In this document: one piece after another, positions 1-64,000 of the stretch
Position numbering within the stretch: position 1 is the stretch's first letter
Layout of the letters: each line of letters begins with the position of its first letter
IMG/VR virus record: IMGVR_UViG_3300034152_000556
Span: 44,709 to 108,708 of that record
Strand: one strand, 5' to 3'
DNA: 64,000 bases
Source of the DNA: a virus
Notes under the pieces: generated by a model
Seen by the model: only the letters and a program-made list of their open reading frames with translations
Databases searched by the model: none
Told to the model about the DNA's origin: nothing
Position numbers and translations under genes: made by a program

Positions 1-76
1 TATAGTCGTCTTGTCGAAGAGTGAAGATGTTTCTTTCTGGGTTTTGAATCTTAAAGATTGGGTTTATAATCTTCAC
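1..76 (-). CDS. Partial CDS (5' end, runs off the window); probable second RNA polymerase beta subunit
   Basis: GTG start overlaps the TGA of the beta' gene (GTGA). Translation MKIINPIFKIQNPERNIFTLRQDDY resembles NPTAAVGNKSPEHIFQKRKIDF inside the beta subunit at 34435-38511. Only 25 codons are visible. Confidence 0.4.
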   Translation of the reverse strand, partial: MKIINPIFKIQNPERNIFTLRQDDY

Positions 77-2778
77 TGAATTCTTTCTCCTTTTAGTATT
101 TTATCAAGTACTCCTGAATAACGTCCTTCGTATAGTATTCCTTGCAAGATACTTCGCTTTGGATTAGAAAACGCCATTGATAGAATCCAACTTTCTTGAT
201 TTGGTACTGATTGAACACTGTAGTAATCTGGTTCAATCTCATTTCGGTTGTCTAGCAATCGCCATTTTCTGTAATTCTTCCACATTAGCTGAGCTACAAC
301 ACATTCATAATGAACATGATGTATATCGTTGTCATAGACATCAAACAACTCGTCTACAATTTCAGTGTATGTTTTTCCTTTAAATTTATGTAGTAAGGAA
401 GACACGGTTGCGAGATCACCGATGATGTCTTGCTGTCTCATATCTTCACTTTGTCTTTCGCCTTTAATAATTGCTGATCCTGAGGTATGAAATGTTCTCA
501 AAACCAATTGTGTTGATCTTTCACCCAGCGTTTGTGCAGCTAATATGCCGATAAATCTACTGTTTAAACTTTTATACAAATCACCATAACATTTTGTACA
601 TATCTTTGGTGATTTGCATAGAATAGGACTTCGAATTTCGATAGTTTTTCCAATTAAGGTGTCAATGTCATCTTTTGTTATCATAGAAAGAGTGCCATCT
701 GGGTTTTTCATCCATCGCTTCACTAACATAGAGGCTTTCTTTCTTGTGCTGACATTAACTTCTAAGAAATCGGTTGTGCCACAATCATCCAACGCTTCAT
801 CAAGTTGAAGGTTTGCTCCTGTAAATATCAATTTTCTTGATAGATAGCCAGATGTTCCCGTATTAAGAGCAACATCAAGAAGCCCTTTTCTACAACCATA
901 GGTTGAGTAGAAAAATTCTTCTTCAGTCAATCCTTCAATTAGATTGTGTTTAATTGGGAGCGGCAAAATCTCACCATCGAAATTAGAGATGAAACCGCGT
1001 GTTACAATAAGCTGCTTAACTTGATCCCAACTACCTCTAGCCCCAGACTCTATCATATATGCATATTTAAAGTGTGATTTCATCTCTTTGGTTAGAGCTT
1101 TATCTGAAATCGCCTGTAACTGTTCTCTTACATTTGGTTTGTTATAGAGACTATCTCTATACTCTTTAACTCCATCGAATATACAATCTGGTAGAGACAT
1201 GGTACACCCAAATAGGGTTGAATATTTAAATCCGATTTTCTTAACATTGTCAAGAATATCCCTTGTAACTTCTTTGTTATATGTGTCTTTGATTTCATTC
1301 AGAATTCTCATTAGAGCCTTCTTATCAACGACACCTTTTACCAACCTGAAGTCTTCGGGGAGACACTGATTAAATTCGGCTTCTCCTTGCGTTACCTTCT
1401 CACCTTTTAATAATACCTTATCTTCAGATTGATGAAATTCGTTCTTTGTCAAGAAATAAACACCAAGAATAACATCTTGGCTTGGCGTGGTAGTTAGTTT
1501 TTCATTTGCTGGGCTACTCAGGTTATTTGTAACCAATATCTTTTCTCGTATTTCTGTTTTTGCTTCTTCAGTAATTGGTATGTAAACTGCCATTTGATCT
1601 CCATCAAAGTCTGCATTGAATGGGGGGCATACTAATGGGTGAATCTTGATCACATGCTCTAGACCAACTTTTATTTTGAACCCAAGCATACCCAAGCGAT
1701 GTAGAGATGGTTGTCTATTAAGAACACAAACTTCATCTCTTACAACGTCTTGACAGACTTTAAATAGAACGGGAGATTGCATATCAATACATTGTTCAAT
1801 AAAGTCAATTGCTTTATTTAAAAGTTTGAACTTACCAAGCTCGATGATTCGTTTTGCAACAGGCAGTTTATAGATTTCTAGAATCATCAAATATGGCAAC
1901 ACACATTCGTCTAAGTTTAATGTTGGGTCTGGCGTGATTACAGCACGACCAGAGAAATCAATTCTTTTACCAAGAATGTTTCCACGAATCAGACCTTCTT
2001 TTTTTGCCATCTTATCAAGTATCTGATCGTATAACTCTTTGACATTTTTCTGAAGTTGTTTGAAATAAGTGTAGTACAATTGTTTTTCTTTTTTGATATC
2101 AATGATCGTATCTAACATGATATCGCGTTTTGTTAAAATCTGGACATAATATCTATTGATTTTATCCATCAATTGTTTTTGCCCACCAGTTTTTGATGCT
2201 GGTCTTAGGTCGGGTGGCAATACTATGACTTTATCAATCAGAAGATTGTCTAGATTGTCTTTGATCACTTGCCATTCTTCGATCTCTTCTTCTAGATATA
2301 AGTCAGCAATCGTTTCTACCAATTTGTAGATTGCTTCAGTTCTTTCAAACTTTTCTGTTCCTTTTGGTATGTTATCGTCTGAGAGAGTCACAACTGGGAA
2401 CCCTTCACTGTCTAGATACAGTATGCTTTTCTCGTTTTTCATAAGATCGTCAAGTGCTCTCTTGATTAGTTTACCACCAAGATCGACTAGCAGATCATAG
2501 AAAAGTGGGTTGACAACGGATATGGGCATAATGATTTTTGCAAATCTCTTTCTTCTTTCGTCGCTATTTTCAATTTCGACTTTACAATCTGCACATACCG
2601 TTCCAGCTTTCGATACTCCGTGATATTTACCACACTGACATGTGTAGTTTTTTAATGGGCCAAATATCTGTTCTGAGAATAAGCCTTCGGCGTGAAACTT
2701 CTTTTTTCCGAAAACTTTTACTGAAGTAACCTCTGGTAGTTCTTCGCAAAATTGTTGATAGTTTAAGATTTTTGGCAT
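73..2778 (-). CDS. rpoC: Multisubunit RNA polymerase beta'-like subunit (paralogue 1, with N-terminal Zn-binding domain)
   Basis: Catalytic NADFDGD motif, GKRIDFSGRAVI, LNRQPSLH, SGYLSRKL, QLVLRTFH; N-terminal CQCG...CADC. Confidence 0.95.
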   Translation of the reverse strand: MPKILNYQQFCEELPEVTSVKVFGKKKFHAEGLFSEQIFGPLKNYTCQCGKYHGVSKAGTVCADCKVEIENSDERRKRFAKIIMPISVVNPLFYDLLVDLGGKLIKRALDDLMKNEKSILYLDSEGFPVVTLSDDNIPKGTEKFERTEAIYKLVETIADLYLEEEIEEWQVIKDNLDNLLIDKVIVLPPDLRPASKTGGQKQLMDKINRYYVQILTKRDIMLDTIIDIKKEKQLYYTYFKQLQKNVKELYDQILDKMAKKEGLIRGNILGKRIDFSGRAVITPDPTLNLDECVLPYLMILEIYKLPVAKRIIELGKFKLLNKAIDFIEQCIDMQSPVLFKVCQDVVRDEVCVLNRQPSLHRLGMLGFKIKVGLEHVIKIHPLVCPPFNADFDGDQMAVYIPITEEAKTEIREKILVTNNLSSPANEKLTTTPSQDVILGVYFLTKNEFHQSEDKVLLKGEKVTQGEAEFNQCLPEDFRLVKGVVDKKALMRILNEIKDTYNKEVTRDILDNVKKIGFKYSTLFGCTMSLPDCIFDGVKEYRDSLYNKPNVREQLQAISDKALTKEMKSHFKYAYMIESGARGSWDQVKQLIVTRGFISNFDGEILPLPIKHNLIEGLTEEEFFYSTYGCRKGLLDVALNTGTSGYLSRKLIFTGANLQLDEALDDCGTTDFLEVNVSTRKKASMLVKRWMKNPDGTLSMITKDDIDTLIGKTIEIRSPILCKSPKICTKCYGDLYKSLNSRFIGILAAQTLGERSTQLVLRTFHTSGSAIIKGERQSEDMRQQDIIGDLATVSSLLHKFKGKTYTEIVDELFDVYDNDIHHVHYECVVAQLMWKNYRKWRLLDNRNEIEPDYYSVQSVPNQESWILSMAFSNPKRSILQGILYEGRYSGVLDKILKGERIQ

Positions 2779-2784
2779 AGACCT

Positions 2785-3027
2785 TTACTCTCCCTCACTG
2801 AAAAATTCATACATCTTTTTTGCTAACATAGCCAAATGTTCTTTGACTCTATTTGATATGATTCTGTCTAAGTCTGGCATTAGTTCATTAACAACATCTC
2901 TAATTTCATCTTGTGTTAGTTGTATTTCATTCTTCTTTATCGTTTCTTGAATCAGACTCGATAGATTCTCCTCTAGCATTTGTGCTAGAGTTTGCATTCT
3001 CTCGTCTTTCTCGTTCTTGTTCTGCAT
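2785..3027 (-). CDS. Hypothetical helical protein
   Basis: ORF abutting beta' gene; no recognisable motif; start uncertain. Confidence 0.55.
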   Translation of the reverse strand: MQNKNEKDERMQTLAQMLEENLSSLIQETIKKNEIQLTQDEIRDVVNELMPDLDRIISNRVKEHLAMLAKKMYEFFSEGE

Positions 3028-3232
3028 CCCGTAAACCTTTCATGATTTTGTATTTAATTTCTGTTATCTTGTAATCCCAAGCTGCTGCTATAGCAGTTGC
3101 AACTTTTTCAACAACCTTATTTAGTAACTTAGAGCCACTTTCTCGTATCAGCTGATCTATTTCTTCTACTCCCTCCTCCACTGCTTCTTCAAGTGTTTTC
3201 TTTTTTGGTTCTTGTTTGTCTTCCATACTCAC
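2927..3232 (-). CDS. Hypothetical protein
   Basis: RBS-like GGAG upstream; overlaps next ORF by about 100 nt. Confidence 0.45.
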   Translation of the reverse strand: MSMEDKQEPKKKTLEEAVEEGVEEIDQLIRESGSKLLNKVVEKVATAIAAAWDYKITEIKYKIMKGLRDAEQERERRENANSSTNARGESIESDSRNDKEE

Positions 3233-3240
3233 GCTCCTGC

Positions 3241-3582
3241 CTATGTGATTTTTGCATATTCTTTTATTTCATGCCACGGTGTAAAGTAGCAAGCGTCTAG
3301 ATTAAATGTATAGATGACATTTTCTATCATCTTTTTAGTTGTTTCATTCAGTGGTAAATTCTGTAGGTTTTCAGGTAAACAAAGTTCCCTTGTTCGTGGG
3401 TCTGCATTAGGATGATTACCCAACAATTTAACTTCGTGGATTTTGTCAAAAAGTGTCTCAACGATATATCCATCTATTATCATAAATTCATCTAGCTCTA
3501 TAATTTTATAATACTCGTTTTTGTATTTCATTCGTCCTGGCTTGATTTTTTTCTTCACTTTGATTCTTTTTCTTACTTGCAT
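3241..3582 (-). CDS. Minimal E2/UBC-like protein (putative)
   Basis: HPNADPRTRELCLP matches the E2 HPN...C-L active-site pattern; TGATG coupling to upstream ThiF gene. Confidence 0.5.
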   Translation of the reverse strand: MQVRKRIKVKKKIKPGRMKYKNEYYKIIELDEFMIIDGYIVETLFDKIHEVKLLGNHPNADPRTRELCLPENLQNLPLNETTKKMIENVIYTFNLDACYFTPWHEIKEYAKIT

Positions 3583-4430
3583 CAAGCAGCTCCAGTTTCA
3601 GGTATTAAAACAATATACCCATGATTGTGTAACGATATCAGATATGATGGATATTCACATGGTAATGTTAATAGAGACGTTAGACTACTTACCACATCAT
3701 AACCAGTTTTCAAAGTGTTTTGTGGTATTTTTGTCTGTGATATCGGTTGTTCCTGACTCCCAACGAACACTTCAATATCACGTTTTCTATTTTCTTCAAT
3801 GATTGGTATGATGTTAGTTGGTAAGTTTACGATCTGTTGCGCTTCAGCAGCGCATTCGTATACAACTTCACCATATTTCGGTTCGATTTTCTTTAGATAA
3901 TCCAGTTCATATTTCTGAATGGATTGTGTTTTTATTAGCTGTCTGATGGTCTGATTAGAGACCAGCATTGATACAATAAAAGCAGCATTGCGAATGTCAT
4001 CTTTTCTTAGATCAACAAGATATCTGCCGTCCTTCTGTTCTTTATATGATACATTCTTACGACAGTCAACGATAACATACCGAGAAGATATTGAAACTCT
4101 GACATCAATTATATCTTTTCGATCACAAATAATATCCCTGCAATCAAAAACGATATCGCCTTCTGGTATCTTAGTTTCACCTTCTATAAAAGTGTCATCA
4201 ATAGATTTGACAACAACACCGGGATTTTGATGAATGATGATATCAGTTAAAGCTGTAACCTTTTTAACACCAACATCGATGGGTCGATATATTGATGTTC
4301 CAAGGTTCTTCCACTCAACGGTATCAAAATCGATCAGGGTAAGTTCTTCAGTTTCGTCTAATCGAGATAAGCTATCCGCAAGAAAGCCACCAAGCGTTCC
4401 AAGTCCTGCAATTACAAAAGATTTGTACAC
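3582..4430 (-). CDS. ThiF/E1-like adenylation-domain protein (second, divergent copy)
   Basis: IAGLGTLGG nucleotide-binding loop, LIDFDTVEWKNL, DVGVKKV, VFDCRD. Confidence 0.8.
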   Translation of the reverse strand: MYKSFVIAGLGTLGGFLADSLSRLDETEELTLIDFDTVEWKNLGTSIYRPIDVGVKKVTALTDIIIHQNPGVVVKSIDDTFIEGETKIPEGDIVFDCRDIICDRKDIIDVRVSISSRYVIVDCRKNVSYKEQKDGRYLVDLRKDDIRNAAFIVSMLVSNQTIRQLIKTQSIQKYELDYLKKIEPKYGEVVYECAAEAQQIVNLPTNIIPIIEENRKRDIEVFVGSQEQPISQTKIPQNTLKTGYDVVSSLTSLLTLPCEYPSYLISLHNHGYIVLIPETGAA

Positions 4431-4464
4431 TGTTCAAAGCTTCCTCCGATCTGTTTGATGTTTG

Positions 4465-4490
4465 GGGGGATTCCCCTAAGAGAATCCCCC
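4465..4490 (-). other. GC-rich hairpin just 3' of the Ubl gene (mRNA stabiliser, attenuator or weak terminator)
   Basis: gggggattc...gaatccccc inverted repeat; no U-tract follows on the minus strand. Confidence 0.5.
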
Positions 4491-4509
4491 GTCCCGGTAA
4501 TGACCGCTG

Positions 4510-4995
4510 TTAGCAGCCTTTCTTACCCGCTTTTTTCATGAATTCCAGTTTGTCCTGGTCTTGCAACGTATAGCTGTCGTTGACTTTGCTGCCATTGACA
4601 ATGGCATCGGCTGCGGCGTCGATGTTCAGGACATCTCTCAGGAATGCTTTCACTTCACCAACAGGTTTTCCCACTACTGGGAAGTTTCCTGAAGAAGCAC
4701 CACATGAAACTTGAATTGTGGTGCTGAAACCGGCTGGACCGGCGCTCTTGTCGGTTTGCACGGTTTTGAATCCTCCGTGCATTTCGCTGATGGGGCCTGA
4801 GCTTGGTGCCGCCACTGCGAAACCGGCTGGAGCGGCGCCCGGTTTGACCGGATTGGATGCTTGGTATTCCAGAATAGCGCTGATCACGACATCCTTCGGT
4901 TTCTTGGTGATACCGGCGATGCCCATCTCGTGATAAGCCATTCTTTTCAGTTCTTTTGCTGACATGTCTTCTAGTTGTGCTCTTGAGTAACGCAT
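4510..4995 (-). CDS. Ubiquitin-like (beta-grasp) protein with N-terminal Rho_N/HeH-like domain
   Basis: N-term LEDMSAKELKRMA..MGIAG..KKPKDVVISAIL (Rho_N-like); Ala/Pro/Gly linker; C-term domain ...VGEVKAFL..VLNI....AIVNG....SYTL...DKLEF ending KKAGKKGC; adjacent to E1, JAB and E2 genes. Confidence 0.8.
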   Translation of the reverse strand: MRYSRAQLEDMSAKELKRMAYHEMGIAGITKKPKDVVISAILEYQASNPVKPGAAPAGFAVAAPSSGPISEMHGGFKTVQTDKSAGPAGFSTTIQVSCGASSGNFPVVGKPVGEVKAFLRDVLNIDAAADAIVNGSKVNDSYTLQDQDKLEFMKKAGKKGC

Positions 4996-5711
4996 ACGTT
5001 TTCTCCTTCACTTACTTGCGTAGTTGTGGTGGTTTTTGGTACTTCTCTGACCTTGGCATGGCAAGCCATTTTCTCAATGTCAAAGTAAATTTCGGAAACA
5101 TTAGTTTCCGCACGAATAACAACGTTGTAGAAAGCCCAGCACATTAGCGTAGCTACTCCTAGATTTGTAAAATACAGCTGGGGTTCTGATACAGATAGTT
5201 CTTCACATGACATCTCATGTGGAGACTTATCATCGGGTTCATCGATTTCTGGATGGTATGCACAGAGGTTTGGTGTTAGATCGCGACCCCCCTTTCGTAG
5301 ATATATTTGCACATTACCATCTATATAATCGTTCCCCCCTGAGATAAGACTTATATTGTTTAGGGTTGAACAATAGTCTGAGACGAGCTTGCGTGTCTTA
5401 TGATTATCGACACACATAAAAATCATACAATCCTCTTTGATAATATCTTCAACGTTTTCTTCTGTGATATATTCTGTAACTGTATCAAATTCGATATTGT
5501 CAAAAATGGCTGAAAGCTCTCTCGCCTTGATGGTGGCTTTTTTTCCAAGATCGAAGAAGTCTTGTCTTTCGAAATTCTTGGCTTCATATGAATCACCATC
5601 AACAAAGATAAATCTCGCTTGTTCTATGTCATGATTAAAATTGACATAACGAGCGAGTCGTTCGACTAGAATGGTTCCTATACCACCGAGTCCGATTACC
5701 ACTATTTCCAT
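4971..5711 (-). CDS. ThiF-family E1-like ubiquitin-activating enzyme
   Basis: VIGLGGIG, VDGDSYEAKNFERQ, CVDNHKTR, ISGGN, candidate catalytic Cys in MSCEE followed by QLYFTN. Confidence 0.9.
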   Translation of the reverse strand: MEIVVIGLGGIGTILVERLARYVNFNHDIEQARFIFVDGDSYEAKNFERQDFFDLGKKATIKARELSAIFDNIEFDTVTEYITEENVEDIIKEDCMIFMCVDNHKTRKLVSDYCSTLNNISLISGGNDYIDGNVQIYLRKGGRDLTPNLCAYHPEIDEPDDKSPHEMSCEELSVSEPQLYFTNLGVATLMCWAFYNVVIRAETNVSEIYFDIEKMACHAKVREVPKTTTTTQVSEGENVCVTQEHN

Positions 5712-5723
5712 TCACATTTCTCC

Positions 5724-7217
5724 TTATAGCTTTTTCAGGAATCGATTGAGACCAGATTGTAATCTCGTTCTTAGAGTATTTCCTTGAGTGGTCTTATCTA
5801 TGATAACTTGTGGTACTTCTAACTCATGTGAGTCCACACCCGATTTATCAGTTAGAAAATCGCCTGAGTTGAGATTTTCATGAATCAATGCAAGTGGATC
5901 GGTGTAGTCATCTGGGTGTCTTACTTGAACCTCACCTTCTTCTTCTGCGCTTGGGTCATATTCATATAGGTCTTGACCGCCCCTTTCATCTAGGTCTTCT
6001 TGTACATCTTCTTCTGTTGCGTCGAGACTCATCAACATCATTCCAAATTCTAATGCTGATTTTCTGTAGAAACACGTTGAACATGTGTAGTGGATGCGGT
6101 AAAAAGCATCATCCTCCTCGACGCTTCCGGCTGGGTCATCATCGACCGGTTCCGTGCAGACTTCCAATGTCCATTCAAAGGCTTCGTCCCGACAAGAGCA
6201 ATCGCTGCATACGAATTCTCCGGTCGCGTCTTCTGCTTTTGGGTCCTTTCCTTTTGTTGTATCTAGTGCTTTCACTGGTGCTTTCTGTGGATGAACTTCA
6301 TCAAACCTTCGACCCCATTTTGATTCATACCAATCGAATAACCCATCGGGGTCGATTATGGGGTCAGCGCCTGATGCTGGATACATGCCACCATAGTGCC
6401 CACCATATCCATAACCATAGCCATATGAATATTTGTAGGTTTTCTTTGTGACAAACCCAAGCCAGTTTTCATTGAACTGAATTTGATCTTCGGGAACTGT
6501 AAGCTTGAAACGACAATCCCATTTCCATTCGGTTTTCGGTTTTTCTTGCTTGTTCACTTTTGGCACAAGAGCACCATCTTTCCACACATAGACTTGTGCG
6601 CCCGCTGACGGGTATGTGGTTACTTTTGATTTCTCTCGTGTCTGTGTGATACCTTCCATATAGTCAAGCGGGTCAACCTTGAATCGCTTTTCATTTGCAA
6701 CAATCGATGCTGTAATACTCACCTCTTCATCTGCAACATTACCGATTGTTATGTGCAAGCCATCAAAGTGTTTTTCATCAGCGATATCAACACCAGAGTG
6801 AAAGGCTGAGAAGTTAGCGTGACTGTGAATGGTGCCAACTTTCAAATAACCATCAACAGTCAACTGGCGGTCATAGTCAATGGCTGCTGATGATACCTCT
6901 TGTGTTGGTGGTAGCAGAATGAATAGTTTTGTTTTTGGGTCGTATAGAATCAGAACCATTGATTCTGATTTGTGGGTTGCATATACCCGTCTGAAGAATG
7001 TAACTGTGGTGGCAGTTTTGTCAGCTGGTATCTTTGGTAGATGAACCTTAGCCATTTGTTCGACGGGTTGGAGTGTTGCCACTCCACCGTCGATTTTTGT
7101 AAGACTTTCCATGATACCAAGCTTTTTCTTCAGATAGAGTCCATCTTTTCCAACGATGTATAGAATATCATCGTTTGGCATCTCTTGTGTGCCATCATTG
7201 ATAAAAACTCTAAACAT
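5724..7217 (-). CDS. JAB/MPN+ metallopeptidase (prokaryotic deubiquitinase-like) with long acidic C-terminal extension
   Basis: Upstream Glu (SESMV) plus JAMM motif HSHANFSAFHSGVD; GLHITIG. Confidence 0.88.
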   Translation of the reverse strand: MFRVFINDGTQEMPNDDILYIVGKDGLYLKKKLGIMESLTKIDGGVATLQPVEQMAKVHLPKIPADKTATTVTFFRRVYATHKSESMVLILYDPKTKLFILLPPTQEVSSAAIDYDRQLTVDGYLKVGTIHSHANFSAFHSGVDIADEKHFDGLHITIGNVADEEVSITASIVANEKRFKVDPLDYMEGITQTREKSKVTTYPSAGAQVYVWKDGALVPKVNKQEKPKTEWKWDCRFKLTVPEDQIQFNENWLGFVTKKTYKYSYGYGYGYGGHYGGMYPASGADPIIDPDGLFDWYESKWGRRFDEVHPQKAPVKALDTTKGKDPKAEDATGEFVCSDCSCRDEAFEWTLEVCTEPVDDDPAGSVEEDDAFYRIHYTCSTCFYRKSALEFGMMLMSLDATEEDVQEDLDERGGQDLYEYDPSAEEEGEVQVRHPDDYTDPLALIHENLNSGDFLTDKSGVDSHELEVPQVIIDKTTQGNTLRTRLQSGLNRFLKKL

Positions 7218-9843
7218 TCATTATCCTCCGAGAATCTACCGGATAGAATTCACTCATTTTCTCGTTTTGGGTGAACATACCTCTGAAGTTTGGTAATCCG
7301 GGTTGTAGGTCAACAATCAATTCTTTCTCTGACATTCTTGGTGGAAGAATGCCATGCGGTAGCGCGTAACTCTTAAACGTCTCATCAAACACAAAATAAT
7401 CATGTGCAAGATTTAGAACTGAACCTAGAGATGCACAGCGCGAATCACCAAGCTTGTTCTGAAAATACATATAATCATAATCTGACTTATATGGACCTCC
7501 AGTGATTTCAAAGACATCTCCTGGTTGTATTTTGATTTTGTTCATATCAAGTGGCACATGCTGCGTCTTTTGCCATGTCTTTGTACCCATTCGCATCTTT
7601 GTGAAGTTTGCAATCACATCTTCAGCCCAAAGAGTCAAACCATTTGAGCAAAGTACAAGGGGTTCGTCGCAGCCTGTATCTGTGATAAATCCAATGATGA
7701 TATTAACATCAGTTTTCGGGAAGTTTTGAATATCATCAACTTTTGCTTTTATTTTCATGCCTGTTTGTAGGGTCTTGTATTTTGTTTTAACGTGTCTTAC
7801 TGCCCCCACATCTATATAGCTTTTGTTGCCTTTGATATAGACTTTTTCTGATAACTTTCCGTCTTTGTCTTGCAGAATAAACGAAACAGTTTGCAATTCA
7901 TCGTTGACTTTGAATCCCATGATAGTTTTTATCTTCAACATTTCAAGCGGCGTTTCCCAGTTTGCACAGACCACTCGATCACCAACTTCAAATTTAATAT
8001 CTCCATCGAAGCTTGGTATGTTGAGTTTGCTACCATCTATCCATTGTCGTGTAATGCTTGTGAAAGGCACATCTGCTAAACCAGCATTGTGATTGATGTA
8101 AAAACCATCTGGTGAAGCATATGCAACAAGAACTTCTTTTTTGTGTGAATCTGTTACCGATTTAATAGCTCTTAGCTTATAGTATCGGTTGCCAACTCTG
8201 AATGGCATATTATCTATTTTTTTCAACTTGTTTAGTTGTAGATATGTCACGGTATCTTGATTTTTTGGATCTAGAATATCAATACCACCGTTTTCATTTT
8301 TGAAACGATAAATTAAATCACCAGATGGTGAAACATCTAAATCAACAAATTCTAGATTTTTGAAAGTGCTGACAATTGATGTTGATGTTAAAGTGTCGTA
8401 GTGTTTTCCAGCGTCAAATGAGAGGCAATACTTTTTTCCTGGTTTTATCAAGCGACCGAAAAGTTTTGGTTTTTCAACATTGTACTTCTCGATCTCAAGA
8501 CCATCAACAGCGGTAAAGTACTCATCACCTAAGCGAAACTCAGGTACGCCATTGAACTCTCGAATTGATATTAGCTTTTTAAATAGGGGTTTCTGGCTTA
8601 CTGCGGTTTTGACAGTAACGATATCACCAATAGTTAGCTTCTTACCATTGTATTTGATATTTGCTTTTTCTTGCCTTGTCTTCATTTCTTCGAGAATTTT
8701 ATCTTTGAGTTTCTTCGTAAGCTGTATCATGCGATATTCTCCATTTGGTTTTTCATATCGCATGTGAGATATATTGGGTGTTCTTGCAGATGATAGAAAT
8801 GATACCACTCTAACTTCTTGATTTTTATGAGTGAAGGTGTCTCCCGGATATAGAAGAAACATCCCATTGCTATCAAGATGTACAACTGCCGATGCGTTTT
8901 CTTTCAATGGCTGTGGTTTTGTATCATCGGTGATTTCATCTGATGAGAAACTAGTTTTGAAGAATGTTGTAATTCTTGATATATCAGCAGATACGCTAGA
9001 ATTTAGACTTATATTACGACCACTATTAAGCGTGTATTTGATAGCTGCACCGAGAGTTGCTTTTTTTGCCAACAGCCACCTGACTTTAAATATAAACATT
9101 GGGTCGTTGATGGTTCGATGTGCCCACTCTATCGGATTTGAGACATACGGTGTCTTTGCTTGATGATATCGATTTGGGTTATACATATAGTCCGAGTTAA
9201 ATTCGTTGTTCCAGAAAAAGTGCATATAATTTTGAATGAACACTGCAACGTTTGGATAGTTCGAACCCATACCATCACCTAGACAGCACCATAGACCATC
9301 GTTTAGATTTGGAAGATTGGCATAAAACATCGGGTCACCCATGCCCATTACTGGCGCTGGTCTGAAATAAACGGTAGAACCACGATAACGGTTGTTTGAA
9401 TCAACAATAACAATATGGATGATATATGGAAATGCAAAGTTGATTGTATGTAGTTCTCGTGAGCCGCCTTTGCTATCGAAGTGTTTATCAATCACATCTT
9501 TCCACTCATCATACATTCCACGGTCTCGTGCGTCTTTAATTTCATTTGCAAAGTTTCTACGCATGTTGACTGTTCTAATTGCTGGTTGTTCTTCGATAAC
9601 AACACACTTATTTCCGTGCATATCTTCATATATGTAGCGACAGTTCATGGGAAGGATACCATCGTAGGTAAACTCTCTTGTTGTTAGCCTCTTCTGTAAT
9701 TGGTTCAGAAGAATATTTGTTGGAATTATACCTTTCGTAATTTTTGCTTTTGGGTCTTTCCAACTTTCATCTCTATATTTATCTGGAATTTCGCTGCCGT
9801 ATAGAACGGCGTACTTCTTGTTCAGCCGAATCTCTTCGATCAT
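7210..9843 (-). CDS. Large protein with N-terminal prokaryotic E2 (Prok-E2 family D-like) domain and long C-terminal beta-rich region
   Basis: FPYIIH...PMFYANLPNL.DG.WCCLG...FFWNNEF matches the Prok-E2_D pattern; operonic with JAB, E1 and Ubl. Confidence 0.7.
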   Translation of the reverse strand: MIEEIRLNKKYAVLYGSEIPDKYRDESWKDPKAKITKGIIPTNILLNQLQKRLTTREFTYDGILPMNCRYIYEDMHGNKCVVIEEQPAIRTVNMRRNFANEIKDARDRGMYDEWKDVIDKHFDSKGGSRELHTINFAFPYIIHIVIVDSNNRYRGSTVYFRPAPVMGMGDPMFYANLPNLNDGLWCCLGDGMGSNYPNVAVFIQNYMHFFWNNEFNSDYMYNPNRYHQAKTPYVSNPIEWAHRTINDPMFIFKVRWLLAKKATLGAAIKYTLNSGRNISLNSSVSADISRITTFFKTSFSSDEITDDTKPQPLKENASAVVHLDSNGMFLLYPGDTFTHKNQEVRVVSFLSSARTPNISHMRYEKPNGEYRMIQLTKKLKDKILEEMKTRQEKANIKYNGKKLTIGDIVTVKTAVSQKPLFKKLISIREFNGVPEFRLGDEYFTAVDGLEIEKYNVEKPKLFGRLIKPGKKYCLSFDAGKHYDTLTSTSIVSTFKNLEFVDLDVSPSGDLIYRFKNENGGIDILDPKNQDTVTYLQLNKLKKIDNMPFRVGNRYYKLRAIKSVTDSHKKEVLVAYASPDGFYINHNAGLADVPFTSITRQWIDGSKLNIPSFDGDIKFEVGDRVVCANWETPLEMLKIKTIMGFKVNDELQTVSFILQDKDGKLSEKVYIKGNKSYIDVGAVRHVKTKYKTLQTGMKIKAKVDDIQNFPKTDVNIIIGFITDTGCDEPLVLCSNGLTLWAEDVIANFTKMRMGTKTWQKTQHVPLDMNKIKIQPGDVFEITGGPYKSDYDYMYFQNKLGDSRCASLGSVLNLAHDYFVFDETFKSYALPHGILPPRMSEKELIVDLQPGLPNFRGMFTQNEKMSEFYPVDSRRIMNV

Positions 9844-9846
9844 TCT

Positions 9847-10221
9847 TTATTCTCCTCGAAAGTATTTCACAAGTTTCGCATACTCCGTTAGAATGTTCTT
9901 TGCCTTTGCCTCTTTAATATCCCAAGATTTCTTCGGAAATTTTTGAGTTTCTCGTGGGTCAGATTTTATCGCAGCCTTTGGTATTGACCAAAGTCTTGCA
10001 ACATAATGACCTATGCTTTCGCGTTCTAATGTTAGATAACACAGTTCGCTATCATAACGACCTGGAACTTCTAAAGTGAGAATGACATTTGGCCCTTGCG
10101 GGGCATATTTTATATTCATATGAGGATGTTCTTCTTTTTCAATTAGGTCGCACATCTCTCTTACTTTATCAAGTTCCTCATCGTATGGTGTTCCTGCAAT
10201 GAGTTTTCCTAGTGTTTTCAT
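9847..10221 (-). CDS. Hypothetical protein
   Basis: ATG (MKTLGK) overlapping upstream stop; start moved from the ORF track. Confidence 0.55.
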   Translation of the reverse strand: MKTLGKLIAGTPYDEELDKVREMCDLIEKEEHPHMNIKYAPQGPNVILTLEVPGRYDSELCYLTLERESIGHYVARLWSIPKAAIKSDPRETQKFPKKSWDIKEAKAKNILTEYAKLVKYFRGE

Positions 10222-10526
10222 GCTGGTTTCCTTATTCTGTATCTTACCTTGTCTAACTCTACCCAATCGGCTTGCTTAAATGGAATAGAACGCCATTCTT
10301 GTTTTTCCAAATCAAAGCAATGAATTATTCCATTTTTACGCATTAAATTGACGATTTTCTTAATATTTACAGATTTCGGATGTTGCTTTTTTGGAATTTG
10401 AGTAAAGTCTAAGGTGCATACCATTACTCGAATTGTTCCGTCCTTTTTCTTGAATTTGACAACAGCTTCTTTTGCTTTAGAAAGCTTTTCCCAAAAATCA
10501 AGAGCAGATGTGATTTCATCAGCCAT
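10218..10526 (-). CDS. SH3-fold/WYL_2 (DUF2693)-like phage protein
   Basis: VKFKKKDGTIRVMVCTL...FDLEKQEWRS pattern. Confidence 0.65.
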   Translation of the reverse strand: MADEITSALDFWEKLSKAKEAVVKFKKKDGTIRVMVCTLDFTQIPKKQHPKSVNIKKIVNLMRKNGIIHCFDLEKQEWRSIPFKQADWVELDKVRYRIRKPA

Positions 10527-11559
10527 CTTTCTTACCCTCCCTTACATCTAGGTGTACTAACCCTGCAACATCATCAGTCATGCTCATAAGCTGGCATGTA
10601 TGATTACAGAGTTGACAATAATTTCTTTTATCTCGTATCAGTGCTTCTCTCACTTGATATGATACCTCTCTCCTTTGAACAAACAGATTCATTAGAGAGT
10701 TATACTTTGGAGTATGTACGCCTCTTATACGCAGACAAAGTCGAATTGAACCATCAGCATCTATGGTAATATTATGAATACCTTGCTCTAAGAAACAATC
10801 TAACTTTGCTGGTAAAATATCAAAAATCTTTTCTAATAGATAATGCTTCATATGAACATTACATTTTCGGTCATCTAGTATTTTTACAAGTTCACCAGCG
10901 AGTCGCAGACTTGGTCTTACCAACTGTTCTGTACCATAAACATTTGAAAAGTCATACCAGCTGTTTTTTGCGATATCGACAAATGTCAAATCGCTACAGA
11001 TACCCAAGTCTGAAAGTTTCCTGATAAACCTATGTAGATCAGAAATATCATGTTTCATTACGGTTACTTCAGCAACAAGGTCTTTGATTTTCGTGTGTTC
11101 TTTCAAAACTACTAAATTTGCTAGACCTTCTCGACTCTTTTTTGCTCGATCTGAATTATCAGTTGCTAAAACAGGGTCGATGGATGCTGTGAAACCTTTT
11201 ATCTCATCGACACTTCTTAATAGATTGGTGATTCTATCTTGAATGCCTCTTGAGTTGTTGCTTATAATTGTATAATGCATTCTGTTTTCATTGCAGAAGT
11301 TTATTATATCTGGTAAGTCATTTCTTAGTAATGGTTCGCCGCCATAGAAGATATGAAAACAATCTGGGTTGTGCATTTTAAATTGCAACAAAGCCATCTT
11401 GATATAATCCAGCGACATTTCATTTTTATGATAATAAGATGAGATTGGATAGTCACCTTGACCGCCTCCACCGGCTATGATAGCACAGTACTTGCAGTTT
11501 AAATTGCAACGGCGAGTTAGTATCCAATTCACAATTTTGATTCGTTCTTTATTTTCCAA
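10519..11559 (-). CDS. Radical SAM protein
   Basis: CNLNCKYC (CxxxCxxC), FYGGEPLL, C-terminal Cys cluster (SPASM/twitch-like). Confidence 0.85.
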   Translation of the reverse strand: MENKERIKIVNWILTRRCNLNCKYCAIIAGGGGQGDYPISSYYHKNEMSLDYIKMALLQFKMHNPDCFHIFYGGEPLLRNDLPDIINFCNENRMHYTIISNNSRGIQDRITNLLRSVDEIKGFTASIDPVLATDNSDRAKKSREGLANLVVLKEHTKIKDLVAEVTVMKHDISDLHRFIRKLSDLGICSDLTFVDIAKNSWYDFSNVYGTEQLVRPSLRLAGELVKILDDRKCNVHMKHYLLEKIFDILPAKLDCFLEQGIHNITIDADGSIRLCLRIRGVHTPKYNSLMNLFVQRREVSYQVREALIRDKRNYCQLCNHTCQLMSMTDDVAGLVHLDVREGKKDG

Positions 11560-13738
11560 GTTCTAGTACCTCATCTGCTTCGAGTTGATCAACATGTCTG
11601 TGTGATATAATTAAAATATGTTTATCTTTAACAACACTTCTAAGAACTTTAGAAACATAACCAATATTCTCGTCGTCAAGACTGTCGAATATTTCATCAA
11701 ACAACAAGATGTTATATCGAACATCTTGAACACGTTCTTGAAGATCACCAAGCGTTAAAATTGTTGCAATATCAACCAATCTAGTTTGCCCACCTGAAAA
11801 TTGAACTCTTGAGTTTGCTTTGGTTTCTGTGTCAAGAACATTTACAGAAATCTTGTCTCGAAATTCACCAGCCTTAGTTGCTGATAAAGTATCAAATGAG
11901 ACTACGTATCTCCCATCTGACATTCTATCAAGATATTCCATAACGCGCTCATTCATAAAAGGTATTGATTCATCAATGAGCATTGATGGTATACCTGTTG
12001 GTGAAAACCCAGTTTTCCAAACTTCTGCAATCTTTTGTTGTCTGACATATGTTTCAAGTTGTTCTTTAAAAGTTTTAACATTGTTTCTGTAATTATCTTT
12101 TTGCATCTTTAATGTTTGTAGATTTGATTTATCAAATTCTCGATTTCGTTCTCTCTTGAGCCTTTCTTCAAGGTTTTCGATTTCGTTTTTGCATCTTTCT
12201 ATATAAAGAGTTTTTGTATTGATATCATCTTTGAGTTTTGTAAGCTCTTCTTTTTGTGCTAAAAACTCGTTATAAGATTTCTCAAGCTCTTCTTTTTCAG
12301 CTTGATATTTAGCCTTAATATCTTGTTCAGTTTTTGTTGCTATATCTGCAACCTGTGTAAGAGCTGTTTCCAAACGTTGTTTGTAAACGTTAATCATTTG
12401 ATTATATGATTCTTCAGCATGTGCAAGTTGTGATTCTTGGTGTCGTTTTTCAGAGTCGAGTTGTTTGAGGACTTCTTTTAACTTTTCTCTGATTCCACTC
12501 ACCATGTGCTCTTTCTGTTTCATTTGTTCAGTAAGATTTTGTATTTCGCTGTCACACGCTTGTATTTTTTCTTGTAGATGTGATATTGCGTCATCGTCTA
12601 TATCACGTTTACAAGTTGGACAGGTTTTAACATCTGAATTTAGAACTTTGGTGAGCTCCTCTTTCATATTGTTCAAAGATAAAACTTGTCCATGCAGATA
12701 TGATGCTTCTGATTCAATTTTGCCTTGCTTGCCTTCTGCAACATTTTTTTGTGTGAGAATTTCACGCTGAATAGAATTGATCATATCTAAGAACTTGCTT
12801 TTTTCTTTTGAAAATTTTTCGTATTCCTCTCTTTCCTTAGCAGATGCCGCCGCTTTAAGTTCACTCTCTTTTTTGTCTCGATGCACTGCTAAAGAATCTA
12901 AAGCTTGTTTAGCTTTTTGTGACAACTCATTAAATGTGTTTTCAATATTTTTCAAATCGTCAACAAGCTTAGTAAGTATTTTTTCTTGAGCCAAAAGATT
13001 CTTCAGAGACTCTTCTCTTAGTTTCAAAGACTCTTTCTCATCGCTAATCTCATCTTCTAAAGTTTCTATCAACTTTGTCTGTTCTTGATAAAAAGTGGTT
13101 TCGCGAATTCGCTCTCTGGTAAGTTGATTTTCAATCTCTTCAATGCGACCTTCTGTTACTTTAATTTCAGAATTTTTGTCAGCTATAAGATTTTTAATAT
13201 CTTTCAGAGCGTCTCGAACAAGATCATATCTTGCTTCCCATTTTTGGAATGAAAGAATCTTTCTGAAGATGTCCTTCTTCTCAGAGTCAATCAAGTCTGT
13301 AAAGAAATCTTTAACCTTTTGGCCGAACAATCTGGTGTTCATAAATAGATTCTTTGGACTTACCAAGGTTTCAATTTCAGGTACTACATCTTTGTGACCT
13401 TTTTTTATGTCTTTTCCGTTCTTCTTTAATATAACGGTGTTTCCAATGCGAGTGTATTTTACATAACGAGTGACATTGTATTGGTCTTCGTTGATGATAA
13501 AATCTAACTCAACCTTACAGTTTTTACCTATTACATTATTTACAACATCTTCGTTTCTAGCCCCTTTGCTCGTTATACCATATAGAGCAAATGGTATGGC
13601 ATCAAACATCATGGTTTTGCCGACACCATTGGGACCATTGATCATCGTCAGTTTTCCATTTTCAAACTGCAATTCCATCGGGTCAATATATGGCCCAAAA
13701 TTCTCCATTCTAACCCGCTGAAAGGTTATGTCTTTCAT
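11549..13738 (-). CDS. sbcC: SbcC/Rad50 (T4 gp46-like) SMC ATPase
   Basis: Walker A GPNGVGKT, long coiled coil with CPTC zinc hook, FSGGQ signature, LLFDEIFDSLD, ISH; start set at MKDITF. Confidence 0.92.
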   Translation of the reverse strand: MKDITFQRVRMENFGPYIDPMELQFENGKLTMINGPNGVGKTMMFDAIPFALYGITSKGARNEDVVNNVIGKNCKVELDFIINEDQYNVTRYVKYTRIGNTVILKKNGKDIKKGHKDVVPEIETLVSPKNLFMNTRLFGQKVKDFFTDLIDSEKKDIFRKILSFQKWEARYDLVRDALKDIKNLIADKNSEIKVTEGRIEEIENQLTRERIRETTFYQEQTKLIETLEDEISDEKESLKLREESLKNLLAQEKILTKLVDDLKNIENTFNELSQKAKQALDSLAVHRDKKESELKAAASAKEREEYEKFSKEKSKFLDMINSIQREILTQKNVAEGKQGKIESEASYLHGQVLSLNNMKEELTKVLNSDVKTCPTCKRDIDDDAISHLQEKIQACDSEIQNLTEQMKQKEHMVSGIREKLKEVLKQLDSEKRHQESQLAHAEESYNQMINVYKQRLETALTQVADIATKTEQDIKAKYQAEKEELEKSYNEFLAQKEELTKLKDDINTKTLYIERCKNEIENLEERLKRERNREFDKSNLQTLKMQKDNYRNNVKTFKEQLETYVRQQKIAEVWKTGFSPTGIPSMLIDESIPFMNERVMEYLDRMSDGRYVVSFDTLSATKAGEFRDKISVNVLDTETKANSRVQFSGGQTRLVDIATILTLGDLQERVQDVRYNILLFDEIFDSLDDENIGYVSKVLRSVVKDKHILIISHRHVDQLEADEVLELGK

Positions 13739-14771
13739 TATCTTCTCCCTCCAGCTTTCTGATGAATTCAATATACTCATCATGCTCTTCTTCTGGTATT
13801 TCTTGACCAGCTAGATACCGTCTCAAGATTTCTTCGTCTGTCATCGAAGAGCTAAGACCGCGATCTGTTATATCTTTGTCTGTTCTATCTACAATTATAA
13901 ATTCTTTTTCCAGCTTGTCTGTGTCAATCGTTTCTTTCTTTATGATCTTAACAAGATGCCCCTCTTGTCGAAGCCTTTCTGCTTTCTGAATTGTTTCTTT
14001 TATATTCTTTTTTGTCAGATCAAGCTGTACGTGTTTACGATAACCAGATGTTGGTATGCTTTCTACCTCTAAGGTTTCAGAATCAACAACGAGAAATCTT
14101 TTTTCATCATCTTTTTCTCCCCAATCCAATTGAATTGGTGAACCAGCATAAAATATTCTGACATTTTCATTGCTGACTTCTTGTGGTTTATGGTAGTGAC
14201 CAAGCAACACCAGATCATAATTGTTTTCTAGATGTCGAATGCTTATATCGGAAATAATACTTAAACCAGAATTTACAACGGCTTCGTTCAAACCAAAGTG
14301 CGATATAAGAATATTAGCTTTAGCCTTTTTAATAGTAACTGCCATATCTGAGCTGTAAGGTACTATTAGAATAGACGGTCCTGCATCGATTTTGGCTATA
14401 GACCCACACATTCCGTGTGTTGCATTTATCTCAACAGAGTCATGATGATCTAGAAATTCAAGTGCTGAGATTGCATCTTTGCCTTTATGCGAAAGGTCAT
14501 GATTACCAGTTACAACCCAAAACTTCAATTGACGGTAATCTTCTAAAAAGTCTAACAACAATTTCTGTGCAAGACTGTAGATTATTGACTTATTGTGCAT
14601 GATGTCGCCACCAATAACCATGACCCCTATATCATTTTTAACACAGTGATCTGCAATATTTCTCAATGCTTGCATAATACTATGTAATCTATCTGGTAGA
14701 CCCGTCATTTCATTTATGGGGTCTTGACCGTACCTAGAAAGGTGTAGATCAGCTGTAAAAGCAAATTTCAT
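13710..14771 (-). CDS. sbcD: SbcD/Mre11 (T4 gp47-like) nuclease
   Basis: Metallophosphoesterase motifs ADLH, GGDIMH, GNHD, LGHYH; adjacent to SbcC. Confidence 0.9.
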   Translation of the reverse strand: MKFAFTADLHLSRYGQDPINEMTGLPDRLHSIMQALRNIADHCVKNDIGVMVIGGDIMHNKSIIYSLAQKLLLDFLEDYRQLKFWVVTGNHDLSHKGKDAISALEFLDHHDSVEINATHGMCGSIAKIDAGPSILIVPYSSDMAVTIKKAKANILISHFGLNEAVVNSGLSIISDISIRHLENNYDLVLLGHYHKPQEVSNENVRIFYAGSPIQLDWGEKDDEKRFLVVDSETLEVESIPTSGYRKHVQLDLTKKNIKETIQKAERLRQEGHLVKIIKKETIDTDKLEKEFIIVDRTDKDITDRGLSSSMTDEEILRRYLAGQEIPEEEHDEYIEFIRKLEGEDNERHNLSAG

Positions 14772-14947
14772 AGTTGTTCTCCGTTTGAAGATTTTTCGAC
14801 GGTTTCTTCAATTTGAATTCTTTCTTTTTCTGAATCTGTTGAATCAACTACTTTCAGGAAGATGTTAAGCGCCAATACTGCTAGAAGAGCAGTAATTGCG
14901 ATAGAAACCATTAATTCGATCAGAGTAAATCCTTTACTTTTTTTCAT
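14768..14947 (-). CDS. Small prepilin-like protein (type IV pilin N-terminal cleavage/methylation motif)
   Basis: MKKSKG-FTLIELMVSIAITALLAVLAL: basic leader, G|F cleavage site, E5, hydrophobic helix; only about 30 residues follow. Confidence 0.75.
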   Translation of the reverse strand: MKKSKGFTLIELMVSIAITALLAVLALNIFLKVVDSTDSEKERIQIEETVEKSSNGEQL

Positions 14948-15383
14948 TTTCATTCTCCTCAAAATGTAAACATCTATCGATTGTTCGTAAGTGAGTTTTT
15001 ATATAAATTTCTGATAACTTATCTGTGTTGACACCAATCATTTCACCTGATTTGTCATATTGCCCAAATTCATTAATTGTGAAACCTTCTTTTTCAATTA
15101 GATTGTATGCAGCATAGTATGCCATCTCCTCAAGATGATCACCTTCTAGTTGCCACACTCTTTCGCATTTCTTTAGTCTTGCTAAAATTTTAAATACCAT
15201 ATTTGTGAATGCTCGGGTGTCTATGTCATTATTCAAAACTTTTTCAATTTCGTTTTCTTCAAGCATATCACTTGATTTAAGAGCATTTATCATTTCTTCA
15301 TCTGTTGGTTCAAACCAATCTGGTATGAACACTAAATATGATGTTGATGAGCTGTTGGTCACAAAATCTCCTTTAATTTTCAT
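14934..15383 (-). CDS. Hypothetical protein, MKIKxDFVTNSSS family
   Basis: N-terminus MKIKGDFVTNSSSTSY; start moved from the ORF track. Confidence 0.7.
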   Translation of the reverse strand: MKIKGDFVTNSSSTSYLVFIPDWFEPTDEEMINALKSSDMLEENEIEKVLNNDIDTRAFTNMVFKILARLKKCERVWQLEGDHLEEMAYYAAYNLIEKEGFTINEFGQYDKSGEMIGVNTDKLSEIYIKTHLRTIDRCLHFEENENEKK

Positions 15384-15766
15384 AACTCTATTTTTTTCAG
15401 ATTTAATTGAGTATACCAATCATCAACCATTGATTTTGGTATTACATGAATTACACCTTCATAGTCTGGTGCGTATGTATCAAGTAATATGACAGCATCA
15501 CTACCTAGTGATTCAATAATGCTATAGTAAATGCTTTCATTTTCAGTTTGTGTAAAGGTCACATAATCTTTTGCTTCTTTTATCTCCTCTAATGCATCCC
15601 TTACAGATTCAACTAACTTATCTATTTCGGTGTAACCAAGGTCTTGTTCGACATATTCGCAAGCCTTCATGATATCTTCATCACTTGGTACTTGCCAGTT
15701 GTCGGGAACACATATGAGATATGATGTTGATGAACTGTTCGTGACAAAGTCTAATTTTATTTTCAT
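15380..15766 (-). CDS. Hypothetical protein, MKIKxDFVTNSSS family (tandem paralogue)
   Basis: N-terminus MKIKLDFVTNSSSTSY. Confidence 0.7.
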   Translation of the reverse strand: MKIKLDFVTNSSSTSYLICVPDNWQVPSDEDIMKACEYVEQDLGYTEIDKLVESVRDALEEIKEAKDYVTFTQTENESIYYSIIESLGSDAVILLDTYAPDYEGVIHVIPKSMVDDWYTQLNLKKIEL

Positions 15767-17166
15767 GCTCCACTCAATATTTGCATGGCTTGATCTCTTT
15801 CAACGTTTGTGACCTTACCTTTGTAGTACAAGAGAAAACGTATAGACCACTCTTTTGCATCATAGAAATCAAGTCTGCTATAGAAGGTTCGAGATATTTT
15901 CTGACAACCAAAGTCAACCATGTCAATGATAATCGGTGTTTTCTTTCCTGGTTTATTTCTAACAATTCTACCAGTTAACTGCTCAACATTTGAAATCGGT
16001 GAGGTCATAATTACACAATCTTTCCAAGGTGCGTCGATGCCGTCTCGACACTTACCGGGAGTTGCGAACGAGACTTTGCTCTTTAATGCATCAAGCGATG
16101 CTGATGCATAAAACTTTGATTTACTCTTGACGTTGAGTTTACTATATAAATCATCAATTATCTTTTTTCTTTCGACCACTACAAGCATTTCTCGTTCGTT
16201 ACATAATCTATTAAGCAAGTCAGTGGTAGCAGCAATAAACGGTTTTGATTTTCTCATCATTGTTAGGTATCTGCTTTTTTGAAACTCACCGCCCCAATAC
16301 AGATAGTAGCGGCTTTTTGGTTGATCAATATCGTAGTGTACCAACAGAACCGTGACTTTTGGTATCATTGTACCTTCGATATCATTATCAGAAAATATCT
16401 TGCCAAGGTGATACTCAATTATATCACCATTTCCATCGTAACGATATGGTGTAGCACTCAGACCATACGTGTATTTTGCAGGGACATGAATTGAACACTC
16501 AGAGAAAGATGGTGCGCCAACCGATGTATGAACTTCATCAGCGATCATGATACCAATCTTTGCATCATTGAGTGCAAACAGAAAATCAGCCCTCTGTCTT
16601 TTTAAACACGATTTAAAGGTCTGAACTGTTGAAATAATTATTGGTTTTTGAAAATCATCTTTGAAAGTTGTTGAACTTAACAATGCGATGTCATCATCTT
16701 CAAGATTTGTGAATTGAATGAACCGCTCTCTCCATTGCTTTGCAAGATTCTCTAGATGCACAAGCACTAAAGTTTTGCGTTTGCGCTCACCAACCACATA
16801 GATTGAAATAACAGTTTTGCCTACACCGGGAGCTAGCTGTAATAGAGCACGGTCGTTCTCAAGTATATGTGCTATTGTTTTTTCTTGTAATTCGCTTCTT
16901 GGAGTGATGTTGTGTTGAATGTTAATTTGCTCACCCTCTTGTTGATGATTATCAATAACAGGGTTTGGTACGAATTTGTTAATCGGAAAATATCTTGGTA
17001 AGAGAAGAAATTTCTCAGACTCAATATAAAACCGACTAACTTCAAATTCAGACGATTGGTATGCGCGGCTTCGTCGTGTTAAATGTTTTTTTATTTCTTT
17101 GTAGAACTCCTCGTTTTCATGTTCACGAGATATTAATAGACCCGACCTTTGTATGACTTTTATCAT
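15763..17166 (-). CDS. Superfamily 2 DNA helicase (UvsW/ResIII-like)
   Basis: APGVGKT, DEVH, GLSATP, EQLTGRIVR. Confidence 0.88.
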   Translation of the reverse strand: MIKVIQRSGLLISREHENEEFYKEIKKHLTRRSRAYQSSEFEVSRFYIESEKFLLLPRYFPINKFVPNPVIDNHQQEGEQINIQHNITPRSELQEKTIAHILENDRALLQLAPGVGKTVISIYVVGERKRKTLVLVHLENLAKQWRERFIQFTNLEDDDIALLSSTTFKDDFQKPIIISTVQTFKSCLKRQRADFLFALNDAKIGIMIADEVHTSVGAPSFSECSIHVPAKYTYGLSATPYRYDGNGDIIEYHLGKIFSDNDIEGTMIPKVTVLLVHYDIDQPKSRYYLYWGGEFQKSRYLTMMRKSKPFIAATTDLLNRLCNEREMLVVVERKKIIDDLYSKLNVKSKSKFYASASLDALKSKVSFATPGKCRDGIDAPWKDCVIMTSPISNVEQLTGRIVRNKPGKKTPIIIDMVDFGCQKISRTFYSRLDFYDAKEWSIRFLLYYKGKVTNVERDQAMQILSGA

Positions 17167-17594
17167 TGTGTATATTCAGCTTTTGCTGTCTCGCTTTCCC
17201 ACACAGTTATCTTTTCTAGAACTAAAAGGTTTTGTGCGTCATCTTTTAGACTATCTATGATTCTGATTAGTCTTGTGAAGAAATATGATGCAAGGGCTTC
17301 AGCTGTCGGGTCAAATGGAAACAAATGTGCTCGACCGAATACATCTTCGTAATCTTCAACCAATTTTTTATCTTTCTCGTTTGCAAGAAATGAATGATCA
17401 AATTCTCCCATGAACTTCATAACTTCTTTCTTTAGCACACCAAAGTCAATAACCATATGGTCATCATTCAATTCATCACTTGAGACTGTGATCTCAACTT
17501 TCATTGTGTGACCATGTATGAACTTGCAATAACCTTCATGCTTTGATAAGCGATGAGCAACGGGAAATTTCAATATTTTTGTTACTCGGTACAT
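17163..17594 (-). CDS. queD: 6-carboxy-5,6,7,8-tetrahydropterin synthase (QueD/PTPS family)
   Basis: AHRL..H.GYC..IHGH, DHSFL, PTAE, VWES. Confidence 0.88.
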   Translation of the reverse strand: MYRVTKILKFPVAHRLSKHEGYCKFIHGHTMKVEITVSSDELNDDHMVIDFGVLKKEVMKFMGEFDHSFLANEKDKKLVEDYEDVFGRAHLFPFDPTAEALASYFFTRLIRIIDSLKDDAQNLLVLEKITVWESETAKAEYTQ

Positions 17595-17604
17595 ATTCCC
17601 TCCG

Positions 17605-18903
17605 TTAAATCACCTTATCATATTGTTCAATGATATAAGGTTCGATATTCTGTAAGATTTCATTTATCTGTTTTACCTCTTTTTCGATTTGCTTTGTATC
17701 TGTGCTCATTGTTAAAAGTTTTCGTATTTTATATTTTGAAAGCAACTCATTTATTCGTGGTTTGCTTAATTTTGTCTTTTTCGATATAAAGTCTACAGAA
17801 TCAAATAAATTCATGTTCTTAGACATACAGTGCTGCAACGGCTCTCTCATTATCCCCAAACTTATCAGCTCTTTTCGAGCATCAATAAGCTCTTCTGCTT
17901 TTGCCAATAACATCTTTTCATTTGTGTCTTTGAACATTTCGTATGTGGCATCAAGCATTTCATCGATTGGTTTTGTTGTAACTCTATCCACATCGATGAC
18001 ATTGTTTTCAAATGTGATAAAACCTCTTACAGCATTTTTAAGAATAGGTTCAAATTCTCTTAATATCTTATCTCGATTGCGATCTTTTAATACTTGAAAA
18101 ACAATCTCTGTTTGATCAGTTGATAGATCAGTGAAACCAATTGAATTTGAATCTAACTCTTTAGCAAAATTTTTCAATATTGTTTCAAACTTTTTACCGG
18201 GAGGCCAAGAATATAGAGTTATTCTATGTGTTCGATAATCAATATCAAATCTCCCCTCGACCTCAATTCTTGCTTTACCTTTTGTTAGCAAGTTTTCTAA
18301 CTGACGCTTTTCAGACAAAATATTGCAGTCTGTTAAAGGTGCTATTGTTGGTTTTGTTTTTCTAAGACCTTTCAACCATTGTAATCTTCGGTATAGGTCT
18401 TTCATCGAATAGCAAGGTATATAAGTTTTGTAGCCAAATCCAATACCTTGAGTATACTCTCGACCAATGAGACACATTGGTAGCATCACCGGTAGAGAGA
18501 ATGGTTCTTTTTGTTCAAGTTCGTTTTCAAACCAATCAACGTATTTGACATACTTAAATGCAAAATCTATCATCTGTTTTGACAGTTTGATTTCAGTATA
18601 TCTCATCGCTGCCGGTCCTACTGGCTCAACCCCAACATTGCAGCCAAAGTTTCCTTGACCTTCAAGAAATCCCTGACGTACTAGCTGAACAATTGTGCCA
18701 TAGATCGATCCGTGCGGATGGTAGTTACCAGTAACATGACCGTCTACTCTTGCTGATTTTATAAACCTTTCTCTCGCTATTTGATACGCCACCAACAGAA
18801 CTCGTCGTTCAACTGGCTTTAGACCGTCAGCAGAGAGTGGAAAACTTCGCCAGTTCGAGTATTGACCATATTCTTTATACAGCTTCGGTAACAATCCGTC
18901 CAC
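17605..18903 (-). CDS. Type IIA topoisomerase subunit A (GyrA/ParC-like, no C-terminal pinwheel)
   Basis: DGLKPVERR, KSARV, YHPHG, QGNFG, AAMRYT catalytic Tyr; 432 aa. Confidence 0.9.
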   Translation of the reverse strand: MDGLLPKLYKEYGQYSNWRSFPLSADGLKPVERRVLLVAYQIARERFIKSARVDGHVTGNYHPHGSIYGTIVQLVRQGFLEGQGNFGCNVGVEPVGPAAMRYTEIKLSKQMIDFAFKYVKYVDWFENELEQKEPFSLPVMLPMCLIGREYTQGIGFGYKTYIPCYSMKDLYRRLQWLKGLRKTKPTIAPLTDCNILSEKRQLENLLTKGKARIEVEGRFDIDYRTHRITLYSWPPGKKFETILKNFAKELDSNSIGFTDLSTDQTEIVFQVLKDRNRDKILREFEPILKNAVRGFITFENNVIDVDRVTTKPIDEMLDATYEMFKDTNEKMLLAKAEELIDARKELISLGIMREPLQHCMSKNMNLFDSVDFISKKTKLSKPRINELLSKYKIRKLLTMSTDTKQIEKEVKQINEILQNIEPYIIEQYDKVI

Positions 18904-19273
18904 TAGTTTTTCCTCCTATTATGGGGAATTCAGGTTTTGTGCCATGCTTTGTTGCTTTTTTCAAATCGTGACCTTGTTTGATCATAAGAGGGTCAAAGTA
19001 TGGGCCACCATTCATGGTGCAGAACACTTTTCCATTGATAAAGAAATAGGTAAAGTCAGTTGCACCACTGTGATTGTAGGGCCAGAGCCATTCATATAAT
19101 ACTCCATACCTACTTTCTTTCAGATGTTCCTCAACGAGATGTTCATACATTCGCCAATTAATTTGAATTAGAATGTCTGTTGGCACTGATACAGGATCGC
19201 CATATCTTGTTAGACTACCTATATAGTACGCACCTAGTCCGGTTCCAGTATAAAAATCTGCTCTTTCATCCAT
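18875..19273 (-). CDS. Hypothetical phage protein
   Basis: ORF in tight gene run; RADFY..G...Y.GS...G.P N-terminus. Confidence 0.55.
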   Translation of the reverse strand: MDERADFYTGTGLGAYYIGSLTRYGDPVSVPTDILIQINWRMYEHLVEEHLKESRYGVLYEWLWPYNHSGATDFTYFFINGKVFCTMNGGPYFDPLMIKQGHDLKKATKHGTKPEFPIIGGKTSGRIVTEAV

Positions 19274-19276
19274 GTC

Positions 19277-19768
19277 TTACCTACAGTAAAGTTTAATGAA
19301 GGTTTGTATTGCTTGAATTTCGTTTTCGACCCATGTGTGAACTGTTTTCCACGGAAACGGATGCCGACAATTAAAATCATTCTCTGGGTCTGAATGAATA
19401 CCCACCACAGGTTTCCACGGTGTCAGATAGTACCATGACAACTCGTAAATCGTTCCGAGCAGTGGCCTTTCTGGTGTCCAATGGTTGAAATTTGCAATAC
19501 AAGCATTTGAATACATTACAAAACCACAATCTTGTGATGGCAATAAATCGCCACATTTGTCATTGATAGCATTGCTTGTAAATTCTTTTTCATCTCCAGA
19601 AGACTCCAAAACACCTTTGCTGAAATTATTTCCGCATGGGTTAATTATTTCAAACTCATTTTGAATGTCTTGCGGTTGTTCTTTCAAATATAATTCAATG
19701 TTTTCTCTCCATTGATATGAACGTGGGTCATTTGATATCTGACCGATCAGATATATCTTTCTCTTCAA
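19277..19768 (-). CDS. Nucleoside 2-deoxyribosyltransferase-like protein
   Basis: KIYLIGQIS...WRE...IINP...GTIYEL pattern. Confidence 0.55.
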   Translation of the reverse strand: MKRKIYLIGQISNDPRSYQWRENIELYLKEQPQDIQNEFEIINPCGNNFSKGVLESSGDEKEFTSNAINDKCGDLLPSQDCGFVMYSNACIANFNHWTPERPLLGTIYELSWYYLTPWKPVVGIHSDPENDFNCRHPFPWKTVHTWVENEIQAIQTFIKLYCR

Positions 19769-20198
19769 ATTCCGAGTACCTCCTATCTTTTGTCACAGGC
19801 CAAAAGTATTCGACTCCTGGTTGTTCTTTCCACCCATACAATTTGTAAAACGCTGGGTTTTTGCTGAGCAAACTTGCTCGATGAGATGCATGTAATCTTT
19901 CATCACCTAACCAAGGAGGTATAATAATTTGTTTTACTGGCATCTCTTGCATGGTATTTTTATAACCACGCGATTTCCATAGTTGAATTGCTGTATTCAT
20001 ATAATGCTTTAGGGCGTTTTCATAACCTTCCCACATCAGTACAGCGGGGTGGTTTCCCCATGCTGCATATATGTTCATTTTTTTGCGTTCCATGATACGT
20101 AAAATCTGAAACGCTTCAACGCGTTGCTTCCCTAACCTCTTATAATCCAAACAATCGAGGGCTTGCTCGAAATCAGGATACGGGAGAAATGTTTGCAT
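19728..20198 (-). CDS. Pyrimidine-dimer DNA glycosylase-like (MSMEG_6728 family) protein
   Basis: MQTFLPYPDF...LDYKRLGKQRVEA.Q...HPAVLMW.G...PPWLG...HASHR..LL.K...Y. Confidence 0.8.
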   Translation of the reverse strand: MQTFLPYPDFEQALDCLDYKRLGKQRVEAFQILRIMERKKMNIYAAWGNHPAVLMWEGYENALKHYMNTAIQLWKSRGYKNTMQEMPVKQIIIPPWLGDERLHASHRASLLSKNPAFYKLYGWKEQPGVEYFWPVTKDRRYSEFEEKDISDRSDIK

Positions 20199-20484
20199 GA
20201 TGCTCTTCATCCTTTTTTTGTTTATATCGATAAGGAGGAATGTCGCCATTTTCTTCAATTTTTAAGTTCTCATATGGGTGCAGAACGCGTCTCTCAAGCT
20301 CGCCAGCAGCGTCCTTGAGAGCATTTACTGCGTCACTAATGGTCTGGTATGACTTTTTATTATTCGCCAGAAATTCGACCGCTAAGCGCGTCACGCAGTA
20401 ATTTAATTCCCCTTTATTAGATGGAATTACATGTATCAGATATTTATCGAATTTTTTTCGATCTTTCTGTTTGATATAGGGCAT
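20173..20484 (-). CDS. Conserved phage hypothetical protein
   Basis: MPYIKQ..R...GELNY..T.L...EL.RR...PYE..KI.ENGD pattern. Confidence 0.65.
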   Translation of the reverse strand: MPYIKQKDRKKFDKYLIHVIPSNKGELNYCVTRLAVEFLANNKKSYQTISDAVNALKDAAGELERRVLHPYENLKIEENGDIPPYRYKQKKDEEHHANISPVS

Positions 20485-20669
20485 TATGTGCCTCCGATTA
20501 ACTTACAACTTCTTGGTCTTTTACCTTTATGTGGTAATAGAATTTTCTTAACTTTTGGTTTGTCTTTGCATTTTGAATTCCAATTACAAGTGAAGTCGTT
20601 GTTGTCATCGATTTCTAGATCGTCACACGATGGACAATCAATGGTTAAAACTTTCTTTCTTACTCCCAT
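20484..20669 (-). CDS. Small Cys-rich hypothetical protein
   Basis: CPSC..C..C..C; coupled to neighbours. Confidence 0.5.
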   Translation of the reverse strand: MGVRKKVLTIDCPSCDDLEIDDNNDFTCNWNSKCKDKPKVKKILLPHKGKRPRSCKLIGGT

Positions 20670-20995
20670 ACAATTTCCTCAATCTTAATGGAATCTGCAA
20701 GAAATACATTCTTGCGACTTTGCATTTTGGGCCATACATCTTTGGCTTTGCACCTAACAATCTTTTTATTATGTTTGTGCTTAAATATTTTCAAATAATC
20801 TATACATTCTTCAAGCGTTGGTAAAATATGCCAACCAGACATGTAATGATTTACGCTCGAACCGTCTCGAACCAATTTATATTCTGATTTTAACCACTCA
20901 CCAACACTTAGTACACGGCTTCCATTAACCCCATGAAATAATGTTTTTATATTACCTTTATCATCAGCTTCAACGATTTTAAACCAATTGCGCAT
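20660..20995 (-). CDS. Hypothetical protein
   Basis: ORF with RBS in tight gene run. Confidence 0.55.
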   Translation of the reverse strand: MRNWFKIVEADDKGNIKTLFHGVNGSRVLSVGEWLKSEYKLVRDGSSVNHYMSGWHILPTLEECIDYLKIFKHKHNKKIVRCKAKDVWPKMQSRKNVFLADSIKIEEIVWE

Positions 20996-21007
20996 CGGCT
21001 GTCCTCT

Positions 21008-21589
21008 CTAATGAATATGAAACCATAAATCATTCGGTGGGTTATCCCAGCATATCTTGCATATCGAACAATCATTTTTACATTCGACAGCGGTTGTGGG
21101 GATGCGCTTTTCAGTACCATCTTGTACCCAAGCTCTAGCTCCTGCTGGTGCTGTGTCTTCACAACCAGGCCACATAGACCAGCCTATAATAAGGTTATCT
21201 GGTTTTCCTCGATAATCCAAATCCCATCTCTTTGTAAATGCTCTGAATTTAGTTTCTGGGCAAGCTCTGGCTATTTCAATCCATCCATCCAAATGATTCT
21301 GGTTTATAAAGTCGCCAGCAACATTAATGCGAAAATACCTATATGGCACTCGTTTGTTTTTGAGCTGACGTATGATAGAATTTGCTGCCTGCATAGGGCT
21401 ATGTTTCCATATGGTAGAGTTATGTGTCCAAGCTTTTCTTACATTCGGGTATTGTATCCATGCTTTTAAAGCATAGCACTGACCCGTACAAGGTGCGTCC
21501 TTCTTACAGTCAGCTACAGGAACCACAGAAGTGTTAGGAATTCTTCCCAGTTTTGTGTTTCCCGTGCTGAGTTTTATGGTTTGTTTCAA
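21008..21589 (-). CDS. Phage GP88-like Cys-rich protein
   Basis: GNTKLG, C...C...CYA, FRINVAGDF, C-terminal C...C..C..C. Confidence 0.6.
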   Translation of the reverse strand: MKQTIKLSTGNTKLGRIPNTSVVPVADCKKDAPCTGQCYALKAWIQYPNVRKAWTHNSTIWKHSPMQAANSIIRQLKNKRVPYRYFRINVAGDFINQNHLDGWIEIARACPETKFRAFTKRWDLDYRGKPDNLIIGWSMWPGCEDTAPAGARAWVQDGTEKRIPTTAVECKNDCSICKICWDNPPNDLWFHIH

Positions 21590-23384
21590 AGTTATCCTCC
21601 AACAGGGTTCTTTTCGCCTCTACATCTGAGAATAATTTAGAAATATGATCGATGTCTGTTGTATATGACACCGGTATTAGATTTCGGGTCTTTTCATTAA
21701 GCAAACAGATTTTCATTTGAGCGGGGGTCAGTTCACCTAACCCTTTGAAACGACTGATAGTTCTTTTGTTCTTTCTTGCTTGTTGTAGCTCTTTCTCATT
21801 CCACAAAGGTATAAACTTTTTGCCTTCGTTTATTGCAAATAATGGTGTTTGAGCAATATAATAATGACCTTCTTTAATAAGGTCTGGTAATAATACAGCT
21901 ATTACCATTGTGAGCAAACAAGCAATGTGAGCGCCGTCATAATCAGCATCAGTTGTACATACGATCTTTGAATATCGAAGTTTTCTTATATCAAAGTGTG
22001 GCCCAATCCCTGTACCAATTGCCCTAACCAACTCACCAACCTCTTTGTTTTTCAGTATGTCTTTTTTCGACACCACGTTTGGTATCGATTTACCTTTGAG
22101 TGGTAAGATTGCGTGTATTTTTGGGTCACGAGATTGAATGATGCTACCACCAGCCGAATCACCTTCAACTATAAATAGTTCTCCGCTTCTATTTGTACAG
22201 TCACGTAACTTTGTAAATTGTGTTGAGAGACGCTTGCCTTTTGTACCGTCTTTCGTTAAATTTTTTGAATCGAGTTTCTTTCGATAGTTATCGAAGCGTT
22301 TCAAATATTCATCAATGACTTCAGTGTGGTGTTCATATATAGAGTCAAGTTGATTTCTGAAGACTTTTATAAATTTATCAAAATATGTTTTTCTATTCGT
22401 AAGTCTTTCTTTGGTTTGACCAGCAAACTTCGGTTCTTTCAAGTTCAACATGAGATATGCTCTTAAACCAACTAAACAATCATTTGGTCTAAACTTATAA
22501 CCAAACTTTTTAGCTTTGGCTGCAAAGAAGTCTTTAAGCACATCATGAAATGCGTTCACATGAGTTCCACCACCACCAACAGGTAACAAATTAATTGATG
22601 AAAACACCTTTGGTGTGTTTGGCCCATTCTCTTCAAATGTGAACATCACAGAAAAGTCTTCTGGCTTTTTCTCAGCTTTCAAGTTGAAGATTACAGTTTC
22701 TTCATCTGTTGTTAAACAGTTCTCTTTGAAATGTTCACCAAGAGATAGATTAATGACTTCTTTATGATAATCTCCGTTTTCAACGTTCAGAACAAACTTA
22801 ACTTTTGGCATCTGCGCTGAAGCCGTGGTCAAACGTCTTCTTATACGATCAATATCTGGTACCAATGTTTCAAATATTTTCTTACTTGGTTTGAATTCTA
22901 TCTTTGTTGCAAATGGTCGATCACCAGAAGATTTGGTAATCTTTTTTCTAACGAGTTTGGTGTCTTTAAAATGACATGTTGCGTATTGACCATTTCTATA
23001 TATTTCAACATTATAGAATTCGCTCAACGCGTTTACAGCCACGAGACCAACTCCATGAAGACCAGAGCTGATCTCGTAAGCTGTCTTTTTGTCTTGAAAC
23101 TTTGCACCAGAAAATAACTTAGATGATACAGTTATTGGTGTGTCGTTTTCAATGGGTATGCCACGACCATTATCAATAACCGCAAATGTAGCATTTGGGA
23201 TATCAATGTTAACTGCAATGATACTAGCATACCCAGCCAACGCCTCATCGAGTGCATTATCTAAAGCTTCTTCGATTAAGTGTGCTGGATTACTTGTATC
23301 TCCAATATACATTGACGGGTTAAGACGTATATGTTCGACCTCGTTAAGAACACGAACGTCTTTGGCATCATATGTTTTTGCCAT
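21534..23384 (-). CDS. Type IIA topoisomerase subunit B (GyrB/ParE-like)
   Basis: HIRLNPSMYIG, EALDNALDE, DNGRGIP, GLHGVG, VEGDSAGG, PLKGK, DADYDG, RFKGLGE; start set at MAKTYD after GGAGGAG. Confidence 0.93.
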   Translation of the reverse strand: MAKTYDAKDVRVLNEVEHIRLNPSMYIGDTSNPAHLIEEALDNALDEALAGYASIIAVNIDIPNATFAVIDNGRGIPIENDTPITVSSKLFSGAKFQDKKTAYEISSGLHGVGLVAVNALSEFYNVEIYRNGQYATCHFKDTKLVRKKITKSSGDRPFATKIEFKPSKKIFETLVPDIDRIRRRLTTASAQMPKVKFVLNVENGDYHKEVINLSLGEHFKENCLTTDEETVIFNLKAEKKPEDFSVMFTFEENGPNTPKVFSSINLLPVGGGGTHVNAFHDVLKDFFAAKAKKFGYKFRPNDCLVGLRAYLMLNLKEPKFAGQTKERLTNRKTYFDKFIKVFRNQLDSIYEHHTEVIDEYLKRFDNYRKKLDSKNLTKDGTKGKRLSTQFTKLRDCTNRSGELFIVEGDSAGGSIIQSRDPKIHAILPLKGKSIPNVVSKKDILKNKEVGELVRAIGTGIGPHFDIRKLRYSKIVCTTDADYDGAHIACLLTMVIAVLLPDLIKEGHYYIAQTPLFAINEGKKFIPLWNEKELQQARKNKRTISRFKGLGELTPAQMKICLLNEKTRNLIPVSYTTDIDHISKLFSDVEAKRTLLEDNFETNHKTQHGKHKTGKNS

Positions 23385-23556
23385 CGTCTCCTCCGCCTTT
23401 TTCATTTTCTTCGTACCGGTAATATTCCGGTAACACTACTAGGCTCCAAAACACTAAAAAAATGCTTATTCCAAGCATTATCCACGAACTCCATTTGCCA
23501 GCAAAGGGTATCATAATCCCTGAAATGACTAATAACACTTTCTGTTCTTTTTTCAT
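23368..23556 (-). CDS. Small two-helix membrane protein
   Basis: MKKEQKVLLVISGIMIPF...WIMLGISIFLVFWSLVVL; fills the gap between neighbours. Confidence 0.5.
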   Translation of the reverse strand: MKKEQKVLLVISGIMIPFAGKWSSWIMLGISIFLVFWSLVVLPEYYRYEENEKGGGDDGKNI

Positions 23557-24818
23557 ACATGTACAACATACCCTGTTTTGTTTACCATATCTGCTGAGCC
23601 AGAGACGACCCAAATGATTTTCTTGGGCATCTTTTTTCTGGGGTGTGCATTGATGTCTTCGCAACCACCATCCGTGAAGAATAAGGTTACATCAGGGTTG
23701 CCTTTTTTAGATTCTTCAAGCGCTGGAAAAAGCACGGTTCCACCACCGCCTTTCGGCTTGAAGTTGATGTCTTTAACTTTCTTACAGTCATAAACATTAT
23801 TAACTTCTGCATCACATTCAATTACTCGTGTTTTTGTGTAACGATCTTTCTCGATAATATGTTTTATACCAGACAGACCTTCACGAACTTCTTCTGGTGT
23901 CATACTACCAGATGTATCAATACACACATCAATTTTGAATGTGAAGTCTCTAGATTTACCGGGAAATGGTGAAATGAGCGGTAAGTTTTCAATCGGTGTA
24001 CATGTGAAAGCATACATTCTTTTACGATTGATTCTTACGTGTGCTCTTTTCCATTTTGCATATCTTGTTCCTTTTACAAGCTTTTTTATCAATTGATAGT
24101 ATGGCACTTTCGGCGGCCCGAGTGCTTCCTCAATCAATCTTGCAATATGAGCTGGTAAGTTACCTCGGTCTTTATTGAATCTTTTGACAGACTCTTTAAC
24201 AAGAGATTTGATGTGGCTGTCAACCTTTCTTGCTAAAGAACTGGTGTCTGAAACACCAGCTGTATTTTTCCAGCCTTCGTGACTATCAAAACCACCATCT
24301 AAAGGTATTGGAACTTTCTTTGCTTTTTTCAGAAGTTCCCAATAATACCATTCTGTCACTTTTTCCGGTGGTAGCTCATATTGTTCTGGAAGTTGTGGGG
24401 GCCATTCTTTACCATTTATCATTAATGGGTTCTTTAATCCTATTTGTTGATTCACGGCGCAATCAGCGGCAATGTTAAATATGTCAATACGACTTTGTGT
24501 TTCTAGAGGGTGTCTACCTATAGATTCGTTTGCAATGATTCTTATACATCTTGGCAAATGCTTATTAAGCAAATGCATACCTTCATGCTCGATTACTTTA
24601 ATGAGATTGTTATCATCAGTTCCCGCCACCAATGTTGGTTCGTAACATAATGTGATAGACCCATCAGAAGGTTCTACTTGAACACCCATAATTGATTTGT
24701 AGCCGGGAACCGCTCTACGTCTTACTTGGGAGAATAAGTACCCCCAATAATTGTATTTCAACACAAATCGAGCAACGAGCTTTTTTATTCTTTCTGGGTC
24801 ATGCAGTGGCGTTATCAT
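23553..24818 (-). CDS. Putative metallopeptidase with C-terminal vWA domain (DUF2201-like)
   Basis: HEGMH (HExxH), NIAADCAVN, vWA MIDAS DTSGS, GGGGT, FFTDG. Confidence 0.85.
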   Translation of the reverse strand: MITPLHDPERIKKLVARFVLKYNYWGYLFSQVRRRAVPGYKSIMGVQVEPSDGSITLCYEPTLVAGTDDNNLIKVIEHEGMHLLNKHLPRCIRIIANESIGRHPLETQSRIDIFNIAADCAVNQQIGLKNPLMINGKEWPPQLPEQYELPPEKVTEWYYWELLKKAKKVPIPLDGGFDSHEGWKNTAGVSDTSSLARKVDSHIKSLVKESVKRFNKDRGNLPAHIARLIEEALGPPKVPYYQLIKKLVKGTRYAKWKRAHVRINRKRMYAFTCTPIENLPLISPFPGKSRDFTFKIDVCIDTSGSMTPEEVREGLSGIKHIIEKDRYTKTRVIECDAEVNNVYDCKKVKDINFKPKGGGGTVLFPALEESKKGNPDVTLFFTDGGCEDINAHPRKKMPKKIIWVVSGSADMVNKTGYVVHV

Positions 24819-26047
24819 CTATTTCTTCCTACAGCAACAAGTGGCTCATAGAACAATTTTTTCCACTTGTCAGATTTCTTCATCATGATAACGTGAATGT
24901 CAGTCATATACTTGAACTCTTCTGATGTTCGTGAGTATCCATCGATCATGGTCACGAACAAGGCCGTTGTATCAACAGGCATCATCAGCATAAAGTCTTC
25001 AATGTTTTTAAGATGACGATCTTCATATTTTGGTCTGGAAGTCAACATGAACATTGTAAACCCTGTCATCAGCTGAGCTACTCTGTCCATTTCTTTCGCT
25101 TTCAGAATTGCTTCGATCTTTGGTTTGACCTCATCAAATTTATAGAACACATCTTTTGGATTGATGTCTTTTTTATCTTTTGCGAATGAGATAAACATTC
25201 TTGTCATATGAGTGTTGATGAGACCAGCAGCGATTGTTTCAATGTCGTCAAAATGATTTTCAACACCGCCATTCGCTTCGAATTTTTTCAAATGATCAGA
25301 CAGCTTTTCATAACTGGCTGGGTTGGCAAATACAGAACCAACTCGTTGAGCATCGAAGTCATAGATATATTCTGGGTGTGTTTGAATAAACTCAACAACA
25401 AATGGGTGAAAGTTTTGCTCTACGGCATACTTTAAGAAGTCTAGAGCACTCACTTCAGTAAAGATATGCAAATGACGACGAAGACCAGCAGCGTCTTCCA
25501 TTGTATCCATCTGATACTCTGCATCATCTGGATTGTCAGTTGATACAACAAACCAACCTTCAGGAAATGCATAGTTGTGAACGGCATATTCATTCTGAAC
25601 TTGCCAAAGCAATTGCTGAAGATTGTGATCTGCTCTTGAAAATTCGTCAATGACAAAGAGACCATACTTTGAATCTCTTCGGGGTACAAAGTCCGAATAG
25701 AGCATATTGAATCGACCTGTCATTTGAAACTTATCGGTTAGAACTGGGTAAGGTGTTAGAAAATCATCTCTGGATAGAACCGGACCTTTGATCATGATCA
25801 TTTCAAATGGCAATTTTAACTCTTCTGCAAGTTCAGCCGTTAGTTGCCCACATATTTGTGTTTTACCAACACCAGCAGGTCCGATGATGTGGAAAGCCTG
25901 TCGCTGCACAGGAATTCGCTTTTGCCAAGCATTAATCGTATTTCGGAAGTCTGTTTTGATTAACTCTTTAATCTTTCCTATTGAAAGTGTGGGTATGTCA
26001 AGTCTTTCATGGTATTTTAATTCTTCTTGTTTTGTTCCTTCGGTCAT
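24815..26047 (-). CDS. MoxR-like AAA+ ATPase
   Basis: GPAGVGKT, VIDEFSR, NP, DAAGLRR; paired with vWA peptidase; start set at MTEGTK after RBS. Confidence 0.8.
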   Translation of the reverse strand: MTEGTKQEELKYHERLDIPTLSIGKIKELIKTDFRNTINAWQKRIPVQRQAFHIIGPAGVGKTQICGQLTAELAEELKLPFEMIMIKGPVLSRDDFLTPYPVLTDKFQMTGRFNMLYSDFVPRRDSKYGLFVIDEFSRADHNLQQLLWQVQNEYAVHNYAFPEGWFVVSTDNPDDAEYQMDTMEDAAGLRRHLHIFTEVSALDFLKYAVEQNFHPFVVEFIQTHPEYIYDFDAQRVGSVFANPASYEKLSDHLKKFEANGGVENHFDDIETIAAGLINTHMTRMFISFAKDKKDINPKDVFYKFDEVKPKIEAILKAKEMDRVAQLMTGFTMFMLTSRPKYEDRHLKNIEDFMLMMPVDTTALFVTMIDGYSRTSEEFKYMTDIHVIMMKKSDKWKKLFYEPLVAVGRNR

Positions 26048-26072
26048 TGAAACTCTCCTGGTAAATTGGTTG

Positions 26073-26097
26073 AGGCTCGGGTTTCCCACCCGAGCCT
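26073..26097 (-). other. GC-rich hairpin 3' of the SSB-like gene
   Basis: aggctcggg...cccgagcct perfect 9-bp inverted repeat; no strong U-tract. Confidence 0.5.
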
Positions 26098-26123
26098 TTC
26101 CGATTACGAGAACATCTTTAACA

Positions 26124-27089
26124 TTAGTCAAAACTTACGTCATCAAAACTGAAAGGTTTCGATTCGGGTTTTTGTGCAGGAGGCTCTTTCTTTGCTTCTT
26201 GTTGTGGTTCTGGATCGTCTTTCTTTTTCATATCGCTACCGTCTGCTGGTAGCATACCTTCTGTTCTTTTATCATCTCCGTAACCGCTTGTTGCTTGTTT
26301 TCTTTGAGACCAATCGAATTTTTCATTGAATTTGGAAAGAGTCTTTTTAGAAACTTGAAGAACATCTTTCACGAAGTCTGTACTTAACTCATTTCCCCTT
26401 GTCATAATGAAAACTTTCTTTGGTCCGAATTGTGAGCCTTCTTCACCAATTGTTATATTTGTAACAAATCTCTTGTTATTTACAACTTTCTTTTCAAACT
26501 CAAGGGATTGTTCTGTGGGTGGTGTGAATATTGGATCTAACTCAAGTCGATACATCTCACCAAGATAATCAGACACATTTTTATATTTCATGCCTTTTCC
26601 ACGAATAAATACAAAGAGTGGTTTTCTTTCTTCGGTGAGGATGGGGTTACCGGCTTTGTCACAATAAATACCAGCAACCAGCAAGTGATTACGACAGGGA
26701 GAACAGAAATCGTTTGCTGCACGTTCTACGGAGTTTGCGGGGCATTCTCTTTGTTTGCCACTATCCAGTTTTGTTGTTCCGTAGAATGGGGGCGAACCGG
26801 CCTTGTAAGAAAAGCATTCGATGCTCTCTCTCTGTCCTTTTGCTGCTGGTTTGACTTTTACATTGACATCTTTAACGTGAATAATGATCATATTCACTTG
26901 TTGAAGATTGTACTCGACGCCACGAATCTGAAGGTTTCCAGCTTGCTCTTGTACGCCAGCCTGATTTGTTCGTGTTATACCAGCAATATAGACGCTGTGA
27001 AAAAACTCATCTTCTGGTGACATCGGTTCTGGTGCTGAGTGGCTGGTCTGTGCAAGATCAGCATACTCATCAAGGTTAAAATCATTCAT
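26124..27089 (-). CDS. Putative single-stranded DNA-binding protein
   Basis: Flexible C-terminus ending in acidic/aromatic FSFDDVSFD; internal Cys/His cluster; inferred only. Confidence 0.45.
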   Translation of the reverse strand: MNDFNLDEYADLAQTSHSAPEPMSPEDEFFHSVYIAGITRTNQAGVQEQAGNLQIRGVEYNLQQVNMIIIHVKDVNVKVKPAAKGQRESIECFSYKAGSPPFYGTTKLDSGKQRECPANSVERAANDFCSPCRNHLLVAGIYCDKAGNPILTEERKPLFVFIRGKGMKYKNVSDYLGEMYRLELDPIFTPPTEQSLEFEKKVVNNKRFVTNITIGEEGSQFGPKKVFIMTRGNELSTDFVKDVLQVSKKTLSKFNEKFDWSQRKQATSGYGDDKRTEGMLPADGSDMKKKDDPEPQQEAKKEPPAQKPESKPFSFDDVSFD

Positions 27090-27104
27090 AAATACTCTTG
27101 CCTC

Positions 27105-27338
27105 CTAATGATATATTAGCATGTAATAAAACACGCCACCAGCAATAGCTGCTATACCAATATATTCTAAAAATGCGGGTATAGCATCTAATGTGGCATT
27201 TGCAAAATCTAGTAACTTAATAGTATTTGAAATAAATGCATCTCTCTCATAGCAATCTTCTGAGCATGAGGGTTGTAATAAACATCTTCGGCATGGATTT
27301 CTAAATGCCTTTCTTATCGATTTGAAATAAGACACCAA
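27105..27338 (-). CDS. Small Cys-rich membrane protein
   Basis: PCRRCLLQPSCSEDC plus C-terminal hydrophobic helix. Confidence 0.5.
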   Translation of the reverse strand: MVSYFKSIRKAFRNPCRRCLLQPSCSEDCYERDAFISNTIKLLDFANATLDAIPAFLEYIGIAAIAGGVFYYMLIYH

Positions 27339-27895
27339 TTGCTTGCGTTCCCGTCTTCTGGTAATGTTACCAGCGTGAATTCATTATTAAACCAACACGC
27401 CATGTTACGGTTTAGCAAATCTGTTGATAGAAATTCTTTTATTGATGGATAGTCTGGTAATGCTGTTAGCGTTTCATCTTCTAATGTGATTGGATTGATT
27501 TTTCGAACCTTCGAGTCTGTAATTTCTCCGGTAATCAATTTTGGGTGTGGGCAATACACAATAACCAAACGATTTCCGACCATACGAAAAATCTCGTTTC
27601 GAAAAAAGTAGGTTTGTGTATCAAAGTCGTATGCAACGTTTTCTGCTTTCAACACACGATCAATAGATGTATGTTGTCTGCATAGAATACCTTCATCGGC
27701 TTTCGACTGACATTGTTCACAGTCGCTATGATCGACCTTGTATTTAATTCTTAATTCAAAATCTTTATCTGCGGCTTTTGAAAAATAGGTTAAAATTCTT
27801 CTTTTGTTCAATAGAAATTTAACTAGTGTAATGGGGTAAACCTCTACACCAAGCTTTTCTATGAACTTTTCAGTTTGAGTGTATCTGAGCATCAA
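27314..27895 (-). CDS. Hypothetical protein
   Basis: RBS-preceded ORF; CxxC...CxxH possible Zn site. Confidence 0.6.
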   Translation of the reverse strand: MMLRYTQTEKFIEKLGVEVYPITLVKFLLNKRRILTYFSKAADKDFELRIKYKVDHSDCEQCQSKADEGILCRQHTSIDRVLKAENVAYDFDTQTYFFRNEIFRMVGNRLVIVYCPHPKLITGEITDSKVRKINPITLEDETLTALPDYPSIKEFLSTDLLNRNMACWFNNEFTLVTLPEDGNASNWCLISNR

Positions 27896-27957
27896 ATAAC
27901 TCCTTCAATTACTTAAATTTTGTGCCAAAAAACGACAAAAAGCTGGCACTATATGTT

Positions 27958-28028
27958 TCACCCAGCTCGGTACTAACACAACTGTATTCACAAAGGAATA
28001 GAGCCGTGCTAGTAACCACGCTGGGTGA
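27958..28028 (-). other. Long imperfect hairpin (about 71 nt) in intergenic region
   Basis: Nested pairings on minus strand: TCACCCAGC/GCTGGGTGA, TACTAGCAC/GTGTTAGTA, TATTC/GAATA. Confidence 0.55.
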
Positions 28029-28049
28029 TTAGAGCTTTGCTTTAGACCG

Positions 28050-28235
28050 TTATTCAGTGCCACAGCTGTCATGATCGGAGTCATGTTGCTGTGACACGTA
28101 TTGTTTCCTAATGTAGTCGGAAACTTTAACACCTAAAAAGTCAGCGACTTTGATGAGGGTACTGGGAGATGATTTTCTCAGGTGATCTTCGATTCGCCGT
28201 CTCAACTTTTTTAGACTATTCGATTTATCTCCCAT
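28050..28235 (-). CDS. Small hypothetical protein
   Basis: GGAG RBS, ATG; follows ARPP-like gene. Confidence 0.55.
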   Translation of the reverse strand: MGDKSNSLKKLRRRIEDHLRKSSPSTLIKVADFLGVKVSDYIRKQYVSQQHDSDHDSCGTE

Positions 28236-28247
28236 TGTTACAACTCC

Positions 28248-29213
28248 TTACAGAACAATTGACATATAGACAGGTTCACCGTCTTGTTCGATGAGGTCAC
28301 CGCCCCCACCAGGAGTCTTAATCATCTTGACCGACACATTTCCATCTCTGTCAAGCTGGCTTACGTTGCTGACATCGATAGAGTTAAGCATTGGCAAGAT
28401 GCTTTCTTGAACCGTAGTTGAGAAGTCTTCAAGAATTTCTTTGACCTCTTCTGGTGTAGCGTCTGATGGAATGCTCGGAAGCACCAGAGCAGACTCTTGT
28501 AGACGACCCGATTTCTTCAAACGAATCATCTCAGCACCATAACAACCACGAATCAATAGTTGCCAATAACGCTGCCAATGCTCTTGCGATGGCATGATCT
28601 CCAAACCAACCGGTACGCCGCCGAACATAATCAGCGCACCAATCTGGCCCGGTACTGGCTCGAATTCAGCCGCAAACTCTTCAAGAGCTTCACGAATTTC
28701 TGGTCTGTCGTAGAAGTCACGTAGGTGTCCACGCGCACGACCACGAAAACCTGGAATTGAACCGATCCAGCGTGTGATACGATCCCAAAGCTTGCCATAG
28801 TCACTCTTTTGACGGAATTGACGATTCAGAAAAGCCTTTCTCAGTTCAACCGGTAGGATATCGTACTCGTTATCCTCACCTCTCAGATAGCCACCCTGAG
28901 ACGCTTCGATACAACATGCATTGTCGAAACGTTTGGTTTTCTTTGCTGAAACAACACCGCTTCCGCTCATAGCATGGTCTTGTGCGCCTTTTCCACGCAC
29001 CATGATGTTTGTAGGGATAATGGCAGGACGCTCAGGATCTTCGTTCTTGAACTCCATCGTACCGTAGTTTGTCGTTCTTTCGAACTTCAAAGAGGATGGC
29101 GATGCTACATTACCCCTCGCATCACCAACAATCGGTACAACAGTCATCTCGTTGACGATCTGAGCTTCGCCAACACCGATGTTATTGAATCTGAATTTCT
29201 CGAAGATTTTCAT
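28248..29213 (-). CDS. ARPP (DUF6569/ARPP-1 or ARPP-2)-like protein
   Basis: Recognised pattern Q...MTVVP...N....PAII....GAQDH...CIE..Q...LW..I...F.PVPGQIGA....G...GLE..P....W..L...Y; not database-verified. Confidence 0.55.
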   Translation of the reverse strand: MKIFEKFRFNNIGVGEAQIVNEMTVVPIVGDARGNVASPSSLKFERTTNYGTMEFKNEDPERPAIIPTNIMVRGKGAQDHAMSGSGVVSAKKTKRFDNACCIEASQGGYLRGEDNEYDILPVELRKAFLNRQFRQKSDYGKLWDRITRWIGSIPGFRGRARGHLRDFYDRPEIREALEEFAAEFEPVPGQIGALIMFGGVPVGLEIMPSQEHWQRYWQLLIRGCYGAEMIRLKKSGRLQESALVLPSIPSDATPEEVKEILEDFSTTVQESILPMLNSIDVSNVSQLDRDGNVSVKMIKTPGGGGDLIEQDGEPVYMSIVL

Positions 29214-29217
29214 AAGT

Positions 29218-30756
29218 TTATCCTCCTATAAGCTTTCGATATTTACTGACCAAAAGTTTTCTGACCATACCTGTATTTTCAATCATACGATTGAAGATCA
29301 GCTCGGTCTCCAAGTACTTGTAGTTTTCGACAGGCATTGGGTCTACACCTTCAGCCAGCTTTCTGCCAGTTCCCTTTTTCGCATCAGCGGAAAACACAGG
29401 GTTAATATGGAGAAGTTCAAACTCGTACCCTGTGTCTTGGAAATGTTGATAAGCTTTGTCAAACATTCCCTTTACGGCGTTTTCGTAACCGTCTGAAAAT
29501 ACGACGATCTTTTTGGCTCCTGTTAGAACAGCGTCTACCAAGCCTCTCCATAGAGGTGAACCACCAGCAGGGTAAACCACTTGATGTGACCCTTCTTTAA
29601 TCACCGCTCCACCAACATAGATTATGTCTTTCACGTTATCCAATGTTGATATAATTGAAAGCGATGTCAAAAATGGGTGCAGTGGTCTTTCCTTACTACC
29701 TTGCATCGAGTGCGAAGCATCGAGAATACATACACATTCACCAATGTCGATCTTATCGATCTTTGCACCTTGCTTGTCGATTGCATCAGAGACTTTGTCG
29801 AGGTCTTTCTTTCCACCGTTTGCAATCTGATGGTAGAAGTACTTCCACAAATCGTACAAGTCCTGTTTTTCATAATCGACTTTCACTTTGGCTCCGGCCT
29901 TCTTGCTTGCTGTTTGCATTTGCAGCTTTTCACGATCACTCATTTTTGATTTTTCGTATACATCTTTCAAAGGTATGTTCACTTTGTAAAGGTTACGAAA
30001 ACCAACAACGGTTCTCATAGGCATACCCTTCATAAGGGTTCGAAATGCATCGACATCGTTGGCGATTGCTGCCTGTTTAAGCTTTTGGTATTGATCTATT
30101 TTTGGATAGTGGTAGGTGATATCACTAGCAACCGTATCCACGCCAAACAGATGCCACATGACAGGCTGTGCGCCACTTTGATAACGACCGATGTACTTTC
30201 TGAACAAGGCTTCGTCTCCATTCAGAACTTTGAACAGTGTTTGTTTGCCAAGGGCATGTCTCACGAGACGTTTCATTTTACCCTTGTAGTTCACTGCCAG
30301 TGCATCGGTTTCTTTTGGCGGACGGTTGAAAATGTACTCAAGAATCAACTTACGTGTACGAGCGTTGTTGACTCTCTTTGCGTTTGAGTCCGCACCAGCC
30401 AGAATCAGAAGGTTTTTCATAGCGTCTGGCACTTTTTCTTTGGCAAGATTGTGGTAGATGACCCTGCGTTCAAAATCAGAATCGAGCAGTGTGTCTTCAA
30501 CAACCAAATCTTTACCGGAACCCGTTGGCGCAGGGTTCGACAAGAGCATATGTGTCATCATACCCTTGCTGAATCGCGTTCCGTTCAACAGCATGGTCAG
30601 AGCGAACAGCACACGGTCATACTGAAACAACCCGTTCCACATCTCAAAAACACGATTGAATTGCGCGTCTTTTCCTTCGTAATAGGCTCCCTTCGGTACG
30701 TATTGAAGGATTCCACTGTCAATCTTTGTAACTGATTTTGTCACTGATTTCGCCAT
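29218..30756 (-). CDS. Ro60/TROVE-like protein: helical N-terminal region plus C-terminal vWA (MIDAS) domain
   Basis: vWA MIDAS DASHS...SDG clearly present. About 340-aa basic, helical-looking N-terminal region; 512-aa size and architecture match Ro60/Rsr. TROVE identity is inferred. Confidence 0.55.
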   Translation of the reverse strand: MAKSVTKSVTKIDSGILQYVPKGAYYEGKDAQFNRVFEMWNGLFQYDRVLFALTMLLNGTRFSKGMMTHMLLSNPAPTGSGKDLVVEDTLLDSDFERRVIYHNLAKEKVPDAMKNLLILAGADSNAKRVNNARTRKLILEYIFNRPPKETDALAVNYKGKMKRLVRHALGKQTLFKVLNGDEALFRKYIGRYQSGAQPVMWHLFGVDTVASDITYHYPKIDQYQKLKQAAIANDVDAFRTLMKGMPMRTVVGFRNLYKVNIPLKDVYEKSKMSDREKLQMQTASKKAGAKVKVDYEKQDLYDLWKYFYHQIANGGKKDLDKVSDAIDKQGAKIDKIDIGECVCILDASHSMQGSKERPLHPFLTSLSIISTLDNVKDIIYVGGAVIKEGSHQVVYPAGGSPLWRGLVDAVLTGAKKIVVFSDGYENAVKGMFDKAYQHFQDTGYEFELLHINPVFSADAKKGTGRKLAEGVDPMPVENYKYLETELIFNRMIENTGMVRKLLVSKYRKLIGG

Positions 30757-30835
30757 CTTACAATCCTCCTCTTAAAATTTCGACGTAGGACCCTGATAGC
30801 CAATTTTTTCGGATGAAACAAAAATTAGCCATTCA

Positions 30836-30917
30836 GTCTTAGTCGAGTGAATGGTGGTAGGTGTGGCTCATTGATTATTAGTAAATCTGAAGCCACACCA
30901 AGTCCATAAACTAAGAC
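30836..30917 (-). ncRNA. Array unit 6: carrier-helix RNA with short AU-rich insert
   Basis: GTCTTAGT..ATGG-ACTT-GGTGTGGCT-TCAG...AGCCACACC-TACCA-CCAT..ACTAAGAC. Confidence 0.6.
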
Positions 30918-31002
30918 GACATCAATTCGTGATAGAAGGTCGCGGAGACGCTTAGCGACTCCCCACCATCTTCACGGTCAACGCCGCCGTGCATACTGGT
31001 GT

Positions 31003-31093
31003 GGGGTGAGGTGAGTGTACCTCACAGGACGCCGTGCTAATCTAGCGTTGGCGCCCAGTGCAAACCTGAGCGGAAGATACACTCAGTCACCCC
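31003..31093 (-). ncRNA. Array unit 5: carrier-helix RNA with hairpin insert (possible UUG anticodon-like loop)
   Basis: GGGGTG-ACT-GAGTGTAT-CTTCCG...GTACACTC-ACCT-CACCCC; insert hairpin CGCTCAG-GTTTGCA-CTGGGCG. Confidence 0.55.
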
Positions 31094-31102
31094 GAGAAGT
31101 AA

Positions 31103-31229
31103 GCGAGAGTAGCAATGTAGCGTGTTGTGTTTGACCATCCCCCCGTAGGTGGGGGGAGTAGGACTCGAACCTACAGTGTCATGCTCCCAATGCATGTGTC
31201 TTTTCCTGAAACCACATTAAGTCTCTCGC
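31103..31229 (-). ncRNA. Array unit 4: carrier-helix RNA with tRNA-Pro(UGG)-like anticodon arm and T arm
   Basis: GCGAGAG-ACTT-AATGTGGT...CATGC-ATTGGGA-GCATG...GTAGG-TTCGAGT-CCTAC, extra hairpin TCCCCCC/GGGGGGA...GCTACATT-GCTA-CTCTCGC. Confidence 0.75.
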
Positions 31230-31271
31230 AAATTGTGAATACGGGGTGATCAGGCCCCGGGGCTTTAATAA

Positions 31272-31367
31272 GGGAGATAGAATATGTAGCTTGTGTGATA
31301 CTTGTACCTGTCAATGGTAGGTACGAGAGTTACAGTCTCGTTATCTGAAACTACATAAAGTTCTCCC
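31272..31367 (-). ncRNA. Array unit 3: carrier-helix RNA with tRNA-Tyr(GUA)-like anticodon stem-loop
   Basis: GGGAGA-ACTT-TATGTAGT...CGAGA-CTGTAAC-TCTCG...GCTACATA-TTCTA-TCTCCC. Confidence 0.7.
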
Positions 31368-31377
31368 GAAAAAACAA

Positions 31378-31481
31378 AGTGGAGTAGCAATGTACTAAGA
31401 TGGGACTTGAACCCACAACATACTGTTTATAAGACAGTTGCTCTACCAGTTGAGCTACGGAAAGCACATTTAGTCTCCACT
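31378..31481 (-). ncRNA. Array unit 2: carrier-helix RNA with tRNA-Ile(UAU)-like D, anticodon and T arms; no acceptor stem or CCA
   Basis: AGTGGAG-ACTA-AATGTGCT...TA-GCTC-AACTGGTA-GAGC-A-ACTGT-CTTATAA-ACAGT..GTGGG-TTCAAGT-CCCAT...AGTACATT-GCTA-CTCCACT. Confidence 0.8.
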
Positions 31482-31489
31482 GAAAAAAG

Positions 31490-31600
31490 AAAGGTAGTGA
31501 GAAATGTAGCTGTAAGGCGGATTTGAACCGCGTCTCTCCTTGGGCATAGGAGTGATGTACCAAACATCACTGAAACAGAAACTACATTAAGTCTACCTTT
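31490..31600 (-). ncRNA. Array unit 1: carrier-helix RNA with tRNA-Gly(GCC)-like D, anticodon and T arms; no acceptor stem or CCA
   Basis: AAAGGTAG-ACTT-AATGTAGT...GATG-TTTGGTA-CATC..CTCCT-ATGCCCA-AGGAG..GCGG-TTCAAAT-CCGC...GCTACATT-TCTCA-CTACCTTT. Confidence 0.75.
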
Positions 31601-31645
31601 ATAATTGTAAAAAATTAAGCGTCAGAAATTATTACTATTTGTAAT

Positions 31646-31660
31646 TAATATATATAGATG
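31646..31660 (-). promoter_or_regulatory. Candidate phage promoter motif CATCTATATATATTA (copy 1)
   Basis: Identical 15-mer at 46204-46218; lies about 45 nt upstream of the first RNA unit. Confidence 0.5.
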
Positions 31661-31676
31661 TGTGTTTTATAAATGA

Positions 31677-31934
31677 TTAGGTCAAATCGAGTTTGACAGG
31701 TGTTCGATAGTCATCTAGGTCCAATAATAGCTTTTTTCCCTCGTAGCTGTCAAGAGCATTTTTAATTAAATTTTTCGCACTAGATGGCATCATGGGGTCA
31801 GTCTTTAAAAGCTGAATCCCACCCTTGAAAGAAATCGAAACACCATCTGCTGTTTCACTTACATCAAGCATTTCTGATCTGTCAACAGTTAAATTAAAAC
31901 TGCCATTTTTTCTTGTAATCACTAAATCAGCCAT
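31677..31934 (-). CDS. Hypothetical protein
   Basis: ORF with RBS; no motif. Confidence 0.55.
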   Translation of the reverse strand: MADLVITRKNGSFNLTVDRSEMLDVSETADGVSISFKGGIQLLKTDPMMPSSAKNLIKNALDSYEGKKLLLDLDDYRTPVKLDLT

Positions 31935-31938
31935 TCGT

Positions 31939-32541
31939 TCATTCCTCTCCTAAATGATATTTAATGGTAGGTATGATTCTTTTTGATTTTTCACGAAACC
32001 ACTGAATCATATTTGTACGTGTATTTGTTCCAAGAAATTGTGTTATCATCCCGTTATAGTTGAACGAATCAATCTGATCTTCAATTTCTAGTATAATATT
32101 GTTCTCACTTTTTTCGATGAAAGTGTCCAAATCTTTCGGGAAACGATCCGTAACAAATTTCCAAACTCTCACTAAAAAATCCTCGTGATCATATTCGTAG
32201 AATTTTACAAATTCATAAAACTCTTCAATTTCTTGTTCACTAGTAAAATCTATGTTTTCATTAAACTCAAAATCATAAATTTCATTTACTTTTTCCATCA
32301 TTGCAATGCAAAGCATCTTTTGTTTTTCATAATCATTTTCTCTTTGCATTATATCAAAAACGCTAAGAAATTCATTTTTGAAATCGTCTTTACCCATAGC
32401 ACTAACAATAATTTGAAAATAATATTGCCTTAGCGCATCTTCCTCAGCGAGTTCATCCTCTTGATAATCATCTAAATCCTCTTCTGGTAGTGGGAGTGAA
32501 TTCCCAAGAAGAATCTTAGTTTGTGCGTCAATCTCGAACAT
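31939..32541 (-). CDS. Acidic hypothetical protein
   Basis: Coupled to upstream gene; no motif. Confidence 0.6.
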   Translation of the reverse strand: MFEIDAQTKILLGNSLPLPEEDLDDYQEDELAEEDALRQYYFQIIVSAMGKDDFKNEFLSVFDIMQRENDYEKQKMLCIAMMEKVNEIYDFEFNENIDFTSEQEIEEFYEFVKFYEYDHEDFLVRVWKFVTDRFPKDLDTFIEKSENNIILEIEDQIDSFNYNGMITQFLGTNTRTNMIQWFREKSKRIIPTIKYHLGEE

Positions 32542-34424
32542 TAGTTCAATACCTTTTGTAGTCGTTTGAATTGAGGTTTGGTCAATCTTCGTTTATCCAT
32601 AACCTTAATCATCTGTTTCACATCTTTCAGCTCTTCTTCAGCATATTGTCTTAATTTAGATGTAACTTGATAGCATTTTTCTTTATGTTTATTATATTTG
32701 CAGAATTCTTCATCTCCGGTTTTCTTGATAAGCTTAATTGTATTGACCAAAAATCTTTCTCGTGCTTCATAGACACATCTTGTTAATTTTGGTCGATCAA
32801 CATATTCTTGATATTCAATTTTGTCTTGAATACGACCATAATTATCTTGTGTTCTTGATCGCGTTGCCACCTCTCCACTGAAAGTTCTCTGACACAAGTC
32901 GATTTCATGATCAAATTTATTAATTAGCTTTGCGAACTCTGGGTGCTTAGATATACCGCTTTCATATGTAGATGCTAGCCAAGCCAATGCACCAAAGATT
33001 AGAAAATATGCACCCATGATAATAAAGAATGGATCAATCTCACTGATAAGCTCTTGGTGCTCTAAATAATTTTTAATTGTCTCGTTTTCTTTCACAACTC
33101 CTCCTGTATAACCCACAATAACATGAACCATCTCACGCCAACCAATCGGATTACCGATTCGGGCATCAACAGCAGATTTGAAGCCTCTAAATGTTACATT
33201 TATGCTTGGATCATTTCTATATAAAAGTTTAATATAATTAAATACTTCTTCTTTGATTTTATTGTCAACTTTTGGATTTACAAACTTGTAAAGATTATCA
33301 AGAGATATCAGAATTTGTTTAGAATCAAATTTAACTTCGTATGCTGGTGCTCTACTTAGAAGTGCATAATCTATATCTCTTTTATTTAAATTTGTTATAA
33401 TGATCACTTGACCTTTGAATTCGAATTTTTCAGGTAAACCAGATTCAGGTGGGCCACCATCTCCATAGGTCTGAATCATCTTCTCTCTTGGTAAAGAAAC
33501 GATTCGCTTTTCGTAAGTATCGGTCACAGATTTTAGCAAGTTGATTGTATCTGGGTTTTGTAAAGGTGTATCGAAGTCATCTAATACTAAAATCTTATTT
33601 CTGTGTCTATAAAGAAGAGCAAAAGTGCCAGGCAGACCAAGCGTTGCGCCCTTCTCAATAACATATTGTCTTTTTGGAAGCAATCCTTTAAAATGAAATG
33701 TTCGTCTAAGAGTATATGTCTTTGACATTCCCGGTGGCCCACAGATAATAAGAGCGTTAGCGCGACCATCTATGATGTGTTCAATATATTGAACAAGACC
33801 ATCGAACATTGCAAATCCCGGTTCGTTGCTAGCTTGACCATAGAATAATTCTTGATTTATTTTATGTTCAGCTGCGCTTTCAATATAATATTCAGAAACG
33901 AAATTAATTAACTTTTTCATCAGAATGTAAAATTTCATGATAAATGGTAAAGCAATCAATATACCATAAAAAACCATGAGGACTTTCACAAAAGGATCAG
34001 CCTCTTTCCAAGTATCAATAAAAATTTGAATTCCTGGAATTTCTGTTATGACTTCTCTTCGTTGAAGTTCTTTTAGAGCATATCTCATCTCTGATTCTTT
34101 CATCATACGAGGAAGTTTATATTTAGTTGTTCTAAGATACTCGCTAACGAATTCAACAAACTTCTCTTTATCCATATCCTTGAATTGTATCTGAAAGGCT
34201 AGACGTAATCTCAAGTCGTACACATCCATAGAGTGAAGTGTATTAAATGCTGCTGTCTTTGAAGAAAACCCTAACATTCTCGGTCCTTTTGCTGTATGAA
34301 AGAAATAACGAACCTGAAAGAGCTTTCCAGACTTCTTAGTTTGATATGTATCTATTCCAGGTATACGAATGATCTTCTTTACACCAGGAAATCTAATTGA
34401 TTGTAAATTTAATATGAATTTCAT
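32541..34424 (-). CDS. Membrane-associated AAA+/P-loop ATPase with C-terminal Cys-containing domain
   Basis: GPPGMSKT, LVLDDFD, IIITN, ALLSR; two hydrophobic segments flank the ATPase domain. Confidence 0.7.
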   Translation of the reverse strand: MKFILNLQSIRFPGVKKIIRIPGIDTYQTKKSGKLFQVRYFFHTAKGPRMLGFSSKTAAFNTLHSMDVYDLRLRLAFQIQFKDMDKEKFVEFVSEYLRTTKYKLPRMMKESEMRYALKELQRREVITEIPGIQIFIDTWKEADPFVKVLMVFYGILIALPFIMKFYILMKKLINFVSEYYIESAAEHKINQELFYGQASNEPGFAMFDGLVQYIEHIIDGRANALIICGPPGMSKTYTLRRTFHFKGLLPKRQYVIEKGATLGLPGTFALLYRHRNKILVLDDFDTPLQNPDTINLLKSVTDTYEKRIVSLPREKMIQTYGDGGPPESGLPEKFEFKGQVIIITNLNKRDIDYALLSRAPAYEVKFDSKQILISLDNLYKFVNPKVDNKIKEEVFNYIKLLYRNDPSINVTFRGFKSAVDARIGNPIGWREMVHVIVGYTGGVVKENETIKNYLEHQELISEIDPFFIIMGAYFLIFGALAWLASTYESGISKHPEFAKLINKFDHEIDLCQRTFSGEVATRSRTQDNYGRIQDKIEYQEYVDRPKLTRCVYEARERFLVNTIKLIKKTGDEEFCKYNKHKEKCYQVTSKLRQYAEEELKDVKQMIKVMDKRRLTKPQFKRLQKVLN

Positions 34425-34434
34425 CGTCTCTCCT

Positions 34435-37400
34435 TTATCTTGTTAACATAAGTGAAACAAAATATGAATTCAATAAATCTTTAGCTGGTGATATTTTTGC
34501 TTCACGATATTTTGCTGACCCTTTCTCGATGATTTCAGAAATGATTTCATCTCTTGTTATGTAATCATCGCTTAATGGCCCCATCATTTCAGCTAATGTG
34601 TTTACACAGTTGTATGAAATAAATGCATAAGTGTCAGCTTCACCGACTCTCTGACCTCCACCTCTTCTTTTTCCAGCTGTTGGTTGTGCGGTTTTACCAG
34701 CTGTTGGTCCTGTGCTTCTACCATAAATCTTGGATTCACCAAGATGTTCAAGTTTACCAATATACATATAACCAATTGGTATCTCTCTAAATGTTGTTGT
34801 ATTAAATTCAGGCAATCGAAGCTTATACCCTGTTTTTAAACCAACAACCGACAGAGCTTTCTTAATATCATTGTGGTTTGGTGCTTTAAAAGGTGGGATA
34901 ATAATAGGAAAAAACCCACTCTTCTTTGTTCTCTCAACGAACTCATTAAATTTCACCCCTGATAATTTTTCTATGTTTGCCAGCATAGATAGAGTCGTTT
35001 TTTTGTTCTTACTTTTATCGAGATACTGATAAACTTTTTTCAATAAATCAATGATTTTAGCTTTTGTTAAATTTGGTAACATTAAACCAAGCTGTCTTGC
35101 AATTAACCCACAGTACGTCTCGTATACTTGCCCCATGTTCATTCTACCAATAATTCCAAGTGGATTCATCACCATATCAAGGGTTCCGAACGGTGTTCGC
35201 GGCATCAAGTTGTCTTTCTCAAGTAGCGAAATAATACCTTTGTTACCATGACGATTACAAAGTTTATCACCAAGACCAATTCTTAGCTCTTGTTCAATTT
35301 TAAATTTGACCAGAACACCTTTTATGCTTTCGCCCATGATTTTAAATTTCTCTTTTGGTGGCTTATCATGTCTTTTATTGGTACGTTTGATTAGGCTTTC
35401 GATTTCTGGAAAAGTGTTTTCTGGCATATTGGAGAAAACCTCAATGTCAACAATTGTACCGCCAGGACTTTTCTTTATAAATTGACCAGATTGAATATCT
35501 GTATCATCGTCTTCTTCAAATCCAATGAGTTGTTCAATCTCACCAACAGTCTTCCTCAATAGTGGTTCACCCTTTTCTAGTTTGTCACCAATCTTTGCAA
35601 TAAAAACTAATCGATCATTTTCTGATATTAAAACCTCTTCTTCAATGCCGTGGAGTGATGTCAAACTATCACTTTCAACTAATCTCTCATTGATAACAAT
35701 GCCATCTTCAAAGTTATATCCCTTATATGGCATGAACCCAACTAACAAAGGTCTACCCAAAGCGATAGAACCAGATGCCATACACGCACCCTCTGCAACA
35801 ATATCACCTTTCTTTACAGATTGGCCGGTTTTAACAGTTGGTTTAAAAACACTCAGAGTGTTTTTTCCTGACCCTGATCTAAGATGCATGGGTGTTATAT
35901 CGACAACATCTTTCTTACCAGCAGCGCATTTCATTGTTATTTTATCAATAGTTATTTTATCAATCTTACCGGTGCAAGGTGCTCTTTTGATAAAGTTGTC
36001 TGAAAGAACGTTTGTCAAAATAGATTCATATCCAGATTGAACAACAGGGGGTTGTGGGTTTTTCAACGGAAGCATTTGTTTTGCTTGATTTGTTATCATA
36101 ATAACACGAGCACCATCATTGTTTTCAAGAAATGGTGTCATAACAGAACTGGTTGATAACATACCAGTACCCTCATCGTCACTTATTTTTTTAGCTTGAA
36201 ACATACCACGAGATGATGTGATCAATGCATCAACCGTAAGCTGTTGCACAATACCAATATTGCCGCTTTCAGGTGTGTCTAATGGGTCAATATTTCCAAA
36301 GTATGTATCATGTATATTACGACTTGCATTATCAATAGACCTCTTATCAGGTATGCCACCAACTTGCTTTCCAACGGGTGAGATTCTTGTGATCGATGAC
36401 ATCTCTTCAATCGGATTTGCATATTCCATGCTCATTGAAAGCTCGGTCATTTGAAAGTCTTTCATTACCTTGGTCGGTACAATTGCTAGCTGAGCTTCAT
36501 CATTTCCACCTAATATTTGCTCACGATATGTAGTATATGCTGCTAGAATTTGTTTCTGTGCTAAATGAACAAGAATTTCAGAGTTTCGTATTCTCTGATT
36601 TGTTAGATCGTTTCGAGGAATATAAGTTTTCTTAACAGCCTTATCAGCCATATAAAACATAATATCCTCAAGTTCTGTTGGTTGTTGTTTATTCAGAAGA
36701 ACCTGTCTTGCAACGGGGTCAACAATATTTTGAATCTTCAATTCAATTTGATATGTTGAATTAACACGCCCTGTATGTGCAATGATCAGGTTTTCAAAAT
36801 ATTGCTTCGATGGAAAGTCTCCTTCGATGTGATATTTATCTGGCGTACCATACTGAAAAGAATTAACAATGTATTCTTTTAATTCAGTATTGACATTGTC
36901 AAAAATGACATACTCCTTTCCTCTAATTCTTGCCCAATGCTTTTCACCTTTTGGTCTCTCTGTTGCCATACGATATTTTATACCGTATTTTTTCAATGAT
37001 TGTTCAAAACCAAATGCGAAAAACACCAGAAATGAAAATGGCATTTTATATGTCATGAAAGAATCAAGAAAAGTAACCTTTCTTAGACTCTTAACATTAA
37101 ATCTGAAAGTTGAATATGAACTTTCAAATCTAGCTTCTCCTGGTTTTGGAAATGTAATTGGGTTGCGTATGATCTGATTGATCAAAACCTTTTTCTGACC
37201 GTTAATTCTGAATGTTCCCGTATTTAAATCAATCTTTGGTATTTCAATAGCTACTTGTTGTAATTTTCCAAATTTATCTTTTAAAGTAACTGTTACAATG
37301 CTGATGTCAGATTTTAAGATTTCACCAGCTCTTTGTGGTTTATCACCAATAGATATTGAGTGAAATTTAAGTGGTGGGTCTCGTTTTTCTAAGACTTTAA

Positions 37401-38511
37401 ATGCGTTTGTCAGATCATTTCTGATGTTGGTTTCAAAATCAATTTTTCTTTTTTGAAAAATATGTTCTGGAGATTTATTACCAACCGCAGCTGTTGGATT
37501 ATAAACAGCAACACGCGGGTCTGTCGTAAGACTTATAGTTTTCTCAGGCTTTAATAACTCATCAGAAAAATTCTTACTGATAGCTTTTAGAGCTTTTGTT
37601 GAATTTTTGGACGTAATGCCTTTTGCAATATTTTTTGCACCATCAAGATCGCCGCTTACTCTATAAAGAATTGCTGTTGCGGTGATTTTTTCGATATCAC
37701 TTTTTGTTACATCTCCGCTTGCAACCTTGTTTCTTGTCTCTTCATCGTCTTCTAGAAAATCTGATACCGCACCCTTAACGGCCTCGTCGTTGTCAATATT
37801 TGCTTTAACTGAAGAAACAATTTTGCTACTTGACACTTGTGCTTCAGCTTCGATCTCATCTTCAGTATCCACAGTTTTTATGTTCCTGATATATTGAAGC
37901 ACTCTCCTAAAGGCATAATCCCCGTCTTTAACCATTAAACGATACTTTGCACCATCTGAAGATACTGTTGATAACAACATTGTTTCAAAGAAAAGGTCTT
38001 CTTCTTTTTTCATATCATGAATAATAGGAAACACTTTTCTGTTGATGAAAGTGTTTAAATCTTTCTCAATATCGACGGAATATACCAAAATTTTGTTATA
38101 TTCGTCTGGAAAAAACCTAAAAGCTGACTCCAACGCATTTTTAATCAAATAGCCAGCTCTTTGTCTATATGTTGTTGGTTTCATTCGAGCATCAACAGCT
38201 TGCACATAATTTGATACATCAAAGATTACGTTTCGACCAGTTGGTATTCTTTGTCTGCTTGTGTAAGCTGTTAGCTTATAAGCTTTATAGAGCTTTCTTA
38301 AATCTGATGTTAAAAGAGTGCGTGGTATTTTCGTAAAAGGCACAACAACAATTTGAAAGTCTGCTGGTCTCAAATTAAGCTTTGGTAGATCGTCAATAAG
38401 AGTCGAGTTTTCAGAAAAATAGATTAACGCCGTTGGATTCTTAGGGTCGCGTCGAAAAATCACACCATCAACTACATGTGTGTACTGTCTTAAATTTTTA
38501 AATGGTATCAT
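34435..38511 (-). CDS. rpoB: Multisubunit RNA polymerase beta-like subunit with about 340-aa N-terminal extension
   Basis: FRINGQKKV, DTPESGNIG, GYNFEDGIV, GDKLCNRHGNKG, NPLGIIGRMNMGQ, KLEH, GGQRVGE. Confidence 0.95.
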   Translation of the reverse strand: MIPFKNLRQYTHVVDGVIFRRDPKNPTALIYFSENSTLIDDLPKLNLRPADFQIVVVPFTKIPRTLLTSDLRKLYKAYKLTAYTSRQRIPTGRNVIFDVSNYVQAVDARMKPTTYRQRAGYLIKNALESAFRFFPDEYNKILVYSVDIEKDLNTFINRKVFPIIHDMKKEEDLFFETMLLSTVSSDGAKYRLMVKDGDYAFRRVLQYIRNIKTVDTEDEIEAEAQVSSSKIVSSVKANIDNDEAVKGAVSDFLEDDEETRNKVASGDVTKSDIEKITATAILYRVSGDLDGAKNIAKGITSKNSTKALKAISKNFSDELLKPEKTISLTTDPRVAVYNPTAAVGNKSPEHIFQKRKIDFETNIRNDLTNAFKVLEKRDPPLKFHSISIGDKPQRAGEILKSDISIVTVTLKDKFGKLQQVAIEIPKIDLNTGTFRINGQKKVLINQIIRNPITFPKPGEARFESSYSTFRFNVKSLRKVTFLDSFMTYKMPFSFLVFFAFGFEQSLKKYGIKYRMATERPKGEKHWARIRGKEYVIFDNVNTELKEYIVNSFQYGTPDKYHIEGDFPSKQYFENLIIAHTGRVNSTYQIELKIQNIVDPVARQVLLNKQQPTELEDIMFYMADKAVKKTYIPRNDLTNQRIRNSEILVHLAQKQILAAYTTYREQILGGNDEAQLAIVPTKVMKDFQMTELSMSMEYANPIEEMSSITRISPVGKQVGGIPDKRSIDNASRNIHDTYFGNIDPLDTPESGNIGIVQQLTVDALITSSRGMFQAKKISDDEGTGMLSTSSVMTPFLENNDGARVIMITNQAKQMLPLKNPQPPVVQSGYESILTNVLSDNFIKRAPCTGKIDKITIDKITMKCAAGKKDVVDITPMHLRSGSGKNTLSVFKPTVKTGQSVKKGDIVAEGACMASGSIALGRPLLVGFMPYKGYNFEDGIVINERLVESDSLTSLHGIEEEVLISENDRLVFIAKIGDKLEKGEPLLRKTVGEIEQLIGFEEDDDTDIQSGQFIKKSPGGTIVDIEVFSNMPENTFPEIESLIKRTNKRHDKPPKEKFKIMGESIKGVLVKFKIEQELRIGLGDKLCNRHGNKGIISLLEKDNLMPRTPFGTLDMVMNPLGIIGRMNMGQVYETYCGLIARQLGLMLPNLTKAKIIDLLKKVYQYLDKSKNKKTTLSMLANIEKLSGVKFNEFVERTKKSGFFPIIIPPFKAPNHNDIKKALSVVGLKTGYKLRLPEFNTTTFREIPIGYMYIGKLEHLGESKIYGRSTGPTAGKTAQPTAGKRRGGGQRVGEADTYAFISYNCVNTLAEMMGPLSDDYITRDEIISEIIEKGSAKYREAKISPAKDLLNSYFVSLMLTR

Positions 38512-40466
38512 CTCATAAGCCTTTTTGCTATTGGTTTTAGCTCTTTTTTATAGTCTTCCTTACCAACAATTCCCTCAAACATTTTCTGTGACCAATCAAT
38601 AATATCTTCCATTCTGGTCGAGAGATTCGGTTTACCGCCCGTGTCTAAAACTAAATTGTAAATAAAAACATCTGTATCCTGACCGATTCTATGAACTCTA
38701 TCTTCAGCTTGCGATCTGTCTGTTGATCTCCACGGTTGATTTAGAAATATAACTGTGTTTGCTTCAACAAGAGTCACACCGGTTGATAAAGTCTGTATTG
38801 TTGCTATCAATGGGTTTCTTGTTGTGTCCTCTTTAAAGAGTTTTAGTAAACTTGTGACAGCACTTGATGTTTCGCCAAAAATAAGTATTGGATCTTTTTT
38901 ATTACATGAACTTGTTACATAGTCTGCTGTGCTCTTGACAACATCAACATATGTTGAAAAACATACTGTTTTCTTTGCACTTTTTTCTATAATTTCACAA
39001 ATAGGGCTTTTTTGAACCATCTTAGCAAACATTTCAGCTCTTAGTTTGTTAAGTAACCCTCCAAGAACCTCACCCATAATTTTCAGTTGTACATATTTTA
39101 CAACAGATTTTGATCGGTCAAATTTCTTTTTTTGTTCGTTTGTTAATAATGGTCTCAATACATCTTTTTCATACTTGTTCGCTCTTGCTACTTCTTCAAC
39201 TTGATATTTATCCATCGTATTGTAACCAAATTCTTGAAGCCGTCTAACAACGTCTAAATACCATTCAAAAGTTGCATCATCTTTTAATTGTTCTTTTAAT
39301 GCATCTATAACCTCCCAATATTCTTTATGATAAAATTTCTTGTTTTTTTCGTAAAACTTCTGACGTTTCTTCATGTAAGCCAATACTTGGTCTTTAACTG
39401 AAACAAGTGTATATTTATCACTTCCTGGTACTTTGACTTTTATTTCTTTATGTGTTTTGCTAGGTAATTTCAAAACCTCAGATTTCATTTTGCGATGCAT
39501 AACCATGCCTAAACGATTTTTTAATATGTCAAGTGCAACTGAAGTTTTTACACCAAATGCATTTAGAAAAATCTTTTGAGCCATGTCATCAAAGAATGGA
39601 TCAATTAGCTGAAGGGAAGGCACCATTTCTGAGCCAAGAGCTTTGATTGGTGTACCACTCATGAGCAAAGTATCTTGACATTTGACAGCCTTTGCAAAAG
39701 CTAGCAGTCTTATTACTCTCTGAGCACCAACGTTTTTAAAATTATGGGATTCATCAACAATAATACCAACGTTCTTACTCTGAACCACATACTTCAAAAC
39801 AAGTTTTAATTTATCTATTGATTCATAATTTGTAATGTAAAATCTTGCTTTTTTTGGTTTTTCCCCAACAACCCATATATCTTGATTTTGTTTGAAAACT
39901 GTTTCAATTTCATTTTTCCAAACTGTTCTTATTGTACTCTTTGGGGCTATTACAATAATAGCATCTTTTTCTAGACCATGCATTAACGCTATTGATGTAA
40001 ATGTTTTTCCCAATCCCTGTTCAAATGATAATATATATCCATTCAAATTATACTTCTGCTTTTTTTCATCATATATTTGTATAAATTCTTTCTGATAAGG
40101 CTTTAAAGTATAATTAAATTCAGAAAATTTTCCAGATTTTACACGATTTGAAAAGTTCTGATTTATTCTTTTCATCCATGTTTTTTCAAGAATAAGGTTT
40201 ATCAATTCAGCATACTTTGTTTTAGTTTGAAAGCCAAATTTATGTCTTCCTGGTAGAAGACCTAAAATGTAAACTAATTCTGGTAGGAAAAACCTATGTA
40301 CTTTAATCGTACCACGCCCAAACATTCTAAATGAAACTTTAAAAAATTTTAGTAGTCTTTTTGATTTGTATATACGATATACATGACGAATAAATGAATC
40401 GGTCGGAAAGCCTGTGAATTCAGCTATATTTCCAGATTCGGTAACATTTGTATTAAAATATGACAT
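38508..40466 (-). CDS. SNF2-family helicase/ATPase
   Basis: EQGLGKT, DESH, MSGTPI, QAEDRVHRIGQ. Confidence 0.9.
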   Translation of the reverse strand: MSYFNTNVTESGNIAEFTGFPTDSFIRHVYRIYKSKRLLKFFKVSFRMFGRGTIKVHRFFLPELVYILGLLPGRHKFGFQTKTKYAELINLILEKTWMKRINQNFSNRVKSGKFSEFNYTLKPYQKEFIQIYDEKKQKYNLNGYILSFEQGLGKTFTSIALMHGLEKDAIIVIAPKSTIRTVWKNEIETVFKQNQDIWVVGEKPKKARFYITNYESIDKLKLVLKYVVQSKNVGIIVDESHNFKNVGAQRVIRLLAFAKAVKCQDTLLMSGTPIKALGSEMVPSLQLIDPFFDDMAQKIFLNAFGVKTSVALDILKNRLGMVMHRKMKSEVLKLPSKTHKEIKVKVPGSDKYTLVSVKDQVLAYMKKRQKFYEKNKKFYHKEYWEVIDALKEQLKDDATFEWYLDVVRRLQEFGYNTMDKYQVEEVARANKYEKDVLRPLLTNEQKKKFDRSKSVVKYVQLKIMGEVLGGLLNKLRAEMFAKMVQKSPICEIIEKSAKKTVCFSTYVDVVKSTADYVTSSCNKKDPILIFGETSSAVTSLLKLFKEDTTRNPLIATIQTLSTGVTLVEANTVIFLNQPWRSTDRSQAEDRVHRIGQDTDVFIYNLVLDTGGKPNLSTRMEDIIDWSQKMFEGIVGKEDYKKELKPIAKRLMR

Positions 40467-40468
40467 GA

Positions 40469-41161
40469 TTAGACCTCGTATTCATCATATGGATTATCTT
40501 TTGGCTCGTATGCTGCTACATCTTCTTCTTTTTTTTCTTTTATTGTTACATATTTATATAGCAAAAACCCAATTAGCATCATGATCAACCCAGCCACGAT
40601 TACGATCCACATGTATGGATTTATCATGGTAACCATTGAGTATATTCCATACAGCTCTGGGTAATGAATTAAAATATGTGAAAAATAATTACCCACTAAA
40701 GCTAAAATTTTTACAACAATGCCCCATTTAAGAGCAAATTTGCCAACGTCATATAGAAAAATTGCCAGTTTTCTTAATAAGTTATCAATAAATTTAATTC
40801 GTTTTAAAAGCTCCGTGTTTCCCTTTGCTGCGTTTTTAACCTTGTCGTTGATAAAATTAGTGACTGTTAAAATAAGAGCAGCGATACTTTTTGTTTCGAC
40901 GTTATTCCCTTTTACCTTTCTAAAATGAAATTGATATTTATTCTTAAAACCATCAATGTGTTTCTTTGAATATAACACGACATCGCGGAACTGAAATATC
41001 GGTAAGTTGAGACTCTGATATAATTTTGCTGCTCCATTAACATTCTTAGATGATATCATTGATATAAGTTTCTCAACATTTTTTGTTGTTAGTCTTTTTA
41101 TCAATGATTGAACATCTTCTTGTAGATAAATATAATCAATATGTTCATCAAGATAAATCAT
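40469..41161 (-). CDS. Hypothetical membrane protein (possible head/ejected protein)
   Basis: C-terminal hydrophobic helices; N-terminal YLQE motif. Confidence 0.6.
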   Translation of the reverse strand: MIYLDEHIDYIYLQEDVQSLIKRLTTKNVEKLISMISSKNVNGAAKLYQSLNLPIFQFRDVVLYSKKHIDGFKNKYQFHFRKVKGNNVETKSIAALILTVTNFINDKVKNAAKGNTELLKRIKFIDNLLRKLAIFLYDVGKFALKWGIVVKILALVGNYFSHILIHYPELYGIYSMVTMINPYMWIVIVAGLIMMLIGFLLYKYVTIKEKKEEDVAAYEPKDNPYDEYEV

Positions 41162-44100
41162 TACCGCCTCTCCTTTAATTCCGACAACTCACTTGTTAAT
41201 ACTCTTTCTAGAATGCTTGGTTCTTCTGGTTCTTCTGTTATCAATCCATTACGAATAGCTTCATTGATATTTTCAAACGCCAACCCCTGAATAAAACTTG
41301 TTTTAAAAACAATATTTTTGATGTTCATCATAGATGGGTTCCATTTTTTCCCCAATCTTGCTGGAAGTGATGGGTTATCAGCATCTCTCAAAACTTGACT
41401 TAACAAAATTTCAAAATGTACAGAATCGGTGTCTCTCAATGAAGAATATATTTTATAAAATTTTCTAAATAAATGATCTGCGTCTTTAATAATCTCGCGA
41501 CCACCAACAAGACGTTTTACGTATTGAATCTGCTCCTTTGTCACATCGGTTTGTAATGTTGTCTCTAAAATATTTTCACCTTTTTCAAATTCTAGAAAAA
41601 TATATTTTCTACCAATTCTTGTTAGACGTTCGCTATGAAACATAACTGGATAATCTAGAACAAGATTAAACATAGCATCTTCAGATTCTAATCTACATAC
41701 AACACCTTTTGCATAAAGTTCAGAATCATCATCATTAAAATATAAATCTTTTGCAACCGGATAGTCATCAACATCAATAGTAATTTTACAATCTTGTAAT
41801 GCCATCAATGTATTTTCTGATTGTTTTATATGTTTCTTGACCACATTTGGACTTGTTAATGGGTCATTTGACAAAATATCATTGATCATATCTTTTATAA
41901 CAATCTTTACTGCACCACCTGTATGAAACGTTCTCATGATTGTTTGCGTACCAGCCTCACCAATTGCTTGTGAGGCAATAATACCAGCATATGGGCTTCT
42001 GTGTCTTTCTAGAATGCGACCATAACAAGTATGACAAATCTTTTTTGACTGACAATATATTGGTGTTCTAAGCTTAATGACATCACCAGCTTTGTGTTCT
42101 GACGCTTCAAACTCAACTATTTTTCCATTTTTTAAAATATACCTACCCCACATTCTTTCAATCAAATCATTCGTCAATCTAGCATTAAGATATTTTGTAA
42201 CCTTACAATCTTTTAAGGTTCTGTCAATTTCGACACTGTTCAAAACATACGCAAGCTGTCTTGAAAAGTATCCAGTATCAGCTGTATTCAAAACTCTATC
42301 GATAATACCAGTTCTAGAACCAGCTGAAGCTTCAAAATATTCTGTGTTTGTCAGACCTTCTGTATAAGAACCAGCAACAGGCGGCTGGACCTTACCTTGT
42401 GGGTCAGCGATCAAACCTTTTGCAAACAAAATTTGCCTTGGTTGCCCCCACCCCTTTCCGGCTCCAGATTCAACAAGATCATAAATCCCTGTATTTTTTA
42501 GATGCTCTTTCAATCTTTTTTCAGCTTGTTTGATAATAGCATCTGCTTCTTCAGTTGTTGCATTTTTTAACCTTTCTTTTAAATCTTTTAGATCATCTGG
42601 AATTTCAACGTCATCAATTGTAAAGGTTGGTGACATTAGAGTTGCAAACTTAAAACCAATGTCTTTGAGTTTTGAATACGTTTCGATGGCTTGCTCTTCT
42701 CCATACTTACTGATAATTTTAGGTATCATAAGATTGAGGTCTTTTTTAGTCATCGGTTTTTCAATAAATGGAAAGTCTGGTGGAAATGCGCTATTTATAA
42801 TCGCCCTTCCCATTGTTGTTCTTCTCTTTCGATAAACAACCGGGATATAGGGATCGTTTGCAGTGTCTAAACTTTTATCTGTAACTGAAATAGGAGAGTC
42901 TGGTCTTGCTACGTCTTTCATTATAATATAGATTCCAGCACACATTTCTTTTGATATTTCATATGTAACAGAATTTGAATCTTCACCCGTAACGGTTCTC
43001 ATCATTTTTGTTTTTAATTCAGCTTGTGATTCATCTGTAATTGGGTGATAGACCGCCATCGTATCACCATCAAAATCTGCATTAAAACCACCAACTTGAA
43101 GGGTTGATAGTTTCAATGTGTTCCCTGTGACAATCTTTGGTTTGAATGCGCGAACAGATTTAGCGTGAAGAACGGGATCTCTTTTTGCAATAACCGCTCT
43201 GTTCATAGATACAACTTCTGCTGCCTCGAATATCATTTTTTCAAGCGAGGGTGGTATCTTATCACCATTGTGAATTGCTTTGAATACATTTCTTAGAGAA
43301 TCTACAGATAACTCAACTTTCAAAAATTTGTTTATTTCATCATTGAGTTTTTGTTTATCAACTTTGCCGGAATAAAAAAGTCTATGTAATAAAAAAGGCT
43401 CGAACAAAACCACTGCCAATTTAAGTGGAATACCAATTTCGTTGACTTTTAACTCTGGACCCGGAGTGATAACTGATCGACCGGAAAAGTCGGTTCTTTT
43501 ACCTAGAAGTTGAGAACGAATCAGCCCTCTTTTTTTCTGAATGATAGTTCTAACAAAGTTATCGTGGTCAACAACAGCCTTCTGAACTTCATAATTTAAA
43601 AGATCAAACAACGGACCAGATTTTGGTGCGCTTTTCATCTGAATAGATTTTCTTAAAATTGACACATAATATTCGTTAATTGGGTCGATAATCCATCTGC
43701 CATTTGACCCTTCGAAGGCTGGTCTCTGTTCTGGTGGTATTACTGGCACAATATCCACAAACAGTGTCTTTTGAGCAATCGCTTGTTCTATTTTTTTAAT
43801 GAACTTCTCTCTTGCATCAGTACCAGCGTTAAACTTAATTTTTGGTAAGAGTTTGATGAGGGATGCGATACCAGTAACACCGTCTGGGTCGGGTGTTAGC
43901 TTACCATCTTTATCAAGAGAATATGACTCTTCTGTGCTCAAAATTTTTGGTATGTTTTTGCTATCAAGTCTACGAAGAATCTGAAGAGCTGCTGGGTGAA
44001 TAACGGTTGTGTTCAAGTCCACATAAGAGAATGTTGTTTTTCTTTCTGTTGATTCTTCTGGCCCGAATATTATTTCAGAAAATAAACCTTCTGGATGCCA

Positions 44101-44184
44101 TTCTCCCGGTTTTGACCAAATATCAGCTGATTTGACCGGCTTCAAATTCTTCTTGAACGTTGATAGGTCAAGAAAGTTAATCAT
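41161..44184 (-). CDS. rpoC: Multisubunit RNA polymerase beta'-like subunit (paralogue 2, lacking the N-terminal Zn-binding cysteines)
   Basis: NADFDGD, LLGKRTDFSGRSVI, RDPVLH, TGYFSRQL, QTIMRTFHTGG. Confidence 0.95.
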   Translation of the reverse strand: MINFLDLSTFKKNLKPVKSADIWSKPGEWHPEGLFSEIIFGPEESTERKTTFSYVDLNTTVIHPAALQILRRLDSKNIPKILSTEESYSLDKDGKLTPDPDGVTGIASLIKLLPKIKFNAGTDAREKFIKKIEQAIAQKTLFVDIVPVIPPEQRPAFEGSNGRWIIDPINEYYVSILRKSIQMKSAPKSGPLFDLLNYEVQKAVVDHDNFVRTIIQKKRGLIRSQLLGKRTDFSGRSVITPGPELKVNEIGIPLKLAVVLFEPFLLHRLFYSGKVDKQKLNDEINKFLKVELSVDSLRNVFKAIHNGDKIPPSLEKMIFEAAEVVSMNRAVIAKRDPVLHAKSVRAFKPKIVTGNTLKLSTLQVGGFNADFDGDTMAVYHPITDESQAELKTKMMRTVTGEDSNSVTYEISKEMCAGIYIIMKDVARPDSPISVTDKSLDTANDPYIPVVYRKRRTTMGRAIINSAFPPDFPFIEKPMTKKDLNLMIPKIISKYGEEQAIETYSKLKDIGFKFATLMSPTFTIDDVEIPDDLKDLKERLKNATTEEADAIIKQAEKRLKEHLKNTGIYDLVESGAGKGWGQPRQILFAKGLIADPQGKVQPPVAGSYTEGLTNTEYFEASAGSRTGIIDRVLNTADTGYFSRQLAYVLNSVEIDRTLKDCKVTKYLNARLTNDLIERMWGRYILKNGKIVEFEASEHKAGDVIKLRTPIYCQSKKICHTCYGRILERHRSPYAGIIASQAIGEAGTQTIMRTFHTGGAVKIVIKDMINDILSNDPLTSPNVVKKHIKQSENTLMALQDCKITIDVDDYPVAKDLYFNDDDSELYAKGVVCRLESEDAMFNLVLDYPVMFHSERLTRIGRKYIFLEFEKGENILETTLQTDVTKEQIQYVKRLVGGREIIKDADHLFRKFYKIYSSLRDTDSVHFEILLSQVLRDADNPSLPARLGKKWNPSMMNIKNIVFKTSFIQGLAFENINEAIRNGLITEEPEEPSILERVLTSELSELKERR

Positions 44185-44645
44185 TATCTATTATCCAAGT
44201 ATCCTTTTATTTTTTTCATCATTCTTGTAGCCATTGCTTTTTTTGCAGCGGTTACAGGGGGTTTTGGTACGTCTTTTGAAAAAATATTGTATCGATGTTG
44301 CAATTGACCCAAAGCTTTATTTAGATCATTGACATCATACATTCCTTTGTCATCATCCATCATCTTTTGAACTATTTTTAAAGAAATTCCGATGACCTTT
44401 GCATCTTCATGCCCTGCTCTATTGCAGATCGGCAGCATATATGGGGTTACGTCTCGACCCATATCTCCACCACCTTTTCTTTTAAGACAGATGAAGCATG
44501 AAGGTTTTTCGCCATATAATCTGTCTCGAATATCTTTATGATACAAATAGTGATAGTCTGAACCTTGTGGATAAATAGTTTTTGAAACTTGTCTAATTAG
44601 CTCGGTAAGTGTTTCCATTTTTTGTTCGTCAAGCCTTTTTTTCAT
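44184..44645 (-). CDS. Hypothetical protein
   Basis: Start set at MKKRLD after GGAGG, downstream of terminator. Confidence 0.6.
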   Translation of the reverse strand: MKKRLDEQKMETLTELIRQVSKTIYPQGSDYHYLYHKDIRDRLYGEKPSCFICLKRKGGGDMGRDVTPYMLPICNRAGHEDAKVIGISLKIVQKMMDDDKGMYDVNDLNKALGQLQHRYNIFSKDVPKPPVTAAKKAMATRMMKKIKGYLDNR

Positions 44646-44699
44646 GTTATTATGCCTCCGTACTCGGAACCTATTTGTAATTTGTTCTCTATTTTTTGA

Positions 44700-44732
44700 C
44701 AAAAAAATAGCGGGGTTCTGAACCCCGCTATT
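44700..44732 (-). terminator. Rho-independent terminator
   Basis: aatagcggggtt-ctg-aaccccgctatt hairpin followed by a T-run on the minus strand, 5 nt after the stop of the upstream gene. Confidence 0.8.
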
Positions 44733-44736
44733 CTTT

Positions 44737-46155
44737 TTAGAAGTCAGCATTCATTAGCTGAGTCATATATTTGATCTTGTCTTTGAATTCACCCGCAAAA
44801 TAGTGCGTATAAAATATGATCATTTCACGTTCAACCTTCGATAGAGGAATACCAGCAAGGTCTCGTCCTGTTAAAATGCTCCGAAGATTGACCCTTGCAA
44901 TTCTTCCCACAAAATGACACAGAATATCATGTGGCAAGATTTTTGCCTTAAAACCATAGAAGTTCTGTGTGTCATCTTGAACATCAAGATAGTCATGAAC
45001 AGATTTGATCTTGTAAGTTGTTGAAATAGATGGGCTTTTGGTTGGATAATACTCTAAGAGAGTGAATGTTTCTCGGTATTGGGCCGGAAACGTTTTCTTG
45101 AGAATCTCTTGAATGTATACAGATAAAAGTGCTGCATGTTCTGGTGATAATGTTCTCAAGTGATTAAATGGGATGCTTGTCATCTCTGATAGTATTGGAT
45201 ACACCAAAGTTTCACATAAGGGTGAAATAAATTCAATCTCTTCTAACCTTGTGCTAAATTCAACAAGATAATTCTCTGTTGCTTCGTCTGATTCAGTCTT
45301 CATAATATTCTTACTTTCAAGTATATCTTTGACTCTTTCATAAGCAATCTTTTTCAATCTTCCGAGTGTATCATTATATGAATACGTTTTCAGGTTATCT
45401 GTATTGATTCCCTGAATGTCCTCGGTTGCGATACTATCATCATATATGATAGCATCTTTGTACACTGAGTGGAGAAACCACTTTACTGACTCATCAATGA
45501 CACCAACAAAGTATGTAATGGGGTTCTTATCATCTTCACAAAGTACTAAAATATTATTCATAATAAAATTAAATATTTCAATCACATGCGCTCCTAGGTC
45601 TTTACCTCGAACGCTCTTGATGTACTCCCACATGAATTTGTCAGTCATGCTATATCTGTAGGTCTTTGTTTTAATCACATCGTATATCTTTGTGACTACC
45701 TCAGATTTGAGTGCATCGATTGCTATCTTGTTGTAAACCTCCCTGTGGATTGAGGCTGTCAATTTGAGATTTTCAGAGTTTGATATGGTTGAATAAATCT
45801 TCAAATAACAAGATAGCCGAATGACCTTTTCGATTTCGTCATCTCTAAAAAGAATTGAATTTTTCTTGGCTTTTGACTCGTCAACAAAAATACTATAATC
45901 AAAGTTCTGCGATGTTAGATAAGCATCAGAAAACTCTTTTAGTTTGTCAACGTTGTCTACAATGGTTTTTGGTGCTTTTAATATGCCAATAAACCATTCG
46001 TCGAACTCTTTTCCACAGAATTTAGAAACATTTTCAATGTACTTTGTGACAATAAAAAATTTGTTGGTGATTGATGATGGTGATAGTTGAAGTGTAACAC
46101 GTTCGCCATCATGTGATACACTCCATCGTTTTGGACCTTCTTGATTGATGTTCAA
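44737..46155 (-). CDS. Hypothetical protein of about 472 aa, monocistronic
   Basis: Long ORF; TTG start 7 nt after AAGGAGG; no recognisable motif. Confidence 0.7.
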   Translation of the reverse strand: MNINQEGPKRWSVSHDGERVTLQLSPSSITNKFFIVTKYIENVSKFCGKEFDEWFIGILKAPKTIVDNVDKLKEFSDAYLTSQNFDYSIFVDESKAKKNSILFRDDEIEKVIRLSCYLKIYSTISNSENLKLTASIHREVYNKIAIDALKSEVVTKIYDVIKTKTYRYSMTDKFMWEYIKSVRGKDLGAHVIEIFNFIMNNILVLCEDDKNPITYFVGVIDESVKWFLHSVYKDAIIYDDSIATEDIQGINTDNLKTYSYNDTLGRLKKIAYERVKDILESKNIMKTESDEATENYLVEFSTRLEEIEFISPLCETLVYPILSEMTSIPFNHLRTLSPEHAALLSVYIQEILKKTFPAQYRETFTLLEYYPTKSPSISTTYKIKSVHDYLDVQDDTQNFYGFKAKILPHDILCHFVGRIARVNLRSILTGRDLAGIPLSKVEREMIIFYTHYFAGEFKDKIKYMTQLMNADF

Positions 46156-46203
46156 ATACAAACCTCCTTTGTGAATTTGGCGATAAAGCAACCCATCAAT
46201 AAG

Positions 46204-46218
46204 TAATATATATAGATG
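46204..46218 (-). promoter_or_regulatory. Candidate phage promoter motif CATCTATATATATTA (copy 2)
   Basis: Identical to 31646-31660; about 48 nt upstream of the likely start of the 472-aa gene. Confidence 0.5.
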
Positions 46219-46236
46219 ATTGCTTAAATAGGAAGG

Positions 46237-46482
46237 TTATACTTTTTTAAGGGGGGTATTGTGTTTCATTCGCCTGTTCAACATTTCCTTCACAAATCCA
46301 TCGTGTAAATCAACGATAGAGTTTATAAAATCTTTGGGTAGCTTTCTTTTCACCGCAGAACCATATAACATATGAGTCTTGCGATGTCTATCATTTAATG
46401 ATTTATTTGAAAGTTTCGCAGGAACCTCATTCTTCATCCTTGCAAAACGTGCGTGGTATGTTATTTCATGTATCTGAATCAT
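46237..46482 (-). CDS. Small basic hypothetical protein
   Basis: Coupled ORF; His-rich (HRKTH..Y, H...EM..R..KH). Confidence 0.55.
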   Translation of the reverse strand: MIQIHEITYHARFARMKNEVPAKLSNKSLNDRHRKTHMLYGSAVKRKLPKDFINSIVDLHDGFVKEMLNRRMKHNTPLKKV

Positions 46483-46850
46483 TATTCTTGTTCTTCATCA
46501 AACGTACTATCATCAGCATCATTGTCAGGATATAGATTATCGTCTTCTTCATTACTATCCATATCTACATTTTCTTTTGCAACACCAGTTTCTTTTTTCC
46601 AACCCTGCTTTGCTCTGAGTGCAAATAGAAGCTCACCCATTTTTTCTTTATTTCCTGGCTTTCCTCTTAGAGCTTCGATCTCTTTTTTAAGTTGTGCAAT
46701 GCTTTTATCGGCATGTTCGCCGGTTTGTTTAATTTCCACATCATCTTTCCATTTCTCTGACAGAAGAGATAATCTAGCCTCTTTTCGAATTTTGATATTT
46801 TGTTTTAGAATTGAAAGATAATCACTCTCAGACAAATTTTTAATGTCCAT
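46482..46850 (-). CDS. Hypothetical protein with acidic tail
   Basis: Coupled ORF. Confidence 0.55.
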   Translation of the reverse strand: MDIKNLSESDYLSILKQNIKIRKEARLSLLSEKWKDDVEIKQTGEHADKSIAQLKKEIEALRGKPGNKEKMGELLFALRAKQGWKKETGVAKENVDMDSNEEDDNLYPDNDADDSTFDEEQE

Positions 46851-47754
46851 CTTTTAAATACCTCCAAAGCGCACTTTGAAATCTTTCTGCGCTTACAACT
46901 GATGTGCCTGGTTCTGTAACAACAGCACTAGCACACATATTTGAAATTTTTGCTGATTCAATTGGTTTTATACCCATTGCCAAACAAACAGCCATTGATG
47001 CGACAACTGTATCACCAGCGCCAGAGACGTTAAACACGTTATGAACTTCTTCTGCTGGTATATCGATGTTGTCTTTAAAATCAAAGAGTGTCATGCCGTT
47101 CTTACCTCTTGTGATAAGAGCATATTTTACATCTTTTAAATTATATGCAGAGCTTAGCATCATACTACTCCACTCTTTTTCATTCGGTGTGATCATATAC
47201 ACACCTGTATAAAACTGACCGTTTTGTGGTTTTGGGTCTACAATAATTCTTGCTCTTTGCTCACGAAGATACACCATGAGTTCCCATGTGATCATTCCTT
47301 TTGCATAATCTGAAACAACAATTATATCTGGTGAATATAGTGCAAAATATTCTTGAAGTTTCTTCTTAGCATAATCAGCTTTAATTTTTTTGATGTGTTC
47401 TCGATCAACTCTGATCATCTGAATCTTTCTGCTATTTGCAACAATTCTTTCCTTAACAGTTGTTTCGTTTGATTGTTCTATCAAAAAATTACCAATGAAA
47501 GAGTTGTCAAAAATATCAGAAATTTCTCTACCAGCTTTATCTTTACCGACTGACGCAAGACAATCTACATTAGCACCAATAGAAAGAATATTTCTTGCTA
47601 CGTTACCACATCCACCGAGTGTAGCATATTCATCTGTGACCTTAACTATTGGTACTGGTGCTTCTGGTGAAATTCTTTCAACATCACCCACAATATATCT
47701 GTCTAACATCACATCACCAATTACCAAAATTCGAACGTTCTCAATGTTTTTCAT
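46840..47754 (-). CDS. rfaE: D-glycero-beta-D-manno-heptose-7-phosphate kinase (HldE/RfaE kinase domain, PfkB family)
   Basis: VIGDVMLDRY..G.VERISPEAPVP, SDYAKG, VDPK, ITPN..E, TRG..GM, VSGAGDTV. Confidence 0.88.
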   Translation of the reverse strand: MKNIENVRILVIGDVMLDRYIVGDVERISPEAPVPIVKVTDEYATLGGCGNVARNILSIGANVDCLASVGKDKAGREISDIFDNSFIGNFLIEQSNETTVKERIVANSRKIQMIRVDREHIKKIKADYAKKKLQEYFALYSPDIIVVSDYAKGMITWELMVYLREQRARIIVDPKPQNGQFYTGVYMITPNEKEWSSMMLSSAYNLKDVKYALITRGKNGMTLFDFKDNIDIPAEEVHNVFNVSGAGDTVVASMAVCLAMGIKPIESAKISNMCASAVVTEPGTSVVSAERFQSALWRYLKDGH

Positions 47755-47755
47755 T

Positions 47756-48313
47756 TTACAACACCTTTTTTAATCTATTTGCTACAGATTTTGGATACTT
47801 AGCTCCTTTTCTGTAAACCTTCACAACATTCTGTACATAGTTAAGTTCAATTTCAAGAGATGGTAAGTTTTTATTAATCCAAGCTAAACATAGGTTTTTG
47901 TTGATGTTTTTTGAACACAGTTGCTCTGGTTTTTTCTTCATCAAATGAACCATACTCTTTAACATCTCAAATTTACAAGTTAGTTCACAATAACCCAGAC
48001 TTGGTAATCTTTCTGCTCGTTCTTTTGCCTCTTCATCATCACCTTGAATCAATCCATCCATTCTCATCATATCATCAACCAATTCATCTTCTGCTTTGTT
48101 GATTTCATCTCGATATATTTTTGCACACATATCAAGACATTTTTCGTAATGAGTCTGAAGAAGTTTATAAGGAGTTGTGCCACTTAAAAAAGTCCAGTTG
48201 CGCGGTTTACCCATACCAACAGCTGCAAATATTTTGTTTAGCGTTTTTGTTACACCTTCTGTAACAACTATGTCATTCTGCAACTGATTTAAATATTCTG
48301 AAATAATTTTCAT
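47756..48313 (-). CDS. Hypothetical Cys-patterned protein (possible head protein)
   Basis: N-terminal ISEYLNQLQ...VVTE; C-x3-C, C-x3-C, C-x8-C. Confidence 0.6.
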   Translation of the reverse strand: MKIISEYLNQLQNDIVVTEGVTKTLNKIFAAVGMGKPRNWTFLSGTTPYKLLQTHYEKCLDMCAKIYRDEINKAEDELVDDMMRMDGLIQGDDEEAKERAERLPSLGYCELTCKFEMLKSMVHLMKKKPEQLCSKNINKNLCLAWINKNLPSLEIELNYVQNVVKVYRKGAKYPKSVANRLKKVL

Positions 48314-48322
48314 AGCAACTCC

Positions 48323-48844
48323 TTATTTGACAACGTAACGTCTGGTCATAGCAATAATGACATCTTTATTAATAAAGTCTCCGGGGCATGACAGGTCTTT
48401 GTCTTTTGTTACCTCGTAATGCATTTTTATCCTGTTTGGTGATATCCCGAAAAGCTTGATCATTGGGTTCAAAAGTCTAAATGCTAAAATCTCATACATT
48501 CTTTTCTCTGGTACTTTATAATCGTATGAACCCATCAATGCGACATGAACAGCTCTTTTGTTTATGTCAGCAGGGATATCAGGCCAATCACATAGATACA
48601 CAATAGGTCTACAGGCAATACAATTATATTCGCCTTTAATCTTATCCAACACATAATGATAGTTTACATCTCCTTGTTTTTTTTCTAGTACACCAGCGTA
48701 GATACCGGGCATTTGATATTTGTTATTATCAATGCGTGACTCTGGAAACTCATATATTTCTGCTGTGTGATGCACGATAATCCACTTAACGCTCTTTCTA
48801 CGTATATCAAGTAATGATGGTCGTAAGTGTATTCTTTTTGCCAT
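48323..48844 (-). CDS. N-acetylmuramoyl-L-alanine amidase (Amidase_2-like)
   Basis: IIVHHTA, NYHYV, H.E......SCPG Zn ligands. Confidence 0.75.
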   Translation of the reverse strand: MAKRIHLRPSLLDIRRKSVKWIIVHHTAEIYEFPESRIDNNKYQMPGIYAGVLEKKQGDVNYHYVLDKIKGEYNCIACRPIVYLCDWPDIPADINKRAVHVALMGSYDYKVPEKRMYEILAFRLLNPMIKLFGISPNRIKMHYEVTKDKDLSCPGDFINKDVIIAMTRRYVVK

Positions 48845-48854
48845 TATCTACCTC

Positions 48855-49157
48855 TTATGTTGTTATATGAGTTGTATCACCTGTAACAATAGTACCTGAT
48901 ACACATCCAACAACAGCATCACCAACACGAGCTTTACCCAACCCATCTGTCTTATTAACAACGCTGCTGCTTACAATATTTCCTGGGTGACCACACGCAC
49001 CAATAACCATATCACCCAATCTCGCTACACCCAATCCACTTGTACTATGAGTCACGCTCGAAGTTACAATTGGCCCAGACATACCGATACATGGTATTGG
49101 GGGGTGGCAGCAACAAATACCAACCCAAATATCTCCTAATCTTGCTATCGATGGCAT
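48855..49157 (-). CDS. PAAR-like spike tip protein
   Basis: Three ARLGD/ARVGD repeats with Cys/His metal ligands; near gp5-like gene. Confidence 0.8.
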   Translation of the reverse strand: MPSIARLGDIWVGICCCHPPIPCIGMSGPIVTSSVTHSTSGLGVARLGDMVIGACGHPGNIVSSSVVNKTDGLGKARVGDAVVGCVSGTIVTGDTTHITT

Positions 49158-49711
49158 TATACATAATCCTCAAATACATCACCAGAGTCTTCAACTTTTT
49201 GTTTTGAGTATTCTAGTTGATCAATAGCGATACCTAAATTTGAAATGTTAGCAAGAATACCATAGTTTCCTTGAAGATCGGTCAACGGTTTTGTCAAATA
49301 ATCTTGACAGAAATTCCATTGTTGAATCAGCAAAACAACAGTCGTGTCTGCATCCCAACCAACGCCGCCATATTCATATAATGTTTCAGCATTTGTTGCA
49401 TCCACAATAACCCAATCTGTTAGTGTTGCTGTATAAATGTTTGAATCTGGTGTTGTATTGTTGTATGTTGAACCAAAATTTACATTAACATCACCACCCC
49501 AAATAGCACCAACTTCTTGTGCTTTTGTTGTTTGAAGGTAGTTTTTTAACTGATTTGCAGCTGGTGTCATAACAGCATCACGAAGAGCTTCTTTCTCTGC
49601 AATGAATTCATCTCTAAGACCTTCAACTTGAGCTATTTGCGCTTCATATTGTTCCACTTGCCCATCAATAGCATCATACATTTGCTCAAGTGTTTCTTGT
49701 GGTGTAGCCAT
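49157..49711 (-). CDS. Hypothetical (baseplate-module) protein
   Basis: Location between spike and PAAR genes. Confidence 0.55.
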   Translation of the reverse strand: MATPQETLEQMYDAIDGQVEQYEAQIAQVEGLRDEFIAEKEALRDAVMTPAANQLKNYLQTTKAQEVGAIWGGDVNVNFGSTYNNTTPDSNIYTATLTDWVIVDATNAETLYEYGGVGWDADTTVVLLIQQWNFCQDYLTKPLTDLQGNYGILANISNLGIAIDQLEYSKQKVEDSGDVFEDYV

Positions 49712-49712
49712 A

Positions 49713-50507
49713 TTATAGAATCCTCAGTGCTGATTTTCTAAGACTTTTCGTAGTGTCAACCGCTGATGAGATGCTACTGCTAGCATTACTCTTTATATTT
49801 TGAACAGAATCAACAACGCTGTTCATTTTTACTTTTTCGGTAACTGATAAACTAACATCATCATAAAGTTTATCGATGTCAAACTTTCCATAATTGGGGC
49901 TTGCAGGATCACCAACTATATTTAATTGGTCATATAAATCTTCAACCTGATCTGCGTAACTTTGTGCTGTTGTAGCAAAGTCGCTTCCACATAATGATGT
50001 AAGACAATCTATAAGCTGATCAGCTTTTTGCAAAGATGTTGAAATGCCAAGATCAGCTGGGTTATCCGGTATTTGATTTGCAATTTTGTTTATTAAACTA
50101 TCTATGAGTTTTCCAGACTCAAAATCTGGCAATGGCACAGCCTCTATAAGCTCATCCATTTTATCAAATGCCGATTTTGACATGCTTTTTAAAATAGCTG
50201 TTGGGTTTTTTAATAATTCGTCCTCACCAAAATAAGCACAGTTACTAACAATATCATTTATTTCATCGATTGCCTCTTCATCCGCTTGTGGTATATTCTC
50301 ATTTACATCTGATTCTAAATCGTTTGCTGCATTTGTTATATCTTCAGACGGCGAAAAACCAATTCCCTTGAGACTATTTAGAGCAGATTTGGCTGCTTGA
50401 ATTTCAGACTTCACAGTAGAAAGAGCTGAAGTGGCTGGTCCTATAACACTTTCAAAATCGCTTACAAGCTTATTGCATAGACTCGTTTGTGTTGATGTTA
50501 ATGCCAT
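49713..50507 (-). CDS. Hypothetical (baseplate-module) protein
   Basis: Start set at MALTST, just after gp5 stop. Confidence 0.55.
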   Translation of the reverse strand: MALTSTQTSLCNKLVSDFESVIGPATSALSTVKSEIQAAKSALNSLKGIGFSPSEDITNAANDLESDVNENIPQADEEAIDEINDIVSNCAYFGEDELLKNPTAILKSMSKSAFDKMDELIEAVPLPDFESGKLIDSLINKIANQIPDNPADLGISTSLQKADQLIDCLTSLCGSDFATTAQSYADQVEDLYDQLNIVGDPASPNYGKFDIDKLYDDVSLSVTEKVKMNSVVDSVQNIKSNASSSISSAVDTTKSLRKSALRIL

Positions 50508-50508
50508 C

Positions 50509-51453
50509 TTATGTATCCCTTTCACCCTTCGGGTCTGCGGAGGTCGCATCGCCAGCATCACCAGCTGGTCCTGCGGCTCCACCCTGATCATTTATAATAG
50601 CAGCATCATGATTGATTGCTGAACCGCCTTTCACATTTACAGTAGCCGCTCCCTGAATATTAGCATTCGCTCCGGCTTTCATGTTACAGTCAGCACCACC
50701 TTGTTCATTAACGTTACCACCCGCTTTCAGATTTATATCATCTGAAGATGCTTGAATGTTAACCTTACCAGCTTCAGATTTTATATCAATATCATCAGCT
50801 GCTAATATTCTGAAGTTTGCATTTGTCTTGATTAAAATATCACTTTCAAAAAGAGCTTGCAGTTTTTGTTCATCGACGTCTATATGAAAGAAGTCACCCT
50901 TATGTGTTCTTATTAAAATCTTTTCTTTTCCGCTTCTCTCATCAAATAAAATCGTTGTTTGATTGTCATCAATAGTATAGACCGAATCTGTATTACCCGT
51001 TGGTGGTTCAGATAACTGTCTTTTTTTACCTGTTATTTCAACTCGTGCGTCATCAGTATCATCAGATATTACAATCGTTCTACCATCATGACTCTTAAAA
51101 ATAGTCCACTTATCTTGATAGTTCGTACCAACTTGATTTTCTGGTAAAACTTTCGTGTTTTCTAGGTCTAATGCGCCAAAATAATAAGGTCTGTTAATAT
51201 TACCAGCTTCAAAGAAAACCCATACCCAAGCACCTTTTCTTGGTATATATGAAGTTCCCATATAATGATGATCTTCAGTTCCCTCTAGATTTCTTCCCCC
51301 GATTGGGTTATTTGCTGGTCTTGCCCATATACCTTCTGTTGGGTCAACTAAAGGCATTATATCTGGTATCCACACTAGGACTCTACCAAATTTTTCGGTG
51401 TCTTGATTATCGACAACCTGTGCTCTGTAGTTTCCGAAGAGTGGATTTTCCAT
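50509..51453 (-). CDS. Baseplate central spike (T4 gp5/VgrG-like, OB-fold plus beta-helix)
   Basis: YRAQVVDNQD.EKFGRVLVWIP, WARP, P.KGAWVWVFFEAGNINRPYY, C-terminal beta-helix-like repeats. Confidence 0.85.
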   Translation of the reverse strand: MENPLFGNYRAQVVDNQDTEKFGRVLVWIPDIMPLVDPTEGIWARPANNPIGGRNLEGTEDHHYMGTSYIPRKGAWVWVFFEAGNINRPYYFGALDLENTKVLPENQVGTNYQDKWTIFKSHDGRTIVISDDTDDARVEITGKKRQLSEPPTGNTDSVYTIDDNQTTILFDERSGKEKILIRTHKGDFFHIDVDEQKLQALFESDILIKTNANFRILAADDIDIKSEAGKVNIQASSDDINLKAGGNVNEQGGADCNMKAGANANIQGAATVNVKGGSAINHDAAIINDQGGAAGPAGDAGDATSADPKGERDT

Positions 51454-51473
51454 ATCATATTAGATTCCTTGGT

Positions 51474-52301
51474 TTACGCTTTTTTTGGTGCAATACCTTT
51501 TAGTTTTGATACTAAGAAGTTCTTCATTGAAGAAAAATTCTTTTTAATCGTATTTCTGTAGAATTCTTTCTTTTTCATCAAATTTTCTACACGTTCTTTC
51601 AGTGGTGGGTGCTCGTCAAGAGCATCACTTAGGTTACGCACGACTTGACATATATTACCACATTTTTGTTTTGCTCTTTCCATTTTGGCCCAGTTTTCAA
51701 TCTTTTCGAGGGCTGATATTAATTCATCTGCATATCCAAACTCTGCTGCTCTTGTGTCGGCTTTCAATTCCATTTTTCTACCTAGAAGTCTCCGGAATAT
51801 AATCTCTGTTATACCCGAAGCTGAAGTTATTATAAAAAAGATGAGAGATACAGTAAAAAATAATTCCCATCCAATTAAAACGAACATAACAGCATATAAA
51901 ACAGCAAGGAGTGCATTTTCAGCTAATACGGTTTTTAGAGCATCATTTTGTTTCAGGTGACTTGTTTCGTGAATTAGAACAGCCATCGTTTCTCTTGGTG
52001 AAAGTTTTTTCAACAACCCTGTTGTGATAAAGATAAAAGGACCATGAACACAAAATGCATTTGGTATATTTTCTTTAAATTCGTACACATCCCACTTCAC
52101 TTTGTCCTTAACAACATTATTTAATTCTTTAGATAATTTATCGTGTTTCTTCATATGTTTTGATGATGCTAATTCATGCCCAAAAGAAAGTAACATACCA
52201 AGCTGGGTGATAAATGTTACTAACCATAAAGCGATACCAACAGCTTCATCAAGGTTCTCGGGCGTCTGTTCTTCTAGATATTTATCTACTTTTTCTGACA
52301 T
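51474..52301 (-). CDS. M48/HtpX-family membrane zinc metalloprotease
   Basis: PNAF, AVLIHETSH (HExxH), ELKAD, ALEK, HPPLKER; TM helices. Confidence 0.85.
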   Translation of the reverse strand: MSEKVDKYLEEQTPENLDEAVGIALWLVTFITQLGMLLSFGHELASSKHMKKHDKLSKELNNVVKDKVKWDVYEFKENIPNAFCVHGPFIFITTGLLKKLSPRETMAVLIHETSHLKQNDALKTVLAENALLAVLYAVMFVLIGWELFFTVSLIFFIITSASGITEIIFRRLLGRKMELKADTRAAEFGYADELISALEKIENWAKMERAKQKCGNICQVVRNLSDALDEHPPLKERVENLMKKKEFYRNTIKKNFSSMKNFLVSKLKGIAPKKA

Positions 52302-52303
52302 AA

Positions 52304-53209
52304 TTAACCTCTCTTAAACAGACCTTTTGAAAATTCTAAAATATTATTAAACTCTTTTCTATTTGGCTTATCTAGCCATGTGGCAACAACTTTCTGACCG
52401 CTGATTTCAGATGTTGTCAGCACAGCAAAAAATCTTGCTAAATCTTCAAACGCTGGGATGAAAGATACTTGGTATTTTTTAATAACCTTGGCTGCAAACG
52501 TATGTCGATTTAAGTTTGGCATGACACCCAACTCATTTAAAGATTTTATAAAATCATTTATATCTGCAAAGTTATATTTTTTGAGACTGTCTTCGATGTC
52601 TTTGTAATTAAATGCAGCAGCGCCAGAAGCCTTTTTATAGAGGCTTGGTGGTTTTATATCGAAGAAAGACGCAAACACATAACAATTTGTCAGAAATTTT
52701 AGTTTAACTATCTCTCTAGAGAAACTTCCCAGTAATCCATAATCTTTGCCAAATAGTCTTAGTAAAACGCTTACTAAATAGTTTGATATTGCAACTCCAT
52801 ATCTATCAATAACTTTGGCTTTTCCCGAAGCCAATTCATAAAACATTATACCATATACAAGACATGCATATAAATTCTCAACTCCAGGCTTTTGTGTCAA
52901 AATATCATCAACACCAAAAGGGTGTAAATTAATAATAATACTTTTAGTTGGTTTGTTATAAGAAACAGGAAAGAGATAATTTGGTAGATTTACAACTTTG
53001 ATTATCTCCCTTTGTTTTTTATTTGACACCAACTTGATGATTTTATTTTTTGTAAAATGATTTATTCTACTCTTCATCATTTCCAATTGAACAAATATTT
53101 TACGAGGCCCGTTAGCCACCGTGACTCTTTTCAAAGCGGTTGGTGACATATTTAGAATATTATCAGTTCCTTGAATTAGATTAAATTTGTCTTTAACAAT
53201 CATTACCAA
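52304..53209 (-). CDS. Hypothetical protein
   Basis: Long ORF in structural module. Confidence 0.6.
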   Translation of the reverse strand: MVMIVKDKFNLIQGTDNILNMSPTALKRVTVANGPRKIFVQLEMMKSRINHFTKNKIIKLVSNKKQREIIKVVNLPNYLFPVSYNKPTKSIIINLHPFGVDDILTQKPGVENLYACLVYGIMFYELASGKAKVIDRYGVAISNYLVSVLLRLFGKDYGLLGSFSREIVKLKFLTNCYVFASFFDIKPPSLYKKASGAAAFNYKDIEDSLKKYNFADINDFIKSLNELGVMPNLNRHTFAAKVIKKYQVSFIPAFEDLARFFAVLTTSEISGQKVVATWLDKPNRKEFNNILEFSKGLFKRG

Positions 53210-53595
53210 TCCACCCCTGTCAAGTCGCTAACGTCTTGTTTTGAGAACTTATCTTTAATAATTTCAACAACAGCCGCATATTGCGGTATTACAACAGTTT
53301 GTAAATCAAAATCTTCAGGTGTAAAAACGCTGTTTACATACATTAACATCTGAGCTAGAGCTACGGTTCCGTATTCATCAAAACTCAAATAATCTGGTCG
53401 TTGAAGATACTTTCTATCGAATTCAACTTCTTTTGAGTTTCTAAGTAGATAAAAAAGATTTTTTTCAAGAGTAAAGAGTGTGGGCGCAGGAAATGTATAT
53501 AAACCGTTTGATGTTTTATAACGCTGACCTAGAAAGTTGACGTCAACAGCAATCAGCTCTCGCTGTCTACTTTCATTGTCAATTCGTTCAGGCAT
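53203..53595 (-). CDS. Baseplate wedge protein (gp53/LysM-like)
   Basis: RPDYLSFDEYGT..L...LMYVN pattern. Confidence 0.6.
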   Translation of the reverse strand: MPERIDNESRQRELIAVDVNFLGQRYKTSNGLYTFPAPTLFTLEKNLFYLLRNSKEVEFDRKYLQRPDYLSFDEYGTVALAQMLMYVNSVFTPEDFDLQTVVIPQYAAVVEIIKDKFSKQDVSDLTGVDW

Positions 53596-53598
53596 TTA

Positions 53599-54192
53599 TT
53601 ACCCTCCAAGCGCCTCTGCTGGGTATTCGTTGCGTAACCAGCTAACATCTGTTTCTTTGATAACCAATCTATCATTAATTGTATCTAGTTCTTCTTCATC
53701 AAGATGATCACCATAATTTTTAAGAAAATAGTTATAATCACCTTTGACTAGGTCAATGGGTATCTGTAAGAACCCATTGTGAAACTTTTCGTGAAGCGAC
53801 TTTAGTATTGTTACATAACCAACTTTGTTTTTATAATGCAACTCGATGGCCTTTTCTGTAATATCAAAGGTACAAAACTCTTCTTCATTATCAATATACT
53901 TGTTGATTATACCTTTAATCATGGTGAAAAGTGATGGAATGTGATGATGAACATCAATTGTCACTTCACTCATTTTTTCATTGGTAATCATACATTCGTT
54001 GATGCCGAGCACATCGACTATATATTTTCTCCATAGTTTATACTCAATGCTCTTTCTTAACATTGCCTCACAATTGCGAATGAACTTTTTATAATCAGCT
54101 TCATTTTCGAAGTTTCTGATTCGAAGCGATAAACTAAATGGTATATCATCGCTATATAGTTCAAGCTTTTCAACATTAGATTTTACTTCCAT
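53599..54192 (-). CDS. Hypothetical protein, possible HNH-like fold
   Basis: C...IDVHHH...LHEKFH. Confidence 0.45.
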   Translation of the reverse strand: MEVKSNVEKLELYSDDIPFSLSLRIRNFENEADYKKFIRNCEAMLRKSIEYKLWRKYIVDVLGINECMITNEKMSEVTIDVHHHIPSLFTMIKGIINKYIDNEEEFCTFDITEKAIELHYKNKVGYVTILKSLHEKFHNGFLQIPIDLVKGDYNYFLKNYGDHLDEEELDTINDRLVIKETDVSWLRNEYPAEALGG

Positions 54193-54201
54193 AATAACTC
54201 C

Positions 54202-55836
54202 TTATGAATCTTGTGACAACCAAAGTAATATAATAAGAGCAAATACAATAATTATTGCAATCTTCCAAGATAGAGCCACCGTAGCAAACCAAGCCATGAA
54301 TGCATCAATCAACGCCTTTATACCGCTGGCTGCTACTGAAAGTGGTGAAGTCGTTAACATGATGCTAAGAACCATAAATACAATTGCGATATTTTGCCAT
54401 GCAATCTTTTTATCATTCATAGCTTCTTTCTTTAAATTAAAACCAGATGCTCTGACACCATTAACAAATTCTGTGACGTTGGCTTTAATATCATTCTTTT
54501 CACTTATAGCGGTGCCAAAAGCCATCAAACGAGATATTTTATCGGCGGAAGGTTCAGATAATCTTGTTGAATTAAAAATAACTCTTTTTGCAAACTTTCT
54601 ATCTCGTTCGTAGTTTTTCGCCATTCTTTTTGCAAACTTATCTAGCTTCTCAAGAGAAATTTTAGGAACCCCTTTGAGAGCTGCTTGAATGTCTGCATTT
54701 GATTTTGCTAATTTAAGTTTTTTTAGCTGTTTTGTTACCTTATGTTGTTTAGTTCGTTGAGCAACACCTTTTAATTGGTTTACATCAATCTCTTTTTCCT
54801 CTTTTTCTTCTTGAATGATTTTTTCCAACTCGTCGAATGTTACACTATATTTTTGTTTCAATTCTTTAACTGCCATTTCACCAAGAGAACTTGCACGAAC
54901 TTTTCTTCTGAAAAATGGATTTGCAGAGCGTCTTACATCTTCAAGGTCTTCATAAACTTTGAGTTGCTCTTTACCAACAGCTGCATATAAAAATGGATAT
55001 GGTACAGTTGTACATAAACCTCTAAATTCATTCATGCAAAAATTGACTTGTTTGTTTACATCATCAGCCACCACGAATGATCTCCAACCAAGCTTTTGAA
55101 GTTTCTGAACTTGTGCTGGTTCTGAAAATAGGTTTTCTTGTTCAATATCCATTTGATTGAAACACACAAACACATTATGTTTATATACGGTCGATGCAAA
55201 CAAGATATCTTTTTTCGGATCGCCGGTCAAAGCGCGATCTTTAATTTCTGGTAGTCTTAGAAAACGTGCAACTCGCCACAGAATACGAATTACAGTTCTT
55301 TGCATACTTGTCATTTTTGCATCAAGAAACTTTCTTGCTCTGTCATCTTTTATTAGCTGCACCACATTTTGTGTGGTTCTAATAGGAAATGGAATGACCT
55401 TGATACCAAGCAACTGAACACCACTCTTGGTTGTTTCGATCTTGACCCAAGTAGGTTCAAGAGAGAGTGTGTCTTGTCGTGGAAAATCAACTTTTACAGC
55501 TCCCGGTTTAAATTTTTCTGGTTTGGCTTGTTTTGGTGTTTCTGTTGGTGGTTGTTCTTGTGGTGGTATCACCTTTAATTGACCTTGAGTTGGGTCTGTT
55601 GGTACGACAACAGGCGGTGGCGCTTCAGAAACAATCGATTCAATTCTGAGAGATCGTTTCGGCCCCATCGTAAGCTGCCCTGTCATTTGTATAACCTTAC
55701 CTAGCTGTGAGTTTGCCGCACGAAGCACCTCGTCAGTACCATAAATCAAAACAAACTTCTCAAGGGCTTTGCAAATACCGGGAATAACATTTGGCGATAC
55801 TGTGCCAGCAGTTAACATAGGGTAAATTAAAATCAT
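54202..55836 (-). CDS. Hypothetical (probable virion) protein with C-terminal membrane helices
   Basis: Long ORF; Pro-rich linker; two C-terminal hydrophobic segments. Confidence 0.6.
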   Translation of the reverse strand: MILIYPMLTAGTVSPNVIPGICKALEKFVLIYGTDEVLRAANSQLGKVIQMTGQLTMGPKRSLRIESIVSEAPPPVVVPTDPTQGQLKVIPPQEQPPTETPKQAKPEKFKPGAVKVDFPRQDTLSLEPTWVKIETTKSGVQLLGIKVIPFPIRTTQNVVQLIKDDRARKFLDAKMTSMQRTVIRILWRVARFLRLPEIKDRALTGDPKKDILFASTVYKHNVFVCFNQMDIEQENLFSEPAQVQKLQKLGWRSFVVADDVNKQVNFCMNEFRGLCTTVPYPFLYAAVGKEQLKVYEDLEDVRRSANPFFRRKVRASSLGEMAVKELKQKYSVTFDELEKIIQEEKEEKEIDVNQLKGVAQRTKQHKVTKQLKKLKLAKSNADIQAALKGVPKISLEKLDKFAKRMAKNYERDRKFAKRVIFNSTRLSEPSADKISRLMAFGTAISEKNDIKANVTEFVNGVRASGFNLKKEAMNDKKIAWQNIAIVFMVLSIMLTTSPLSVAASGIKALIDAFMAWFATVALSWKIAIIIVFALIILLWLSQDS

Positions 55837-55848
55837 CTTTTCATCTCC

Positions 55849-56859
55849 TTATAAAAGAAAAACAGATTTCTTTTTCTCTTCAGGCTTTTTCTTAGGTTGT
55901 TCATCTTTTATATATGGTGGCTTTATTTTGTTGTATCCATCCTTTTCACAATATTTTTTGTAGAGACAAAACCGACAGTGTGTATCAGTCGCTCCAATTG
56001 GTTCTGGTGTTTTTTTGGATGATATTGAATCGAGAAGAATCAACGATCTTTCCAAAAACTGTATCGCTAATTCATCGTTAGGGGGGAGGTCAAAAGGATA
56101 AATTTTCTTTAGATCACGAAGAACATAAACAATCGTAATCTTGCTAATATTATAGTCATATTCTGTATTCAAAATATGAGCATAAATCACACATTGATAA
56201 TAATGCTCTTTGATGTATTTGCCTCGGTATTTTGGAGGGTCTAATGTCTTTAATTCATAAAGAATATCATCTTTAAGAGCATCGACTCTCCCCTTAACTT
56301 TATATTTTTCACTAACAATCGATTTCTCTGTATCGGTAAAATTATACAAATCTTGAAATATTTCGTGTATCAAATTACCAGTTTTTTGCATAAGATACAA
56401 ATAGGGAAACTGAAACAGATCGCTGGGGTTAATTTGATACCTCATGCGAACATAAAAGTTTTGCCGAATACAGTTATACAGCTCTGTGCATGAAATATAT
56501 GGCCTCTCATAGCTCTGAGTTTTCTTATAACCATCAATCAACTTAGCTCTCATGAGAGATTCAAATCTTTCAACACTAAATCCATCTGTCGATGGGCTGA
56601 CCTTTTTTGGTTCAACCTTTAAAAGATCAGAAAAAGCCTCGACACCAGACTCATCGAGCATTTTCTGAGTCTGCTTGGCAATGTCGTCTCTTTTTTTCTC
56701 TGGTTTTGGTTTTGGTTTAATAACCTTCTTTGGTTCTGGTTTTGGACTACTTTTAGGTTTTTGTGCTACGCGTTTTTTAGGTTTTCGCGCTGCACTGACC
56801 GCGTCTACGTCTTCAAATTGTTCAAGGTATGATAAGAGAGTTCTAAATTCATTTGTCAC
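55849..56859 (-). CDS. Cas4-like PD-(D/E)xK exonuclease
   Basis: C.R...GNLIHE, GRVDAL, YELKT, Q..IY, CRFCLYKKYC (Fe-S type Cys set). Confidence 0.8.
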   Translation of the reverse strand: MTNEFRTLLSYLEQFEDVDAVSAARKPKKRVAQKPKSSPKPEPKKVIKPKPKPEKKRDDIAKQTQKMLDESGVEAFSDLLKVEPKKVSPSTDGFSVERFESLMRAKLIDGYKKTQSYERPYISCTELYNCIRQNFYVRMRYQINPSDLFQFPYLYLMQKTGNLIHEIFQDLYNFTDTEKSIVSEKYKVKGRVDALKDDILYELKTLDPPKYRGKYIKEHYYQCVIYAHILNTEYDYNISKITIVYVLRDLKKIYPFDLPPNDELAIQFLERSLILLDSISSKKTPEPIGATDTHCRFCLYKKYCEKDGYNKIKPPYIKDEQPKKKPEEKKKSVFLL

Positions 56860-56861
56860 TA

Positions 56862-57596
56862 TTAGTAGCTTTTAATATCTTTTGCTGCTTGTGCATGTTT
56901 TGCTGATTTAGCAGCCAGCCTCTGTGATTTAGCCGTTTTTCCTTTGACTTTAGCGATATCTGATTTTTTCTTTGCTTTTTCGGCTATAGCTTTTTTCCAT
57001 TCGCTTTCCAATTTAATTTCGTTATCTTCTTCTAGCATTTCTTCATCATATGATTCCAAAATGATAGATGCACATTCTACCAAACTGTCTCGAAGAATCT
57101 TATATGAATCCTCAACAATTTGGCCAGTCCAATCGTTCAAAGGTTCTAGAGATTCCGCTTCTGTCAATGTTTTTGCTAGAAGTAGATTATCAACCGCTAG
57201 ACCAAAAGCCTTTTGACGTATTTTAGTTTCAACTAGTTTGGATAGATCGGCATCTTTATCTTCTTTCAAAGCCTCTTTTAAAGATTCTTTGATATTGGCT
57301 TTAGCCTTATTTGTTTGCACGATCTTTTGTGCATTTTCTCTAGCCACTCTAGCTGAAGTTTTTGCTCTTTTCATCAAAGCAGCGGTATCAACTTTTTCAG
57401 TCAGTTCGGCTGGTGAATGCTTGATAAGTTTCAGCATTTCAATGAAAACTGAAAGTGTAGCGCCCTTCACTGAAAGATATTCTTCCTTCAAAATTGGGCA
57501 GCAACTTTCAACTTTTGCCACTGGTTTTCCGAAGAAAACATAATCTAGTGCGTAAAAGTTTTCTAGAACTTTAATTTTTGACTCTTTTGTTAACAT
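56862..57596 (-). CDS. Hypothetical protein (possible head protein)
   Basis: Start set at MLTKES after GGAGG; several (L/I)xE sites. Confidence 0.6.
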   Translation of the reverse strand: MLTKESKIKVLENFYALDYVFFGKPVAKVESCCPILKEEYLSVKGATLSVFIEMLKLIKHSPAELTEKVDTAALMKRAKTSARVARENAQKIVQTNKAKANIKESLKEALKEDKDADLSKLVETKIRQKAFGLAVDNLLLAKTLTEAESLEPLNDWTGQIVEDSYKILRDSLVECASIILESYDEEMLEEDNEIKLESEWKKAIAEKAKKKSDIAKVKGKTAKSQRLAAKSAKHAQAAKDIKSY

Positions 57597-57597
57597 T

Positions 57598-57900
57598 TTA
57601 ATCATTCCTCCCGCTTTTATAGGTAAAGCTTGTTTTTTCGTCTTCAAGAACTTCGATCATAACGCGTCTTGAATCATCAGAAAAATTTGTATTTTTTATT
57701 GCTAAACAAAGGATTTTGAGGGCTTCGATTGTTCTTCCGCCCTTTCCAATTATTTTGCCACAATCACTCTGATCAACTTCAATTTGAATAATAACAGCTT
57801 TTGTAGAGACAGAAACGTTCACTTTAACATCTTTAGGTTTATCAACCACCTTTCTAGTTGTTTCAATAACGTAGTCTCTCAGCAATTCCGACATGCTCAT
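57598..57900 (-). CDS. khpA: KH-domain RNA-binding protein (KhpA/UPF0109 family)
   Basis: VDKPKDV.V...D.GKIIGKGGRTI.AL with GxxG loop. Confidence 0.8.
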   Translation of the reverse strand: MSMSELLRDYVIETTRKVVDKPKDVKVNVSVSTKAVIIQIEVDQSDCGKIIGKGGRTIEALKILCLAIKNTNFSDDSRRVMIEVLEDEKTSFTYKSGRND

Positions 57901-57966
57901 GTTTCGTTCTCCTTATTCGTATTTTCTGACTTTATTTTTTGTTCTCAGAATAAATCTCACTTGGAC

Positions 57967-59118
57967 CTAAGATTCATCAATCTCAGGTGTGTATTTGTCA
58001 ATAAAATCGGTTTTTAATGCTTCGTCAACAGTCGCATCAAAAGCCTTTTTAAAGTCTTTGTCTGTTTTATATAGATTTTCAGCATCTTTGGTTCTGAACT
58101 TTTTATCTGGGTATGAAACCAGATAGTTCCAAGCCGCTGCGTTCAAGCGTTTTGTGTCTACTAGCAATTTATAACTTGTCCAAAAATCTGAAAATCCGCT
58201 TGTAAAGGAACCCATGAGTGTAACTGTAATGTTTGGTACGAACGCTTTGTTCTTGACACAATGAACCGCTACCTCGACTCCATCAAATCCATACTTATCC
58301 GCTTCAATAAGTTTACCAACTTTCATTTCAAGCAAATGAAAAGCATTGAATTTCACAATGTTTCCACCCGGAACCTTTTTATTCTGACTCATAAATTTGA
58401 ATTCTTTTGGTTGTGGTATGTTTCCGATCTGAACATTGTCACGAAGCTGATTCACAGCAATCCAACAAATCTTGCTAGAGGTGCATTTCTTGACATATTT
58501 CGGTACTAAAAGAGACAGCAATCTAGCTTTATAACCAATAACGCTGTTTGGGTCTTCTGCTTCAATCTCTTTTTGTGTCAAAGTATTGGCAATACTATCC
58601 CAAATTACAACAGAAGGGTCTTTGATTCCTTTCTCCTCTTTGAATAAAGACAGCCCTTCTAAGAATTTAAACACTTTTTCAACAGTTATATCGCCATACG
58701 GTCTTAATCTTGGGTTTAAAACACCCAATTGTGCCAATCTGAATTCTGAAGTTGCTTCTTCAGAATCTAGAACACCACCTAAAAGTTTTCCTTGATAATG
58801 CCTCTGTGCGCTACCAAGAGTTTGAAAAGCTAACATGCTTTTACCACATCCCGGCTGCCCAACAATCATAGACAGAGCACCAACTGGAAATCCACCACCC
58901 AGAACTGTATCGAGCACTCGAATGCTCGTGGGTATCATCTCTCTATCGCCGGTATCTGGTACAATGTCAGCTCGTTTTTTCAAATAGGTGTTGAACTCTT
59001 GAAATAAATTATCAGCCTCTTCAGAGAGTTCAACTTTTGTATCGTTCAACTTCACACTTTCTTCCATTTCCTTGGTGTCAAATTCCTCCGTCTGCAACTC
59101 TTCGACGTTTTTCGCCAT
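57967..59118 (-). CDS. recA: RecA/UvsX-like recombinase
   Basis: PTSI..LD..LGGGFP.G, GQPGCGKS, DSE, IWDSIA, NQLR, PGG, KNK. Confidence 0.85.
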   Translation of the reverse strand: MAKNVEELQTEEFDTKEMEESVKLNDTKVELSEEADNLFQEFNTYLKKRADIVPDTGDREMIPTSIRVLDTVLGGGFPVGALSMIVGQPGCGKSMLAFQTLGSAQRHYQGKLLGGVLDSEEATSEFRLAQLGVLNPRLRPYGDITVEKVFKFLEGLSLFKEEKGIKDPSVVIWDSIANTLTQKEIEAEDPNSVIGYKARLLSLLVPKYVKKCTSSKICWIAVNQLRDNVQIGNIPQPKEFKFMSQNKKVPGGNIVKFNAFHLLEMKVGKLIEADKYGFDGVEVAVHCVKNKAFVPNITVTLMGSFTSGFSDFWTSYKLLVDTKRLNAAAWNYLVSYPDKKFRTKDAENLYKTDKDFKKAFDATVDEALKTDFIDKYTPEIDES

Positions 59119-59559
59119 TTATTCGTCTCCTTCTGTTCCGGTTGGCATTTCAATACCCAACTCTTCAATTTCGACTTGTTTTGTTGCATATTCAGAATCT
59201 TCAATTAGCTTCTTGCGTTTCTGAGATAGTTGAAAGACTTTGTCAGCAAACTTGCTAACGTCAAGCATATCTTCGACACTAACTTCTTTCTCATCGAATC
59301 TAACTTTTCGTCTTAGCTCAATCTCGTCTTTGATGCTTTTTGTTATCTCTTTTCGCATGTCAAGCATAGATGAGTAAAAAGAGGTAATTGTCTTAATTCT
59401 TTCCTCAAAAAGCATTTTATAACGGTGATCAAGCTTTTCTGGTAGAATTTTATCAATTGTTTCTCTAATTTTCTCCAAATCTGCAATCATTGCTTTTATT
59501 GCATCACGATGTTGCGCAAACTCTGCAAGCAGATTTTCGAATTTTTCATCGTTTGTCAT
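59119..59559 (-). CDS. Coiled-coil hypothetical protein
   Basis: RBS-preceded ORF. Confidence 0.6.
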   Translation of the reverse strand: MTNDEKFENLLAEFAQHRDAIKAMIADLEKIRETIDKILPEKLDHRYKMLFEERIKTITSFYSSMLDMRKEITKSIKDEIELRRKVRFDEKEVSVEDMLDVSKFADKVFQLSQKRKKLIEDSEYATKQVEIEELGIEMPTGTEGDE

Positions 59560-59568
59560 ATAAACTCC

Positions 59569-59763
59569 TTAACCATGAAGAATTTGCATCTTACCGGTCT
59601 GGTCATGTGGATTTCGATAAGCATCCTCACGAATGTTACCATTTTCATCCACAAAGCTACAGGTAAAAACCGTGTCTCTATCTGATCTTACACCCCAACA
59701 ATCGGGTGCATGAGGGCACCTTTCTTTTAAATGACACACCTGTTTAGCTTCTAATCGTAACAT
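59569..59763 (-). CDS. Small Cys-containing hypothetical protein
   Basis: C...CP...C.G...F.C. Confidence 0.5.
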   Translation of the reverse strand: MLRLEAKQVCHLKERCPHAPDCWGVRSDRDTVFTCSFVDENGNIREDAYRNPHDQTGKMQILHG

Positions 59764-59765
59764 AC

Positions 59766-60143
59766 TTAGTCCTCCGCAATCATATCGGGCGGCACTCGAA
59801 CTGATAGTTTTACAAGTTCATACGATATAATCTTGTTTTTAATTTGTTCCCAAGTTTCTCTGGTGAATGCGCCATCTGGTAGGTCATTTCCTCTATGCCA
59901 GCTTTCACCAGCTCTCGGTTTTCTGGCTTCAACCTGACAGCCAAGATAATCTGTACCATCACTACGCTCGATTGCAGTTAAATAATACTTGTGGTCTTTG
60001 GTATAGAATGCAATCTTACGATAGTGTTCAGATGGTTTGTCTGGTTCACCCTGACCACCTTCGCCAATTAATTCAATAAAATCTTCTGCATCTGCTGGAT
60101 ACACCAATTCCTCCAACCATTCATCTAGCAAGTCTAATTTCAT
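59766..60143 (-). CDS. Hypothetical phage protein
   Basis: YLGC...RKPRAGE.W.RGNDL.DG pattern. Confidence 0.6.
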   Translation of the reverse strand: MKLDLLDEWLEELVYPADAEDFIELIGEGGQGEPDKPSEHYRKIAFYTKDHKYYLTAIERSDGTDYLGCQVEARKPRAGESWHRGNDLPDGAFTRETWEQIKNKIISYELVKLSVRVPPDMIAED

Positions 60144-60152
60144 AGTACCTCC

Positions 60153-61976
60153 TTAAAGTTCACATGCTCCTGTTGCGCATATCACATCACCTTCGTGAAG
60201 CTCTGATTCAATCTTATCTTTTTTGTTTTTCAGATATTTACGCACTTCATCATCTGATGCGCGATTAAGTATCTGACCTTCTCGTGAGCCATCCACATAG
60301 ACAGTCACACCTTTTAGATCATGAATGTATTCAAGCAATAGATCACCAAGTTGTTCTGGCGTTGTGTCTTTTGGCATATTCACTGTTTTGCTCACAGAGC
60401 CATCACAGAATTTTTGACATGCTGCTTGTATTTCAAAATGATCTTTTGGTTCAAGATCAAATGAATCAACAAACCATTCTGGTACATCTTCTCTGTTTGT
60501 AACCAACTCTTCATATTTTGGATGTACGTAGAGTCTTTCGCTTACTCGGTCACTTCTGACCATAGCTTTTGCAAACAGAGGTTCAATACCGCTCATATAT
60601 GGTGTAAGCAACGAAATTGTTCCAGTTGGTGCCAGTGCCATTAGAGTACAATTTCGAATACCATGCTTTTTAATTGAACGTCTTAGAGTTGCGGGGAGCT
60701 TTCTTACAAAAGAAGCTTTGCTAAATGGAATGGGGTCGTACATTGGAAAAGCACCTTTTTCAATAGCCAACTCAACAGATGCTTCATATGCATAATCACG
60801 AATGGCTCTAATAACTCTCTCGGTTTCAGCAACAGCTTTATCTGAGCCATATCGTGCTTTCTTTGCAAATAGATATTCAGCAAGACCAATAACACCAATG
60901 CCTATACGTCTTGAGTTATGAGCTTTAATATCAATTTCTTTCAAAATATATTTGTTAACTTCAATCACATTATCAAGAAAACGAACTGCTGCATGAACAA
61001 TTTGTCTCAGTCGTTTCCAGTTTGTGTTCGTACCGCCCTCTGGTATAAAGTTTGGTAGAACAATAGAACCAAGATCACACGCACCGTAAGGCCCAAGGGT
61101 CGTTTCACCACAGGGGTTTGTACCAAGAACAGGTTCAAAATAATATGAATTGTTCTTAATAAAGTTTGTCCAGTTGATCAATCCCGGTTCTGCACACTCA
61201 ATCATATTAACGATGATCTTTTGCCACACTTCTCTTGCTTTGACAGTATCATATTTTTTCTGTTTAAAATTGAATGTCCAATCTCCGTCTGATTCAACAA
61301 CATCAAGAAAAATATCATTAACCGAAACAGAAATGTTGAATTGTGACAGTTCGCTTTTTAGCTTTTGTTTCAATAGTTCAACTAGGTCTGGTGCTTCTTT
61401 GAAAATTTCAGGTTTCAAATATTGTAATAATTCATCGTAGATTTTTGTTGTTTTCGCATCGATAAATTTAAACAACTCAGGGTGGCTTACATCAATATGA
61501 CCAATAGCAGCTGCGCGTCTTGCACCACCACTTTGAATAGTGTTGCCAGTAGCGTTAAAAGCTTTCATAAAGCTTACAAGGCCAGATGATGCACCACCTT
61601 TACCAAGAATGGCATCACCTTCTGGTCGTAGAGGTGAAAAGTTGATACCAACACCACCTCCCTCACTCCACAAGATTAAGGAATGTTTCAGACATTCACC
61701 GATTTCGTCAATGGAGTCACCAATAGGTAAATGGTAACAATTAAATAATGAACCTCTAGGTCTACCAGAATTTCGAAGAATTCGGCCTCCTGGTAAAAAA
61801 TCTTGTTTATAAATCATCTCGAAAAATATATCTCTATAAGTATCTCGACTTTTCAATTCACAACTCGAAACTACATCAGCAACACGCCTACAACAAGCTT
61901 CCCAATCTTCTCCTTTATCAAAGTATCTCTTCTGTGCGATAACTAACGAATTATCGCTTAAATCAATTTTTTTCAT
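60153..61976 (-). CDS. nrdJ: Class II (adenosylcobalamin-dependent) ribonucleotide reductase
   Basis: FLPGGRIL, LFNC, GGGVG, TNPCGE, CDLGS, RRIGIG, APTGTIS, SKTVN, C-terminal C..G.C. Confidence 0.88.
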   Translation of the reverse strand: MKKIDLSDNSLVIAQKRYFDKGEDWEACCRRVADVVSSCELKSRDTYRDIFFEMIYKQDFLPGGRILRNSGRPRGSLFNCYHLPIGDSIDEIGECLKHSLILWSEGGGVGINFSPLRPEGDAILGKGGASSGLVSFMKAFNATGNTIQSGGARRAAAIGHIDVSHPELFKFIDAKTTKIYDELLQYLKPEIFKEAPDLVELLKQKLKSELSQFNISVSVNDIFLDVVESDGDWTFNFKQKKYDTVKAREVWQKIIVNMIECAEPGLINWTNFIKNNSYYFEPVLGTNPCGETTLGPYGACDLGSIVLPNFIPEGGTNTNWKRLRQIVHAAVRFLDNVIEVNKYILKEIDIKAHNSRRIGIGVIGLAEYLFAKKARYGSDKAVAETERVIRAIRDYAYEASVELAIEKGAFPMYDPIPFSKASFVRKLPATLRRSIKKHGIRNCTLMALAPTGTISLLTPYMSGIEPLFAKAMVRSDRVSERLYVHPKYEELVTNREDVPEWFVDSFDLEPKDHFEIQAACQKFCDGSVSKTVNMPKDTTPEQLGDLLLEYIHDLKGVTVYVDGSREGQILNRASDDEVRKYLKNKKDKIESELHEGDVICATGACEL

Positions 61977-61988
61977 ATTTTTTGCTCC

Positions 61989-62879
61989 TTAATAATCGGA
62001 TGTAATGGTGAGATGAAATGGATTGTTGCATTCTTTACGTCTTAACCAGAACCAACCATCGACCTCTGCAACGTTCCATTCTGTGAGGTCACATAGCTCT
62101 TTACAAGCTAGTATTGTAGCAGATCGAATTTCACATTCTTTGACAGAATGTTTTGGGATCAATATATTGTTCTCAATTTCATATGACAACTCATCGTTGT
62201 ATTCTAATAGATCAAAGAAATGCATGAGTTTAGGAACCTGATAATCAGCTGGTACATGCATAAGCCTTAGAGATTTTTCAAACCACCCAAATCTTCGATA
62301 AAGCATCAAGAAAAACAAAGACGCTCTTTTTAGAAATATATCAGATGCATAACCGGGAAAATTTAAAATTAGTAGTCTTAAAAGGTAGTTGAGGTGTTCT
62401 GGACTGTCATGATCTGAGTTTCTAGTTTGCGCTTCAACCATCTTAGCAAATTCAAAACCAATATGAACAACCTCTTTTAGATGCTTCTGTCGTTCTTCAA
62501 GTAGGGGGAATCTATCTTCAGCTAAATCCATGACAATTGTATTGACAACTCTATCGAGATGTGTAATATCATCCTCTAGAAATCCTCGCCCATCTTTTAT
62601 ATTCTGCTCAACGATCTCGTACATTCTACCAGAAGATGATCCGTTTGGTCTAATATCATGACGACCATACCAATAGCAATAGTTGATAGACCCAGCTAGA
62701 AGTTGTGTAAGAATTTCAAGAATTTTTGATGGGGGCGGTTTTGGTGGGGCAAATTTTCTTGGTACGGTTTGCTTCATAGTTTCAGCAAATTTTTTAATTT
62801 TATCATGATTGATTTTCACATATTGAGCATCTTGCATAAAAGATTCTGCAAGATCAAATACACCTTGAGAAATTTTCAT
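61989..62879 (-). CDS. Queuosine salvage family protein (QNG1/DUF2419-like nucleotide N-glycosylase)
   Basis: INYCYW, FLKRA.L, ADYQVPK, E.EIRSATI.AC, D.W.W, FHLT...Y. Confidence 0.75.
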   Translation of the reverse strand: MKISQGVFDLAESFMQDAQYVKINHDKIKKFAETMKQTVPRKFAPPKPPPSKILEILTQLLAGSINYCYWYGRHDIRPNGSSSGRMYEIVEQNIKDGRGFLEDDITHLDRVVNTIVMDLAEDRFPLLEERQKHLKEVVHIGFEFAKMVEAQTRNSDHDSPEHLNYLLRLLILNFPGYASDIFLKRASLFFLMLYRRFGWFEKSLRLMHVPADYQVPKLMHFFDLLEYNDELSYEIENNILIPKHSVKECEIRSATILACKELCDLTEWNVAEVDGWFWLRRKECNNPFHLTITSDY

Positions 62880-62948
62880 TCGTTGTTCTCCTTTCGAAGT
62901 ATTGCACGTTTGCTTTTTGTTCCCTCGTGCAAAATAATATTCCCTTAT

Positions 62949-63554
62949 TTATTCTTCTTCACTCTCGTTTGGTTTTGTTTTATTTACAACTTTATCAGGG
63001 TGGTTAGGCCAAGAATAAACAGCGTATAATTTTAAAGGTTCATTTCCTGTGTTGACAACATTGTGTTCTGCACCTTGGGGGATTATAAAAGCGATTCCAT
63101 CACTAACAGGAAATTTTCTACCGTTAATAATAGCTTCTCCCGTTCCTCCCTCGACTCTAATAAATTGGTCTCCTTCGTTATGAACTTCCACACCAATATC
63201 ATCTTCTATTGACATTAAAACCAGCTGATGATGATGACCTGTAAAAAGAACTTTACGAAAATTTTTATTAGCAAGAGTTTCCTTTTCTATATTTATATCA
63301 AAACCTTTTTCTGAATAAGACTTTGGTTCTATATTTTCTGTTTGTAATTTTTTCCCTGCAATCGCACTGCTCAAAAGCATGTAGATGTGTCTTTCAAGCT
63401 CGTGTTCGTCTACACCCAGTTTTTTAGCAAACGCGTGAACCGCTTCATCTGTTGGATTTGGATTTGCTTTAAAAAACTTAATAATTTCAGCATGAAGATC
63501 ATTCATACCTTTGTTTTCTTGAATGCTTTTAAGATAATTGGTTATTCTTCTCAT
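62949..63554 (-). CDS. Cupin-domain protein with N-terminal extension
   Basis: N.NFRKVL.TG...QLVLMS, EVH..GDQF.RVE.G, IPQGA.HNV.NTG..PLKLY. Confidence 0.8.
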   Translation of the reverse strand: MRRITNYLKSIQENKGMNDLHAEIIKFFKANPNPTDEAVHAFAKKLGVDEHELERHIYMLLSSAIAGKKLQTENIEPKSYSEKGFDINIEKETLANKNFRKVLFTGHHHQLVLMSIEDDIGVEVHNEGDQFIRVEGGTGEAIINGRKFPVSDGIAFIIPQGAEHNVVNTGNEPLKLYAVYSWPNHPDKVVNKTKPNESEEE

Positions 63555-63949
63555 TAGAGTTTCCCCTTAAACAAAAAATATCTTTGTTGCTTATACTTGT
63601 CCTTTGAAGCAACACCAGTGTTTATAAAATGATAAATTCCTTTTATTTTTCGACCTTTAAAATCAACTACAATATGTTTTGATGAAAAGGTCTTAACATT
63701 ACATGTACCATCGTCAAATTTTGTAAGTTTGCCAGCGCCATATCCTGACGAGATCGTACCCAAAAACAAAGCTTCTTTTTTGGTGTGGTCATGAGTTCGA
63801 ATAGCTAAAACTTTCTTTCCAGGTTCTGTCGGCACACCCTTACGAACGGCAAACGAAGCCCAATTTGACGAGCCGGGCATCTCAAAACGAACATCAAAAT
63901 GAGTGCCAGCTCGTTTCGCTTCGTGTTTAACTATTATGAATCTTGCCAT
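63554..63949 (-). CDS. Stand-alone LigD-type 3'-phosphoesterase domain protein
   Basis: F....H.A....HFD.R.E....SFAV.KG....LA..T.DH...GYGAG....D.G. Confidence 0.8.
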   Translation of the reverse strand: MARFIIVKHEAKRAGTHFDVRFEMPGSSNWASFAVRKGVPTEPGKKVLAIRTHDHTKKEALFLGTISSGYGAGKLTKFDDGTCNVKTFSSKHIVVDFKGRKIKGIYHFINTGVASKDKYKQQRYFLFKGKL

Positions 63950-64000
63950 TATAATTTTAATCCTTCTTTTTTCATCTCTTTTTCAAAGTCACCCAAAACA

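What the first reader, a model, noticed from the sequence alone, without database searches (positions are those of the whole stretch)
30836..31600. Tandem array of six structured ncRNAs sharing a covarying carrier helix
Seen: the roughly 900-bp gap between 30756 and 31677 has no credible CDS. It holds six units on the minus strand: 31490-31600, 31378-31481, 31272-31367, 31103-31229, 31003-31093 and 30836-30917. Each unit has a closing stem of unrelated sequence, an internal loop with conserved 5'-ACU(U/A), an 8-9 bp helix, a YUUCHG linker and a variable insert. The helix shows compensatory changes between units (AATGTAGT/GCTACATT, AATGTGCT/AGTACATT, TATGTAGT/GCTACATA, AATGTGGT/GCTACATT, GAGTGTAT/GTACACTC, GGTGTGGCT/AGCCACACC), so structure rather than sequence is conserved. 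Inference: this is a polycistronic precursor of modular RNAs with a constant protein-binding handle and a variable payload. That matches Y RNA logic, but the handle differs from the canonical Y RNA GGUCCGA/UUGACC helix, so it may be an undescribed RNA family.
Basis: partly seen in the sequence, partly recalled or inferred. Interest (0 to 1): 0.93.

Follow-up and report, generated by a model that had tools for sequence, protein, structure and literature searches.

The report
Phage Y-RNA-like array beside diverged Ro60
Six small structured RNAs in a giant-phage genome share one conserved, covarying stem "handle" around different tRNA-derived inserts and lie directly upstream of a hidden structural relative of the Ro60 RNA-binding ring and its partner ARPP-1; this looks like an undescribed, widespread branch of the known Ro60/Y-RNA particles.

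Summary
All six units on the minus strand fold as described: closing stem, G-ACU loop, 8-9 bp helix, UUCNG linker, variable insert. A covariance model built only from relatives matches all six.

In 13 related phage loci, 49 further units show compensatory changes at 14 of 14 pairs. No Rfam family matches except tRNA, which hits the inserts. YrlA scores 17.6 bits against a cut-off of 69, and the Ro-binding motifs GNCGAA/GGUCCGA are absent.

The gene just downstream (29218-30756) has no Pfam hit, but its model matches Ro60 over its full length (Z 13-15) and it carries a vWA MIDAS motif. The next gene is ARPP-1. The two occur fused in one natural protein and pass a complex prediction.

In near-complete relatives the handles occur only at this locus, while 24-28 ordinary tRNAs sit elsewhere without handles. 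The same trio (handle RNAs, Ro60-like, ARPP-1) recurs in distant phages and in Planctomycetota, Myxococcota and Bacteroidota, usually at the end of tRNA gene arrays.

Inserts are whole tRNAs, tRNA bodies without an acceptor stem, a circularly permuted tRNA-Pro, or mini-hairpins.

Best reading: a new variant of Ro60/Y-RNA particles. RNA-protein binding and expression are untested. This scan reached the same reading earlier on other genomes.

The parts
31646..31658 (-). Promoter-like phage motif TCTATATATATTA, about 45 nt upstream of unit 1
   Evidence: Two exact copies in the window (31646-31658 and 46204-46216). The same motif precedes units in relative L002. Its function is inferred.
31490..31600 (-). 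Unit 1: handle plus tRNA-like insert (long D-like hairpin, anticodon-like loop AUGCCCA, T-arm GCGG-UUCAAAU-CCGC)
   Evidence: Fold z -4.07. R1 40.8 bits, E 8e-9. Hairpin loops.
31378..31481 (-). Unit 2: handle replaces the acceptor stem of a near-canonical tRNA body (D arm, anticodon arm with loop CUUAUAA, T arm)
   Evidence: Rfam tRNA 52.3 bits at 31399-31458, but only model positions 7-64. ARAGORN finds no tRNA. R1 16.5 bits, E 0.004.
31272..31367 (-). Unit 3: handle plus two hairpins, one with a 5-bp stem and 7-nt loop CUGUAAC (anticodon-arm-like)
   Evidence: Fold z -3.74. R1 38 bits. Loops.
31103..31229 (-). Unit 4: handle joined to the opened D-loop of a circularly permuted tRNA-Pro(UGG)-like insert whose acceptor end is sealed by ACCUAC
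   Evidence: Rfam tRNA 25.9 bits, positions 8-63. After in-silico rotation of the insert, ARAGORN calls tRNA-Pro(tgg). R1 25.2 bits.
31003..31093 (-). Unit 5: handle (ACUG variant that extends the helix) plus a GC-rich long hairpin
   Evidence: Fold z -5.6. R1 31.1 bits.
30836..30917 (-). Unit 6: minimal unit (core 30849-30909) with a 4-bp/7-nt mini-hairpin insert and an extra outer stem
   Evidence: Fold z -6.15. R1 54 bits, E 6e-12.
29218..30756 (-). Ro60-like protein, 512 aa: helical-repeat ring region plus C-terminal vWA domain with a DxSxS MIDAS motif
   Evidence: No Pfam or PDB sequence hit. AF2 model pLDDT 83. Top structural matches are all Ro60/TROVE over full length: Foldseek prob 1.0; VIA Z 13.2-15.3 over 392-417 residues. 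MIDAS D346/S348/S350 and SDG 421-423 are invariant.
28248..29213 (-). ARPP-1 domain protein, 321 aa, the constant partner of the Ro60-like gene
   Evidence: Pfam PF20208, 88 bits. Lies immediately downstream of the Ro60-like gene in all 12 phage relatives with an ORF table and in 8 of 8 bacterial loci checked. Natural fusion P0258. Complex prediction 0.64 against best control 0.12.

Best explanation
The six units are Y-RNA-like non-coding RNAs of a diverged Ro60-type ribonucleoprotein.

The array is probably transcribed from the phage promoter-like motif at 31646-31658, together with or just ahead of the Ro60-like and ARPP-1 genes. Each unit folds so that its 5' and 3' ends form a constant handle: a closing stem of free sequence, an asymmetric internal loop (5' G-ACU-N; 3' ..YUA-C), an 8-9 bp helix of free but complementary sequence, and the linker UUCNG.

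I propose that the Ro60-like ring, which carries ARPP-1 on its vWA/MIDAS face, recognises this handle, mainly through the conserved 5'-strand nucleotides. The variable insert would then be displayed. The inserts are a whole tRNA, a tRNA body without acceptor end, a permuted sealed tRNA, or a bare anticodon-like hairpin. Displayed in this way they could bring tRNA-binding host or phage factors to the particle, or stand in for tRNAs as substrates or decoys. This parallels how bacterial Y RNAs tether Ro60 to PNPase.

Shown here: the RNA structure and its covariation; its exclusive position next to the Ro60-like gene; the protein's Ro60 fold; the constant ARPP-1 neighbour and a natural fusion of the two; and the tRNA origin of the inserts.

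Inferred: transcription and processing, RNA-protein binding, and the biological role.
For: Structure and covariation
- All six units fold as described.
- Model R1, built from other phages' units, finds all six.
- It also finds 49 units in 13 phage loci, all on the gene's strand just upstream of the Ro60-like gene.
- In those 49 units, 14 of 14 pairs change on both sides; 95.5% of cells are paired against 73.9% in shuffles; the covariation score is 0.72 against 0.28 shuffled and 0.16 or less when the partner is slid.
- RNAalifold on the plain MAFFT alignment recovers both helices, with compensatory changes at 12 of 15 pairs.

Protein
- The model's best matches are Thermus phage phiLo Ro60 (9kop) and Xenopus/human Ro60, over the full length, Z 13-15. 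vWA-only matches reach about Z 10.
- The MIDAS motif is invariant.

Linkage
- In relatives of 248 kb and 223 kb, every R1 hit lies at the Ro60-like locus. Their 24-28 ordinary tRNAs sit in separate clusters without handles.
- A motif-first scan of IMG/VR returned structured handles only on Ro60-like contigs; the other 8 hits lack the structure.
- The same ACU-helix-UUC handle lies near Ro60-like plus ARPP-1 in phages with only 24-26% protein identity.
- In bacterial genomes, 37 of 47 loci carry the 5' motif within 700 nt upstream of the gene.
- Model R2 finds 64 bacterial units in 29 loci. There, 15 of 16 pairs covary, with a score of 0.66 against 0.22 shuffled.

Partner
- ARPP-1 is always adjacent and is fused to the Ro60-like protein in P0258.
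- Complex prediction: ipSAE 0.64, best of 3 controls 0.12. That mark was reached by 58 of 80 solved complexes and 2 of 110 mismatched pairs. Runs agree in at least 97% of contacts and partner pLDDT is at least 86. My own alignments were used, so these counts hold only roughly.

Precedent
- Y RNAs are encoded next to Ro60 in more than 250 bacteria and phages, mimic tRNA, and are recognised mainly through their 5' strand (PMC4201824).
- Phage phiLo Ro60 binds two RNAs encoded just upstream of its gene (PMC12135203).
Against: - No binding or expression data exist for this RNA or protein. No RNA-seq run holds the stretch.
- The handle lacks the known Ro60-binding motifs and does not match Rfam YrlA or Y_RNA.
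- The protein is not recognisable as TROVE by sequence, even with a profile, so homology rests on fold and architecture. TM is only 0.43-0.53.
- Within the phage clade the whole neighbourhood is syntenic, so those loci are not independent. Independence comes only from the distant phages and the bacteria.
- The handle might instead be read by ARPP-1 or by a host RNase.
- CM-fitted alignments lean towards the modelled structure.
Confidence: 0.65

Rival explanations
1. The handle is a maturation or caging cassette for special tRNA transcripts, not a Ro60-like binding site. Leader-trailer pairing around tRNA-type inserts would direct or delay cutting by RNase P, RNase III/E or 3' exonucleases. The units would then be precursors whose product is the insert. 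The Ro60-like and ARPP-1 genes would be neighbours acting on the released tRNAs, or unrelated to them.
For: - In relatives, complete tRNAs sit inside the handle, often with an encoded ACCA end (L006, L014, L010, L007, L008, L004, L015).
- The conserved G of UUCNG (L015 unit 1), or the N just before it (L006), is tRNA position +1, so an RNase P cut would fall inside the conserved linker.
- M. smegmatis YrlA is cut by RNase P and receives CCA (PMC4201824).
- The bacterial relatives lie at the ends of tRNA arrays.
Against: - Most units cannot yield a tRNA. About two thirds carry mini-hairpins, and others carry acceptor-less or sealed tRNA bodies.
- The 24-28 ordinary tRNAs of the same phages have no handle, so it is not the phage's general tRNA-processing signal.
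- Invariant single-stranded ACU and UUCAG across phyla go beyond what RNase III or RNase P need.
- This reading does not explain the strict pairing with Ro60-like plus ARPP-1, including the fused form.
Confidence: 0.15
2. The units are tRNA decoys or spare parts used against host tRNA-targeting defences such as anticodon nucleases. The handle would only stabilise them and keep them out of translation. The Ro60-like/ARPP-1 pair would act as a repair or quality-control module for damaged tRNA rather than as the handle's binding partner.
For: - Inserts display anticodon-arm-like 5-bp stems with 7-nt loops of many different sequences.
- Units in different phages that share the anticodon-stem sequence (apparently orthologous; not shown by alignment or a rate test) carry different loops: L005 and L006, L003 and L014.
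- Ro60 systems are linked to RNA repair operons and damaged tRNAs (PMC7790460 abstract; PMC7824862).
Against: - No anticodon nuclease target was tested.
- Many units have no anticodon-like loop (UUCG tetraloops, AUUGGA loops).
- The same system in free-living bacteria, next to tRNA arrays, is not obviously a counter-defence.
- This reading is compatible with the best explanation rather than exclusive of it.
Confidence: 0.12
3. The array is a cis-acting 5' leader of the Ro60-like/ARPP-1 mRNA, for example an autoregulatory mimic bound by the protein to control its own synthesis, rather than a set of trans-acting RNAs.
For: The array lies between a promoter-like motif and the Ro60-like start codon on the same strand. 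A further 13-bp hairpin sits just before the ribosome-binding site.
Against: - Two to six or more units with different tRNA-type inserts are far more than a leader needs.
- In L017 the unit lies 1.5 kb away, with four ORFs in between.
- In L016 units alternate with ordinary tRNAs.
- In L002 internal promoter-like motifs precede individual units.
Confidence: 0.05
4. The repeats act at the DNA level, as a recombination or homing-endonuclease target or a promoter array, and the apparent RNA structure is incidental.
For: - An 18-nt motif is conserved on one strand.
- An HNH endonuclease gene lies between the array and the Ro60-like gene in L016.
- Homing endonucleases accompany tRNA arrays (PMC8421152).
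Against: - Compensatory changes at 14 of 14 pairs (phage) and 15 of 16 pairs (bacteria), with the closing stems free in sequence, are the signature of selection on RNA pairing.
- G-U pairs are tolerated on the transcribed strand only.
- The tRNA-type inserts share that strand.
Confidence: 0.03

Closest known systems
Bacterial and phage Y RNAs (YrlA/YrlB, Yrn1; Rfam RF02553) with Rsr/Ro60 (Chen et al. 2014, PMC4201824)
   Same: - 60-130 nt RNAs encoded next to the Ro60 gene, often several per locus.
- The 5' and 3' ends pair into a stem whose 5' strand carries the conserved motif.
- The variable module mimics tRNA (T arm, D arm, sealed acceptor). A permuted order like that of YrlA is seen in unit 4 and in L015 2819-2966.
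   Different: - The handle motif is G-ACU...UUCNG rather than GNCGAAN0-1G. RF02553 scores 17.6 bits against a cut-off of 69.
- The handle usually attaches at the acceptor side or the D-loop, not the anticodon stem.
- Inserts include complete tRNAs with ACCA, as well as bare hairpins.
- The array has up to six units.
- The protein is not detectable as TROVE by sequence and always comes with ARPP-1.
Thermus phage phiLo phiRo60 with Yrl1/Yrl2 (PMC12135203; PDB 9KOP, 9L5Y)
   Same: A phage-encoded Ro60 ring with vWA domain, with its RNAs encoded immediately upstream of the gene. 9kop is the best structural match to the window's protein.
   Different: - phiRo60 is a recognisable Ro60 homologue, and its RNAs carry the CGAA motif.
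- It has two RNAs, and no ARPP partner is reported.
- Sequence identity to the window's protein is about 12-13%.
[quoted passage not shown]
   Same: The bacterial relatives of this system sit at the 3' end of dense same-strand tRNA arrays: 128 tRNA hits in 20 loci. An HNH endonuclease neighbour is seen in L016, as described for Anabaena.
   Different: L-arrays are described as ordinary, aminoacylated tRNAs. A term search of PMC8421152 found no 'tRNA-like' and nothing on a conserved neighbouring gene; 'Ro60' and 'ARPP' were not among the terms searched. The window itself holds no complete tRNA.
ARPP in ARG-centred ADP-ribose conflict systems (Iyer, Burroughs, Anantharaman and Aravind 2022, PMC9503650)
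   Same: The same Pfam domain (PF20208), proposed there to be an enzyme acting on ribose moieties, with conserved Cys and Gln. Cys and Gln columns are also invariant here.
   Different: That paper lists ARPP with ARG/phosphatases, HIRAN, WYL and a deacetylase. A Ro60-like partner and RNA arrays are not among the listed neighbourhoods.

Membership tests
YrlA (Rfam RF02553) | Covariance-model score at or above the gathering cut-off (69 bits) | tested here: not met
   Best match is 17.6 bits, E 1.8, and spans parts of two units. No YrlA or Y_RNA hit at gathering threshold in the window or in 32 related loci.
Y RNA / YrlA | Conserved Ro60-contact motif on the 5' strand (GNCGAAN0-1G in bacteria, GGUCCGA in vertebrates; CGAA in phiLo) | tested here: not met
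   None of these motifs occurs in any of the six units. A different conserved 5'-strand motif, G-ACU...UUCNG, takes that place.
Y RNA (class) | Encoded adjacent to a Ro60 gene | tested here: met
   The array ends 80 nt upstream of a full-length structural homologue of Ro60. This holds in 13 phage relatives, two distant phages and 29-37 of 47 bacterial loci.
Y RNA (class) | Small RNA whose ends form a long stem holding the conserved site, plus a variable module (tRNA-like in bacteria) | tested here: met
   Units are 56-134 nt. The two-helix handle covaries. tRNA-like inserts are seen.
Y RNA (class) | Physically bound by Ro60 | not testable with these tools
   No RNA-protein prediction or experimental data are available. 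No RNA-seq run holds the stretch.
Ro60 / TROVE protein | Sequence match to the Pfam TROVE domain or to solved Ro60 chains | tested here: not met
   No Pfam family even at E 10. No PDB sequence hit with the single sequence or the profile. None of 10 distant family members carries TROVE.
Ro60 / TROVE protein | Helical-repeat ring followed by a vWA domain with MIDAS, about 500-540 aa | tested here: met
   The top 8 VIA matches are all Ro60, Z 13.2-15.3, 392-417 aligned residues across residues 6-511. Foldseek prob 1.0, TM 0.43-0.53. DxSxS and SDG are invariant. Ring closure itself was not inspected.
tRNA (RF00005) | Complete cloverleaf with a 7-bp acceptor stem and free ends | tested here: not met
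   Window: ARAGORN finds 0 genes. Unit 2 matches only model positions 7-64 and unit 4 only 8-63. In relatives some inserts are complete tRNAs.
Circularly permuted tRNA | Rotating the sequence restores a canonical tRNA | tested here: met
   The unit 4 insert, rotated at the sealed acceptor and with the 9-nt spacer dropped, is called tRNA-Pro(tgg) by ARAGORN. Unrotated, or with the spacer kept, it is not called.
ARPP-1 (PF20208) | Pfam score above the curated cut-off (27 bits) | tested here: met
   88.4 bits for 28248-29213. 99-132 bits for the neighbours in L016 and in 8 bacterial loci.

The most novel reading that the evidence does not exclude
The particle is a tRNA-handling machine of a new kind. 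The handle cages spare or altered tRNAs and tRNA mimics on a Ro60-like ring. ARPP-1, a predicted ribose-acting enzyme docked on the MIDAS face, modifies or repairs their ends, or those of host tRNAs recruited by mimicry. Phages and bacteria with tRNA arrays could then release, protect or repair tRNAs when translation or the tRNA pool is attacked. The fast-changing anticodon loops would mark an arms race with tRNA-targeting nucleases.
Probability: 0.15. Interest if true: 0.92.

Novelty: new variant of a known kind. Interest (0 to 1): 0.8.

Why it matters
Ro60/Y-RNA particles are conserved from bacteria to humans, yet their bacterial and phage roles remain poorly understood. Several things would follow if this reading is true.

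- It adds a large branch that sequence searches miss: 458 representative clusters at 50% identity.
- It gives that branch a defined RNA handle, a constant enzymatic-looking partner (ARPP-1, so far linked only to ADP-ribose systems), and cargo running from whole tRNAs to minimal hairpins.
- It gives a function-linked neighbour to the enigmatic horizontally transferred tRNA arrays.
- It supplies a minimal 60-nt RNA and a two-protein complex that can be tested directly by EMSA and cryo-EM.
- It shows that tRNA mimicry by Y-like RNAs arose in several topologies.
- Cultivable carriers (Stieleria, Thalassoglobus, Rhodopirellula, Minicystis) make the question experimentally tractable.

Tried and rejected
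- RNA evidence: no RNA holder is listed for the stretch, only six DNA metagenome runs.
The context of the fused protein P0258 and of distant members could not be fetched that way, so genome contigs was used instead.
- blastn of the array against 50,697 phage records matched only tRNA genes over about 60 nt of unit 2. tblastn of the protein found one uncultured huge phage, LR756500.1.
- Model R1 (phage) found nothing convincing in the bacterial loci. A second model, R2, was needed. R2 in turn did not hit the window, L016 or L017 at E 0.01 or below. The two sets are therefore linked by shared architecture and motif, not by one model.
- My strict ungapped descriptor missed most bacterial units because of a conserved C.C mismatch in the helix.
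- Motif-first scan of IMG/VR: 8 of 15 hits were unstructured chance matches on contigs where no Ro60-like gene lay in the fetched stretch.
- Sigma-70 promoter and intrinsic terminator scans were not above shuffled expectation.
- The spacer hairpins (30918-31002, 31230-31271) are weak, z -2.2 and -1.1, and were not counted as units.
- Nostoc plasmid matches covered only the vWA part and were not pursued.
- K-turn, known ribozyme and BHB-splicing readings of the handle were considered. No Rfam family supports them, and tandem G.A pairs and 3-nt bulges are absent.
Full report
**Setting.** The window is part of a 108.7-kb IMG/VR virus record estimated to be 35% complete. It comes from a jumbo phage with its own multisubunit RNA polymerase beta subunit at 34435-38511, and nearly all genes lie on the minus strand. 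The finding lies in the 920-bp gap between an 85-aa ORF (31677-31934) and a 512-aa ORF (29218-30756).

**The observation.**
- Each folds on its own into closing stem, internal loop, 8-9 bp helix and insert, with z-scores of -3.0 to -6.2.
- Their 5' halves align without gaps to (R)ACTNNRTGTRNYTTCNG. This occurs exactly six times in the 64 kb; with one mismatch allowed there are 7 matches against 0.87 expected.
- ARAGORN finds no tRNA in the window.
- Rfam finds only tRNA: 52.3 bits inside unit 2 and 25.9 bits inside unit 4, in both cases without the acceptor stem (model positions 7-64 and 8-63).
- YrlA scores 17.6 bits against a cut-off of 69, on a stretch spanning two units.

**Relatives and covariation.**
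- The downstream protein has hundreds of metagenomic homologues at 50-61% identity.
- Fourteen IMG/VR loci encode it.
- In every locus at 38% identity or above, 2-6 units with the same anatomy lie directly upstream on the same strand.
- Model R1, built from 20 minimal units, finds 49 units at E 0.001 or below. With filters off it finds all six window units and nothing else nearby.
- On the 49 units, all 14 pairs change on both sides. 95.5% of cells are paired, against 73.9% in shuffles. The covariation score is 0.72, against 0.28 shuffled and 0.16 or less with slid partners.
- That alignment is fitted to the model. RNAalifold on the plain MAFFT alignment nevertheless recovers the same two helices, with compensatory changes at 12 of 15 pairs.
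- The consensus is G-ACU-(U/G)-[NNUGURRY]-UUCAGA ... [complement]-U.A.YUA-C. G, ACU and UUC are invariant in 47-49 of 49 units.

**The neighbouring protein.**
- The 512-aa protein has no Pfam or PDB sequence match, even with a profile.
- Its alignment shows an invariant DxSxS MIDAS motif and an SDG motif at residues 346-350 and 421-423.
- An AlphaFold model (pLDDT 83) matches Ro60 best. Thermus phage phiLo Ro60 (9kop) and Xenopus and human Ro60 fill the top ranks over the full length: Foldseek prob 1.0, TM 0.43-0.53; VIA Z 13.2-15.3 over 392-417 residues. Plain vWA domains reach about Z 10.
- It is therefore a Ro60-like ring-plus-vWA protein that sequence methods do not recognise.
- The next gene (28248-29213) is an ARPP-1 domain protein.

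**Is the RNA-protein linkage more than shared synteny?** Four lines of evidence say yes.
1. In relatives of 248 and 223 kb (79% and 71% complete), every R1 hit lies at the Ro60-like locus. Their 24-28 ordinary tRNAs form separate clusters with no handles. The handle is therefore not the phage's general tRNA-processing signal.
2. A motif-first scan of IMG/VR returned structured handles only on Ro60-like contigs. The remaining 8 hits have no complementary strand and score 17-21 bits.
3. Two distant phages have the same ACU-helix-UUC...YUA handle near Ro60-like plus ARPP-1. These are L016 (24% protein identity) and the 462-kb LR756500.1 (26%). In L016 the units alternate with ordinary tRNAs.
4. 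A profile search finds 458 representative clusters. 55 loci lie in bacterial and a few archaeal-labelled assemblies, chiefly Planctomycetota, Myxococcota and Bacteroidota.
   - 8 of 8 loci checked have ARPP-1 immediately downstream.
   - 20 loci hold 128 same-strand tRNA genes, mostly upstream.
   - 37 of 47 have the motif ACT-N8-11-T[TA]CNG within 700 nt upstream of the gene, at 2.5 per kb against 0.34 per kb elsewhere.
   - These fold into the same architecture.
   - Bacterial model R2 finds 64 units in 29 loci. There, 15 of 16 pairs covary, with a score of 0.66 against 0.22 shuffled and 0.12 or less slid.

**The partner.**
- One family member, P0258 (884 aa), is a natural fusion of the Ro60-like protein with ARPP-1.
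- A complex prediction of the window's two proteins gave ipSAE 0.64 against a best control of 0.12. That mark was reached by 58 of 80 solved complexes and 2 of 110 mismatched pairs. Runs agree in at least 97% of contacts and partner pLDDT is at least 86. My own alignments were used, so the counts hold only roughly.
- The predicted interface joins the vWA MIDAS face (348-350, 397-444) to ARPP residues 16-21, 182-188 and 243-268. This supports binding but does not show it.

**The inserts.**
- In the window:
  - Unit 1 has a T arm and an anticodon-like arm.
  - Unit 2 is a near-canonical tRNA body whose acceptor stem is replaced by the handle.
  - Unit 3 has an anticodon-arm-like hairpin.
  - Unit 4 is a circularly permuted tRNA. 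Rotating its insert at the sealed acceptor (UCCCCCC-ACCUAC-GGGGGGA) and dropping a 9-nt spacer makes ARAGORN call tRNA-Pro(UGG).
  - Unit 5 is a GC-rich hairpin.
  - Unit 6 is a mini-hairpin.
- In relatives:
  - Some handles enclose complete tRNAs. In these, tRNA position +1 is the conserved G of UUCNG (L015 unit 1) or the N just before it (L006), and the 3' end is often ACCA.
  - About a third of units carry T-loop-like hairpins.
  - Units that share anticodon-stem sequences, and so look orthologous, carry different 7-nt loops.

**Interpretation.** The anatomy, the position and the protein fold match the logic of Ro60/Y RNA particles:
- RNAs encoded beside the Ro60 gene;
- a terminal stem whose 5' strand bears the conserved nucleotides;
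- a tRNA-mimicking module (PMC4201824; PMC12135203).

Every sequence-level membership test fails: the RF02553 score, the GNCGAA/GGUCCGA motifs and Pfam TROVE. I therefore file it as a new variant of a known kind, not as YrlA.

The main rival is that the handle is a tRNA maturation or caging cassette. It explains the embedded whole tRNAs. It does not explain the many units that can never yield a tRNA, nor the absence of handles on the phages' ordinary tRNAs.

A decoy or repair role is compatible with the main reading, and so is a role in cis control. A DNA-level role is contradicted by the covariation.

**Literature.** Searches found no description of this handle, of a Ro60-like/ARPP pair, or of handle-embedded tRNAs. 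The ARPP paper lists other partners. A term search of the L-array paper turned up no 'tRNA-like' RNA or conserved neighbouring gene; 'Ro60' and 'ARPP' were not among the terms used.

**Earlier notes of this scan.** Notes on other genomes, and first-reader notes on this stretch, reach the same reading. They are not independent evidence, and I re-tested their claims here.

**Limits.**
- There are no expression or binding data.
- The phage and bacterial handle sets are joined by architecture and motif, not by a single model.
- Ring closure of the protein model was not inspected.
- CM-fitted alignments favour the modelled pairs.

Noticed in passing
window 46204-46216 (-) and 31646-31658 (-): Two exact copies of TCTATATATATTA in the window. 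The same motif stands before individual units in relative L002 (about 3165 and 3335). It is probably a promoter for a phage RNA polymerase.
   Followed up: partly
window 23553-26131 (-): A MoxR-like ATPase (phrog_1297; 24815-26131) and a DUF2201 VWA/metallopeptidase protein (23553-24818) lie about 2 kb downstream of ARPP-1, and ORFs of matching sizes follow in L002. They may be further parts of the same module, since the Ro60-like protein has a MIDAS vWA domain.
   Followed up: no
P0258 (884 aa, metagenomic): A natural fusion of the Ro60-like protein (residues 36-482) with ARPP-1 (565-823).
   Followed up: partly
L003 2707-2781; L006 2725-2800; L008 2720-2795; L009 2546-2618; L010 2678-2751: Handle-embedded complete tRNAs in relatives carry unusual anticodons by ARAGORN: UUA (would read the UAA stop), and AUG, AAU, AUA and AUC, all with A at position 34, which is rare in bacterial tRNAs. 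In L014 position 33 is A instead of U.
   Followed up: partly
L018-L035 (Pirellulaceae loci), e.g. L024 1298-1391: The bacterial handle helices carry a conserved C.C mismatch between a 3-bp and a 5-bp segment (CGUCA / UGAC-C). This recalls the bulged helix of the vertebrate Ro-binding site. The phage handles lack it.
   Followed up: partly
L016 2307-2630: An HNH endonuclease gene sits between the tRNA/handle array and the Ro60-like gene. This resembles the homing endonuclease reported next to the Anabaena tRNA L-array (PMC8421152).
   Followed up: no
L002 6659-6775: A hairpin of about 115 nt downstream of ARPP-1 scores 50 bits against several plant miRNA precursor models (below their cut-offs). 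It is probably just a long inverted repeat.
   Followed up: no
window 30757-30835 (-): A 13-bp hairpin (AUGGCUAAUUUUU...AAAAAUUGGCUAU; z -2.7) lies between unit 6 and the strong ribosome-binding site of the Ro60-like gene. It could be a processing or regulatory element.
   Followed up: no
window 31677-31934 (-): The 85-aa ORF just upstream of the array has an 85-aa ORF at the same relative position in L002 (2890-3147; the two were not aligned). It has no Pfam or PHROG match.
   Followed up: no

What the first reader, a model, noticed from the sequence alone, without database searches (positions are those of the whole stretch)
31103..31600. Payloads are tRNA fragments with four different anticodons and no acceptor end
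Seen: unit 31378-31481 has canonical D, anticodon (loop CUUAUAA, UAU = Ile) and T arms. Unit 31490-31600 has D-like, anticodon (GCC = Gly) and T arms. Unit 31103-31229 has anticodon (UGG = Pro) and T arms. Unit 31272-31367 has an isolated anticodon stem-loop (CUGUAAC, GUA = Tyr). None can form a 7-bp acceptor stem and none has CCA; the carrier helix takes its place. Established: bacterial YrlA RNAs mimic tRNA but keep the D/T/acceptor elements and attach the Ro-binding stem in place of the anticodon arm, the opposite of what is seen here. Many antiphage effectors (PrrC, RloC, PARIS AriB) are tRNA anticodon-arm nucleases. Inference: these are non-chargeable anticodon decoys or baits, built by grafting tRNA pieces into a common scaffold. 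Ile-UAU is also an anticodon most bacteria avoid.
Basis: partly seen in the sequence, partly recalled or inferred. Interest (0 to 1): 0.82.

Follow-up and report, generated by a model that had tools for sequence, protein, structure and literature searches.

The report
Handle-tagged tRNA mimics beside phage Ro60
A large uncultured phage carries a row of small RNAs that share one conserved two-helix handle and display tRNA look-alikes whose anticodon triplets change unusually fast between related phages, directly upstream of a hidden relative of the RNA-binding ring protein Ro60: an undescribed branch of the Ro60/Y-RNA particle.

Summary
The four units exist, all on the minus strand, and are part of a six-unit array (31600-30851). 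The array lies between a promoter-like 15-mer and a 512-aa gene whose predicted fold is Ro60 (TROVE ring plus vWA). Every unit has the same covarying two-helix carrier. In 91 related loci, 363 of 365 matches to the carrier's 5' motif lie just upstream of this gene.

The tRNA-like reading holds: U3 scores 52 bits on Rfam tRNA (positions 7-64), U1 25.9 bits, and ARAGORN calls none.

"No acceptor end" is only half right. U1 is a circularly permuted cloverleaf with a sealed 7-bp acceptor hairpin (loop ACCUAC). U2 has a 6-bp hairpin with an ACCA loop. Forty distinct units in relatives are complete tRNAs; 26 have an encoded CCA.

New here: on bodies at least 85% identical, positions 34-36 differ at 48% of sites, against 12-13% in the stems. 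U33 (91%) and R37 (95%) are kept. In relatives, 41% of the ARAGORN-called tRNAs have A34 anticodons and 25% are UUA, although TAA still ends genes. The loops are therefore selected but probably do not decode.

Best reading: Y-RNA-like partners of a diverged phage Ro60/ARPP module. The decoy role is untested. The scan has noted this module in other genomes.

The parts
31646..31660 (-). Promoter-like 15-mer CAUCUAUAUAUAUUA heading the array
   Evidence: Two exact copies in the 108.7-kb contig, here and at 46204-46218. A CTATATATATTAAT-type element precedes the array in the related loci read.
31490..31600 (-). Unit U4: carrier plus a 7-bp hairpin with UUGGU loop, an anticodon arm (loop AUGCCCA at 31541-31547) and a T arm (31516-31532); no acceptor element
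   Evidence: Fold -35.3 kcal/mol, z -4.07. Parse. Relatives have first-in-array units of the same build.
31378..31481 (-). Unit U3: carrier plus canonical D arm, anticodon arm (CUUAUAA at 31427-31433) and T arm (31400-31416); the acceptor is replaced by carrier helix 2 and there is no CCA
   Evidence: Rfam tRNA 52.3 bits, model positions 7-64. Alignment A3 with homologous units that keep the acceptor and CCA.
31272..31367 (-). Unit U2: carrier plus a 4-bp closing stem GAUA/UAUC, an anticodon-like hairpin (CUGUAAC at 31329-31335) and a 6-bp hairpin with loop ACCAUUGAC (31304-31324); no T arm
   Evidence: Fold -27.5 kcal/mol, z -3.74. Coordinates checked.
31103..31229 (-). Unit U1: circularly permuted cloverleaf opened in the D loop; anticodon arm (AUUGGGA at 31185-31191), T arm (31158-31174) and a sealed 7-bp acceptor hairpin with loop ACCUAC (31138-31157)
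   Evidence: Fold -47 kcal/mol, z -4.08, with GAC/GUC closing the junction. Rfam tRNA 25.9 bits. 7 of 7 pairs. Coordinates checked.
31003..31093 (-). Unit U5: variant carrier (GGGGUGACUGAGUGUA...UACACUCACCUCACCCC) with a GC-rich, non-tRNA payload
   Evidence: Fold -46.4 kcal/mol, z -5.6.
30908..31002 (-). 95-nt spacer that folds as a long imperfect hairpin, without a carrier
   Evidence: Fold -39 kcal/mol, z -3.49.
30851..30907 (-). Unit U6: carrier with a short payload, a 4-bp stem and the 7-nt loop UACUAAU
   Evidence: nhmmer match to the carrier 5' motif. Fold z -5.05. First row of alignment A2.
30757..30850 (-). 5' leader of the Ro60-like gene, with a hairpin and the AAAAAUUGG...ACGUCGAAA element that recurs in relatives
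   Evidence: z -2.45, weak.
29218..30756 (-). 512-aa Ro60-like protein (TROVE-type helical ring plus vWA with a MIDAS motif)
   Evidence: AF2 model pLDDT 83. The top 13 Foldseek PDB matches are all Ro60. VIA-align Z 12.5-16.1 over about 410 residues for ten Ro60 entries; vWA-only matches follow at Z about 10. DxSxS...SDGYEN is conserved. No Pfam, PHROG or PDB sequence match.
28248..29213 (-). 321-aa ARPP-1 domain protein, the constant downstream partner
   Evidence: Pfam PF20208, E 6.8e-25. Present downstream in 72 of 72 loci with room for it. A fused Ro60-like+ARPP protein exists, P0252.

Best explanation
The four units belong to a six-unit, probably polycistronic, array of Y-RNA-like small RNAs. 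They are the likely partners of a strongly diverged phage Ro60 protein encoded directly downstream, together with its constant ARPP-1 partner.

Each RNA has two modules. The first is a carrier: an outer stem, an internal loop with a near-invariant GACU, an inner helix, and then a UUUCAGA-type junction. By analogy with the Ro60-binding stem of Y RNAs, I infer that the carrier docks the RNA on the Ro60-like ring.

The second module is a tRNA mimic, built in several topologies:
- D-anticodon-T with the carrier in place of the acceptor (U3, U4).
- A circularly permuted cloverleaf with a sealed acceptor hairpin (U1).
- The same without a T arm (U2).
- In relatives, whole tRNAs with CCA, or bare anticodon stem-loops.

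The part under diversifying pressure is the anticodon triplet. It is displayed in a conserved 7-nt loop frame and often takes values that decoding tRNAs avoid. I therefore infer that the particle presents anticodon arms to something that recognises them, rather than reading codons. The most likely target is a host tRNA-directed factor, such as an anticodon nuclease or a tRNA-modifying or tRNA-binding enzyme.

Shown here: the anatomy, the covariation, the exclusive co-location with the gene, the Ro60 fold, and the fast-changing triplets. Inferred: binding to Ro60, and the decoy or sponge role.
For: Carrier. RNAalifold on 46 short units predicts a 5-bp and a 9-bp helix, and 13 of 14 pairs show compensatory changes. 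96.4% of cells are paired, against 71% in shuffles; there are 189 double changes against 53; 0 of 500 shuffles reach the observed values; slid controls give 32-45% paired.

Link to the gene. A sequence-only profile of the carrier's 5' motif gives 363 matches, all on the gene strand within 2.2 kb upstream of the Ro60-like ORF in 91 loci. It gives 2 weak matches elsewhere and none antisense. In the window's own 108.7-kb contig only the array is hit. Of 4 exact-pattern matches in IMG/VR, 3 lie in such arrays.

Protein. The fold is Ro60. ARPP synteny holds in 72 of 72 loci, and a fused form exists.

Payloads. Of 304 distinct units, 95 have a T arm and 92 have both a T arm and an anticodon arm. CCA sits exactly at positions 74-76 in 44 of 92. 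U33 is kept in 91% and R37 in 95%.

Anticodons. Among bodies at least 85% identical, sites differ at 47.6% in positions 34-36, against 11.6% in the anticodon stem and 13.4% in the T arm. 47 of 63 such pairs differ in the triplet, and one cluster carries 8 anticodons. Of the 44 ARAGORN calls, 18 have A34 anticodons (AUG, AAU, AUC, AUA, ACU, ACG) and 11 have UUA. TAA still terminates the Ro60-like gene in loci that carry UUA units.

Precedent. Y RNA genes lie next to Ro60 genes and mimic tRNA in bacteria and phages (PMC4201824). Thermus phage phiLo Ro60 binds two Y-like RNAs encoded upstream of its gene (PMC12135203).
Against: There is no binding or expression data.

The Ro60 assignment rests on a predicted fold and a MIDAS motif. 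Pfam TROVE, PHROGs and PDB sequence or profile searches find nothing.

The 5'-strand Ro60-binding motif of bacterial Y RNAs, GNCGAAN0-1G, is absent from all 304 units. Rfam YrlA scores 17.6 bits against a gathering score of 69.

Co-location could reflect co-transcription only.

Many relatives' units are complete tRNAs with an encoded CCA, flanked by a leader-trailer duplex. They could simply be processed into working tRNAs.

The pair counts behind the triplet rates are not phylogenetically independent.

My structure-based partner search separated real from shuffled sequence only moderately: mean score 16.5 against 12.9, and 59% of real cases lie above the 95th percentile of shuffles.
Confidence: 0.6

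Rival explanations
1. The carriers are processing cassettes. The 5' leader and 3' trailer of each RNA pair so that a host or phage RNase (RNase III-like, then RNase P, RNase E or exonucleases) excises each payload from the polycistronic early transcript. The payloads are then working phage tRNAs and tRNA-derived RNAs. The Ro60-like protein would only be a neighbouring RNA quality-control gene.
For: In relatives, 40 distinct units are complete cloverleafs by ARAGORN, 26 with an encoded CCA followed by AAA(C). The two-helix stem with an internal loop resembles rRNA and T7 RNase III processing stems (established knowledge, not tested here). The array sits behind one promoter-like element.
Against: About two thirds of distinct units (209 of 304) have no T arm, and many carry only a 20-40 nt hairpin. 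The window's own four tRNA-like units cannot yield a tRNA with a free CCA end. Of the 44 ARAGORN calls, 29 carry A34 or UUA anticodons that decoding systems avoid, and TAA remains a stop. Nearly identical bodies carry anticodons of different amino-acid families, which is hard to reconcile with correct charging. The conserved GACU and UUUCAGA sequence is not something RNase III needs. The motif is found only next to this gene.
Confidence: 0.15
2. The displayed anticodon loops are guides rather than decoys. They pair by loop-loop (anticodon-anticodon) or codon-like contacts with particular host tRNAs or mRNAs. This would bring those targets to the Ro60-like ring and an associated nuclease or the ARPP enzyme.
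For: The triplet is hypervariable on a constant scaffold, as expected of a specificity module. Bacterial Y RNA tethers Ro60 to PNPase to act on other RNAs (PMC4201824). phiLo Ro60 with its Yrl RNAs forms complexes with host PNPase (PMC12135203).
Against: Three base pairs give little specificity. No complementary target was sought or found here. Nothing in the data separates this reading from the decoy reading.
Confidence: 0.1
3. The units are relics: a decaying phage tRNA array whose members have lost their acceptor stems, with no present function for the anticodon loops.
For: The window's U3 has lost the acceptor and CCA that its homologues in relatives keep. U4 has a C37 and a 4-bp T stem.
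Against: The carrier helices covary strongly. The array architecture is kept across 91 loci whose protein is only 50-61% identical. The loop frame (7 nt, U33, R37) and the stems are conserved while only the triplet runs fast. Neutral decay would erode stems and loop frame alike.
Confidence: 0.03

Closest known systems
Bacterial and phage YrlA-type Y RNAs with Rsr/Ro60 (Rfam RF02553; Chen et al. 2014, PMC4201824)
   Same: Small RNAs encoded next to a Ro60 gene on the same strand. A terminal stem is formed by the 5' and 3' ends, with a conserved motif on its 5' strand. The second module mimics tRNA, including a sealed acceptor-like stem-loop; in M. smegmatis YrlA that stem-loop is cut by RNase P and receives CCA. 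Several RNAs occur per locus.
   Different: The conserved motif here is GACU...UUUCAGA, not GNCGAAN0-1G (0 of 304 units). There is no Rfam match (17.6 bits against a gathering score of 69). In YrlA the Ro60 stem replaces the anticodon arm. Here the anticodon arm is kept and is the variable part, and the carrier joins at the acceptor end, at positions 8-9, or inside the D loop. Arrays hold 4-8 units, and most units are not tRNA-like. The protein is too diverged for Pfam TROVE and always travels with an ARPP-1 protein.
[quoted passage not shown] 2014, PMC4201824)
   Same: Yrn1 is modelled with a potential anticodon arm with a 5-bp stem. Its T and D arms are oriented differently from YrlA relative to the 5' end. 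This is the published precedent for the orientation seen in U3 and U4.
   Different: The Yrn1 loop has 6 nt and no variable arm. Its Ro60-binding helix resembles that of metazoan Y RNAs. No arrays and no fast-changing anticodons have been described for it.
Thermus phage phiLo Ro60 with Yrl1 and Yrl2 (PDB 9KOP, 9L5Y; PMC12135203)
   Same: A phage Ro60 with Y-like RNAs encoded directly upstream of its gene. It is among the best structural matches of the 512-aa protein (Foldseek E 3.6e-6; VIA Z 14.5-14.8).
   Different: The phiLo RNAs were picked by the CGAA motif and a stem-bulge-stem shape. There are two of them, and no tRNA-like payloads are reported.
Circularly permuted tRNA genes (as in the red alga Cyanidioschyzon merolae; recalled from memory, not re-read here)
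   Same: In U1 and U2 the 3' half, with the acceptor 3' strand and ACC(A/U), precedes the acceptor 5' strand, and the two are joined by a loop.
   Different: There the permuted precursor is processed to a normal tRNA through a circular intermediate. Here the break lies in the D loop and is bridged by the conserved carrier, and nothing suggests maturation to a decoding tRNA.
Phage tRNAs that evade or replace tRNAs hit by anticodon nucleases (e.g. T5 tRNA-Tyr against retron Ec78 PtuAB; mycobacteriophage tRNA arrays; recalled from memory)
   Same: Phage-encoded tRNA-shaped RNAs whose anticodon loops are shaped by conflict with tRNA-targeting defences.
   Different: Those are chargeable, decoding tRNAs. 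The units here are mostly incomplete, permuted or carry non-decoding anticodons, and they are tied to a Ro60-like protein.

Membership tests
Y RNA, YrlA type (Rfam RF02553) | Encoded adjacent to a Ro60 gene and on the same strand | tested here: met
   363 of 365 carrier-motif matches lie within 2.2 kb upstream of the Ro60-like ORF on its strand. The gene folds as Ro60.
Y RNA, YrlA type (Rfam RF02553) | The 5' and 3' ends pair into a stem with a conserved internal loop or bulge | tested here: met
   Two covarying helices around a conserved loop.
Y RNA, YrlA type (Rfam RF02553) | Conserved GNCGAAN0-1G on the 5' strand of the Ro60-binding stem (PMC4201824) | tested here: not met
   0 of 304 distinct units, and none in the window's array.
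Y RNA, YrlA type (Rfam RF02553) | Score at or above the Rfam gathering threshold | tested here: not met
   Best match 17.6 bits against 69, E 2.9, and it spans two units.
Y RNA, YrlA type (Rfam RF02553) | tRNA-like domain of T arm, acceptor-like stem-loop and D arm, with the Ro60 stem in place of the anticodon arm | tested here: not met
   T arms and sealed acceptor hairpins are present. However, the anticodon arm is kept, and the carrier joins elsewhere.
Y RNA (any type) | Bound by Ro60 in vivo or in vitro | not testable with these tools
   Needs RIP, CLIP or EMSA.
tRNA (Rfam RF00005 / ARAGORN) | Complete cloverleaf with a 7-bp acceptor stem made from free 5' and 3' ends | tested here: not met
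   ARAGORN finds 0 genes in the window and the contig. The Rfam matches are local: positions 7-64 for U3 and 8-63 for U1. This feature is met by 40 distinct units in related loci.
tRNA (Rfam RF00005 / ARAGORN) | T loop UUCRANY and a 7-nt anticodon loop with U33 and R37 | tested here: met
   The T loop is present in U1, U3 and U4. The loop frame is met in U1, U2 and U3; U4 has C37.
Ro60 / TROVE protein | Helical-repeat ring followed by a vWA domain with a MIDAS motif | tested here: met
   Predicted structure pLDDT 83. Ten Ro60 entries at Z 12.5-16.1 align over about 410 residues spanning both domains. DxSxS and SDG motifs are invariant.
Ro60 / TROVE protein | Sequence match to Pfam TROVE (PF05731) or to solved Ro60 chains | tested here: not met
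   No Pfam match for 20 members at E up to 10. No PDB match by sequence or profile. Ten more distant relatives also gave no TROVE match at E up to 0.01.
Circularly permuted tRNA | Acceptor 3' strand plus NCCA precedes the acceptor 5' strand; the break lies elsewhere in the cloverleaf | tested here: met
   U1: T arm, UCCCCCC, ACCUAC, GGGGGGA, UG, GUC, with GAC at the 5' side. U2 has the same order without a T arm.
Circularly permuted tRNA | Matured to a normal, chargeable tRNA | not testable with these tools
   Needs RNA end mapping and charging assays.

The most novel reading that the evidence does not exclude
The Ro60-like/ARPP particle is a display platform for a fast-evolving library of anticodon arms. 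Each phage lineage retunes positions 34-36 of handle-tagged tRNA mimics to match the tRNA-directed weapons, or tRNA-handling enzymes, of its current host. The mimics would act either as protected decoys that soak up anticodon nucleases or as guides that capture particular host tRNAs. This would be a programmable, RNA-based counter-defence built on the Ro60/Y-RNA chassis.
Probability: 0.3. Interest if true: 0.9.

Novelty: new variant of a known kind. Interest (0 to 1): 0.7.

Why it matters
What the tRNA-like module of bacterial Y RNAs does has been open since 2014. Chen et al. write that the interactors are unknown.

This phage clade offers a natural experiment. The same handle carries tRNA mimics in at least five topologies, next to a Ro60-like gene that Pfam cannot see. 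The anticodon triplet is the fastest-changing part, and the loop frame around it is conserved. That points to the anticodon arm, not only the elbow, as a working surface of such particles. It also makes the question directly testable with anticodon nucleases, tRNA-modifying enzymes and pull-downs.

The family is large. The profile search finds 454 cluster representatives at E up to 0.001, with no Pfam coverage in the members I scanned. I found no paper describing the RNAs, so many phage and metagenome annotations miss both the protein and the RNAs.

The complete cloverleafs with CCA but A34 or UUA anticodons would be mis-annotated as suppressor or odd tRNAs by standard pipelines.

Tried and rejected
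- Known RNA families. Rfam at the gathering threshold on the whole window, and at E up to 10 on 30000-32500, gave only the tRNA matches plus noise; YrlA scored 17.6 bits. Earlier scan notes suggested a likeness to Dictyostelium Class I RNA handles. That family shares the design of a terminal stem plus an adjacent conserved motif (PMC7919456). Our junction UUUCAGA fits only part of that motif (the motif sequence is recalled from memory), and Rfam gave no Class I match, so I do not file it there.
- GenBank phages. blastn found only tRNA-core similarity to U3.
- The protein. Pfam, PHROGs, and PDB sequence and profile searches were all negative.
- RNA repair genes. RtcB (PF01139) and RNA ligase (PF09414) are not found in the contig. 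The record is only about 35% complete, so this is inconclusive.
- Stop-codon recoding to explain the UUA units. Rejected: in four of the ten UUA-bearing loci examined, TAA terminates the Ro60-like gene at the expected length.
- Sigma-70 promoter and intrinsic terminator scan. No enrichment over shuffles.
- My first, structure-only unit detector was too loose: 635 candidates outside the arrays. I replaced it with a sequence profile of the 5' motif.
- One of four exact carrier-pattern matches in IMG/VR (L095) is an isolated match without a partner strand or a Ro60-like gene. I take it as chance.
- A look-up of L093 and L095 in held records failed.
Full report
**Observation**

Everything lies on the minus strand. 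Read 5' to 3', the region 31660-30757 holds, in order:
- a promoter-like 15-mer;
- six units that share one carrier (U4 31600-31490, U3 31481-31378, U2 31367-31272, U1 31229-31103, U5 31093-31003, U6 30907-30851);
- a 95-nt hairpin spacer between U5 and U6 (31002-30908);
- the leader of a 512-aa gene.

The four units of the finding fold with a terminal two-helix stem, with z-scores of -3.0 to -4.1 against shuffles. ARAGORN calls no tRNA in the window or in the whole 108.7-kb contig. Rfam calls U3 a tRNA at 52.3 bits, but only over model positions 7-64. It gives U1 25.9 bits, below the gathering score, and finds nothing for U4 or U2. So the tRNA-like reading is solid for U3 and marginal for U1. 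For U4 and U2 it rests on my own parse and on homologues in other loci.

In U1 the T stem is followed directly by UCCCCCC-ACCUAC-GGGGGGA, a 7-bp hairpin whose loop begins ACC. Then come UG and GUC, and GUC pairs with GAC just upstream of the anticodon arm. The minimum-energy fold closes exactly this four-way junction. U1 is therefore a complete cloverleaf, circularly permuted, opened in the D loop where the carrier joins, with a sealed acceptor stem.

U2 has the same order without a T arm: a closing stem GAUA/UAUC, the hairpin with loop CUGUAAC, and then GUACCU-ACCAUUGAC-AGGUAC, whose loop starts ACCA.

Only U3 and U4 have the carrier in place of the acceptor.

**The carrier**

The consensus over 304 distinct units is 5' AGAAG|ACUUunUGUAAUUUCAGA ... 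AUUACAuuUACuA|CUUCU 3'. GAC[U/G] is present in 294 units and the junction motif in 283.

I aligned 46 short units, including U6, with MAFFT. RNAalifold then predicts a 5-bp outer helix and a 9-bp inner helix, and 13 of 14 pairs show compensatory changes. In the pair count:
- 96.4% of cells are paired, against 71% in shuffles;
- there are 189 double changes, against 53 in shuffles;
- no shuffle of 500 reaches the observed values;
- sliding the partner strand drops pairing to 32-45%.

These units were selected partly on pairing, so the fraction paired is inflated. The variety of pair types is not.

**The neighbour**

The 512-aa protein has no Pfam, PHROG or PDB sequence match. Its homologues are 50-61% identical and keep a vWA MIDAS signature. 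The AlphaFold model has pLDDT 83. Its 13 best Foldseek matches in the PDB are all Ro60. VIA-align gives Z 12.5-16.1 over about 410 aligned residues for ten Ro60 entries, including Thermus phage phiLo Ro60. The next matches are vWA domains alone, at Z about 10.

A profile search of 1.84 billion representatives finds 454 relatives at E up to 0.001. I scanned ten of the more distant ones; none matches Pfam TROVE, and one (P0252) is fused to an ARPP-1 domain. In the window the next gene is an ARPP-1 protein. It follows the Ro60-like gene in 72 of 72 loci with room for it. ARPP is a predicted enzyme acting on ribose moieties (PMC9503650).

**The link between RNA and gene**

I fetched 91 related loci. 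A sequence-only profile of the carrier's 5' motif gives 363 matches, all on the gene strand within 2.2 kb upstream of the Ro60-like ORF. It gives two weak matches elsewhere and none antisense. In the window's own contig only the array is hit. Arrays mostly hold 4-6 units.

An exact-pattern scan of IMG/VR gave four stretches. Two are arrays next to the gene. One is an array cut off at the end of the stored stretch. One is an isolated match that I take as chance.

**The payloads across the family**

- Of 304 distinct units, 209 have no T arm; most of these are single hairpins of 20-40 nt.
- Ninety-two have both an anticodon arm and a T arm.
- Among those 92, CCA sits exactly at positions 74-76 in 44.
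- The acceptor takes one of two forms. It can have normal topology: ARAGORN tRNAs in the loci, all inside arrays and 37 inside detected carrier units. Forty of them are distinct, and 26 end in an encoded CCA. Or it can be a hairpin after the T arm whose loop starts NCCA.
- Alignment A3 shows that the window's U3 is a homologue of such complete units that has lost the acceptor 3' strand and CCA.

**The anticodon loops**

- The loop frame is conserved: U33 in 84 of 92, purine 37 in 87 of 92, and A38 in 72 of 92. Positions 34-36 are close to maximal entropy.
- I compared pairs of payloads whose bodies, loop excluded, are at least 85% identical. Of 63 such pairs, 47 differ in the triplet.
- Per-site differences in those pairs are 47.6% at positions 34-36, about 21-24% at 32-33 and 37-38, 11.6% in the anticodon stem and 13.4% in the T arm.
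- One cluster of 18 bodies carries eight anticodons. In A3, L067 and L071 differ in almost nothing but the loop.
- Of the 44 ARAGORN calls, 18 have A34 anticodons (AUG, AAU, AUC, AUA, ACU, ACG) and 11 have UUA. In four of the ten UUA-bearing loci examined, TAA ends the Ro60-like gene at the expected length.

Neutral decay is therefore excluded, and ordinary decoding is unlikely. The pairs are not independent, so these rates are descriptive and not a formal test.

**Interpretation**

The closest known system is the Ro60/Y-RNA particle. Bacterial and phage Y RNAs are encoded next to Ro60. They have a terminal Ro60-binding stem and a tRNA-like module with a sealed acceptor-like stem-loop (PMC4201824). 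phiLo Ro60 binds two Y-like RNAs encoded upstream of its gene (PMC12135203). In YrlA the Ro60 stem replaces the anticodon arm, but Yrn1 of D. radiodurans is modelled with a potential anticodon arm. The orientation seen here therefore has a precedent.

The units here fail three defining YrlA features: the GNCGAAN0-1G motif (0 of 304), the Rfam score, and the topology. I therefore treat them as working like Y RNAs but not as members of YrlA.

That the carrier binds the Ro60-like ring is an inference from exclusive co-location and analogy. That the anticodon arms act as decoys or sponges for tRNA-directed host factors is a further inference. It is supported only by the fast triplets and the non-decoding anticodon values.

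The main rival is that the carriers are leader-trailer processing stems for real tRNAs. The complete units in relatives fit it. It is weakened by the many non-tRNA payloads, the window's own incomplete units, the odd anticodons, and near-identical bodies that carry anticodons of different amino-acid families.

**Relation to earlier notes**

First-stage notes on this genome had already proposed the Ro60-like protein, the permuted U1 and the repeated 15-mer. Follow-up reports on other genomes describe the same Ro60-like plus ARPP plus handle-RNA module. I tested the fold, the permuted structure and the 15-mer myself.

- the acceptor elements in U1 and U2;
- the family-wide CCA statistics;
- the fast-changing, non-decoding anticodon triplets.

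I found no paper that describes these RNAs. The jumbo-phage survey notes only that some jumbo phages carry a ROT/TROVE protein with a tRNA-like partner (PMC7824862).

Noticed in passing
window 31646-31660 and 46204-46218, minus strand: The exact 15-mer CATCTATATATATTA occurs twice in the 108.7-kb contig. Both copies are on the minus strand, and one heads the RNA array. A similar CTATATATATTAAT element precedes the arrays in the relatives read. It may be an early promoter of a phage with its own multisubunit RNA polymerase.
   Followed up: partly
P0252 (884 aa): A distant relative of the Ro60-like protein is fused to an ARPP-1/ARPP-2 domain. This supports a functional coupling of the two adjacent genes (window 29218-30756 and 28248-29213).
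   Followed up: partly
Related loci, e.g. L049:1873-1936, L007:1922-1985, L016:2143-2209: A second RNA type occurs inside some arrays, without the carrier. It is 57-73 nt long, with 5' GGGGYGU... and 3' ...RCCCC-ACCA. It folds as a rod with a 7-8 bp terminal stem and a free ACCA tail, like an acceptor-stem mimic. I found 13 regex matches upstream (about 10 distinct elements; some overlap), against 3 in 318 kb of downstream sequence. The outer stem of window U5 (GGGGUG/CACCCC, followed by ACACCA) is reminiscent of it.
   Followed up: partly
window 30908-31002, minus strand: A GC-rich 95-nt spacer between U5 and U6 folds into a long imperfect hairpin (-39 kcal/mol, z -3.5). It has no carrier motif. 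Its role is unknown.
   Followed up: no
window 30757-30850, minus strand, and the same position in L002-L011: The leader of the Ro60-like gene keeps an AAAAATTGG(A/C)TAT...ACGT(C/T)G(G/A)AA element and a hairpin before a strong ribosome-binding site. It may be an autoregulatory site.
   Followed up: no
window 34435-38511, minus strand: A 1358-aa ORF matches RNA polymerase Rpb2 domains 3, 6 and 7 (beta-subunit-like). The record is a virus contig estimated at 35% complete, so this is probably a jumbo phage with its own multisubunit RNA polymerase.
   Followed up: no
window 31677-31934 and 31939-32541, minus strand: The 85-aa ORF that ends just before the array is present upstream in 61 of 61 loci with room for it, and the 200-aa ORF in 58 loci. 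Neither has a Pfam or PHROG match. They may belong to the module.
   Followed up: partly
Related loci, ARAGORN tRNAs: The acceptor stems of the complete units are AU-rich and often start inside the conserved CAGA/CUGA junction. Nine of 40 have a C1-A72 mismatch, a feature of bacterial initiator tRNA. This is possibly coincidental.
   Followed up: no
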